Program-made: the position numbers and the translations under genes | Shown: positions 1-33,047 of the stretch, in pieces | Position numbering within the stretch: the first letter of the stretch is position 1 | Layout: each line of letters starts with the position of its first letter | NCBI GenBank assembly: GCA_021325135.1 | Contig: JAJPHT010000025.1 | Span: forward strand, 1-33,047 | Direction of reading: 5' to 3' | DNA length: 33,047 nucleotides | Origin: Pseudomonadota bacterium | GTDB lineage: Archaea > Thermoplasmatota > SW-10-69-26 > JACQPN01 > JAJPHT01 | The notes under the pieces: model-generated | Told to the model about the DNA's origin: nothing | Seen by the model: the letters and a program-made list of their open reading frames with translations, nothing else | Database searches by the model: none

Positions 1-270
1 CCCCCCCCCCCCCTTGTCAGACCCCCCGTTCTTCTCCTTTGTCGCCCCTTGCTGGGCAAGCGCCCGGGAGCCCGCGTGCAGGCGGGCGATCGGCAGCGGG
101 GAAGCGCGCTCGCCTGGGAGGAGCGATCGCAGACGCGTCAGCGGGACAAGAGAAAAGGCAAGGCCGCCCAGCGCGGCGATCCGCGAGGAGGGACGCGGCT
201 CCATGGAGCGCGCGCTGGGCGGCGATGAGGAAGAAAGGGGGGCGCCCCCGGAGGAGCGCCCTGGGGCGGC

Positions 271-3200
271 TCACGCCTTGCGCTTCAGGCGCGGGTAGAC
301 GGCCTGGCCCACGACCACGACGCCCAGGAAGATCGTCGTCCAGAGGAAGACGCTGGGGGGCGAGGGCTCGGAGAGCGTGATCGTGCGCGTGCTGAAGTGC
401 GCGAGCGTCACGATGGCCTGGAGGCCGGCCTGGCCCTCGGTCGTGATGAGGTAGTACTTGTCCGCGTTGGGCGTCAGCGCGTCCTGGTAGCTCTTGGCCT
501 GGCTGAGCTCGTGGCCGTCCACCATGAGCTTCGCGTTGCCCTGGATGAGGCTGCTCACGGTGTTGCGGTCCAGGCTGAGGATCACCGACTTGCCGGTGTG
601 CGTGGCGGAGTCCACCACGACCTGCACCTGGTCCGTCGTCGCGACCTGCGTCACCGCGAGCACGTCCGCGTAGTAGTTCACGGCCGCGCTGGTGGTGGCG
701 TGGGTGGTCGCGCTCGTGGAGACGATGACCTGGCCGAGGAGCTTGCCGGAGGCGATGGCCTGCGCCTGCGCCTCCTTCTGCGCCTCGTTGAGCTCGCTCT
801 CGAAGCCGCTGAACGCCTTGAACATCACCGTGGCGCCCGCGTGGAGGGAGGCGTCCACCTGGCCGCCCGCGTCCCCCGCGCCGCTGAGGGCGCCATCGCC
901 GATGGCGACGAGCGCGCCCGAGAAGTCGGGCGCGCTGAGCATGACGACCTGCGGGCTCACCTGCGTGGGCTGCACGTTGCTGGCGAGGTCGAAGACGACG
1001 TTGGTGTCCGCCGCGGCGGTGGCCTTGAGGACGGCGCCGGAGACGTCGTAGGCCTCCAGGCTCCCCTCGGGGCCGACCCACTTGATGCTGCTGGGGCTGC
1101 TGCCCGAGCCGCCCGAGAAGGCGGTGTCGCCCAGGCGCACGGCGTCGAAGACCTTCGTCGTCGTGCCCGCGGCCGCGTCGGCGGTGGCCTTCGCGGCGAC
1201 GGTGTAGTCCAGGACGAGGCCCGCCTCGGGCTTCGCGACGAGGCTCACGATCCGGCCGGACTCCGCGCCGCCGTAGCCGGGCGCGAACTGCCCGAAGACG
1301 TCCAGCGCGGCGGCCTCGCGGCTCGCCTGGTCGAGGTTGCTCTTGGCGACGATGCTGGCCGCCTCGCCCGCGGCGAGGTCGGGCACCAGCACGATGACCT
1401 GCGTGAGGCCCTGGCTCGTGCCGACCCAGTACTCGGCCTGGCCGCCCGCGTTGGCGGCGGCGTCGGCGAGGAGGGAGGCCGCGCTGTCCACCGCGACGGC
1501 CGCCTTGCCGTTCACGCTGACCGCGACGTCCGCGGCGCTGCGCGCGGCGAGGGTCGCCTGGTCCGCGACGAGGGCGAAGGCGGTGGCCTTGGCGCTGGCG
1601 GCCGCGCTGTTCACGGCGTCCAGGGTGACGACGCCGCGGTGCGTGGCCTGCGCGCCCTGGCGCACGGCCATGTGGATGTCCTTGTGGTAGTCGACCTTGG
1701 CGGAGGCGATGGCGTTGGCCACGAAGCCGACGCTGGCCTCGCTGGCGAGCGCGCCGTTGGCGATGGCCTTCGCGATCAGCTCCGCGCTGGCCTTGGCCTG
1801 CGCCTCGACGGTGCTGCGGAAGACGAGCTTCTCGCCCTGCGCGACGTGGGCCTTGACCTCCTGCGTCTTGCTGAGGTCGAACTGGCTGTGCTCGGCCGCG
1901 GTGCCGTCCACCTTGGTGAGCATCACGTAGCCGACCTTGCCCGCGGGGCCGTCAAGCTCCACGACGTTCGCGGCGTCCGCGAGGGCGTGGGCGCTGATCT
2001 CGTTGTTGAGGTGGAAGTCCTCGGTGGTGGCGACGTCCGCCGTGGTCTCGATGGCGCCGTAGACCGAGTCCGTGAAGGTGGTCGTGGCGGCGACCTGGCC
2101 CGCGACGGTGGTCGTCATCTGGACGGCCGCGCCCGCGGTGGCGGAGGCGCTGTTCTGCGCGTAGGCGCTGGTCTCCAGCTGCGCCTTGGAGGTGAACTGC
2201 GCGGCGGCGTCGGCGGCGATGTCGCCCGCCACCTCTATCTTGGTGAAGATCTCCTCCGCGCTGCGCACGTCGGTGAAGTGGCGCACGCTGGTGTCGCCCT
2301 TCGCCTCGCTGGCGAAGAACTCGCTGAAGGAGCCGATGACCTGGCCCGAGCCCGAGGCGCTGGTCTCCAGGTCGCCCAGGAGCGAGAAGCCGCCCTGGAT
2401 CTGCTCGGTCAAGGCGCTCGCGGCGTCAAGCTCCGCCAGCGTGCTGGCGGCGGCCTGGCCCGAGGCGAGCGCGGCGATGGTCACCTGCGTCGCGGCGTTG
2501 AGCTTGGCCGCGACGTTGGTCACGACGAGGACGCGGCCGTCCACGGCCCACGCCCAGTAGGAGTCCGCGTGCGTCGCGACGTCCGCGGCGGCGGCCACGC
2601 GCTGCGCGAGGGCGCCATCCACGTACACGGCAACCTGGTCCGCGGTCTGCGCGGGGACGTCCACGTAGTCGAGGTCGTAGGCAAGGACCTCGGCGCGCGC
2701 GCACGCCTGGCCGGACGCGCTGCCCGAAGCGCTTCCGGCGGCGTTGGGCGCGCTGCCCGCGAGGCCGCCCGCCGAGTCCGCCGCCGCGCACGCGCTGGCG
2801 GTCGCGGTGGTCTTCAGCATGGTCGTGACGCGGGTGGACTCCTTGACCTCGGTGCGCGCCGACGCGAAGGCGTGGTACTGCGCCTGCGCGATGAGCTGCG
2901 CGCCGCTGGAGAACTCGGTGGTGGCCTCGCCCACGAGCTTGCCCGAGGCCATGAGGCTCACGACCGCGGAGTTGTAGGCCGAGGCGCCCTGGTCGAGGGC
3001 GGCGCCCAGGCGGCTCGCGTAGGAGGCGTCCGCGCGGAAGACCAGCTCGGCGCCCTGCTTGAGGGTCGCCTGGGCCTTGTGCTGGCCCTGGAGCGCGAGG
3101 CCGGAGCCGTCCTTGGCGGTGTCGTTCTGGTCCGCGCGCAGGAGCACGATGGCGCCCTGCACGCCGTTGGCGCCCTCGCCCGCGACGCGCCACACGTTGG

Positions 3201-3705
3201 AGGCGTCCGCGTCGGGGGTGATGAGCACGCCATCGGGCGTGTGGAAGGTGACGATCTGGTCGTGGGAGCCGGTCGCCGTCATGGTGAGCAGGCTGTTCAC
3301 GTTGTCCGTGAGCGTGACCAGGAGGTCGCTGCCCTGCATGGCGAGGGACGAGGTGCCCACGCCCTGGAGCTGGCTCGTGGGCTGGAAGCCCTGGATGTCG
3401 ATGGCGCTGAAGACGTCCTTCGCGCCAGAACCATCGGGGCTCGCGACCGCGAACTGCTGGAGGACGCCCTGGCCGTTGGCGGCCGCGGAGCCCTCCGCGA
3501 GGAGGCTCGACACGAGGGAGCCCTGGGCCATGCCCTGGCCAGCGCCCGCGGGCGTCACGTCGAAGGTGCCCACGGACCGGCCGGCTCCTCCCCCGAGGCC
3601 GGGGGCGTGGGGCGCCGCCTGCACGAGGGGCGCCCCCAGCGGGGCGACGAGGGTGGCAAGGGTCAGCAGGGTCAGGATGCGAACGTGGCGGGCTTTGGCG
3701 TCCAT
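271..3705 (-). CDS. Large Ala-rich secreted, C-terminally membrane-anchored surface protein with three tandem ~350-400 aa repeats (S-layer/adhesin-like)
   Basis: ATG at 3705 with GGAGG upstream. Signal peptide MDAKARHVRILTLLTLATLVAPLGAPLVQA. Three internal repeats (GAELVFRA/GEKLVFRS/GATVMFKA; VYVDG..DSYW/VSVNG..AEYW/LMVDG..DKYY). C-terminal TM plus basic tail (FLWTTIFLGVVVVGQAVYPRLKRKA). Confidence 0.85.
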   Translation of the reverse strand: MDAKARHVRILTLLTLATLVAPLGAPLVQAAPHAPGLGGGAGRSVGTFDVTPAGAGQGMAQGSLVSSLLAEGSAAANGQGVLQQFAVASPDGSGAKDVFSAIDIQGFQPTSQLQGVGTSSLAMQGSDLLVTLTDNVNSLLTMTATGSHDQIVTFHTPDGVLITPDADASNVWRVAGEGANGVQGAIVLLRADQNDTAKDGSGLALQGQHKAQATLKQGAELVFRADASYASRLGAALDQGASAYNSAVVSLMASGKLVGEATTEFSSGAQLIAQAQYHAFASARTEVKESTRVTTMLKTTATASACAAADSAGGLAGSAPNAAGSASGSASGQACARAEVLAYDLDYVDVPAQTADQVAVYVDGALAQRVAAAADVATHADSYWAWAVDGRVLVVTNVAAKLNAATQVTIAALASGQAAASTLAELDAASALTEQIQGGFSLLGDLETSASGSGQVIGSFSEFFASEAKGDTSVRHFTDVRSAEEIFTKIEVAGDIAADAAAQFTSKAQLETSAYAQNSASATAGAAVQMTTTVAGQVAATTTFTDSVYGAIETTADVATTEDFHLNNEISAHALADAANVVELDGPAGKVGYVMLTKVDGTAAEHSQFDLSKTQEVKAHVAQGEKLVFRSTVEAQAKASAELIAKAIANGALASEASVGFVANAIASAKVDYHKDIHMAVRQGAQATHRGVVTLDAVNSAAASAKATAFALVADQATLAARSAADVAVSVNGKAAVAVDSAASLLADAAANAGGQAEYWVGTSQGLTQVIVLVPDLAAGEAASIVAKSNLDQASREAAALDVFGQFAPGYGGAESGRIVSLVAKPEAGLVLDYTVAAKATADAAAGTTTKVFDAVRLGDTAFSGGSGSSPSSIKWVGPEGSLEAYDVSGAVLKATAAADTNVVFDLASNVQPTQVSPQVVMLSAPDFSGALVAIGDGALSGAGDAGGQVDASLHAGATVMFKAFSGFESELNEAQKEAQAQAIASGKLLGQVIVSTSATTHATTSAAVNYYADVLAVTQVATTDQVQVVVDSATHTGKSVILSLDRNTVSSLIQGNAKLMVDGHELSQAKSYQDALTPNADKYYLITTEGQAGLQAIVTLAHFSTRTITLSEPSPPSVFLWTTIFLGVVVVGQAVYPRLKRKA

Positions 3706-3889
3706 GGGGTTCCTCCCCGCTCCCCCTCGGGTCGCCCGGGTCTCATCCCGGTCGCGGATTCGGGCCTCGGGGACTCCGGCCAACCGGCCGACGGGCCCTT
3801 CCCCCTGACGGGTTTGGGAAAGCGGTCAAGGCTCGCACGGCAACGCTTATCGCCCCCCTCGGGCTCGGTCTCGTCGGGGAAGCTTCAGC

Positions 3890-4924
3890 ATGAGCCTTAG
3901 ATTCGCCTGTCTCTTTCTTGTCCTCGCCGTCTTCGCGGCGGGCTGCACGTCGACCGAGCCCGCCACCACGAAGCCCACCGAGGCGACCGCCCAAGCCGCA
4001 GGCGGGGGGGAGATCACGCAGGCCTCCGTGTCCAACGGCAACGGCCAGGGCGGCGGCCAGGTGCGCGACGTCGCGCCCACCCTGCCCGCCTTCGCCATCG
4101 GCACCGCCAGCGTCGACAACAGCGGCGGCAACAACCTCACCTTCACCGGCACCGCCTCGGACGCCAACGGCGAGCAGGACCTCCAGTTCCTCTACGTCAA
4201 GGGCACGACCTACAGCGCGGCGTCCGGCTTCCAGTTCCTCGGCACCAACCACACCATCACCTCCGCGGAGCGCAACCAGACCTCGGAGCCCGCGTCCTTC
4301 GCGTCCGACGGCTACAAGGTGTGGGACTGCAACGGCCGCGACGGCGTCCTCTGCTGGAAGTACAACCTTCCCGTGGCCCAGTTCGCCCAGGCCGGCACGT
4401 ACACCTTCAACGCGACGACGGGCAAGGCGTCCTCCTTCGCCTCCTCGCTGGTCTCGCAGATGCTCACGGGCACCGTGACCTCCTTCAGCCAGATCGACTT
4501 CTCGCCCTACCCCGTGGACTCCACGGGCGCGGTGCAGACGGGCGCCAACTGGGGCTCCTGGACGGCCAACCCCGGCGACGCCAACGTCACCGCGGGCAAC
4601 TACCTGAAGCTCACCAACAACGGCGACGTGGCCGGCGCCCGCGTGCAGATCAGCTTCTCGGGCACCGCCTTCGTGGGCACCACCGACTCCAGCTACACCG
4701 TGCCCTTCGCCAGCAACGTCCAGTTCGCCTCGTGCGACGCGGCGGCCGGCACGGCCCCCAGCGCGTGCACGTTCAGCGCGTGGAGCGCCCCCAACGCGGG
4801 CGCGGTCACGGTGCAGTTCGCGGGCAAGGGGCACGTCCTCTACGTGCAGTACCGCGTCGTCAGCCTGCCCAGCCCGCTCATGGCGCAGAGCTACGGCGCG
4901 ACCTTCACCGCGACCGAGCTGTGA
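3890..4924 (+). CDS. Lipoprotein, paralog 1 of an uncharacterised two-domain beta-rich surface family
   Basis: Lipobox-like LAVFAAGC; Thr/Ser/Asn-rich; shares EPASF.DG.KVW, WG.W.A.PG...NY.K..N.G and QF..KG...Y..YR...P..L..Q.YGA motifs with the downstream genes. Confidence 0.85.
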   Translation: MSLRFACLFLVLAVFAAGCTSTEPATTKPTEATAQAAGGGEITQASVSNGNGQGGGQVRDVAPTLPAFAIGTASVDNSGGNNLTFTGTASDANGEQDLQFLYVKGTTYSAASGFQFLGTNHTITSAERNQTSEPASFASDGYKVWDCNGRDGVLCWKYNLPVAQFAQAGTYTFNATTGKASSFASSLVSQMLTGTVTSFSQIDFSPYPVDSTGAVQTGANWGSWTANPGDANVTAGNYLKLTNNGDVAGARVQISFSGTAFVGTTDSSYTVPFASNVQFASCDAAAGTAPSACTFSAWSAPNAGAVTVQFAGKGHVLYVQYRVVSLPSPLMAQSYGATFTATEL

Positions 4925-4934
4925 GGTGCCCGTG

Positions 4935-5867
4935 ATGCGCGCCGCCCTTGGCCTCCTGGTCCTGGCGCTCCTTGCGCCCCTCGCCGCCGCGTCGAGCTTC
5001 ACGCTCCTCGCGGACCGGCACGCGGACCAGGACGCCTCGGGCGGCGTGACCGTGTTCACCATGCCGGTGCAGGTGAACCAGGGCGGCTTCGTGTACGCCA
5101 AGGTCCTCGCCACCGAGGGCAACGCGGTCAACGACGGCTATCACGCCAACGGCAGCGTCGAGGCCCACACGGGCTGGCGCGTCGCGTTCGCGTGGATCTA
5201 CGCCAACGGCACGCGGCAGGAGCTGGGCGAGTTCGTGGACGGAACGCCCAGCGCGCTGGCCGCCGTCTCGCCCGAGTCGGACCAGCTCGTCATGACCGTG
5301 CGCTGGCCCTCCGACGCGCAGACCGTGGGCGGCCCCGCGCAGCAGGTGTGGGTCGCCCTCGCGTACCGGCAGGCCCCCTCGGGCACGGACCCGGGCGCGA
5401 CCTCCGGCGTGCAGATGGACGAGGCGCGCGCCATCTCGCTGACGCTCCACTTCGGGCCCGGCGTCGCCATGGAGCCCTCGGGGACGACCGCGAGCCCCAC
5501 GCCGGGCCCCTCGCCCACGCCCCCCTCCACGGTGCCCTCCGCGCCCCCGGCGACGCCCACCGCCGCGACGCCGCAGGCCTCCCCCGGCGGGGGCGGCGAG
5601 CCCGTCGTCCCCTCCGTGGGGCCCATCGAGTCCTCCGCGCCCGCGACGCGCATCGTGGTCGTGGCGCCGCCGCTCCCCTCGTGGTTCCTGGGCGCGGTCG
5701 TCTTCCTCGGCGTCGTCAGCGTCGTCAGCCTCTCCCTCCTGGCCGTGGGCGTCTGGCTCCTGGCGCGGCGCCGCCGCGAGGCGCCCGTCCTGCGCCGCGT
5801 GACGCGCATTCCCGTGCGCCTCCGCGAGGAGACGCCCGCCTCGCCTCCGGTCCGGGGGGAGCGCTGA
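4935..5867 (+). CDS. Secreted protein: one beta-rich domain, Pro/Thr stalk, C-terminal TM anchor
   Basis: GAGGTG SD overlapping the upstream stop, then ATG at 4935. Signal peptide MRAALGLLVLALLAPLAAA, PT-rich linker, TM followed by RRRR. Confidence 0.8.
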   Translation: MRAALGLLVLALLAPLAAASSFTLLADRHADQDASGGVTVFTMPVQVNQGGFVYAKVLATEGNAVNDGYHANGSVEAHTGWRVAFAWIYANGTRQELGEFVDGTPSALAAVSPESDQLVMTVRWPSDAQTVGGPAQQVWVALAYRQAPSGTDPGATSGVQMDEARAISLTLHFGPGVAMEPSGTTASPTPGPSPTPPSTVPSAPPATPTAATPQASPGGGGEPVVPSVGPIESSAPATRIVVVAPPLPSWFLGAVVFLGVVSVVSLSLLAVGVWLLARRRREAPVLRRVTRIPVRLREETPASPPVRGER

Positions 5868-7153
5868 CGCGCCCGGGGCCCCGCCTCGCCGCGTGGCTCC
5901 TGGTCGCGCTGCTCCTGGCCGGATGCACCTCCCCGGGCGGCACGCTGCGCCTGGCCAGCGACGACGAGAACGCCACGCCCACGCCTGAGGAGACCGCTCC
6001 GACCCCCTCCACGCCCGTCGACCTGCCCTACTCGGGCGTCGCGGGCGGCGAAGCCGCGGAGGCCCCCACGCCCGAGGCGCCGACGCCCACGGAGCCGACC
6101 CCCGAGGCGAGCCCGGAGCCGGCCATCGAGGCCTCCCCCGAACCCGTCGCGAACGCGACCCCCGCCGCCAACGCGACCCCCCCGGCCGACGAGGCGCCCC
6201 CGGTCAACGAGTCGACCTCCGCGAACGAGACCGCGCCCGCGAACCAGACCGAGGCGCCCCCCGCCAACGAGACGCCCCCCACGCCGACCCCGCCGACCCC
6301 CTCCACGCCCGTCCTGGCCACGCTGGCGTTCTCGGGCGTGAGCGCGGGCGCGCAGCGCATCGAGGCGGGCGGCGCCGGGGTCATCGTGCGCGGCCTCGTC
6401 CTGGCGCCCGATCCGGCGCATCTCGCCTCGGTGGGCGTCCGCGCGAGCCTCGCGGGCGCGCCGGACCTCGTCGCGCTGCACCTCGTCTCCAACGCGGACC
6501 GCAAGCGCCCCCAGGAGCCCGGCTCGTTCGACGCGGACGGCTGCCGCGCGTGGCGCGCGGGCGAAGGGAGCCTCGGCTTCGCGTGCCGGCTCGTCCCGCC
6601 CCGCGGCGCGCCCTCCGGGCGGTACGCGCTCGTCGCCCTCGCCAGCGACGACGCGGGAGGCTCCGCCGTCTCCGACGCGCTGCCGCTGGGCATCGCGCCG
6701 CTGCGCCTCGTGCAGGTGGCGGGCGCTCCCGTCGACGCGGACGGGAACGCGACGGGCGTCGCGTGGGGCGGCTGGGCCGCCCGGCCCGGCGCGCGCGGCG
6801 TGCCGGCGGCGAACTACGTCCGCATCGTGAACGCGGGCGACGACGACAACGCCACGGCCATCGTGGACTTCGGCACCGGCGGGTTCCGCGGCGCGCTGGA
6901 CCCGCGCTTCTCCATCCCCACCGTGGGCAACCTGGAGTTCGCCTGGTGGGAGGCCAAGGGCGCCAACGCGCAGGCCGAGAAGCCTCGCCACGGCCAGTTC
7001 ACCTGGCACGAGCCCACGGCCGGAGGCGCCTCCGAGCGTGTGCAGTTCACGTCCAAGGGCTCCGTCATCTTCCTCGTCTACCGCATCAAGGCCATGCCCG
7101 ACGTGCTGCCCGTGCAGGCCTACGGCGCGTCGTACGTGGTGACGGAGGGCTGA
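5864..7153 (+). CDS. Lipoprotein, paralog 2, with acidic Pro/Glu/Thr linker; probable CTG start
   Basis: LLVALLLAGC lipobox and clear homology to the 3890 gene. The only plausible start just before the signal is CTG at 5864, overlapping the upstream TGA (CTGA), with a G-rich SD-like sequence upstream. Confidence 0.8.
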   Translation: MTRPGPRLAAWLLVALLLAGCTSPGGTLRLASDDENATPTPEETAPTPSTPVDLPYSGVAGGEAAEAPTPEAPTPTEPTPEASPEPAIEASPEPVANATPAANATPPADEAPPVNESTSANETAPANQTEAPPANETPPTPTPPTPSTPVLATLAFSGVSAGAQRIEAGGAGVIVRGLVLAPDPAHLASVGVRASLAGAPDLVALHLVSNADRKRPQEPGSFDADGCRAWRAGEGSLGFACRLVPPRGAPSGRYALVALASDDAGGSAVSDALPLGIAPLRLVQVAGAPVDADGNATGVAWGGWAARPGARGVPAANYVRIVNAGDDDNATAIVDFGTGGFRGALDPRFSIPTVGNLEFAWWEAKGANAQAEKPRHGQFTWHEPTAGGASERVQFTSKGSVIFLVYRIKAMPDVLPVQAYGASYVVTEG

Positions 7154-7155
7154 GC

Positions 7156-9177
7156 GTGCGCCTCGCCGCGCTCCTCGTGGTGGGCACGATCCTGGCCGGA
7201 TGCAGCGCGACGCGCGAGCCCTCCGCGCCCGAGCTTCCCGCCCTCCTGGGCCGCGCGTCCGCGGGGGGCGGCGCCATCACCGACGCGCCCGGATATTTCG
7301 CCTCGTTCTCCTCCGACGCATCGCAGGGCGACGTCGGCGGCGCCACCGTCGTCACGGTGAGCGGCTCCATCCAGGACAACAACAGCGAGAGCGACGTCGC
7401 CTGGATCCGCGGCTGGCTCAACGGCAGCACGCCCCAGTCCGTCAACCACACCGTGACCTCGGCCGAGCGCGCCGCCCTCGCCGAGCCCGCGGCCTTCGGC
7501 GCGGACGGCTTCAAGGTCTGGACGGGCGCCAGCGACGTGGACGGCCTGCTCCTGTTCCGCTGGCGCGTGGCCATCCCCCTGGGCGCCGCGCCCGGCCTCT
7601 ACGCGCTCGCGGCCAGCGAGGGCAACCCGGGAGTCCCCGCGTGGTCCCCCGAGCGCCCCCTCACGCTCCAGAAGGCCAGCGAGGTCACCGTCGCCGCGCA
7701 GCCCGTCAACTGGACCGGCGCGGCGCAGAACGCCTCGTGGGGCGCGTGGAGCGCGTCCCCCGGCGCGGCCAACGTCACGTCCAGCAACTACCTCAAGCTC
7801 GTCAACACGGGGCAGCTTGCGCGGCCGCGCGTCGTCGTGGACTTCAACGAGCTCTCCTTCGCCGGCACGGTCGACCCCGCGTACACCGTGCCCATCAACG
7901 GGGCCGTCGACTTCGCCTGGTGGGAGGACACCAACCCCACGGGCAGCGCGCCCTCCCGCGGAACCTACAACTGGACGGCGAGCGCGGATGGCAGCGTCAC
8001 GCTCCAGTTCTCCGCCAAGGGCGACGTCGTCTACCTGACGTACCGCGTCCGCTCGCTCCCCGCCGTGCTGCGCGACCAGCCCTACGCCGCGACGTTCACC
8101 GTGACCGACGTGGGCGGCGACGACGGGGCGAGCGCGCAGCCCGACCTCGTCGTCGAGTCCGTGGGCACGCCCACGGGCGCCCTGCCGGGCAGCGTGGTCA
8201 CGTTCACTGCCACCATCCGCAACGTGGGCCTCGCCACCGCCCCCGCCGCGCTGATCCCCGTCCGGATGACGCTGGACGGGAGCGCATTCCTCACCGCGAC
8301 GTACAACGCGACCGGGCCCCTCGCGCCAGGCGCGCGCATCACCGTGACCAGCGCCCCGTGGAGCGCCACCAAGGGGAGCCACACCCTCAACGTCACCGTC
8401 GATCCCCTCAACGCCACGGCCGAGAGCGTGGAGTCCAACAACGCGCTCGCCGCGGGCTTCACCGTGGCCGCCGGGCCCGCGGACCCGGGCTTCCCCTACG
8501 AGGACGCGGCGTGCGACACGCAGTACGAGTCCGGCGTCGACGTCGCGATCTCCCTCTCCAACGTCCGCGACGGCACCTACGACGCGTCCAGCCGCTGCCT
8601 CGTGATCCCGCCCAGCGTAGGTGATATCAGCACGAACAAGGTGGTCAGCTACAAGTCCGCCGCGGGCGTCACGGTCCAGGTGAACGTCACCTCGACCGCC
8701 AACGCCCTCACCCTCGACGCGGGCGCCGGCTTCGTCCGGGCGCCAGGCGTCGCGCTGGCCAGCAAGGGGCTCCTCACGGTCAAGAGCACGGGCGCGGACG
8801 TCGACGTCTCGGGCGCCACCATGACCAGCAGCACGGACGCCGTGAGCGTCACCACCGCCGGGGGCGGGGCCCTCGACGCCACGGGCGCCCGCGTCAGCGC
8901 CGCCAAGGGCGTGACCCTCAAGGCGGCCGGAGCCCCCCTTGCGGCGCCCGGCCTCGCCGCGGCGGCGGGCCAAGGCATCGCCCTCACCTCGCGCGGAAGC
9001 CTGGACCTCCGCTTCGCCTACCTCAACGCGACCGCGAGCATCACGCTGGGCACGACCATCGCCGCGCAGCAGGTCCTCGTCGACGCGGCCGAGCTCCACG
9101 ACGTGGACGACCGCGCCGCCCTCACGCCCAGCGGCGACGTCGTGGTGGGCTCGCCGGCCTACGGCAGCGTGGGCTGA
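7156..9177 (+). CDS. Lipoprotein, paralog 3, with added CARDB-like domain and C-terminal repetitive beta-solenoid-like region
   Basis: GGAGG at 7144, GTG at 7156, LVVGTILAGC lipobox and the family module. PDLVV...VTVDP.N...ES.ESNN is the CARDB signature. The tail has xLxLxA-type periodicity. Confidence 0.85.
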   Translation: MRLAALLVVGTILAGCSATREPSAPELPALLGRASAGGGAITDAPGYFASFSSDASQGDVGGATVVTVSGSIQDNNSESDVAWIRGWLNGSTPQSVNHTVTSAERAALAEPAAFGADGFKVWTGASDVDGLLLFRWRVAIPLGAAPGLYALAASEGNPGVPAWSPERPLTLQKASEVTVAAQPVNWTGAAQNASWGAWSASPGAANVTSSNYLKLVNTGQLARPRVVVDFNELSFAGTVDPAYTVPINGAVDFAWWEDTNPTGSAPSRGTYNWTASADGSVTLQFSAKGDVVYLTYRVRSLPAVLRDQPYAATFTVTDVGGDDGASAQPDLVVESVGTPTGALPGSVVTFTATIRNVGLATAPAALIPVRMTLDGSAFLTATYNATGPLAPGARITVTSAPWSATKGSHTLNVTVDPLNATAESVESNNALAAGFTVAAGPADPGFPYEDAACDTQYESGVDVAISLSNVRDGTYDASSRCLVIPPSVGDISTNKVVSYKSAAGVTVQVNVTSTANALTLDAGAGFVRAPGVALASKGLLTVKSTGADVDVSGATMTSSTDAVSVTTAGGGALDATGARVSAAKGVTLKAAGAPLAAPGLAAAAGQGIALTSRGSLDLRFAYLNATASITLGTTIAAQQVLVDAAELHDVDDRAALTPSGDVVVGSPAYGSVG

Positions 9178-9246
9178 GCCAACCCGGCTGTGCGGACCTG
9201 GGGCGGGTCCGGAACCCTCTTATGCCCCAGGCTCGGAGCCTTCGTC

Positions 9247-9645
9247 GTGCTGAGGAACGCCCTGGTCGTGGACGACTCGCCCACGATCCGTCTCGCCCTG
9301 CGGAGCATGCTCCAGCGCGCGGGCATCCCCGAAGGGGGCATCGTGGACGCCGACACCGGAGAGATGGCGGTCCGCCTCTTCGGAGAGCGCAACCCCGACG
9401 TCGTCTTCCTGGACATCGAGATGCCGGGTCTCGACGGCGAGGCGGTCGCCACGGAGCTGCTCCGCGTGAGGCCCACCGCGAAGCTCATCCTCACCACGGG
9501 CCTGGAGCGCAACGATCCCCGCGTGAGGCGTCTCGTCTCGCTGGGCGCCTTCGACGTGGTGGAGAAGCCGCTGCGCCGCGAGCGGATCGAGGACGTGCTG
9601 CGGCTCCTGGACGAGAGCGAGCGCGAGGCGGGGCGCATCCGGTAG
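9247..9645 (+). CDS. Stand-alone response regulator receiver (CheY-like) protein
   Basis: LVVDDS, VFLDIEMPGLDG (phospho-Asp), LTT and KP motifs; no output domain. Start is approximate. Confidence 0.9.
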   Translation: MLRNALVVDDSPTIRLALRSMLQRAGIPEGGIVDADTGEMAVRLFGERNPDVVFLDIEMPGLDGEAVATELLRVRPTAKLILTTGLERNDPRVRRLVSLGAFDVVEKPLRRERIEDVLRLLDESEREAGRIR

Positions 9646-9646
9646 C

Positions 9647-10111
9647 TCAGATGTCCACGATGACGCGCACCTCGGCGCGCCCAGGCTCGTCGCGGATCTC
9701 CATGTCGTGGAACGTGATGGCCTTCACCTCGTGGACGTGGCCGTGCCGCGCGGCGTCGTAGGCCTCCCCCTCGACCTCCGCCACCAGGCGGTCCTTCCCC
9801 TCGAAGCGCACGCGCACCGCGGTGGCGACGTAGAGGCGCGTCTGGAGCATGTCCAGCATCTCGTCCAGGAGGCGGAAGAGGAGGCGCTCGCGGCTCTCGC
9901 CCTCCACCTCGATGCGCGCCGCGCCCACGGCCTTCGCCTGCGACACGTCCACCACGTTGGCGACGAGCCCCAGCGCGGCCTGCGCGAAGGCCTCCTCCAG
10001 CGTGGGGCCCCAGGCGCGGATGCCCACGTCGGCGGTGTGCTCGAAGTAGCCGAACCCGCGGTCCACGGGCGCGCCAGGGCGGGGTGGGGCTTCAGGCTTC
10101 GCGTCGTCCAC
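9647..10111 (-). CDS. Archease (RtcB tRNA ligase cofactor)
   Basis: YFEHTADVGIRAWG.TLEEAF and EVKAITFH...VDI signature motifs; GTG start inferred. Confidence 0.92.
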   Translation of the reverse strand: MDDAKPEAPPRPGAPVDRGFGYFEHTADVGIRAWGPTLEEAFAQAALGLVANVVDVSQAKAVGAARIEVEGESRERLLFRLLDEMLDMLQTRLYVATAVRVRFEGKDRLVAEVEGEAYDAARHGHVHEVKAITFHDMEIRDEPGRAEVRVIVDI

Positions 10112-10139
10112 CTCTGCTCGACCCTCGGCTCGCGCTCCT

Positions 10140-10216
10140 CGATGCAACCCGAACCAACGAACCACCGGACCAGAGCAAACCTGTGGTTCGGTGGTTCGTT
10201 GGTTCGGGTTGCATCG
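10140..10216. repeat. 33-bp inverted repeat (1 mismatch) with 11-nt loop, built from CGAACCA subunits
   Basis: 10140-10172 cgatgcaacccgaaccaacgaaccaccggacca pairs with 10184-10216. Confidence 0.9.
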
Positions 10217-10237
10217 TGTAGCTTGACCAGGCCGCAA

Positions 10238-10912
10238 TCAGGATAGGCGAGCCAGCAGCGCATCCAACGGCAGCGCCTCGGCGGGCTCGCGCAGGGTGAT
10301 ATCAGCTTCGCGCACCTGCTCGGGGCGCGTCGAGCGCGGGTTCGGCACGGCGACGACGAGGAAGCCCGCCGCCTTGGCGCTGGCGACGCCGCGGGGCGAG
10401 TCCTCGAAGGCGAGCGCGTCGCGGGGCGCGACGTTCATGCGCGACGCGGCGACCCGGTAGGGCTCGGGGTCGGGCTTGGGCCGCTCGACGTCCTCGCCCG
10501 TGACGATGGCGGTGAAGAAGCGCGTGGCGCCCAGGGACTCCAGCGTGGCGAGCGCGTCCTCGCGGTGGCCGCTGGTCACGAGCGCGACGGGCCCGAGGGC
10601 GCGGCACGCGGCGAGGAGGTCCAGGGCGCCCGGGCGCGGCCGCGCGGGCTCGTCGTCCAGCGCCTGGAGGAACGCCGCGTGGCGCAGCGCCAGCAGCTCG
10701 TCCAGGCTGTGCGCGACGCCGCTGGCGACGCGATAGGCCTCCACGAGGTCGCGCGTGCGCTTGCCGGTCGCGTCGTGGAAGACGTCGCGCACGCCCGCCG
10801 CCTCGACGCCCGTGAGGTCCAGCATCGCGCGCGTGGCGGCGACGTGCTGCGCCTCGCAGTCGGTGAGCGTCTCGTCGAGGTCGAAGGCGAAGGCGCGCAC
10901 GGGCTCGCGCAT
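10238..10912 (-). CDS. HAD-family phosphatase (beta-PGM/CbbY-like)
   Basis: Motif I FDLDETL, LVTS, KPDPEPY, FEDS..G. Confidence 0.9.
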   Translation of the reverse strand: MREPVRAFAFDLDETLTDCEAQHVAATRAMLDLTGVEAAGVRDVFHDATGKRTRDLVEAYRVASGVAHSLDELLALRHAAFLQALDDEPARPRPGALDLLAACRALGPVALVTSGHREDALATLESLGATRFFTAIVTGEDVERPKPDPEPYRVAASRMNVAPRDALAFEDSPRGVASAKAAGFLVVAVPNPRSTRPEQVREADITLREPAEALPLDALLARLS

Positions 10913-10973
10913 GGCTTGTGGAGCGTGCGCTCCCGCTTGGCGTTTGCCTTCGGTCAAGGAGAACATCAAGGCG

Positions 10974-11984
10974 TCAAGGCCGCACCCGAGGGCTCTCCTG
11001 CGGGGCGGGCCCGTCGGGGACGAGGCTGCGCACGGGCTCGCGGCGCGCGCGGAGGCGCTTCGCCATGGCGGCCGCGAGGAGGGAGGCGGTGAGGAAGACG
11101 GCGGCGAGGCCCAGGGCCCACGCCAGGAGGTTCCCCACGTCGAGGGGCACGAGGCCGAGGAACTGCGCCCACGAGACGCCCACGCCGCCCAGGCCCAGGC
11201 CGGTGGCGGTCCACGCCACCGGGCGGCGCTTCTCGATGCGGCCCGCGCGCTTGTCGGCGTCCTGCGCCGCGCTCATGACGCCCGCCACGCCCGAGGTCAC
11301 GTCGAGCCCCGCGCCGGCGAGCTTGGCCAGCTGGCCCAGGCGGCTCGCGCGCTCCTCCTCTTCCTTCTTGTGGCGCTCGCGGGCCTTCCAGAACTCCTTG
11401 AGGTCGCGGAGGATCTGCCAGAGGCCGTAGCCCGTGGCGACGCTGGCCACGGTGACGACGGCGCCCGACGCGGTGAGGAGGGGGTTGCCTTCGACGTGGA
11501 CGTAGAAGTGCTGGCTGTAGAGCGCGGCGCCCTGCGGGTCGCGCACGGCGACGTCCATGAGGAAGAGCCCCGCGCCGATGCTCTTGAACGCGTGCAGGTC
11601 GACGGTGCGGTTGATGAAGACGGTGAAGCCGGGCGGGATGGAGGTGTTCGTCTCCGAGACGCGCGTGAGCGCCGGGGGAGGCGAGCCGCCAGGGCCGGAG
11701 ACGACGAGCCCCACCTCGAAGCTGCGGATCTCCCACGTCGCGTTGGGCGGCGGCGCCACGGCGAGGCTCACGTTGGCCTCCTTCGAGGGGTCGAAGGCGA
11801 TGGCGCCCCGCGGGTCGGACGCCGACGCGACGTCCACTCCGTCGATGGTCACGCGGATGCCGGGCTCCCCGCCCACGGCGAACGAGACGCCGGGAGGGAG
11901 CGCGGGGGGCGTGGCGTTGTCCTGCCCGCGCGCCAGGGGCGCCACGAGGAGGAAGGCCAGCAGCACCAGCGCAGGCAGACGCAC
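10974..11984 (-). CDS. Hypothetical membrane protein (signal peptide, extracellular beta domain, about 3 TM helices)
   Basis: MRLPALVLLAFLLVAPLARG signal; hydrophobic segments LLTASGAVVTVASVATGYGLW and two near the C-terminus. Confidence 0.75.
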   Translation of the reverse strand: MRLPALVLLAFLLVAPLARGQDNATPPALPPGVSFAVGGEPGIRVTIDGVDVASASDPRGAIAFDPSKEANVSLAVAPPPNATWEIRSFEVGLVVSGPGGSPPPALTRVSETNTSIPPGFTVFINRTVDLHAFKSIGAGLFLMDVAVRDPQGAALYSQHFYVHVEGNPLLTASGAVVTVASVATGYGLWQILRDLKEFWKARERHKKEEEERASRLGQLAKLAGAGLDVTSGVAGVMSAAQDADKRAGRIEKRRPVAWTATGLGLGGVGVSWAQFLGLVPLDVGNLLAWALGLAAVFLTASLLAAAMAKRLRARREPVRSLVPDGPAPQESPRVRP

Positions 11985-12080
11985 GGGAGGGAGGAGGCCG
12001 GGCCCCCCGCTTTGGCCTTTGCGGGATGGCGCTCCGGCCCCGCGCGGTTTTTCAGGAGGGACCCCCCATCCCGCCTGGCC

Positions 12081-12153
12081 GCCACCTTAGCTCAGTCGGT
12101 AGAGCTCTCGCCTTGTAAGCGAGGGGTCGTGGGTTCGATTCCCACAGGTGGCT
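12081..12153 (+). tRNA. tRNA-Thr(UGU), no intron, CCA not encoded
   Basis: Acceptor GCCACCT/AGGTGGC; D arm AGCTCAGTCGGTAGAGC; anticodon arm CTCGC-CT-TGT-AA-GCGAG; T loop GGTTCGATTCC. Confidence 0.97.
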
Positions 12154-12328
12154 TCAGAAGGGTGCAAGCCGGCCCCGGGACCCATGGCGGGAGGCAAACG
12201 AAGGGAGGCTGACGAGGTGGGGGTCCCGGGGCGGCTGACGGCCCTCCGGGGGCCGGGGCCCTCTTGAAGATTCTCGGGAATGCCTCGAAGCGTGCGGCGC
12301 CCGCCCCCTGCGCCGCTGCCGCATGGCA

Positions 12329-12345
12329 TGGAGGAAATTTGTGAA
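12329..12345. promoter_or_regulatory. TGGAG-N7-GTGAA motif, copy 1 (reverse orientation of TTCAC-N7-CTCCA)
   Basis: tggag gaaattt gtgaa; the same fixed bases occur at 13413, 15263 and 18614. Confidence 0.55.
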
Positions 12346-12498
12346 ATCCGCCCCATGGGCCGCAAGCATGATGTTTCCCTCGTGCATGGCGCCTCGTCCT
12401 CGGACGGGGCATGGATCTTCGATTCCCGTCCGAGACAGCGGGGCCGCCGGGCCAATTCCGTAAGACCTCAGCCCAGACCGGCGGCCCCAGCCTCCTCT

Positions 12499-13095
12499 TC
12501 ACCGTCGCCTGGCGCCGTTCTCCTCGTCGCCCTTCGTGCGGCCGGCCCCCAGCGCGGCCATGAGCGCCCTCAGCTGGGGCGAGGGGCGGAGGTCCACGTG
12601 GCGCGTCTTCGAGCCCGAGAGGATGAGGCCCCCGTCCAGCAGCTGCTTGACGTGGTAGTAGACCACGCGGGGCGACTCCCCGGTCGCCTCCACGATCTGC
12701 TTGATGGTCGTGCGGGGGCAGCGGAGGATGGCGAGGGCCACCTTGCGCGTGGTCTCGTGCTGGAGCGCCGCGAAGGCCGAGGCGTCCCCCTCGGCGGCCG
12801 TCTTCGGGAGGAAGGCCATGCGGTAGGCGCCCACGTAACGCAGGCGGACGAGGCCAAGGGACCTCAATTTCTTCAGGTGGTGGTAGAAGGCTCCCCACCC
12901 GAGGCCGACCTCGCGGCGCAGCTGGCTCACGGAGATGCCGGGGTGCCTGCCCACGGCCTCCAGGATCTGCTGGCGGGCGGGAAAGGCCTCCACCTCGTCC
13001 CGCGTGAGGAAGTGGCGCCCCAGCAGCGGGACCACCGAGGGAGCGAGGGTCCGCACCAGCGGCCAAGCGGTCTGCCAGGAGCCTCCATGCGGCAC
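12499..13095 (-). CDS. Tandem winged-helix (ArsR/HTH_24-like) transcriptional regulator
   Basis: RQQILEAVGRHPGISVSQL...YHHLKKL and a second repeat RKVALAIL..P..TIKQI...YYHVKQL; start uncertain. Confidence 0.85.
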   Translation of the reverse strand: MPHGGSWQTAWPLVRTLAPSVVPLLGRHFLTRDEVEAFPARQQILEAVGRHPGISVSQLRREVGLGWGAFYHHLKKLRSLGLVRLRYVGAYRMAFLPKTAAEGDASAFAALQHETTRKVALAILRCPRTTIKQIVEATGESPRVVYYHVKQLLDGGLILSGSKTRHVDLRPSPQLRALMAALGAGRTKGDEENGARRR

Positions 13096-13156
13096 GTGCC
13101 ATGCCTCCGCACGGGGAGAGACCTAAGGGACCTTGGAGGTTTCCTGAGGATCGGTG

Positions 13157-13360
13157 TTAGGGAGGAACCCGCATGGGGCAGCCATCACCCTCGAACGTCA
13201 CGGGCTGCGTGGGGTCGAAGGGGTGGAGCGAGATGTTGCACCCGTCGTTGATCTGGATCTCCCTGGGGAGTTGCGTCGGCCGCAAGGCGTCTGCGGTGGG
13301 AGGGAGGGCGGCCACGATGCCGGCGATGGTTAGCAGGAGGAGGAGTCTCGTGCGAATCAC
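13157..13360 (-). CDS. Small secreted peptide (67 aa; about 42-aa mature part with two DGC cysteines)
   Basis: MIRTRLLLLLTIAGIVAALPPTADA signal with an AxA site; mature ...NDGC...GDGC.... Confidence 0.6.
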   Translation of the reverse strand: MIRTRLLLLLTIAGIVAALPPTADALRPTQLPREIQINDGCNISLHPFDPTQPVTFEGDGCPMRVPP

Positions 13361-13412
13361 CGGTTATCCTTGGGCCCTTCAATATCCTAAGGAGTCCGGT
13401 TTTTCCCCGGAA

Positions 13413-13429
13413 TTCACGATCCTGCTCCA
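13413..13429. promoter_or_regulatory. TTCAC-N7-CTCCA motif, copy 2, in a divergent promoter region
   Basis: ttcac gatcctg ctcca between the peptide gene and the TPR membrane protein gene. Confidence 0.55.
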
Positions 13430-13501
13430 GTTTTTCGCTGAGAATTTCCGTCATGGGGCGACCCACAAGGCCAAGAATCCGTCCCGCTTTTCCCCCCTCC
13501 G

Positions 13502-14989
13502 ATGAGGGCTTGGCTGCTGGTGGCGCTGCTGGCGCTGGTCGTGGCGCCCTTGGCGGAGGCCGAACCCGCTTCGGGCACGCTCGTCTCGAAGGGCGCCATG
13601 CTGCTGCCCCTGGGCACCCTGGTCGACGCCACCCCCAGCGCCCTCTCCGTCGCCCAGACGGCCGGCCTCGCGCGCCTGCATCTGGTCGCCGCGCGCCTCC
13701 ACGTGGACGAGTGGGAGCAGCCCGTCTCCGAGGTGGCGATCCCCGGCACGCAGTACACCGTGGGCACCGACACCGGGGCGGGCCGGATCGTCGACAGCAA
13801 GGACTTCCTCAACGCCACGGCGGACCTCGTGGACGGGGCCAACAACACGGGCACGCTGGGCGTCTACTTCGACGGGCGGCAGAACCTCACGGCCCTGACC
13901 CAGGGGCCCACGAACGTCTCCTCTGCCCAGGACGAGATCGTCGGGGCCCGATCGCCGGGGGACCAGGGCTATCACCCGGAGAGGCGCACCTACAGCCAGG
14001 ACGTCATCCCGCCCCACCTCTCCTGGCACGTCCAGGGCGTCGTCCAGGTGCGGGGCCCCTGGGTGCTCCAGCTGAGCGGCCCGGACATCGCCATCTCCAG
14101 CCAGGACAAGACGGCGTCCTACCAGACCGGCCTGCTGGACGGCGGGGGCGGGCTGCCCGGCGTCACCTACCAGTGGCTCGTCGTGACCGCCGACCAGGGG
14201 TGGATCGTCATGGAGAGCCCCTCGGACGTGCGGTTCTCCGCCTCCTCCAGCCGAGCGACGTGGAGCGGCACGGCCGAGGCCGACTCCCTCTCGGGCGCCC
14301 TGAAGACGCCGCACGGCGAGCTTCAGCCCTCGGGCGACAGGACCAACCTCACCGGGCAGCTCACCACGGAGCTTGCCCCGGCGGGGGACGCGCAGGGGAA
14401 GCTCATGACGCTCCTGGTGCGGGGCGACCTCCGCTCGTCCACCCTGGCCGCGACTTCCGCGCCCTCCCCCCTCTCCGGCGGCTGGGCCCAGGCGGGCGCG
14501 CTCACCGGGGGCACCATCCTCCTCGTCGCCCTGGCCGTGGGCGGCACCGCCCTCGCGCGGCGCGTCTCGCACCGCCCCCTCACGGTGGACCAATTGCTGG
14601 AGCTGGCGGACCGGGCGGCGGAGGACGGGAACTTCGCGGTGGCGCGGGACTGGACCGCGAAGGCGAAGGCGCGCATGCCAAAGCATCCGCGCGTGCTCAT
14701 CGACCACGGGTTCTTCTGCGCGCAGTGCGGCGAGGTGGAGGAGGCGCTGGAGGCCTACCGCGAGGCGGCGGAGGCGTCGGACTCCGGGGAGCCCGAGTTC
14801 CTGGCGAGCCAGCTGCTCCTGAGGCATTTCGAGCGGGAGGACGAGGCGGCGGCGCTGCTGCTGCGGGCGCTGGAGAAGGCGCCGGAGCTCCTCTTCGAGA
14901 CGGAGGAGATGCCCGAGTTCGTCCGCCTCCGGGGGCGGGAGGACGTGCGGCTGGGGCTGGGCCGGGCGGCCCGAAGGGCGCGACCCTGA
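13502..14989 (+). CDS. Single-pass membrane protein: extracellular beta-rich domain, TM, cytoplasmic TPR-like domain
   Basis: Signal MRAWLLVALLALVVAPLAEA; TM GTILLVALAVGGTALARR; TPR-like helices (GNFAVARDW..KA...P, GEVEEALEAYREA, EAAALLLRALEKAPE). Confidence 0.82.
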   Translation: MRAWLLVALLALVVAPLAEAEPASGTLVSKGAMLLPLGTLVDATPSALSVAQTAGLARLHLVAARLHVDEWEQPVSEVAIPGTQYTVGTDTGAGRIVDSKDFLNATADLVDGANNTGTLGVYFDGRQNLTALTQGPTNVSSAQDEIVGARSPGDQGYHPERRTYSQDVIPPHLSWHVQGVVQVRGPWVLQLSGPDIAISSQDKTASYQTGLLDGGGGLPGVTYQWLVVTADQGWIVMESPSDVRFSASSSRATWSGTAEADSLSGALKTPHGELQPSGDRTNLTGQLTTELAPAGDAQGKLMTLLVRGDLRSSTLAATSAPSPLSGGWAQAGALTGGTILLVALAVGGTALARRVSHRPLTVDQLLELADRAAEDGNFAVARDWTAKAKARMPKHPRVLIDHGFFCAQCGEVEEALEAYREAAEASDSGEPEFLASQLLLRHFEREDEAAALLLRALEKAPELLFETEEMPEFVRLRGREDVRLGLGRAARRARP

Positions 14990-15262
14990 TCAGGAGCGGG
15001 GGTTGCGCTTGGGCGCGTGCGGCCGGGGGGTCCGGTCGCCGGTGGCCTTGAGGCTCCCGGTGAATCCCTCCACGAGCCCGTAGGCCCGCAGCCGGTTGAG
15101 CAGCGGGTGGACGTGGGGCTGCGGGACGCGCGCCATGCGCGCGATGGTCTTGGCGTCCTGGCCGCCGCGTCGCACCGCGTTGAGGACGCGCTCGGTCTGG
15201 GTCAGTGCTGGGCGGCCGGGGCCGCGGGTTCCTCGCCTCGCTCGTGAGCTGGTCACGACCAT
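14990..15262 (-). CDS. Small basic HTH DNA-binding protein (TrmB/wHTH-like), 90 aa
   Basis: GGAGGTG SD and ATG at 15262; TERVLNAVRRG..DAKTIARMARVPQPHVHPLLNRLRAYGLV HTH pattern. Confidence 0.7.
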   Translation of the reverse strand: MVVTSSRARRGTRGPGRPALTQTERVLNAVRRGGQDAKTIARMARVPQPHVHPLLNRLRAYGLVEGFTGSLKATGDRTPRPHAPKRNPRS

Positions 15263-15279
15263 TTCACAACACACCTCCA
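15263..15279. promoter_or_regulatory. TTCAC-N7-CTCCA motif, copy 3, abutting the HTH gene start and overlapping its SD
   Basis: ttcac aacacac ctcca. Confidence 0.5.
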
Positions 15280-15532
15280 ACAAATTTTCTTCGGCTAGTG
15301 CCGGGGCTGGGGAGGAAGGGTTACCGGCCCGAGCGGGAGGCAATCGAGGGAGACGAGGGGGGATGCGGCGGGCCGGAAGGAGCCCCGGACACCCCCGCAT
15401 CCTTCTGCGGGCGTCCGGGACGTGGGGAACGACTCGGGCGCTCGCCCCATAACCGCTCTCAGGCAGACGTCGAACCGTATGCGGCGCGCCAGGACGCAAG
15501 GTGTTTCCGGGAGGGGGCGGGTTCCGGAGCCC

Positions 15533-16990
15533 GTGCGCCGGACGAAGATCCTCGCGACCCTGGGCCCCGCCACCACGCCGGAACCCGCCCTGGAGGCCCT
15601 CCTGAGGGCCGGGGCCGACGCGGTGCGCCTGAACTTCAGCCACGGGAAGGCCTCGGACCACGAGGCCGTGTTCCAGCGGGTCCGCGACGCGGCCGAGCGC
15701 CTGGGCAAGGCGGTCCCCATCGTCCAGGACATCCAGGGCCCCAAGATCAGGATCGGCAGATTGCCGGCGCCGGTGCCCCTTTCGCGGGGGGACGAGGTGC
15801 GCTTCCACGTCGGCGAGGAGCAGAAGGAGCCCGGCGTCCTCCCCATCACCTACGCCCACCTGGCCGAGGACGTGAAGGCGGGGGACCGCATCCTCATGGA
15901 CGACGGCTACCTCTCGGCCCGCGTCGTCGCGGTGGAGGACAAGGAGACCGTCCTCGCCCGCGTGGAGGACGGCGGCCTGCTGAAGTCCAACAAGGGGGTC
16001 AACTTCCCCGGCGTGCGCCTCTCCATCCGCTTCCCCACGGAGAAGGACAAGCTGGACATCCAGGTGGGCCAGCGCCTCGGCGTCGACTACATCGCCGTCT
16101 CCTTCGTGCGCAGCGCGGCGGACCTCGCCCGCGTCCGGGCCGACCTGGACGAGGACGTGGGCACGCGCGTCATCGCCAAGGTGGAGCTTCGCGAGGCCGT
16201 GGACAACCTCGACGAGATCATCCTCGCCTCCGACGGCGTGATGGTGGCCCGCGGCGACCTGGGCGTCGAGCTTCCCCCCGAGGAGGTGCCCCTCGTGCAG
16301 AAGGACATCCTCCTGCGCTGCGACAGGCTTGGCATCGCCAGCATCACCGCGACGCAGATGCTGGAGAGCATGATCGAGAACCCGCGCCCCACCCGCGCGG
16401 AGGTGACCGACGTCTACAACGCGGTGCTCGACGGGACCAGCGCAGTCATGCTCAGCGCGGAGACGGCCGTGGGCAAGCACGCCGTGGAGGCCGTGGCCGT
16501 CATGGGCCGCATCGCGAGCCGCGCCGAGGCGGAGCTGCTCTCGCCCGGCGAGATGGCGCAGCGCCGCCACGCCGTCACGTCGCGCTCCATCCCCGACGTG
16601 GTCGCCCACAGCGCGGCCCGCGGCGCCGAGGAGGCCGGAGCGCGCGCCATCCTCGCCCTCACGCACCGCGGCCTCACCGCCCGCGTGCTATCAAAATACA
16701 AGCCTTCCGTCCCCATCTACGCCGTCACCAGCCTCCCCCGCGCCCGCCGCCAGATGGCCCTACTCTGGGGCGTGACCCCGCTCCTCGCCCCCTTCCACGA
16801 GGACGAATGGGTCGCGTTGGGCGCCGCCCGTGACGCGGTCCTCGGCGAGGGGCTGCTGAAGCCCTCCGACGTGGTCGCGGTGGTCAACTCCCGCGGCGGC
16901 GTCCGCAGCAGCACGAACACGCTGCGCCTGCTGCCGCTCCGGGACCTGGGGCCCCCAAAAGCGGGGGGTTCGGGGGGCGCAGCCCCCTGA
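15533..16990 (+). CDS. pyk: Pyruvate kinase
   Basis: RRTKILATLGPA, RLNFSHG, DIQGPKIR, IAKVE, MVARGDLGVE, ATQMLESM..NPRPTRAE.TDV.NAV.DG, MLSAETA.G. Confidence 0.97.
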   Translation: MRRTKILATLGPATTPEPALEALLRAGADAVRLNFSHGKASDHEAVFQRVRDAAERLGKAVPIVQDIQGPKIRIGRLPAPVPLSRGDEVRFHVGEEQKEPGVLPITYAHLAEDVKAGDRILMDDGYLSARVVAVEDKETVLARVEDGGLLKSNKGVNFPGVRLSIRFPTEKDKLDIQVGQRLGVDYIAVSFVRSAADLARVRADLDEDVGTRVIAKVELREAVDNLDEIILASDGVMVARGDLGVELPPEEVPLVQKDILLRCDRLGIASITATQMLESMIENPRPTRAEVTDVYNAVLDGTSAVMLSAETAVGKHAVEAVAVMGRIASRAEAELLSPGEMAQRRHAVTSRSIPDVVAHSAARGAEEAGARAILALTHRGLTARVLSKYKPSVPIYAVTSLPRARRQMALLWGVTPLLAPFHEDEWVALGAARDAVLGEGLLKPSDVVAVVNSRGGVRSSTNTLRLLPLRDLGPPKAGGSGGAAP

Positions 16991-17059
16991 CGTTTCGGTC
17001 GTCTGCTGGAACGGGACTTCACGTCAGGGGGCTGCGCCCCCCGAACCCCCCGCTTTTGG
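16955..17059. repeat. Perfect 39-bp inverted repeat (27-nt spacer), REP/MITE-like
   Basis: 16955-16993 ccaaaagcggggggttcggggggcgcagccccctgacgt is the exact reverse complement of 17021-17059. Confidence 0.92.
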
Positions 17060-17132
17060 CCGCGCTGCGGCGCGGCCTCGCGACGAGGTCAGTGTGGGAG
17101 CCCTTAAGGAACGCCCGAGGGTGAGGGAAGCC

Positions 17133-18566
17133 GTGCGCCGCGCCGCCCTGCTCCTGGTCCTGCTCCTCGCGGGCCCCCTCCTGGCGGGCTGCGCCGGCAG
17201 CGCGGGCTCCGGGCGTGAGGACCTCGTCCCCTACCCGCGCCTCCACGAGTCCGCGACCTACGCGGTGAAGGGCGCCGCGGTGGACTTCTCGCGCTGGGAG
17301 AACGGCCACGCCTTCGCGACGCCCCAGGCGCAGGTGAAGCTCAGCGTGCTGCCGGGGGGCAACGCGCTGGACGCGGCGCGCATCCCGCACGCGACGTTCC
17401 TCGTGCGCGAGGAGGTGGGCGAAGCGGGCGCCTTCGCGTCCCACGCGGACCTCTACGTGAGCCCCGCCCACGAGGCCGTGGTGCAGTCGTTCTACCCCCT
17501 CTCGGGCGACCAGTCGATCCTCGCCTTCGACGAGCGCGGCTACCCGTGGCTCTTCGGCGCGTCGGCCCTCTTCGGCGAGAGCGTCGCGCCGGGCGCCCGC
17601 ATCCGCGTCGCCATCCCCGACAACCTGGGCCACGGAGCGTCGCTCGACCTCTCGTGGCGCGTCGCCGGCCAGGATGCCATCAACGGGGTCCGCGCCACGC
17701 GCCTGGAGCTGGAGGGCTCGCCCAGCGTGGGCGGCACGCTCTGGATGGAGCCCGGCTCGCCCTGGCCCCTGGCGGCGAACCTCACGCTGCGCGACGCGGG
17801 CGTCGAGCCGCTGCTGCGCGCCGACGGCGGCTACCCCGCGCACCTCGAAGCCCACCGCGTCGCGGTGCAGCGCGGCGACGACCTGCTCCCGCCGCGCAAC
17901 CGCGCCGAGCGCTTTCTCGGCGACGACGCGGTGCAGCGCGACGCGTGGGACGGCACGGCGCCCCCCGATGGCGCGGACGCCTACGAGCCCTACCGGCTGG
18001 GCGAGGCCATCTCCGACGCGAAGCTCCTGGACCCCAACGGCCTGGGCGCGTGGCTGAAGGCCGCGCAGGACCCGCGCCTCTACCGCGCCACGTTCAAGAC
18101 GTTCGACGGCCCCGCGCAGGGCACGATCAACGCGACGTGGCTTCTCGTCTTCGTCGACCAGAAGGAGACGTACTACCAGGTGCAGATGGGCCGCCTGCAA
18201 TCCGCGGCGGCCAGCCTGCCGCCCCTCCCCGTCGCGCCGCCCCAGGGCGTGCCCAAGGTGGAGAGCAGCGGCGCCGCGGAGGCCCCTTCCTCCTCCAACC
18301 ACGGCTGGTTCGCCAAGGACGCGGTGCCCGAGAAGCTCGTGAGCCTCTCGCAAGGCGTCTCCGTCGTGCGCGGCCTCTTCGGCGCCAAGGGCGTGCAGAT
18401 CTTCCTGCGCAGCTTCCAGGACCCGCCCGGCTACCAGTACTTCCTCGACGGGGGCTGGGACTCGGACAAGGGCGAAAAGGGGCGCTACACCGTCGTCTAC
18501 GACCCCGAGACGGGCCTCGTGCAGGAGGCCACGGGGCACGGCGTTGCGCCGAGGATGGCGCCCTAG
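17133..18566 (+). CDS. Hypothetical lipoprotein
   Basis: GTG start; RRAALLLVLLLAGPLLAGC lipobox; C-terminal YTVVYDPETG is weakly PepSY-like. Confidence 0.8.
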   Translation: MRRAALLLVLLLAGPLLAGCAGSAGSGREDLVPYPRLHESATYAVKGAAVDFSRWENGHAFATPQAQVKLSVLPGGNALDAARIPHATFLVREEVGEAGAFASHADLYVSPAHEAVVQSFYPLSGDQSILAFDERGYPWLFGASALFGESVAPGARIRVAIPDNLGHGASLDLSWRVAGQDAINGVRATRLELEGSPSVGGTLWMEPGSPWPLAANLTLRDAGVEPLLRADGGYPAHLEAHRVAVQRGDDLLPPRNRAERFLGDDAVQRDAWDGTAPPDGADAYEPYRLGEAISDAKLLDPNGLGAWLKAAQDPRLYRATFKTFDGPAQGTINATWLLVFVDQKETYYQVQMGRLQSAAASLPPLPVAPPQGVPKVESSGAAEAPSSSNHGWFAKDAVPEKLVSLSQGVSVVRGLFGAKGVQIFLRSFQDPPGYQYFLDGGWDSDKGEKGRYTVVYDPETGLVQEATGHGVAPRMAP

Positions 18567-18613
18567 GCATCGCAGCGCGCGGCGCACCGGGTTACGAAGG
18601 GCCTCTGCCAGAG

Positions 18614-18630
18614 TTCACGAAATTTCTCCA
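18614..18630. promoter_or_regulatory. TTCAC-N7-CTCCA motif, copy 4, just upstream of a TATA-like AAAGTTAT
   Basis: ttcac gaaattt ctcca, then ccaaagttatc; ATG at 18676. Confidence 0.55.
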
Positions 18631-18675
18631 CCAAAGTTATCTCGTCAACGCGCGTGGCGCGGGCCGGTTGTGCGC

Positions 18676-19212
18676 ATGCGCTTCATCGTGCCCTTCAGCC
18701 TGATCGCTGCTTGCCTGTTCCTCCCCGCGGCTGGCGCCACGGGCGTCGATCTCCTCAACGGAGGCATCCACGCGGACATCTTGGCGGCCCCACCGTCTGT
18801 CCTCATCATCGCCACCACCAGCAACCTCGTGCCCGTGGAGACCGTCACCTTCTTCTACTGTCCCGCCGGCGCGCCTCCCACCACGTGCATCTTCTTCGTG
18901 GATGGCCACGTGGACGGCCAGGAAATCGCCCCCGTGCTTCTCTGTGCCCCCGGCACCAGCGGCTCCCAGGCTTGCGAAGCCTACGCCTTCGTCTCGGACC
19001 TGGCGGCGGCCGCGGTGGGCGTCACGCAGAACCCCTTCGGAGCCCCGGGCGTCGCCCTTTGCGGCGGCGTGGGCGTCACGTCGACCGTCGAGGTGGAGTG
19101 CGTCGGCGCCCAAGTGCGCCAGGGGTCGCAGGACTGCGTGGACCTCCTCTACGCCCTTCACCAGGGCTACCCCGCGCTTCAGCAGGTCCCCCTGGCGTGC
19201 GCGACGCCGTAG
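18676..19212 (+). CDS. Small Cys-rich secreted protein (8 Cys in the mature part)
   Basis: Signal MRFIVPFSLIAACLFLPAAGA; hydrophobic, acidic mature region almost free of Lys/Arg. Confidence 0.7.
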   Translation: MRFIVPFSLIAACLFLPAAGATGVDLLNGGIHADILAAPPSVLIIATTSNLVPVETVTFFYCPAGAPPTTCIFFVDGHVDGQEIAPVLLCAPGTSGSQACEAYAFVSDLAAAAVGVTQNPFGAPGVALCGGVGVTSTVEVECVGAQVRQGSQDCVDLLYALHQGYPALQQVPLACATP

Positions 19213-19249
19213 CTGGACGAGAAAGCGCGCTCGCGGCAAGCGGTCCGGT

Positions 19250-19876
19250 CTAGAACGACAGCACCGCCGCCCGCACGAAGGCGTCCAGCACCAGGAGGAG
19301 CCCTCCGCCCGGCGGCGCGCCTGCGTCCTCGGCGGCGGGCCGCGGCTCCAGGGTGAGCCACACCTGCGCGAAGCGGTCCACCACGTCGTCGAGGAAGCTC
19401 TCGCGGTGCTGGATGAGGACGCGCGCGACGAGGTCGGGCTCCAGCACGCGGTAGAGGTTCTCGCGGCCGCTCTTCTCCTGGCCCACGATGCCGCTCGTGA
19501 CGAGCTTCTTGAGGTGGAAGGAGAGCGTGCTGGCGCTCAGCGCGAACTTCGTGAGAAGCTGCCCGTGGCTGCTGCCGGGCTCCAGGAGGAGGTGCGCCGC
19601 GATCTGCCGCGGCACCTTCTGGCGCAGCACCGCCAGCACGTCCTTCTCGCGGCGCGACAGCTCTCCGGTGGCGAAGTAGCGCGTGTAGCGCGGGTCCTGC
19701 CGCGTCGTGAGCAGGTCCGCCTTCACGAGGTAGTGCAGGTGGTACTCCAGCGTCCCCATGGGGATGTCCAGCTCGCGGCCGATCTCGCGCATGTGCGCGC
19801 CGGGGTGTTTCTGGAGGTGCTGGTAGATGCGCCTCCGCGTGTCCAGCTCCAGCGGGTCGTCCGGCGTGGGGCTCAC
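19250..19876 (-). CDS. Tandem winged-helix (ArsR/HTH_24-like) transcriptional regulator
   Basis: LELDTRRRIYQHLQKHPGAHMREI..GTLEYHL and a second HTH STLSFHLKKL...GRENLY. Confidence 0.92.
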   Translation of the reverse strand: MSPTPDDPLELDTRRRIYQHLQKHPGAHMREIGRELDIPMGTLEYHLHYLVKADLLTTRQDPRYTRYFATGELSRREKDVLAVLRQKVPRQIAAHLLLEPGSSHGQLLTKFALSASTLSFHLKKLVTSGIVGQEKSGRENLYRVLEPDLVARVLIQHRESFLDDVVDRFAQVWLTLEPRPAAEDAGAPPGGGLLLVLDAFVRAAVLSF

Positions 19877-20142
19877 CTCTTCGCGACGGAGAGGTAGAGG
19901 AACGCGAGGACCACGGCGTTGAGGGCCACGTTGGGGAGGTCGGTCACGCGCTCCGAGATGCCGCGCCAGGTCCAGAGCGCGCCCTCCGCCGCGAGCACGA
20001 GGAACGCGCCCCCCGCGAAGAGGAGCTTCACGCTGCGCAGCCGCGCGTAGGAGACGACGCTCACGAGGAGCAGCATGAGCCCGATGCCCAGCGTCGCGAT
20101 GGCGAGCAGGACGCCGAGGTTCAGCGCGAGCGCGTCGGCCAC
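19873..20142 (-). CDS. Small 3-TM membrane protein translationally coupled to the wHTH gene
   Basis: Three hydrophobic segments; GTGA overlap with the 19876 start; TTATAT box on the minus strand (20171-20166) about 25 nt upstream, suggesting a leaderless mRNA. Confidence 0.8.
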   Translation of the reverse strand: MADALALNLGVLLAIATLGIGLMLLLVSVVSYARLRSVKLLFAGGAFLVLAAEGALWTWRGISERVTDLPNVALNAVVLAFLYLSVAKR

Positions 20143-20222
20143 GCCGAGGGCACGGCCAGACCCCGATATAAGCTGCGCTCCTGCGAGCAAAACCCTATGC
20201 GCGGCCGGGCGCTCCGTTCCGC

Positions 20223-21098
20223 GTGGCCGCGAGGCGCGAGCGCACGGGGAGCCTGTATGACCAGGGCGAGGCCCTCCAGGTGGCGGGCCTGGAGACGTGG
20301 GTCGTGCGCGCCGGGCCCCAGGGCGGGCTCCCGGTTGTCTTCCTCCACGGCACGCCCGCCAGCGCCTACGAGTGGCGCGACGTGATGCGCGCCATGCACG
20401 AGGAGGTCGACTGCGTCGCGTTCGACTGGCCCGGCTTCGGGCAGTCGGCCAAGCCCAGGCGCGGCGACTACACGCACCGCGCCCGCGCGGACCACCTCAA
20501 GGCCGTGCTGGACGCGCTGCGCCTTCCCCGCGTCCGCCTCGTGGGGCACGACATCGGCGGTCCCGCCGCGCTCCTCTTCGCCTCGGAGAACCCCGACCGC
20601 GTCGAGCGCCTGGCGCTCCTCAACACCACCGTCTTCCGGCGCGACTTCAAGCCGCCGCTGCCCGCCCTCACGCAGCTGATCCCCGTCGTGCGCGACGTCG
20701 CCAAGCCCTTCCTCAACCGCGGGACGTTCGACCGCGTCTTCCAGCAGGGCCTCGCGCGCCCCGAGCGCATGCCCCGCGCCGCGCTGGAGCACCACTGGAA
20801 GCTCGCGACGCGCGACGGCGGCAAGGCCACCGTGCTGGCGACGTGGGCGCAGTTCCCCGAGGGCATGCCCGCCCTGGAGGCGCTCCAGCCCCGCTTGGCG
20901 GCGCTGCCCACGCCGACGCTGGTCCTCTTCGGCGAGGAGGACCCCTGGCTCCCGCCGCCCAACGCCGAGCGCCTCGCGCAGACGCTCCCGCGCGCGACGC
21001 TCCAGCTTCTCCCCGAGGCGGGGCATTTTATCATGGAGGACGCGCCCGAGGAGGTCGCCGAGCGGTTGCTATCGTTCTTCGAGGAGGAAGTGGCGTAG
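20223..21098 (+). CDS. Alpha/beta hydrolase, epoxide hydrolase/haloalkane dehalogenase type
   Basis: HGTP oxyanion motif, D..GFG.S, GHDIGG (Asp nucleophile), GEED, AGHF. Confidence 0.9.
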   Translation: MAARRERTGSLYDQGEALQVAGLETWVVRAGPQGGLPVVFLHGTPASAYEWRDVMRAMHEEVDCVAFDWPGFGQSAKPRRGDYTHRARADHLKAVLDALRLPRVRLVGHDIGGPAALLFASENPDRVERLALLNTTVFRRDFKPPLPALTQLIPVVRDVAKPFLNRGTFDRVFQQGLARPERMPRAALEHHWKLATRDGGKATVLATWAQFPEGMPALEALQPRLAALPTPTLVLFGEEDPWLPPPNAERLAQTLPRATLQLLPEAGHFIMEDAPEEVAERLLSFFEEEVA

Positions 21099-21824
21099 CG
21101 CCGCGTTGGCCGCCCGCGAGCCCGCGCGGCCGTCCGCGAAGAAAGCGTGGTCGCCCGGCGCGTGGACCGCCTGCACCGGCGCGTCGATGCGCTCCACCCA
21201 CGCCTCGAAGTCCGTCCGCGTGAGGATCTCGTCGTCGTTGGCCTGCACCACCAGCGCGCGCGGCGGCGCGAGGCGCTCGGGGTAGTGCTCGCCGCTCGCG
21301 CGCGCGAAGTACGCGAAGAGGGCCTGTGCCAGGTCGCGCCAGTAGGGCTCGCCGTGCCACTTCGCGCTGAGGCGCTGCGTCGCGAGGGGGAGCGTCTCGG
21401 GGCGGATCGTCGCGAAGTAGTGCCTGCGCTTCGCGCTGGGCGAGCCGCTGGTGGAGAGGAGCGCGAGGCTCGCGACGCGGCGAGGCCGTCGCGCGGCGGC
21501 CCACGAGGCGAGGATGCCGCCCATGCTCACGCCCACGAGGTGGACGGGCGCCTCGGGCGAGAGCGCGTCCATGATCGCCTCCACGTCGCGCGTCATGTCC
21601 TCCAGCGTCAGCGTCTCCCAGGGCGCCTCGCCGAAGCGGGTCGACGCGCCGTGCCCGCGCAGGTCGGGCATCGCGAGGCGGAAGTCGCCGCGCAGCGCCA
21701 CGCGCTGGCTGCGGAACGCGGCGCCCGCCGCCAGCGCGCCGTGGAGCATCAGCACCAGCGGCCGGCCGGCGTCGCCCTCCTCCTCGACGTGGAGGCGGAT
21801 GCCGTTCGCGCGCACCTCCGTCAT
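21069..21824 (-). CDS. Alpha/beta hydrolase (Ser nucleophile)
   Basis: LHG, DLRGHGAS, GVSMGG, C-terminal GDH. Confidence 0.88.
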   Translation of the reverse strand: MTEVRANGIRLHVEEEGDAGRPLVLMLHGALAAGAAFRSQRVALRGDFRLAMPDLRGHGASTRFGEAPWETLTLEDMTRDVEAIMDALSPEAPVHLVGVSMGGILASWAAARRPRRVASLALLSTSGSPSAKRRHYFATIRPETLPLATQRLSAKWHGEPYWRDLAQALFAYFARASGEHYPERLAPPRALVVQANDDEILTRTDFEAWVERIDAPVQAVHAPGDHAFFADGRAGSRAANAALRHFLLEER

Positions 21825-22525
21825 GCGCCCTCCGCGGCGGCGACGAAGCGCAGCAGGCGGTCCGCGAGCCACCCGGGCCGCTCCCGCGGCACGTCGTGCC
21901 CCGCGTCGTCCAGGCGCTCGAACTCCGCGAAGGGGAGGAACGCGCGCCAGAAGAGCGTGGACGTGGGGCCGTAGAGGGGGTCGCGCCCGGCCTCCACGAC
22001 CAGCGCGCGCCCCCGCCAGCGGCGAAGCGACTCGGCGGGGAAGTCGTCGTCGGGAATCGAGGAAAGATATCGAAGCGCCTCGGCCTCGCGCGGGTCGCGG
22101 GCGCGCGCGAGGCGGTCGCGGAAACGCGCGCGGAACGCCTCGCTGGCCTGCGGCGGCGAGGCGACGAGGGCGAGGCTGCGCGCGAAGTCCGGCTCCTCGA
22201 CGGCAATCCACGAGAGGGCGGTCGCGCCGCGGCTGTGGCCTACGAGGTGCGCGCCCTCGGGCGCGGCGCGGCGGAGAAGCTCCGTCAGGTCCGCGGCCTC
22301 GGCGCGGGGCGACCAGTCCATGCCCGCGCGCCAGGGCTCCGACGCGCCGTGGCCCCGCGAGTGGGGGAGGAGCACGCGCCGGCCCGCGGCGGCAAGGCGG
22401 TCCGCGACGCCGGCCCAGAGCGAGGCGTCGTCCAGCACGCCGTGGGCCAGGAGGATGGCCGGGTCGCGGCCGGGCCGCTCGTCGTAGCGCAGCGTCGCGC
22501 CGTCGGCGAGCCGGAGGGACTCCAC
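21821..22525 (-). CDS. Alpha/beta hydrolase (Ser nucleophile)
   Basis: AHG, RGHGAS, GHSRGA, GRD, AGH; ATGA overlap with the next gene. Confidence 0.88.
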   Translation of the reverse strand: MESLRLADGATLRYDERPGRDPAILLAHGVLDDASLWAGVADRLAAAGRRVLLPHSRGHGASEPWRAGMDWSPRAEAADLTELLRRAAPEGAHLVGHSRGATALSWIAVEEPDFARSLALVASPPQASEAFRARFRDRLARARDPREAEALRYLSSIPDDDFPAESLRRWRGRALVVEAGRDPLYGPTSTLFWRAFLPFAEFERLDDAGHDVPRERPGWLADRLLRFVAAAEGA

Positions 22526-22725
22526 GCGGCGCCATGCCAGAAGGGGCGCATGAACGCCCCGGGTGAATGCAAAAGCCCCCCGCGCGAGACTGAGGAAATG
22601 TTGGGTATTGAGCTTGGGCTTGCGGATGTTGGAGCCGGGGGGCAAGGACGCAGAGGCGTCCTGCGCTGAGGCAAGCCCTTCCAATCCGGTTCGGGGGAGG
22701 TGGTTTTTGGCGAGGTCGTTGAATT

Positions 22726-23193
22726 TCACGTCCTATCCATGAACAGGGCGGGCATGCCCGGCTCCAGGACGCCTTCGCGCAGCACGCGGGCGTAGACGCG
22801 GCTCCAGCCGGGGCGGTGCGCCTGGTCGAAGCGCCGCGCGTCGCCGCTGACGTAGGGCGCCGTCGTGGCGCACGGCGTGGCGAAGCGCGTGACCTCCACC
22901 TGGGCGTCGCCCAGCCGCAGGCGCGCGCCGGGGAGGACCGCGTCCCACGGGATGCCTTGCAGCGTGACGTTCTCGCCCAGGGCGCCGGGGAAGACGGGGT
23001 GCCCTTCGGCGCGCAGCACGTCGATGCGCTCCAGCGCGTAGAGGCAGAGCGCGCGGTCGGGCCCGCCGTGGATCTTCGGAAGGCGCACGGCGTCCCCTTC
23101 GAGGCCCAGCGGGGTGAGCCGCGCGCGGGGGACGGGCAGCTTGGGGACGCCGCCGCGGCTCACGTTGACCTGCGCGATCCGCCCTTCAGGCAT
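22726..23193 (-). CDS. MOSC domain protein (YiiM-like)
   Basis: GGVPK, GLEGD, HGGPDRA, GALGEN, PC, GW..YARVL.EG. Confidence 0.9.
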   Translation of the reverse strand: MPEGRIAQVNVSRGGVPKLPVPRARLTPLGLEGDAVRLPKIHGGPDRALCLYALERIDVLRAEGHPVFPGALGENVTLQGIPWDAVLPGARLRLGDAQVEVTRFATPCATTAPYVSGDARRFDQAHRPGWSRVYARVLREGVLEPGMPALFMDRT

Positions 23194-23704
23194 CGACGGG
23201 CGTCTCCTTCTCCTTCCTCAAGGGCCGCGCGGGGACGCCGCCCCACAGTTCTCCGGGGGGCACGTCGCGGTTGACCAGCGACATGGCGCTCACGGTGGCG
23301 CCCTCGCCCACGACCACGCCGGGCAGGAGCGTGCAGTTGGCGCCGATGGTGGCGCGCTTGCCGATGACGACGGGGCCGACGCGGTACCAGTCGGCGCTGT
23401 ACTCGTGGCAGAGGATGGTGGTGTGGAAGCCGACGACGGCGTCCTCCTCCACGGTGATGAGGCTGGGGTAGAAGATGTCCAGCGTGACCTCCAGCCCGAC
23501 CGCGGCGTGCTTGTGGACCTTGGCGCGGAGGAAGACGCGGTACATCCAGTTCTTGAGGCGGAAGCCGGGGATGCGGCGTGCGAGCCAGATGACGAGGAAG
23601 CGCCCCGCGGTGCGGAAGAAGCCGACGTGCCGGGGCCAGTACCAGAGGCTGCTGCGCGGGCCGTCGCTGGGCCGCTCGGTGCAGCGCTCCTTGCGGTCGG
23701 TCAA
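23186..23704 (-). CDS. Hexapeptide-repeat (left-handed beta-helix) acyltransferase
   Basis: ILCHE, VVIGKRATIGANCTLLPGVVVGEGATV, GVPAR; TTG start overlapping the hef stop. Confidence 0.88.
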   Translation of the reverse strand: MTDRKERCTERPSDGPRSSLWYWPRHVGFFRTAGRFLVIWLARRIPGFRLKNWMYRVFLRAKVHKHAAVGLEVTLDIFYPSLITVEEDAVVGFHTTILCHEYSADWYRVGPVVIGKRATIGANCTLLPGVVVGEGATVSAMSLVNRDVPPGELWGGVPARPLRKEKETPVDA

Positions 23705-26001
23705 CGGTCGGGCCCTCCCACGTATTGCGTGCGCACGATGGCGTGGACGTTGCGCGCGGTGACGGGGCCGACGCCCTCGACCTCCATCAATTCCTCCACG
23801 CTGGCCTTCACGAGGTCGTGGATGGTGCCGAACCGCTCAAGTAGCCTTCGCGATAGCACGGCGCTGACGCCGGGGAGGCCCTCCACGAGGAAGCGGAGGC
23901 GCTCGTCGTCGGTCATGGCGCCCTTCTCGCCGCGCACGGCGAGGGCCTTCTGCTCGCCCAGCTGCTCGCGGCGCGCGATGGCGGCCAGGAGGCGCGCCGT
24001 CTCCGCGGCGTCCTTCGTCATGAGCACGCTGAGGCGGAAGCCCGTCGCCAGGGCGGCCAGCGCGCCGTAGACGGCCTCGGCGGTGAAGCCCGGCGCGAGG
24101 ATGCCGTCCCCCTCGATGACGACGATGGGGGTGGAGTAGCTGTCGCGCAGGACGCGCGCCTGGCTGAAGAGGCGGCCGTCCGCGAGGCTGCGCGCGAAGT
24201 CGTGCGCCTCCTTGCGCTCCACGGCGACGCGCTCGCTGAGGACGTAGTCCCCCGCGGGCAGCGTCTCGGGCTTCACCACGATGCCGGCCTTGGACAGCTC
24301 GCGCACGACGGCGCCGGCGAACTCGCGGTGGTCCGCCACCACGACGACCTTGGGCGCCTCGTGCGATTCGGTGTGGAAGGCGTCGAGGCTTTTCTCCGAC
24401 GCGGGGCGGCCTTCGACGAAGGCGGTCTTCCAGTCCTCGCTCTCCTCGGAGGCGTTGACCTTCTTGAAGAACTGGCGAAGGACCTGGATCTCCTTCTTCA
24501 TCTTCCCCTCGCGGATGCCGGAGAGCTTCTGCGAAAGCTCGTCGCGCGTCTCCCTGGTGATGAGGATGACGACGCGCCCCGCGCGCTTCCTCCCGGTGCG
24601 GCCGCGGCGCTGGATGGCGCGGATCTCGCTGGGGACGGGCTCGTAGAAGACCACGAGGTCCACCTGCGGGATGTCGAGCCCCTCCTCGGCGACGCTGGTG
24701 GCGACGAGGACGTTGTGCTCGCCGGCCTTGAAGCGCTCGATCATCTCGCCCTGCGCCTTCTGGGACATGCCGCGGTCGCTCTCGCTGCGGCTCGCCTGCC
24801 CCACGAAGCGCGCGGGGCGCACGCCCTCCACGTCCTTGAGCGCCGCCACGAGGGTCTCGCTGGTGTCGCGGTAGTTGGTGAAGACGATGATGCGCGCGTC
24901 GGGCTTCTCCTTCAGCTGCTGGCGCAGGAGGATGGCCACCTGCCGCAGCTTGGGGTGCTCGGAGCGGCTCTCTGCGAGAAGACGTTGGACCTCGTGCATG
25001 CGCGGGTCGTCCAGGAGCGCCTTCGCGGCCTTGCTCTCGTCGGAGGCGAGCTTCTCCAGGTACGTCTGCAGAGCGGCCACGCCCTGGGTCTCCGCCAGCT
25101 CCAGCGCGTGGCCCACCTTGAGCGCGGCCGCCTGCGCGGAGAGCGCCTTGAACAGCAGCGGGTTCTGCTCGCCTTCGCCCTGGCGGATGCGCGCCTGCAG
25201 GTGCGCCGCGGCCTCCAGGAGGACCTTCTTCCCGACGAAGCGCATGTAGGTGGGGATCCCTCCGGCCTGGCGCACCAGGGCGATCTTCTCGTCCTGGATC
25301 GCCCGCAGCAGGCCGGCCACGACCTTCAGCCGCTCGGGGACCGCGACCTCCTTCCACTCCACGTCGGTGTCCTGCACGTAGGGCGCGGTGTCGGGGTCGC
25401 TCTCGGTGCGCACCTCGACGCCCTCAATGCCCAGGGCTTCGCACACGTCGCGGATCTTCTCCGCCTTGGCGCCGGGGCTTGCCGTCATGGCCAGCACGCG
25501 CCCCTCCATGCGCTGGCGACGATAGGCGTCCGCGATGAACACGTAGGCGTAGTTCCCCACGGCGCGGTGGGCCTCGTCGAAGAGCAGCAGCGTGACGCCC
25601 TTGAGGTCGATGCGGTCGGAGACGAGGTCGTTCTGGATGACCTGCGGCGTCGAGCAGATGAGGTCCGCGTTGCGCCACGCGTACTCGCGCTCCTCGGGGG
25701 GCGTCTCGCCGGTGAACGACTCCACCTTCACGCCCACCAGCGCCTCCTCGAAGAAGCGGGCGTGCTGCTCGACGAGGGGCTTCGTGGGCGCCAGGAGCAG
25801 GACCTTCCCGGGCTTCCGCTCCAGCCGCTCGGCCATGACCAGCAGAGCGACGACGGTCTTCCCCATGCCCGTGGGCAGGATGACCAGCGTGTTGCGCTGC
25901 ACCGCCTCGTGGGCGATGGCCACCTGGTAGGCGCGCCGCGCGATGCGGCCCGGCGCGATGCGCGGGTGGCGGAGGGTGTCGTCCTGCGCCGCGGCGCTCA
26001 C
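23701..26001 (-). CDS. hef: Hef (FANCM/XPF-like) DEAH helicase-ERCC4 nuclease with HhH
   Basis: PTGMGKT, DEAH, TASPG, ATSVAEEGLDIP, QRRGRTGR; ERCC4 D.RE...GDY...VERK...D; HhH GVGP. Confidence 0.95.
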   Translation of the reverse strand: MSAAAQDDTLRHPRIAPGRIARRAYQVAIAHEAVQRNTLVILPTGMGKTVVALLVMAERLERKPGKVLLLAPTKPLVEQHARFFEEALVGVKVESFTGETPPEEREYAWRNADLICSTPQVIQNDLVSDRIDLKGVTLLLFDEAHRAVGNYAYVFIADAYRRQRMEGRVLAMTASPGAKAEKIRDVCEALGIEGVEVRTESDPDTAPYVQDTDVEWKEVAVPERLKVVAGLLRAIQDEKIALVRQAGGIPTYMRFVGKKVLLEAAAHLQARIRQGEGEQNPLLFKALSAQAAALKVGHALELAETQGVAALQTYLEKLASDESKAAKALLDDPRMHEVQRLLAESRSEHPKLRQVAILLRQQLKEKPDARIIVFTNYRDTSETLVAALKDVEGVRPARFVGQASRSESDRGMSQKAQGEMIERFKAGEHNVLVATSVAEEGLDIPQVDLVVFYEPVPSEIRAIQRRGRTGRKRAGRVVILITRETRDELSQKLSGIREGKMKKEIQVLRQFFKKVNASEESEDWKTAFVEGRPASEKSLDAFHTESHEAPKVVVVADHREFAGAVVRELSKAGIVVKPETLPAGDYVLSERVAVERKEAHDFARSLADGRLFSQARVLRDSYSTPIVVIEGDGILAPGFTAEAVYGALAALATGFRLSVLMTKDAAETARLLAAIARREQLGEQKALAVRGEKGAMTDDERLRFLVEGLPGVSAVLSRRLLERFGTIHDLVKASVEELMEVEGVGPVTARNVHAIVRTQYVGGPDR

Positions 26002-26028
26002 GGGCGGCCGAGGGGCTGTCTTCTTCAA

Positions 26029-26079
26029 GAGCCTTGGCCCCGGGTCGGCGGAACATCCGCCGACCCGGGGCCAAGGCTC
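26029..26079. repeat. Perfect 24-bp hairpin (3-nt loop) in a divergent intergenic region
   Basis: gagccttggccccgggtcggcgga-aca-tccgccgacccggggccaaggctc. Confidence 0.9.
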
Positions 26080-26140
26080 CGTTTCCAAACCACAGCCTTC
26101 ATGCCTCCCCCGACTCTCCGCGCGGACGGGGATGCACACC

Positions 26141-27172
26141 ATGCGAGTCATGGCCCTCGCTCTGCTCATGGCACTCGCCGCCTCGGCGTCGGGCTGCGTC
26201 GCGAACATGGCCGATCTCAAGGCCGACCTCGGCGTCGTCGCGCCCGCCGCGCCCGCGCCGGTCTACGCGCCGCCCGTCGCCAAGGCCCAGGCCAGCGCCA
26301 CCCTGGTCCCCGTCGACGTGCCCGTGCGCTTCGCCGCGGAGGGCAGCCGCGACCCCCAGTCGCTTCCGCTGGCCTACTCGTGGGCCTTCGCCGACGGCTC
26401 CGCCGCCTCGGGCGCCGAGGTCACGCACGTCTTCGCCGCGCCCGGCGCGTTCAAGGTCACGCTCACCGTCACCAACCAGAAGGGGCTCACCGACTCCGAC
26501 GCGCTCACAGTGCAGGTCGGGCAGCCCAACCGCCCGCCCACCGCCGGGCTGGACGCCACGGACGCCGCGCCCGGCGCGCTCGCGCTGGCCGCCTCCGACG
26601 GCGCGCTCCACGTCTGGGCCGGAGACAAGGTCGCCTTCGACTCGGCCCGCTCCTCGGACCCCGACAACGACACGCTCCTCTCCGCGTGGGACTTCGGCGA
26701 CGGCGCCACCGGCGCGGGCGCCTCCCTCGCGCACGCCTACGAGCAGCCGGGCCGCTACGTCGCCACGCTGCGCGTGAGCGACCCCTCCGGCGCCACCAGC
26801 GTCGCCACCCGCGAGATCGCCGTCTCGTGGACCCACGCCGAGAACGGCACCTTCGCCCTGGGCGACCAGGCGCCGGCCCACGACCACGCCTTCCCCCTGG
26901 CGGCCGGCGCGCGCACGCTCTCCGTCTCCCTCACCTACGATCCCTCCGTGGCCAACGACCTCACCGTGGTCGTCAAGGACGCCAAGGGGGCCGAGGTCTG
27001 CCGCTCCGACGCGGGGCTCGCGCCGCCCGGAAGCTCTGGCCCTGTCACGCGCTCCTGCTCGGTGGACGCCGCGAAGCTCGCCAGCGCCGCGCCCGGCGCG
27101 TGGACCGCGCAGGTCGTCAAGAACGGCGGCCTCCAGGCGGACTATCGCGTCTCCATCCTGGAGACTCTTTGA
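26141..27172 (+). CDS. PKD-domain lipoprotein (two PKD domains plus a C-terminal beta domain)
   Basis: LAASASGC lipobox; YSWAFADG...HVF..PG.F.V.LTV and WDFGDG...HAY..PG.Y...L.V. Confidence 0.9.
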   Translation: MRVMALALLMALAASASGCVANMADLKADLGVVAPAAPAPVYAPPVAKAQASATLVPVDVPVRFAAEGSRDPQSLPLAYSWAFADGSAASGAEVTHVFAAPGAFKVTLTVTNQKGLTDSDALTVQVGQPNRPPTAGLDATDAAPGALALAASDGALHVWAGDKVAFDSARSSDPDNDTLLSAWDFGDGATGAGASLAHAYEQPGRYVATLRVSDPSGATSVATREIAVSWTHAENGTFALGDQAPAHDHAFPLAAGARTLSVSLTYDPSVANDLTVVVKDAKGAEVCRSDAGLAPPGSSGPVTRSCSVDAAKLASAAPGAWTAQVVKNGGLQADYRVSILETL

Positions 27173-27198
27173 AATACCACGGCTCCGATCGCCGCGCG

Positions 27199-27708
27199 AT
27201 GGCCAAGGAGAAGAAGACCGCGGCGGACCTCGACGCCGAGCTTGCGGCGCTGGAGGCCGAGCTTGCCGCCCTGGAGGGCAAGGCGAAGGCCAAGCCCAAG
27301 CCCGCCCCGAAGGAGGCGCCCGCGGAGAAGAAGCCGCGCTTCGGCCTTGGCAAGAAGACGGAGGAGCCCCCCGCGGCCGAGCCCTCCAAGCGCTCCTTCT
27401 CCTTCGGCAGGAAGAAGGCGGCGCCCGAGCCGCAGGCGCCCGCGCCCGTGGAGGTGCCCGCCGAGCCTGTGGTCGCACCCGTGGCCGCGCCCGCCCGCGC
27501 GCCCCTGCCCACGTTCGACCCCTCCGTCTGGCGCCACGAGGAGGGCGCATGGGTGCGCACCAACGCCCGCGAGACGCCCGTCGTGCGGCGCATCCTCGAC
27601 GAGAACGACCAGGTCGTGCGCGAGGAGCCCGCCAGCCGCGAGGACCTGGACCGCAACGAGAGCGTGAAGGCCGAGCGCGGCGCGCGCCGCTTCTTCGGGA
27701 GGAAGTGA
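27199..27708 (+). CDS. Hypothetical low-complexity protein (N-terminal coiled coil, Lys/Pro-rich linker)
   Basis: ATG at 27199 about 22 nt after a TTTGAAATA box; its stop abuts the hisS ATG. Confidence 0.75.
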   Translation: MAKEKKTAADLDAELAALEAELAALEGKAKAKPKPAPKEAPAEKKPRFGLGKKTEEPPAAEPSKRSFSFGRKKAAPEPQAPAPVEVPAEPVVAPVAAPARAPLPTFDPSVWRHEEGAWVRTNARETPVVRRILDENDQVVREEPASREDLDRNESVKAERGARRFFGRK

Positions 27709-29049
27709 ATGGCGAAGTTCGAGCGCCCGCGCGGCACGCGCGACTTCAAGCCCTCCGACGTGGCCGAGCGCCGCTGGCTGGAGGGCGTCTTCCGCGAGAC
27801 GTTCCGCCGTTGGGGCTATCGCGAGATCCAGACGCCCACCTTCGAGAGCACGGACCTCTTCCGCGCCAAGAGCGGGCCCAACGTCGTCAAGGAGATCTAC
27901 ACGTTCCTCGACAAGGGGGGCCGCGAGATCTGCCTGCGCCCGGAGCTGACGGCGCCGGTCATGCGCTTCTACGTCAACGAACTGACCCACGAGCCCAAGC
28001 CGCTGCGCCTCTACTACTATGGGCCCTGCTTCCGCTACGAGGAGCCCCAGGAGGGGCGCTTCCGCGAGTTCTGGCAGTTCGGCCTGGAGCTGGTCGGCCC
28101 CGAAGGGCCCAACGCGGACGCGGAGGTCATCGCCATTGCCCACGACGCGCTGCGCGCGACGGGCCTGCGCGGCTTCACGACGCACGTGGGCCACATCGGC
28201 CTGCTGCGCGCCCTGATCAACGAGCTTGACGAGCACGGCCTCGACGCGGGCAAGAAGGGGGACGTCTTCCGCAAGATCGACAAGGACGCGGACGACCTGG
28301 AGGAGTTCCTCCTCTCCGAAGGCGCGCCCGCCGCGCTGGCCCGCGCCATCGTCGCGACCGCGGGCCACCGCCGCGTGCTGAAGCTCGCCGACGAGGCCTC
28401 CATCGAGGCCTACGTCAAGGAGATCCGCCACGCCATCGGCGACGTCGTGTGGGGCAAGCACGGGCAGGCCATGGACACCGTGGTGAACGACTTCCGCCAG
28501 ACGCTCCTCCTGCTCGCGGCCCACGGCGTGCCCGAGGTCGAGGCCGACCTGGGCGTCGCGCGCGGGCTGGACTACTACACGGGCACCGTCTTCGAGTTCC
28601 ACGCCACGAAGCTGGGCGCGCAGAGCCAGATCGGGGGCGGCGGCGCGTACACGCTGGCGGAGCTTTTCGGCGGCGAGCACGTGGGCTCCGCGGGCTTCGG
28701 CCTCGGCTTCGACCGCATCCTCCTCGCGCTCAGGAACGAGGGCGCGGTCCCCGCGGTGGCGCCCGCCGCCGACGTGTTCGTCGCCGTGCTGGGCAACGCG
28801 CGCCCGCAGGCCCTTGCCCTGGCGCGCCAGCTTCGCGAGGCCGGCGTCTCCACCGACGTCGAGGTCATGGGCCGCGGGCTGGGCAAGGCGCTCCAGCACG
28901 CAGGCAAGACGGGCGCCAAGCTCGTGGTGATCGCGGGCGAGAAGGACCTCGCCGAAGGGCGCGTCACGGTGCGCGACATGGCCAGCGGCGAGCAGAGCGC
29001 GGTCGCGCTCGCGGACGCGGTCGGCGCGGTGCGCGCGAAGCTGGGCTAG
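27709..29049 (+). CDS. hisS: Histidine--tRNA ligase
   Basis: RPRGTRDF, LRPELTAP, FRYEEPQ.GR.REF.Q.G.E, ARGLDYYTG.VFE, GGG.Y, anticodon-binding domain. Confidence 0.97.
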   Translation: MAKFERPRGTRDFKPSDVAERRWLEGVFRETFRRWGYREIQTPTFESTDLFRAKSGPNVVKEIYTFLDKGGREICLRPELTAPVMRFYVNELTHEPKPLRLYYYGPCFRYEEPQEGRFREFWQFGLELVGPEGPNADAEVIAIAHDALRATGLRGFTTHVGHIGLLRALINELDEHGLDAGKKGDVFRKIDKDADDLEEFLLSEGAPAALARAIVATAGHRRVLKLADEASIEAYVKEIRHAIGDVVWGKHGQAMDTVVNDFRQTLLLLAAHGVPEVEADLGVARGLDYYTGTVFEFHATKLGAQSQIGGGGAYTLAELFGGEHVGSAGFGLGFDRILLALRNEGAVPAVAPAADVFVAVLGNARPQALALARQLREAGVSTDVEVMGRGLGKALQHAGKTGAKLVVIAGEKDLAEGRVTVRDMASGEQSAVALADAVGAVRAKLG

Positions 29050-29516
29050 AGCCGCTGCCGCATCACGAGCCAGCGCGTGCCGTCGGGCATCGTCTCCACG
29101 CCGCGCTCCGCGTAGCCGTGGCGCGCGTAGAAGGGCGAGAGCCACGGGTGGTCCGCCAGCGTCTCCAGCTGCAGGTGGTCGAAGCGCTCCCTCCGCGCGC
29201 GCTCCGCGGCGGCCTCCAGCATCGCGGCGCCCAGGCCCTCGCCGCGCGCGTGCGGGCTCACCGCGAGGCGGCGCACGTTGGCCAGCGCGCGCAGGTGCAC
29301 CGTCGCGAGGAGGGCGCCGTCGCGCTCCGCCACCAGGAGGGCGCGCTCGCGCAGGTAGCCGCGCACGTCCTCCAGCGCGTCCTTGAAGGGCACGCCGGCC
29401 GCGGCGCGGTGCGGGTCGTGCCGCGGGTCGTAGGCCTCGCGGTAGAGCGCGAGGATCGCCTCGGCGTCGGCGGGCGTCGCGTCGCGCAGGCGCGCGCCCG
29501 AAGGCAGGCTGGGCAT
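29046..29516 (-). CDS. GNAT family N-acetyltransferase
   Basis: RLAVSPHARGEGLG acetyl-CoA motif and FY.RHGY. Confidence 0.9.
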   Translation of the reverse strand: MPSLPSGARLRDATPADAEAILALYREAYDPRHDPHRAAAGVPFKDALEDVRGYLRERALLVAERDGALLATVHLRALANVRRLAVSPHARGEGLGAAMLEAAAERARRERFDHLQLETLADHPWLSPFYARHGYAERGVETMPDGTRWLVMRQRL

Positions 29517-29611
29517 CGGACGCCGCACGACGCCCGCGCGCATCAACGCATCCAGAGGAGAAGCATGGGGGCGCCCCCGGCAAGGGGCGCCCCCGGGGTG
29601 GGGACACCCGA

Positions 29612-30340
29612 TCAGCGGGACATGGGCAGCGCGCGGGCGTCGAGCACGTGGAAGCTGCGCACGCCCATCTGCTCCAGCCTGGCCGTGGGCAGCGTGACGT
29701 ACACGTCCTTCGAGGCACCCGAGGCGTCGGTCCACGGCTTCGAGGGGGAGACGGCCCACGCGTAGCGCGTCTCGCTGCGCCAGTGGCCGCCGGCGTCCGC
29801 GTGCCGGTACTCGTAGGAATACTCGGTCTCGTAGCCCACCTCGCCCGTGGGCGTGACGTAGCGGTAGACCTCGCCGTCGGGCGCCAGGGGCGACATGCTG
29901 GCGGAGTCGGACGTGGAGATGGGGTCGGGGATCGCGACCAGCGTCGCGTTCTCCAGGCACTGGAGCGTCGTCGTCTCCACGCCGTCCGGGATTGGCACGC
30001 CCAGGAAGCGGTCGTAGTGGACGCGCGTCTCCGCCGTGCAGTTCACCATCGCGCTGATGTCGATGCTCCCCTCGTCCGCGACGGGGGAGGACTTGAGGTC
30101 GATGACGGCGAAGACGGTGTGTCCCTCCACGAGCCGCTCGTGGCCATACGTGGAGTTGGGGTCCACGACGCGCTGCTGTGGAGGCTGCACCAGCGTGACG
30201 TTGGACACGGTGAGGAGCTGCTTCGCGCCCCCCTCGACGAGGAGGCTCGTGGGGTCGCTGGGATCGGGCGCGGCCCAGGCATAGAGCGGGAGGAGCAGGA
30301 GCAGGGCTGACGCTAAGGCGAGCATGCGGACGTTGACCAT
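29612..30340 (-). CDS. Hypothetical secreted protein
   Basis: Signal MVNVRMLALASALLLLLPLYAWA; beta-rich, 2 Cys. Confidence 0.75.
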   Translation of the reverse strand: MVNVRMLALASALLLLLPLYAWAAPDPSDPTSLLVEGGAKQLLTVSNVTLVQPPQQRVVDPNSTYGHERLVEGHTVFAVIDLKSSPVADEGSIDISAMVNCTAETRVHYDRFLGVPIPDGVETTTLQCLENATLVAIPDPISTSDSASMSPLAPDGEVYRYVTPTGEVGYETEYSYEYRHADAGGHWRSETRYAWAVSPSKPWTDASGASKDVYVTLPTARLEQMGVRSFHVLDARALPMSR

Positions 30341-30425
30341 GGGTGGTTCCCCTTGGCGAGCCGTTTCCGCTGGGCCGACCGTTGCCGCGGCCGGGCCGGC
30401 GTCACCCCCGCCTTGCCGGGCGGGA

Positions 30426-30729
30426 GTTGTGACTCACCGTGGTGACACACGAGCGCGAGGGGGATATCCTCTCTGCGGAGAGCGTGTTGTCACCCTGGGT
30501 GACAACGGACCCTGGGGGGATATGTACGAGGGGGAAGGGGGCGAAAGGGGCGCGGAGGGTCCCACGGGTGTGGTCACACCCGGGGCGGGAATCTGCCCCG
30601 GGTGTGACCACACCCGTGGGGCCGAGTCGCGCTGGGCCGTTCCTCAGGCAAGCCGAATCCGTTCGTCCTCCCACGGGTGTGGCCACGCCCGGGGCCCGCG
30701 GCGGCTTGCACCCGTGGTCACACCCGGGG
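30426..30729. repeat. Cluster of palindromic REP-like repeats (CCCACGGGTGTGGTCACACCCGGGG-type x4 plus two TCACC..GGTGA palindromes)
   Basis: 30561-30586 and 30595-30620 form an exact 26-bp inverted pair; degenerate copies at 30670-30694 and 30709-30729; GTTGTCACCC-T-GGGTGACAAC at 30486-30506. Confidence 0.85.
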
Positions 30730-30783
30730 AAGCCCCGCCCGCCCTGGCCAACCTTCTTCCCCCCGCCCCAGCCTCGCCCCCAG

Positions 30784-31101
30784 GTGACAGTGAAGGACCG
30801 GGTGGGCCGAACTCGCTACCTGGCATTCCAGGTGGAGGGGGGCCCCGTGGGGCGCCCCGCCCTGTCGGCGATCCTTCCTCCGGCGGCCCGGCTGACGCGG
30901 TTCGACGGGTCGTTCGGCCTGGTGCGATGCTCGCACCGTGACCTGGGGGCGGTGCGGCCAGTCCTCAACGGCCCGGCGCGCGTGGGGTCCAAGGATGTCC
31001 ACCTCGTGACCCTGGCGACCTCGGGAACCATCCGGGCTGCGGCGCGGGCGCTGCCCTCGGAGAGCGGGGCCTCGAAGCGCCAGCCCAGGAAGATAGATTG
31101 A
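30784..31101 (+). CDS. rnp2: Ribonuclease P protein component 2 (Pop5/Rpp14 family)
   Basis: R.RYLAF, GLVRC.H, TL.TSGTIR motifs; canonical position upstream of psmA. Confidence 0.82.
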   Translation: MTVKDRVGRTRYLAFQVEGGPVGRPALSAILPPAARLTRFDGSFGLVRCSHRDLGAVRPVLNGPARVGSKDVHLVTLATSGTIRAAARALPSESGASKRQPRKID

Positions 31102-31263
31102 AGTATGGAGCGCGGGATGGCGCCGCGACAGAAGGACCCGGAAAAGGAGTCTTTTCCGCCGCGCGTTGGCGCCCCCTCCAAGGAGGGCTGCGCATTCCGC
31201 GCCCGCAACCGCGTGATTCCCTTTTCCCTGAGCCTGACGTGGACGTAGGAGGAACCGAGAGCC

Positions 31264-31986
31264 TTGCAGCCAGCGCAGATGTATGACCGCGCGATCACCG
31301 TGTTCTCGCCCGACGGCCGCCTTTTCCAGGTGGAGTACGCGCGCGAGGCGGTCAAGCGTGGAACGACCACGGTGGGCCTGAAGTTCGTCGATGGCGTCGT
31401 GCTGATCGTCGACAAGCGCATCACGAGCCAGCTCATCGAGCCCAACAGCATCGAGAAGATCTTCAAGGTCGACGACCACGTGGGCGTCGCGACCTCGGGC
31501 CTCGTCGCGGACGCGCGCGTGCTCGTGGACCGCGCCCGCACGGACGCGCAGATGAACCGCGTGACCTACGACGAGAACATCGAGGTCGACACGCTGGTGA
31601 AGAAGATCTGCGACTTCAAGCAGACCTACACGCAGTACGGCGGCGTCCGCCCCTTCGGCACGGCGCTCTTGATCGCCGGCAAGGACGCGACGGGCGTCCA
31701 CCTCTACGAGACGGACCCCTCGGGCGCGCTCATGTCGTACAAGGCGACGGCCATCGGCGCCGGGCGCTCGCAGGTCATGGAGATCTTCGAGAACGAGTAC
31801 CGCGAGAACGTCTCCAAGGACGACGCGGTGGCGCTGGGCCTCAAGGCGCTCTACCGCGCCACCGAGGGCAAGCTCAACGCGGCCGCGCTGGAGATCGGCG
31901 TCGTCACGAAGGACGCGCCCTTCCGCAAGCTCGACGCCGCGGAGATCAAGGCCTACGCGGACCGCGCGGCGCCCCAGGGCTCGTAA
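31264..31986 (+). CDS. psmA: Proteasome subunit alpha
   Basis: [43 protein letters not shown]; GGAGG before the TTG start. Confidence 0.97.
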
Positions 31987-32001
31987 GCGGAGGGCGAACG
32001 C

Positions 32002-32721
32002 ATGGTCACGCTCGACGAGGCCGTGGTGGCCCGCCTGGAGAAGGGCGGCCTGCACTTCGAGATCCTCGTCGATCCCGAGATCGCGCTCCACTTCCGCGAG
32101 GAGAAGGGCAACGTCAAGCTCGACCTGGACGACCTCCTCGCGGCGGAGAACGTCTTCGTGGGCCCCGCGCGCGACGGCGCGAAGGCCAGCGACGAGGAGC
32201 TGATGCACAACTTCGGGACGAAGGACCTGACGGAGTGCGTCAAGCTCATCCTCACCAAGGGCGACCTCCAGCTCACCACCGACCAGCGCCGCCGCATGGT
32301 GGAGCGCAAGAAGCGCCTCATCATCGCGCACATCGCGCGCAACGCCATCAACCCGCAGACCAAGGCGCCGCACCCGCCGCAGCGCATCGAGACGGCCATG
32401 GACGAGGCGCGCATCCACCTTGATCCCTTCAAGAGCGTGGACGCGCAGGTGCAGGACGTCCTCAAGGCCATCCGCCCCCTCATCCCCATCCGCATCGAGA
32501 CCATCCAGATCGCGGTGAAGTTCCCGGCGACCCACGCCGGCAAGGCCCAGAGCACGCTCCACGGCTGGGGCGAGGTCAAGCAGCAGGCCTGGCAGAGCGA
32601 CGGCTCCTTCATCGCCGTCGTCGAGATCCCCGGCGGCATGCAGACCGAGTTCTTCGGCCACCTCAACCAGCGCACCCACGGCGACGTGGAGACGCGCATC
32701 CTGAAGTCCAGCAACCCCTGA
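32002..32721 (+). CDS. Ribosome maturation factor SBDS/Sdo1
   Basis: MV.LD.AVVARL...G..FEILVDP, QLTTDQRR, INPQT..PHPPQRIE.AM. Confidence 0.95.
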   Translation: MVTLDEAVVARLEKGGLHFEILVDPEIALHFREEKGNVKLDLDDLLAAENVFVGPARDGAKASDEELMHNFGTKDLTECVKLILTKGDLQLTTDQRRRMVERKKRLIIAHIARNAINPQTKAPHPPQRIETAMDEARIHLDPFKSVDAQVQDVLKAIRPLIPIRIETIQIAVKFPATHAGKAQSTLHGWGEVKQQAWQSDGSFIAVVEIPGGMQTEFFGHLNQRTHGDVETRILKSSNP

Positions 32722-32739
32722 CACTCCTGATGTGATATC

Positions 32740-33047
32740 ATGAACGAAACGCGCCAGATCGTGGTCCCGGGCGAGCTCCTCGGAAGGACCGAGGACGTGC
32801 AGCCGGGCCAGAACACCTACGTCGAGGGCGGGAGCGTCTACGCCCTCCGGCTGGGCGTGAAGACGGTCCGAGGGGACCGCGTCAACGTCATCAGCCTCTC
32901 CGGGCGCTACGAGCCCTTCCGCGGCGACATGGTCATCGGCACCATCGCCGAGGTCGGCCCCAGCAACTGGTACATCAACATCGGCGCCGCCAACGACGTC
33001 GGCATGCACGTGAACGACGTCCCGTGGCGGGTCGAGTTCGGCGAGAC
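32740..33047 (+). CDS. rrp4: Exosome complex RNA-binding protein Rrp4 (truncated by window end)
   Basis: MNETRQIVVPGELL...GQNTY...VISLSGRYEP.RGD.VIG.I; follows SBDS as in the archaeal exosome superoperon. Confidence 0.92.
   Translation, partial: MNETRQIVVPGELLGRTEDVQPGQNTYVEGGSVYALRLGVKTVRGDRVNVISLSGRYEPFRGDMVIGTIAEVGPSNWYINIGAANDVGMHVNDVPWRVEFGE

Follow-up and report, generated by a model that had tools for sequence, protein, structure and literature searches.

A lipoprotein gene cassette for a predicted strand-exchange surface fibre in an uncultured Thermoplasmatota archaeon

What kind of surface structure is encoded by four closely packed genes, three of which specify paralogous lipoproteins, in the genome of an uncultured soil-type archaeon? 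The genes occur in a window of 33,047 nucleotides (contig JAJPHT010000025.1 of assembly GCA_021325135.1, positions 1 to 33,047 of the forward strand), and an initial annotation, made from the sequence alone, proposed that they form an operon for a novel surface filament or lattice. The observation itself was confirmed upon re-examination, whereas the interpretation given to it was only partly supported. On computational evidence alone, the four genes most likely build a surface fibre whose subunits, exported as predicted lipoproteins, link by lending each other a short protein strand with the help of a membrane-bound assembly protein. Fibres with such a helper are described in bacteria, and no description of one in archaea was found.

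Organization of the cassette and its shared module

The four genes, referred to as A, B, C and D, follow each other on the forward strand with a 10-nt gap between A and B, a 4-nt overlap (CTGA) between B and C, and a 2-nt gap between C and D, as the initial annotation had given them, and all four reading frames display GC3 values of 0.97-0.98. The products of A, C and D are paralogues, with BLASTP E-values of 1e-44 (A-D), 3e-27 (A-C) and 7e-36 (C-D) for 32-35% identity, and the motifs previously listed as common to the three proteins do align. A few details had nevertheless to be corrected. B has no lipobox but an ordinary signal peptide, followed by a folded domain, a stalk and a C-terminal helix. 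No ATG, GTG or TTG codon precedes the lipobox of C, which must start at a CTG or an ACG codon, and the same holds for the related locus L021 and probably for L020 (L numbers designate the loci compared). C also lacks the N-terminal GGG-x-V strand occurring in A and D, and its stalk, previously described as long and acidic, consists of 25% Pro, 18% Ala, 16% Thr and 15% acidic residues, with 7 N-glycosylation sequons. The CARDB domain of D was confirmed (E 1.8e-15), but the tail that had been described as beta-solenoid-like yielded only a sub-threshold haemagglutinin-repeat hit (E 0.12) and is missing from the orthologue in locus L001, so that this label remains unconfirmed.

Coordinates of the genes and of their predicted features within the window (all on the + strand)
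Position	Feature	Remarks
3890-4924	Gene A, 344 aa lipoprotein	Lipobox, 35-residue linker, donor strand, D1 and D2; probable major shaft subunit; first gene of the cassette in all loci
3944-3946	Lipobox cysteine of A (Cys19)	Conserved in the close relatives
4013-4030	Linker motif of A (residues 42-47)	Conserved in lipoprotein-type shafts; Val47 lies exactly 11 residues before the donor Val58, with Val at that position in 19 of 24 lipobox-type shafts; candidate cleavage site or second docking strand (function inferred)
4049-4072	Donor strand of A (residues 54-61)	Consensus G-G-G-x-V-x-N/D; G55 92%, G56 95% and V58 83% conserved
4073-4480	D1 of A	Ig/PKD-like spacer domain; conserved D-x-N-G-E-x-D loop at the predicted subunit junction (possible calcium site, inferred)
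4481-4921	D2 of A	Pilin-like acceptor domain ending at the C-terminus
4935-5867	Gene B, 310 aa	Signal peptide; probable membrane-anchored chaperone (inferred)
4992-5468	Conserved domain of B	
5403-5420	S-G-x-x-M-D loop of B	Before the last strand; in 14 of 19 family members; resembles the donor strand; candidate chaperone donor (role inferred)
5469-5669	Pro/Thr stalk of B	
about 5685-5768	C-terminal membrane helix of B	
5864-7153	Gene C, 429 aa lipoprotein	Lipobox Cys21; no donor strand; acceptor-only end piece
5864 or 5867	Non-canonical start of C	CTG (5864) or ACG (5867)
5927-6313	Stalk of C	129 residues, glycosylatable
6329-6685	D1 of C	Degenerate
6710-7147	D2 of C	
7156-9177	Gene D, 673 aa lipoprotein	Lipobox Cys16; D1 also present; probable in-line adhesin subunit
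7264-7287	Donor strand of D	
7672-8109	D2 of D	
8137-8451	CARDB domain of D	
8479-9174	Variable tail of D	

Searches against Pfam, NCBIfam and PDB sequences returned nothing for the shared module or for B, and no solute-binding or enzyme family matched the module. The module is predicted to fold with high confidence (pLDDT 95.8) into a short N-terminal strand, with residues 48-63 confidently modelled but unpaired in the monomer, an Ig domain (D1) and a pilin-like C-terminal domain (D2). Fold searches performed with the whole protein were filled by generic Ig matches of D1. With D2 alone (pLDDT 97.3), the best Foldseek hits were strand-exchange pilins, namely CfaB (E 5e-4), the cannula 9h8b (E 1.3e-3), CanA, AbpA (E 5e-3), FimA, Hyper2 and PapG, whereas VIA comparison gave Z-scores of 7.3 for Csu (rmsd 3.0, 114 aligned residues), 6.8 for PapG and Hyper2, 6.5 for CupE, 6.4 for the cannula and 5.3 for TasA. 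These matches are middling, since the top VIA row is a glycosidase N-terminal domain (Z 8.6) and Z-scores under 8 can reflect a common arrangement. With respect to the jelly-roll acceptor fold of the TasA superfamily, the Z-scores of 5.3-6.8 are tied with those of the chaperone-usher pilins.

Predicted strand exchange and distribution of the module

In a model made of three copies of A, the N-terminal strand of one copy inserts into the D2 domain of its neighbour, antiparallel to the last strand. The interface consists of the donor strand and D1 loops of one copy facing D2 residues 220-229 and 328-343 of the next, with a partner pLDDT of at least 84. The model scored 0.49 against 0.00 for the best control, a mark reached by 20 of 30 solved pairs and 1 of 23 single chains. 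However, one of the three runs scored 0.00, the runs share as little as 0% of their contacts, and such a prediction (three copies, own alignment, residues 1-47 left out) falls outside the calibration. Mutual information between donor and groove positions was weak (mean Z 0.07 against -0.07, with most of the top pairs outside the interface, at an effective depth of 54) and was not used in support.

Across the homologues, the architectures sort into shaft, acceptor-only adhesin and donor-only membrane anchor, as in donor-strand-exchange pili. The donor motif occurs in 65 of 68 proteins in which D1 follows the signal region but in 2 of 12 proteins in which D1 is internal. In addition, 37 proteins contain D2 only, 5 proteins combine donor and D1 without D2, four of them seen to end in a membrane helix, and D2 lies within 10 residues of the C-terminus in 106 of 112 proteins. 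Many homologues possess a plain signal peptide, with the donor strand a few residues after it and no lipid. Full sets comprising a shaft, B, a large D2-terminal protein and a donor-plus-helix anchor occur in loci L051 and L052, and two-gene cassettes made of A and B only occur in L059, L063 and L065. The cassette of the window contains neither a donor-only anchor nor a protease gene.

B lies next to the shaft gene in every locus retrieved with its context, except possibly L064, and strong hits to B were obtained in 12 of 401 genomes, all of them among the 13 genomes with the module, although the profile was trained mostly on cassette neighbours (the hits in genomes G057 and G097 are independent). 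The nearest named structural match of B is PapD_N (TM 0.54), a match which rests on a low-confidence Atlas model (pLDDT 0.46), and B has one domain where PapD, ElrE and PamC/D have two. A profile comparison of B with D2 revealed no similarity.

With these results, the points on which the initial annotation had staked its reading can be answered: a polymer interface is predicted, through the GGGQVRDV segment it had suggested, the cassette is conserved as a unit in Thermoplasmatota, and no refuting match to a monomeric family was found. An undescribed filament built by head-to-tail donor-strand complementation is supported. By contrast, the proposed layout of major subunit, minor subunit, tip adhesin and anchor, and its parallel to the type V pili, are not supported as stated, since type V pili donate a C-terminal strand (PMC13655056) whereas the donor is N-terminal here. 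D carries both a donor and an acceptor, so it is not a plain tip, and C, not D, is the acceptor-only end piece. B is better read as a membrane-anchored chaperone than as the anchor, because true donor-plus-helix anchors exist as a separate gene beside B in L051 and L052. The absence of chaperone-usher motifs, also claimed, is true at the sequence level, but D2 is shaped like the pilins of these systems.

Assembly model and competing explanations

The explanation regarded as more likely than not, with moderate confidence, is that of a donor-strand-exchange surface fibre with a membrane-anchored chaperone. In this view, each subunit would be exported with a lipobox and held on the outer face of the membrane, its D2 domain being an incomplete pilin-type Ig fold with an open groove that B, tethered by its helix and stalk, probably covers with its S-G-x-x-M-D loop. 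The next subunit would then push its N-terminal G-G-G-x-V-x-D strand into the groove, antiparallel to the last strand, and displace B, while D1 would act as a spacer packed on the previous D2. A would be the repeating shaft, C, which can accept but not donate, would start the chain, and D, which can accept and donate, would be built in, carrying CARDB and a variable tail as a probable adhesin. The likely function is adhesion or cell-surface matrix. Conservation, folds, the architecture rule and the modelled interface are results of the computation, whereas the chaperone role of B, including its binding to D2, the lipidation, the order of assembly and the presence of calcium at the junction are inferred. 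Cleavage of the lipid tethers at the conserved linker motif is considered only slightly more likely than their retention.

It cannot be excluded, although it seems rather unlikely, that the tethers are never cut. The polymer could then not rise from the cell but would lie along the membrane, stapled by a lipid at every subunit, held by the stalked C at one end and by B at the other, with D pointing adhesin domains outward. Such a membrane-hugging protein cable would be a surface structure for which no description was found.

Among the alternatives, all considered unlikely, the least improbable is the same fibre assembled without a chaperone, as in archaeal bundling pili, cannulae and Tafi, with B acting as membrane anchor, as initially proposed, or as nucleator. 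All solved archaeal strand-donation filaments do assemble without a chaperone (PMC9245690; 10.1101/2024.12.30.630787; PMC12337348), B possesses a stalk and a helix, its conserved loop could plug the last groove for good, the two-gene cassettes need a base, and the conserved acidic residues at the junction could give calcium-driven assembly. Besides the separate anchors found beside B in L051 and L052, however, the motif of B is internal, just before its last strand, where chaperones of this class carry their donor loop (established for PapD; residues 141-152 of ElrE in 10.64898/2026.10.17.759780), whereas the anchors carry a true N-terminal donor.

Even less likely is a static complex of a few lipid-anchored subunits displaying adhesin domains. 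Every module protein of the window keeps a lipobox, the cassette has no protease gene and a trimer model cannot show length, but the modelled interface is open-ended and homotypic, the many homologues with a plain signal peptide have no lipid, and the same static model for the WxL clusters was overturned (10.64898/2026.10.17.759780). Independent monomeric surface lipoproteins, either binding proteins or adhesins, or subunits of a two-dimensional S-layer-like lattice, appear as the most doubtful reading. Tandem Ig domains are common in monomeric surface proteins, and searches with the whole model return integrins, MSCRAMMs and CARDB/NEW3 proteins. This reading does not explain the conserved unpaired strand, the strict C-terminal position of D2, the donor-only and acceptor-only forms or the tie to B. 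In addition, the cassette is cleanly absent at the same site in a congener, unlike a core wall protein.

Relationships to described filaments and neighbouring genes

The closest systems are the Elr/WxL pilus of Enterococcus faecalis, ElrA-E (bioRxiv 10.64898/2026.10.17.759780), for which the same assembly logic is demonstrated, and the Pam pilus of Candidate Phyla Radiation (CPR) bacteria (bioRxiv 10.64898/2026.03.03.709456), for which it is modelled. With the Elr/WxL pilus, the cassette shares an N-terminal donor strand, predicted here to lie antiparallel to the last strand of the acceptor, a small-G-x-V donor pattern, an acceptor domain at the C-terminus of large variable adhesins, rare adhesins with the module first and built into the fibre (like D), a donor-only terminator, a membrane-anchored chaperone (inferred here) beside the pilin and minimal chaperone-plus-pilin operons. 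It differs by the Ig spacer D1 lying between donor and acceptor, by a donor ending in N/D instead of F and by its lipoprotein precursors. No WxL domain (PF13731) was detected in the genome, although the control search responds in Lactococcus, nor in any member of the module alignment. No DUF916/DUF3324 chaperone (PF06030) was detected in the genome or for the B family, a distant structural relation being not excluded. The cassette contains no LPxTG terminator or sortase gene, and the anchors of the relatives end in a membrane helix. The Elr/WxL system is reported as confined to Bacillota.

The Pam pilus, reported as exclusive to CPR, resembles the cassette in its two-domain pilins with a C-terminal truncated Ig acceptor, membrane-anchored chaperones without usher (the chaperone being only inferred here, from the helix of B and its PapD_N-like match in a low-confidence model), an acceptor-only tip and a donor-plus-helix base. 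However, the Pam donor is the linker between the two domains whereas here it precedes D1, the Pam chaperones have two domains, and no lipoproteins are mentioned. No Pam entry occurred among the listed structural matches, in a library that may not contain one, and the Atlas returned unnamed CPR clusters. The type V pili of Bacteroidia, FimA/Mfa1 (PMC13655056), similarly consist of two-domain beta-sandwich pilins exported as lipoproteins, the lipoboxes of A, C and D, from which lipidation is inferred here, being conserved in orthologues, and release from the membrane would need a protease. They need no chaperone and show no sequence match, and the C-terminal strand, which is their donor, lines the acceptor groove in the present model. 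Cleavage of the precursors is only a possibility here.

The archaeal strand-donation filaments AbpA, threads, the cannulae CanA/Hyper2 and Tafi (PMC9245690, 10.1101/2024.12.30.630787, PMC12337348, PMC11821415) and the bacterial TasA share an N-terminal donor strand, a middling structural likeness to D2 and possibly calcium at the interface, but consist of single-domain subunits assembled without chaperone and show no family or sequence match. Tafi needs a dedicated signal peptidase, and no SipW/TafD-type enzyme, as found for TasA and Tafi only, occurs in the cassette, the single archaeal signal peptidase hit of the genome being located on another contig. Chaperone-usher pili (CfaB, Csu, Fim, Pap) are comparable with respect to the pilin fold of D2, the donor geometry and the PapD-like shape of B, the latter known only from the low-confidence model. 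They differ by the absence here of an usher, of an outer membrane and of any PapD_N sequence match (PF00345) in the genome, no usher-sized gene occurring in the cassette, and by the extra D1 domain.

In this respect, the cassette points to an assembly logic previously reported from Bacillota and CPR as occurring in Thermoplasmatota, with an unnamed pilin family, a pilin layout of its own (donor, Ig spacer, acceptor) and a lipoprotein form that joins a feature of the type V pili to chaperone-type chemistry. The two-gene minimal form makes the system accessible to simple co-expression.

Concerning the possible release of the subunits, an S8 protease gene is adjacent to the module in loci L016, L063 and L065, and a close subfamily (50-62%) occurs only in the module-bearing genomes G004, G008 and G013. 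This link is a lead only, since every genome of the class has a distant paralogue, the present genome has only that one, and in G008 the protease sits beside the large upstream-type gene instead. A scan for bacterial promoters was uninformative. The divergent 1170-aa gene is not part of the system, as it occurs in genomes without the cassette.

Gene content and conservation of the cassette

The four genes A, B, C and D occur on a contig of a 3.77 Mb genome with a GC content of 72%, which has the Thermoplasmata archaeon BP_742 (genome G009, phylum Thermoplasmatota) as a congener. The observation reported in the initial annotation holds, since the four genes, their spacings and the motifs are as described there, and A, C and D are paralogues with E values of 1e-27 to 1e-44. 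In contrast, gene B has no lipobox. Gene C has no standard start codon before its lipobox and must begin at a CTG or an ACG located behind a GGAG. The same situation occurs in locus L021 and probably in locus L020, so that gene C appears to start at CTG or ACG in three genomes, whereas the loci L001 and L018 use GTG and ATG, respectively; such a start may keep this subunit scarce. The CARDB domain recognized in D by the initial annotation is confirmed, but the solenoid label given to the tail of D is not. Within the genome, the cassette is the only place where the domains D1 and D2 of the shared module, or B, occur.

The A-B-C-D order is conserved in L001, L018 and L020, whereas shorter A-B cassettes occur in the loci L059, L063 and L065. 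In another congener, genome G010, the flanking genes are adjacent and the cassette is absent, so it is gained or lost as a unit. Among 401 sampled genomes of the phylum, 13 possess the module strongly (E below 1e-15) and 12 of these possess B at E below 1e-10, while no other genome does. The single exception is a genome that is 73% complete. However, the B profile was built mostly from cassette neighbours, and only the hits in the genomes G057 and G097, together with the absence elsewhere, are independent. In a tree of the module, A, C and D group together (98/93), so they arose by duplication within this lineage.

Predicted organization and structure of the module

A profile search yielded 136 representatives of the module, which fall into four layouts: proteins made of a signal region, a G-G-G-x-V-x-N/D strand, D1 and D2; large variable proteins (with Calx-beta and FN3 domains) ending in D2; small D2-only lipoproteins; and proteins made of a signal region, the strand, D1 and a membrane helix, devoid of D2. 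The strand is present in 65 of 68 proteins where D1 follows the signal region and in 2 of 12 where D1 is internal, although the alignment starts were chosen at the motif, which inflates the first count somewhat. D2 ends the protein in 106 of 112 cases. In the members that are not lipoproteins, the strand starts a few residues after the likely signal cleavage site. The loci L051 and L052 hold one gene of each role plus B. This is the parts list of a strand-exchange pilus, i.e., shaft, tip and base. Small stand-alone D2-only proteins, mostly with a lipobox (P0102-P0105, P0117 and P0121, and one located away from the cassette in G009), are possible alternative nucleators. In addition, locus L061 encodes a protein in which D2 is followed by a membrane helix, an acceptor that is itself membrane-anchored, like C, but by a helix.

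Residues 48-344 of A are predicted to fold with a pLDDT of 95.8, the first 16 residues remaining unpaired. D1 is a generic Ig/PKD fold (Z about 9) without any standout match, and is distantly related to an Ig domain with a D-x-N/D-G-x-x-D loop found in large surface proteins of many Thermoplasmatota (loci L041, L043, L044 and L034-L036). D2 modelled alone (pLDDT 97.3) matches strand-exchange pilins best by Foldseek (CfaB with E 5e-4, then cannulae, CanA, AbpA and FimA). By VIA-align, the top rows correspond to glycosidase N-terminal domains (Z 8.6, 7.8 and 7.3), followed by Csu (7.3), PapG and Hyper2 (6.8), CupE (6.5) and TasA (5.3). These middling scores fit a pilin-type fold without naming a family.

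The three-copy model of A scored 0.49 against a best control of 0.00, a mark reached by 20 of 30 solved pairs and 1 of 23 single chains, these counts holding only roughly for the present case. The individual runs gave 0.51, 0.00 and 0.49, agree in at least 0% of contacts, and have a partner pLDDT of at least 84. In the best run, residues 48-61 and two D1 loops of one copy meet D2 of the next. The contact pairs run antiparallel to the last strand and parallel to strand 223-228, which is the geometry reported for Elr and chaperone-usher pili, and the best-conserved residues of the family lie on both sides of this interface. The D1 loop D91-N93-E95-D97 sits at the junction, where calcium binding is inferred by analogy with cannulae.

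Putative role of gene B, inferred lipid tethers and comparison with known pili

B is a family of its own, consisting of a signal peptide, one domain, a stalk and a helix, with no Pfam or PDB sequence match. The nearest named structure in the Atlas is PapD_N, a match obtained from a poor model. Fourteen of 19 members possess S-G-x-x-M/L/P-D in the loop before the last strand, which resembles the donor strand. Since relatives have a separate donor-helix anchor, a chaperone role, inferred in the absence of binding data, fits best. The interpretation of the initial annotation, a surface filament in which B is the membrane anchor, is partly supported. The conservation, the predicted folds, the layouts and the modelled contacts result from the computation, whereas the role of B, the lipidation of the subunits and the binding of calcium are inferred.

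A polymer of lipid-anchored subunits cannot leave the membrane unless the tethers are cut. The A-type linker varies in length (22-46 residues) and yet keeps a motif with a Val exactly 11 residues before the donor Val in 19 of 24 cases, and a membrane-anchored S8 protease gene is adjacent in three related loci, both of which favour cutting. A subfamily of membrane-anchored S8 proteases lies beside the cassette, beside a donor-bearing gene, or beside the large Ala-rich gene, in five loci listed in the table. On the other hand, the present cassette contains no protease and the genome possesses only the class-wide paralogue, the motif could be a second docking strand, the linker of D lacks it, and C, the acceptor-only end, has its own predicted lipid and a long stalk, which is odd for a free tip. 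Cutting of the tethers is considered only slightly more likely than their retention.

The proposed fibre would work like the Elr/WxL pilus and the Pam pilus but lacks features by which these are recognized, since no WxL or DUF916 match was found in the genome and the donor strand is not the inter-domain linker. With type V pili it shares only the lipoprotein precursor. Archaeal filaments of this chemistry are described as chaperone-free, and no description of such a system in Thermoplasmatota was found in literature searches that left out most subscription journals. The cassette is regarded as real, with an unnamed pilin family.

Neighbouring genes and minor features

Positions of the additional features are collected in the table below.

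Positions of features in the cassette, in its surroundings and in related loci
Locus	Position	Strand	Feature
Window	271-3783	-	Large Ala-rich secreted protein with internal repeats and a C-terminal membrane helix
Window	316-357	-	Motif at the start of a membrane helix
Window	5676-5717	+	Motif at the start of a membrane helix
Window	3850-3889		TATA-like element and purine-rich leader
Window	5864-5869		Apparent CTG or ACG start of gene C
L021	about 5245		Apparent CTG or ACG start of gene C
L020	about 11982		Apparent (probable) CTG or ACG start of gene C
Window	9241-9645	+	Stand-alone response-regulator receiver gene
L063	5209-6873		Membrane-anchored S8 protease
L065	520-2286		Membrane-anchored S8 protease
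L016	7282-8763		Membrane-anchored S8 protease
L010	1-552		Membrane-anchored S8 protease
L068	1904-3742		Membrane-anchored S8 protease
L017 (G009)	8335-9000		Small stand-alone D2-only protein
L061	3-1475		Protein with D2 followed by a membrane helix

The large Ala-rich protein has no Pfam family and is found in 13 of 21 genomes of the class, often in several copies and also where the cassette is absent; it is a candidate major surface protein. The motif shared by the starts of the two membrane helices is not kept in B orthologues beyond a Pro and a nearby Trp or Tyr, so most of it is probably due to chance. The TATA-like element is located about 35-40 bases before gene A, and the purine-rich leader is conserved and shared with L001 and L020. 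The response-regulator receiver gene directly follows D, but does not occur at this position in L001, L018 or L020.

Follow-up and report, generated by a model that had tools for sequence, protein, structure and literature searches.

Archaeal transcription factors can work by position. A site upstream of TATA is where archaeal activators recruit TBP and TFB, a site between TATA and the start is the classic repressor position, and activation from the former combined with repression from the latter by a single factor is well known in archaea. In haloarchaea, which carry several TFB paralogues, promoters are also selected through alternative TFB/TBP proteins. In the RRNPP-type signalling of Bacillota, a small secreted peptide acts on a cytoplasmic TPR receptor fused to an HTH, which provides the output. 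Sugar metabolism is controlled by TrmBL1, a large protein that carries a sugar-sensing domain. In Pyrococcus furiosus, TrmBL1 is established as a single factor that activates or represses depending on position, and its Thermococcales glycolytic motif (TGM) is a palindrome (PMC4706686; TrmB family review, PMC4158304). OxsR of Haloferax volcanii, a single-domain TrmB-like winged-helix (wHTH) protein with a redox-sensitive cysteine, activates via a CG-rich repeat motif located upstream of BRE/TATA (PMC9426492).

Almost nothing is known about gene regulation in the uncultured soil Thermoplasmatota. The genome analyzed here is that of an archaeon of this group, has a GC content of 72% and encodes a single TBP and three TFBs. 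The window, that is, the whole stretch of 33,047 nt that was analyzed, contains four exact matches to TTCAC-N7-CTCCA, as the original prediction had reported. The copies and their neighbors are listed by position.

12081–12153, plus strand: tRNA-Thr (TGT), bounding the gap that holds copy 1; its own promoter makes no use of the motif
12329–12345, minus strand: motif copy 1, TTCACAAATTTCCTCCA, exact match, an 'orphan' site
12499–13095, minus strand: tandem-wHTH regulator (HTH_24, HTH_20, HVO_0163-like), neighbor of copies 1 and 2
13134–13150, minus strand: possible degenerate fifth copy, TCCTCAGGAAACCTCCA, 2 mismatches
13157–13360, minus strand: secreted peptide of 67 aa whose mature part contains 2 Cys, divergent from copy 2
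13413–13429, plus strand: motif copy 2, TTCACGATCCTGCTCCA, exact match, in a divergent promoter region
13502–14989, plus strand: signal-peptide and TPR-like protein of 495 aa, target of copy 2
15263–15279, plus strand: motif copy 3, TTCACAACACACCTCCA, exact match, abutting the ATG (15262, minus strand) of a 90-aa wHTH gene
18614–18630, plus strand: motif copy 4, TTCACGAAATTTCTCCA, exact match, upstream of the gene for a Cys-rich secreted protein
18633–18642, plus strand: TATA-like sequence AAAGTTATCT, next after copy 4
18676–19212, plus strand: Cys-rich secreted protein of 178 aa with 9 Cys, target of copy 4, no Pfam domain
19250–19876, minus strand: another tandem-wHTH regulator (HTH_HVO_0163_N, E = 2e-19), its gene convergent with that of the Cys-rich secreted protein

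All four copies are intergenic according to GC3- and codon-based gene calls and a tRNA scan; the gene calls and the signal-peptide test used below are home-made heuristics. Dinucleotide shuffles of the window contained 0.05 matches on average and none of 100 reached four. The AAATTT-containing spacers are present in copies 1 and 4. The proposed C[AG]GA-N prefix does precede copies 1, 2 and 4 but is not conserved genome-wide, where position −4 is G at only 40% of the sites and the rest of the prefix is almost uninformative.

Copy 2 is located 72 nt ahead of the ATG (13502) of the signal-peptide/TPR-like gene on the plus strand and 52 nt from the GTG (13360, minus strand) of the gene for the 67-aa secreted Cys peptide, with a T-rich run, GTTTTT, directly 3′. 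After copy 4, a GTG (18670) follows at 39 nt and the ATG (18676) of the Cys-rich secreted protein at 45 nt. Copy 1 lies in the gap that separates the 3′ ends of tRNA-Thr and of the tandem-wHTH gene at 12499–13095 (minus strand). No A/T-rich box adjoins it, and the closest codirectional gene (10974–11984), which encodes a signal-peptide protein, is 344 nt off, past the antisense tRNA. The same tandem-wHTH gene has a possible ATG at 13104, and the degenerate fifth copy precedes it by about 29 nt; this copy is uncertain because matches with 2 mismatches are within chance expectation.

The motif is not confined to the window. The 3.77-Mb genome contains 35 exact copies, compared with 2 copies of the reversed control, so that the local four-site regulon first envisaged is replaced by a genome-wide element on about 30 contigs; the presence of 4 of the 35 copies within 6.3 kb is an unusual local density. 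As many as 29 of the 35 are intergenic in a genome of which 12% is intergenic (binomial p = 2e-21), and the motif is thus not equally common in coding DNA. The spacing of 7 is specific, with other spacings yielding 1–3 intergenic matches. With the refined core TTCACA-N6-CTCCA, all 22 perfect matches and 36 of the 45 matches with 1 mismatch are intergenic, which gives 58 intergenic sites at ≤1 mismatch versus 0 for the control. In total, the motif is found at only ~60–100 of ~3800 genes. It is asymmetric, pairing TTCACA with TGGAG (the reverse complement of CTCCA), and is not a palindrome; the two halves form at best an imperfect direct repeat, TTnnnCA, with 11-bp spacing, and the center is ~80% A+T at positions 8–10. 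A dispersed repeat or MITE was considered and rejected, as the flanks of the 35 exact copies are unrelated and information is at background outside positions −1 to +20.

The sites are clearly oriented with respect to genes. Next to the CTCCA half, the neighboring gene runs in the same direction as the motif at 49 of 57 sites and in the convergent direction at 8 (p = 2.7e-8); next to the TTCAC half, 29 genes are divergent and 29 tandem. Among the A/T-containing hexamers found upstream of genes, CCACAA, which spans the junction of CTCCA and its A-rich flank, shows the strongest strand bias (26 vs 3). In the 29 signal-peptide targets, the motif-to-start-codon distance peaks at 38–60 nt. The motif therefore shows the positional bias that the original prediction proposed to look for, and an orientation bias as well.

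The promoter context is less sharply defined. The A/T-rich stretch 3′ of CTCCA is weak (~60% A+T over 4–5 positions), and a clear A/T-rich 8-mer within 20 nt is found at 21 of 49 sites versus 15 of 49 on the other side, so that a location just upstream of TATA holds true for some sites only. From the start-codon distances and the weak A-rich flank, we infer that the sites are positioned upstream of TATA at the targets. A position downstream of TATA is clear at seven promoters of small wHTH genes. No sharp TATA position emerged from A/T profiles or from hexamer strand bias in the regions upstream of 535 SD-led genes, and hexamer enrichment for a general promoter consensus returned generic A/T runs only. 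The upstream regions of 51 tRNA genes carry a cTTcAAATAGGG-type box instead of the motif, which was absent by eye, and the three exact copies within 1 kb of a tRNA on the same contig (C11:12329, C15:114899 and C33:144934) are all downstream of the tRNA or on the other strand. As no copy was seen in these housekeeping promoters and only ~60–100 genes have the motif, we rejected the possibility that it is the general archaeal core promoter (BRE plus TATA).

The target genes form a coherent class. An N-terminal hydrophobic, signal-like segment is found in 75% of the targets versus 38% of the genome (odds ratio 5, p = 1.5e-7), the median Cys content is 2.7% in targets versus 0.8% in other such proteins (p = 7e-6), and the majority of the target proteins have no Pfam domain. 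No homologue of the 178-aa Cys-rich secreted protein was found in five relatives. The regulon also holds a family of signal-peptide/TPR-like proteins and two sedolisin-type proteases. The TPR-like protein encoded at 13502–14989 belongs to a set of seven paralogues; for five of them, a site (≤2 mismatches) is present in the upstream 600 nt. In a four-member paralogue family of targets (C6:6947, C15:114899, C27:42416 and C33:144934), a separate GTTATC box lies 3–44 nt after the motif. In the window and at no fewer than two other loci (on C7 and C19), a TPR-like protein is accompanied by a small secreted Cys peptide and by HTH regulators, and the motif is present inside these modules.

Copy 3 differs in its setting, which involves two further features.

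14990–15262, minus strand: candidate cognate transcription factor, a winged-helix protein of 90 aa whose N-terminal tail, RGPGRP, is basic
15280–15294, minus strand: BRE/TATA-like box of the small wHTH gene, CCGAAGAAAATTTGT, upstream of copy 3

On the minus strand, copy 3 occupies the gap from the TATA-like box to the ATG of the small wHTH gene, and because it fills this gap it is predicted to be an autoregulatory operator. The paralogues have an equivalent box, AAGAA-N-TTTTTTAT. The arrangement BRE-TATA-TGGAG-N6-TGTGAA-(0–14 nt)-start is found at three of four close paralogues in G000, at least three in G002 and one on an independent metagenome contig (L137), the single extra locus from one metagenome scan. 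The sequence neighboring this arrangement has diverged. Matches to the promoter cassette in viral contigs (51) were rejected as chance, all of them being in AT-rich contigs that lack the protein.

The 90-aa protein has weak Pfam matches below threshold (TrmB, IclR, DUF2250 and MarR/MarR_2) and scores 21.9 bits for TrmB (PF01978) against a gathering cut-off of 25.6. Its AF2 model is a plain three-helix wHTH. A sequence search of the PDB gave no match with E < 0.009, and a fold search of the PDB (Foldseek) returned generic wHTH structures, the best matches among transcription factors being of MarR type with E ~0.02. The small wHTH protein belongs to a rare, lineage-specific family and has 14 homologues in the database. 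Within the order, the canonical family (E < 1e-20) is present in G000, G002, G003 and G007, exactly the genomes with at least three strict sites, and the genomes with only a diverged subtype or no family member have 0–1 strict sites; this match amounts to perhaps two or three events because genomes of kin are not independent. In G007, which has motif-bearing secreted-protein genes, the family is represented only by the zinc-finger subtype, and this counts against the small wHTH as the binder. In G002, G003 and G007, the genes of this subtype lack the motif even when 2 mismatches are allowed.

Conservation of the sites themselves extends beyond the genus. G007 belongs to another genus, and its strict sites lie ahead of genes for signal-peptide proteins; its orthologue (34% identity) of a G000 target has kept a perfect site at the promoter, and the G002 orthologue of the same target has kept a variant with 2 mismatches. 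DNA-level synteny with the window in relatives is limited to the tRNA and to the gene for pyruvate kinase along with the one next to it, and DNA-level conservation of the peptide/TPR/wHTH module was not found in relatives. The pyruvate kinase of the window is bacterial-like, with best matches of 40–48% identity to bacterial enzymes.

The genome-wide enrichment and orientation support the prediction of a promoter cis-element with protein-binding behavior rather than a chance recurrence, and we are confident that the motif is a promoter-associated protein-binding element of a genome-wide regulon. It would act at the DNA level as a promoter-proximal site defining a regulon of ~60–100 promoters, mostly of genes for exported, cysteine-rich and largely uncharacterised proteins. 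At these targets, the site would be aimed at the gene and lie just 5′ of a weak A/T-rich TATA-like stretch, with the start 38–60 nt past CTCCA. At the small wHTH genes, it would be inverted and lie exactly between a strong BRE/TATA and a probably leaderless start, the transcription start sites here and at the targets being predicted ones. As the site is upstream at the targets and inverted downstream of TATA at the wHTH genes, activation of the exported-protein genes and self-repression by the small wHTH family appear most likely. Our preferred reading, which we consider probable, is therefore that the 17-bp TTCACA-N6(A/T-rich)-CTCCA is an upstream activator site that serves for self-repression downstream of TATA, with the small wHTH family as its most likely binder.

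The identity of the binder is a more tentative part of this reading. The genomic linkage and the phyletic match give the small wHTH family a roughly even chance, or slightly less, of being the binder. Among the three local HTH proteins put forward as possible binders, the small one at 14990 is the best candidate found, and the tandem-wHTH proteins at 12499 and 19250 are not favored. Several observations count against the preferred reading: copy 1 is without a plausible promoter partner, the start-codon distances have a long tail of up to ~180 nt, and four paralogues acting on one operator would cross-talk. Moreover, small wHTH proteins usually bind as symmetric dimers, and the motif is non-palindromic.

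Alternatively, the 17-mer might be a specialised core promoter, with TTCACA as the upstream BRE, the A/T-rich center as a weak TATA and CTCCA as a downstream TFB contact; a single TFB out of the three paralogues would read it, much as an alternative sigma factor does. The single TBP and three TFBs of the genome, the A+T content of the center, the conserved blocks that flank it much as TFB contacts flank TATA, the strong orientation to the gene and the similarity of gaaTTCACA to the gaaTCGTCAAATAGG start of tRNA promoters all speak for this possibility. However, about three TFBs are present in all genomes of the family, including those without strict motif copies, which makes the TFB count uninformative for this possibility and mildly adverse to it. 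At the small wHTH genes, the motif is inverted and 3′ of a separate strong BRE/TATA, with no conserved forward gene, and no target has its start codon at the ~+17 nt expected for a leaderless transcript. The GTTATC box of the four-member paralogue family follows the motif at a variable distance, which fits an upstream site. We thus consider a TFB-specific promoter unlikely.

Still less likely is an operator of the tandem-wHTH (HVO_0163-like) proteins, whose two wHTH domains would read two half-sites one helical turn apart. The half-sites are unlike and their centers are ~11.5 bp apart, which would suit a monomer with two domains; copies 1, 2 and 4 have two such genes at their flanks, and 11 of the 58 sites lie within 3 kb of a tandem-wHTH gene versus 4.3 expected (P ~0.005). 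This association is weak; 4 of the 11 sites are the window's own, and it may reflect co-location in islands of secreted-protein genes. The genome has ~45–48 tandem-wHTH paralogues, including those at 12499 and 19250, and one operator common to so many is improbable; no consistent motif position was seen in their own promoters.

There is little to recommend an RNA-level element in 5′ leaders, in which CUCC would act as an anti-Shine-Dalgarno sequence pairing with GGAG at the ribosome-binding site and so regulate how exported proteins are translated. CTCC and GGAG are complementary, and several sites lie 2–4 nt past the stop codon of an upstream codirectional gene, where operon transcription is possible. 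A recognisable SD is nevertheless found at only 12 of the 29 signal-peptide targets, the inverted site between TATA and start at the wHTH genes would be barely transcribed and on the wrong strand, and TTCACA, the better-conserved half, would have no role. The remaining alternative, in which an SD and GTG start on the opposite strand open micro-ORFs, can be practically dismissed: although TGGAG-N7-GTG has the ideal SD-to-start spacing and two or three of the GTGs share the frame of a divergent signal-peptide gene, the ORFs span 2–1452 codons and encode unrelated peptides sharing only the M-K/N dictated by the motif, the 40-aa ORF at 12341–12463 has ~65% GC3 (our own codon count) versus 84–98% in the called ORFs of the window, the start is always GTG and never ATG, the fixed T before and AA after it are not a start-codon context, and the orientation tracks the gene on the opposite side.

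The preferred reading of an activator site bound by the small wHTH family provides a concrete regulon, consisting of a 17-bp element, ~60 target promoters assigned with high confidence and a few candidate regulators amenable to recombinant production. Because the targets are a coherent class of exported, Cys-rich and mostly domainless proteins, their co-regulation is a first functional handle on the 'dark' secretome, and the class also takes in TPR-like exported proteins and small secreted peptides. A more speculative extension, which we regard as improbable, is that the motif serves as the common cis-code in a network of archaeal peptide signalling, which would make it part of a quorum-sensing-like secretome programme of Thermoplasmatota. 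Modules of a small secreted Cys peptide, an exported TPR-like protein, a tandem-wHTH and a mini wHTH protein would then be joined by one 17-bp element, and tiny AT-hook-like wHTH proteins would switch on ~60–100 Cys-rich exported proteins while throttling themselves. If so, they would represent a new transcription-factor family present in only a handful of genomes.

In combining HTH regulators with a TPR-like protein and a small secreted Cys peptide, the locus bears a resemblance, and no more, to RRNPP-type signalling; the TPR-like proteins here have signal peptides, unlike the cytoplasmic receptors of RRNPP systems, and should for this reason be extracytoplasmic or membrane proteins. As in haloarchaeal TFB/TBP selection, several TFBs are present and a distinct promoter signature marks one functional gene class, whereas the signature here is a 17-bp motif that also occurs inverted 3′ of an independent TATA, and TFB number does not track it. 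The candidate factor resembles OxsR in comprising little beyond one winged-helix domain, a likeness without shown homology; in contrast to OxsR, the 90-aa protein has no cysteine in our reading of its translation, and the regulon is different. Another close parallel is TrmBL1 and the TGM, where one factor, here a candidate, and one motif serve tens of promoters, and the best Pfam match of the small wHTH protein is, below threshold, TrmB. In contrast to the palindromic TGM, the motif is asymmetric, and unlike TrmBL1, the 90-aa protein has no effector domain and its targets are exported Cys-rich proteins. The principle itself is ordinary and already known, and what is new here is the motif, the protein family, the regulon and the target class.

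The original prediction of four exact TTCAC-N7-CTCCA matches, all of them intergenic, was borne out: the matches are present in the window as written, and each lies between genes as called from GC3 and codon statistics together with Pfam and tRNA scans. Dinucleotide-preserving shuffles contained 0.05 matches on average, and no shuffle reached four.

Motif copies and adjacent genes in the window (coordinates, strand, description)
12081-12153, +, tRNA-Thr, flanking the gap that holds copy 1
12329-12345, -, motif copy 1, between tRNA-Thr and the 3′ end of the tandem winged-helix gene
12499-13095, -, tandem winged-helix gene, 3′ end facing copy 1
GTG at 13360, -, 67-aa secreted peptide gene, on one side of copy 2
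13413-13429, +, motif copy 2, in the divergent region between the 67-aa peptide gene and the TPR-like gene
ATG at 13502, +, signal-peptide/TPR-like gene, on the other side of copy 2
15263-15279, +, motif copy 3, touching the ATG (15262, -) of the 90-aa winged-helix gene
18614-18630, +, motif copy 4, 45 nt upstream of the start (ATG at 18676) of the gene for a 178-aa Cys-rich secreted protein

Copy 1 lacks a promoter partner; it could be a distal site, a decaying one or one with another use. The interval from tRNA-Thr to this copy (12154-12328) also holds a G+C-rich hairpin-capable stretch (GGGCCCCGGCCCCCGGAGGGCC...GGGACCC), which matched no Rfam family.

The motif is a real and statistically strong cis-element. 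The genome that holds the window as its contig C11 (G000; 3.77 Mb, 51 contigs, 72% G+C) belongs to an archaeon, since it encodes one TBP and three TFBs. It contains 35 exact copies versus 2 for the reversed control, in which the pattern is read backwards, and 29 of the 35 are intergenic compared with an intergenic share of 12% by gene calls (p = 2e-21). This enrichment is specific to the 7-nt spacing, as spacings of 5, 6, 8 and 9 gave 1-3 intergenic matches. Because position 6 is usually A, the core was refined to TTCACA-N6-CTCCA, which occurs without mismatch at 22 sites, all intergenic (reversed control, 0), and with one mismatch at 45 sites, of which 36 are intergenic (control, 0 of 6); at two mismatches, the intergenic sites numbered 87 versus 48 for the control. 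The total is roughly 100 sites, including 58 high-confidence sites on ~30 contigs. The motif is asymmetric, and an iterated weight matrix, tTTCACA[ag]n[at][at]T[ct]CTCCAaaa, holds no information beyond positions -1 to +20. The C[AG]GA prefix described in the original prediction falls outside the general motif. A dispersed repeat was ruled out because the sequences flanking the copies are unrelated to one another, and a housekeeping promoter is excluded because a different box, of the cTTcAAATAGGG type, serves the tRNA genes.

On its CTCCA side the motif faces a gene of its own direction at 49 sites and one of the opposite direction at 8 (p = 2.7e-8). Neighbours on the TTCAC side are split evenly, 29 divergent and 29 tandem, as expected at random. 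Upstream of 535 well-supported starts, the top strand-biased A/T-containing hexamer is CCACAA (26 versus 3), which bridges CTCCA and the A-rich flank; the A/T-rich flank itself is weak. The distance from CTCCA to the start codon is most often 38-60 nt with a tail to ~180 nt (measured at the 29 targets whose signal peptide is clear). The proteins encoded downstream make up a coherent class. By a crude test applied equally to targets and to all predicted proteins, an N-terminal hydrophobic segment was scored in 75% versus 38% (odds ratio 5, p = 1.5e-7), and among proteins with this segment the median Cys content is 2.7% in targets versus 0.8% (p = 7e-6). No Pfam domain was found in 16 of the 19 targets scanned, the others being two sedolisin-type proteins (Pro-kumamolisin activation domain) and one TPR-like protein. 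Several paralogue families are represented; the TPR-like protein of the window has six paralogues, and a site with ≤2 mismatches lies within 600 nt upstream in 5 of these 7 genes. The motif appears to be a genome-wide promoter signal of a regulon of exported Cys-rich proteins.

In a paralogue subset of targets, a separate GTTATC box lies 3-44 nt beyond the motif, so that motif and TATA box do not adjoin in every case; this variable distance fits an upstream site. [GT]TTAT[CT] follows 16% of motif sites, compared with 3% of generic upstream regions, without a single inverted case, and the box could represent a variant TATA element or an additional regulatory box. The leader regions of the ~260-aa exported-protein paralogues (C6:6947, C15:114899, C27:42416, C33:144934 and C15:63794 of G000; N-termini such as MNGETFMARNLLP...) contain the oriented box, which is located ~46-50 nt upstream of the start codon in three members (C6, C33 and C27).

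The 90-aa protein beside copy 3 (small wHTH; 14990-15262, -) has three close paralogues in the genome (63-65% identity), two distant ones with an N-terminal zinc-finger-like segment, and five or six further paralogues in the congener G002. On the gene's own strand, its promoter consists of a purine-rich AAGAA, a TTTT(TT)AT box, the inverted motif TGGAG-N6-TGTGAA, 0-14 nt and the start codon. The same order is found at G000:C44, G000:C7, three G002 paralogues and L137, a locus on an independent metagenome contig (69% identity); outside these blocks the sequences have diverged. The T-rich box centre lies 22-35 nt from the start codon (23-27 nt in the window copy, G002:C54 and G002:C42b, counted on the alignment), so the mRNAs are probably leaderless, with the motif filling the whole stretch from TATA to the start site. 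The family is rare, with 15 matches among 5.8 billion clustered proteins, and searches found nothing above threshold in Pfam and no match among PDB sequences. AlphaFold predicts a plain winged helix of three helices plus a basic, disordered tail (pLDDT 78), and the closest transcription-factor folds are MarR-type, all matches being weak (Foldseek E ~0.02). The tail contains RGPGRP, which we take to be AT-hook-like.

Other loci of this genome carry related genes. At G000:C7:53405-54376, five tandem genes for 58-74-aa secreted peptides with 6-11 cysteines each immediately precede a motif copy and the small-wHTH paralogue to which it belongs; at a distance of 3-4 kb there are also a TPR-like paralogue, a tandem-wHTH gene and one more small Cys peptide. 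The gene set of the window recurs at G000:C7 and G000:C19. A further small-wHTH paralogue (G000:C7:28857-29504) is fused to an N-terminal extension with three further HTH-like repeats (LSxQEIARRxG...W) and has no motif copy at its start.

Over 15 genomes of the order, the strict core occurs 22 times in G000, 8 times in G007 of another genus, 7 times in G002 and 3 times in G003, and 0-1 times in the remainder, including the congeners G001 and G004. Strong members of the small-wHTH family (E < 1e-20) are found in exactly G000, G002, G003 and G007; in G001, G004 and G006 the family is represented solely by a diverged subtype whose recognition helix differs, and the profile gave nothing better than E = 8.8e-6 in the other genomes of the order. 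Few independent events lie behind this phyletic match. The short subtype is absent from G007, and no motif accompanies the zinc-finger genes of G002, G003 and G007. The G007 sites are likewise upstream of signal-peptide proteins. For the G000 target at C6:103910, the orthologue in G007 (34% identity) has retained a perfect site, 99 nt ahead of the protein match, and that in G002 (50% identity) has retained the variant TTCACAGGAATCATCTA. Two copies of this ATCTA variant are present at G000:C19, one preceding a TPR-like paralogue and the other a zinc-finger family member.

Between 12000 and 19300 of the window, the only protein genes conserved at the DNA level in congeners are the bacterial-like pyruvate kinase gene (15422-16990) and the next gene (17133-18566). 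Among 185,579 species genomes, the kinase is best matched by enzymes of Nitrospirota, Acidobacteriota and Actinomycetota (40-48% identity), which suggests an old horizontal acquisition. An inverted repeat at the 3′ end of the kinase gene (16961-17087) is a dispersed REP/MITE-like element of the genus, as it has at least a dozen scattered matches in G002 (72-97% identity) on both strands.

The most probable reader of the motif is predicted to be encoded in the window, and the small wHTH is the candidate. A dedicated core promoter read by one of the three TFBs is possible and would suit the A/T-rich centre of the motif, but genomes that lack the motif have just as many TFBs, and it would leave unexplained why the motif is inverted at the wHTH genes. 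The original prediction of a binding site for a local wHTH is kept for the small wHTH and not for the tandem-wHTH proteins, whose family is greatly expanded (~45-48 paralogues in 3.77 Mb) and weakly associated with the sites. An anti-SD RNA element cannot account for the wHTH genes or for the many targets that lack an SD, and the alternative of micro-ORFs was rejected.

At the genes of the small wHTH itself the site lies between the TATA-like box and the start codon, the position where archaeal repressors block polymerase recruitment, and at the target genes it would lie where activators bind. The novelty lies in the motif, the protein family and the regulon; the system itself would be of the ordinary archaeal factor-and-operator kind. 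The same dual position-dependent logic of activation and repression is documented for TrmBL1 (PMC4706686), and the single-domain wHTH factor OxsR activates from upstream of BRE/TATA (PMC9426492), as proposed for the target genes of the motif.
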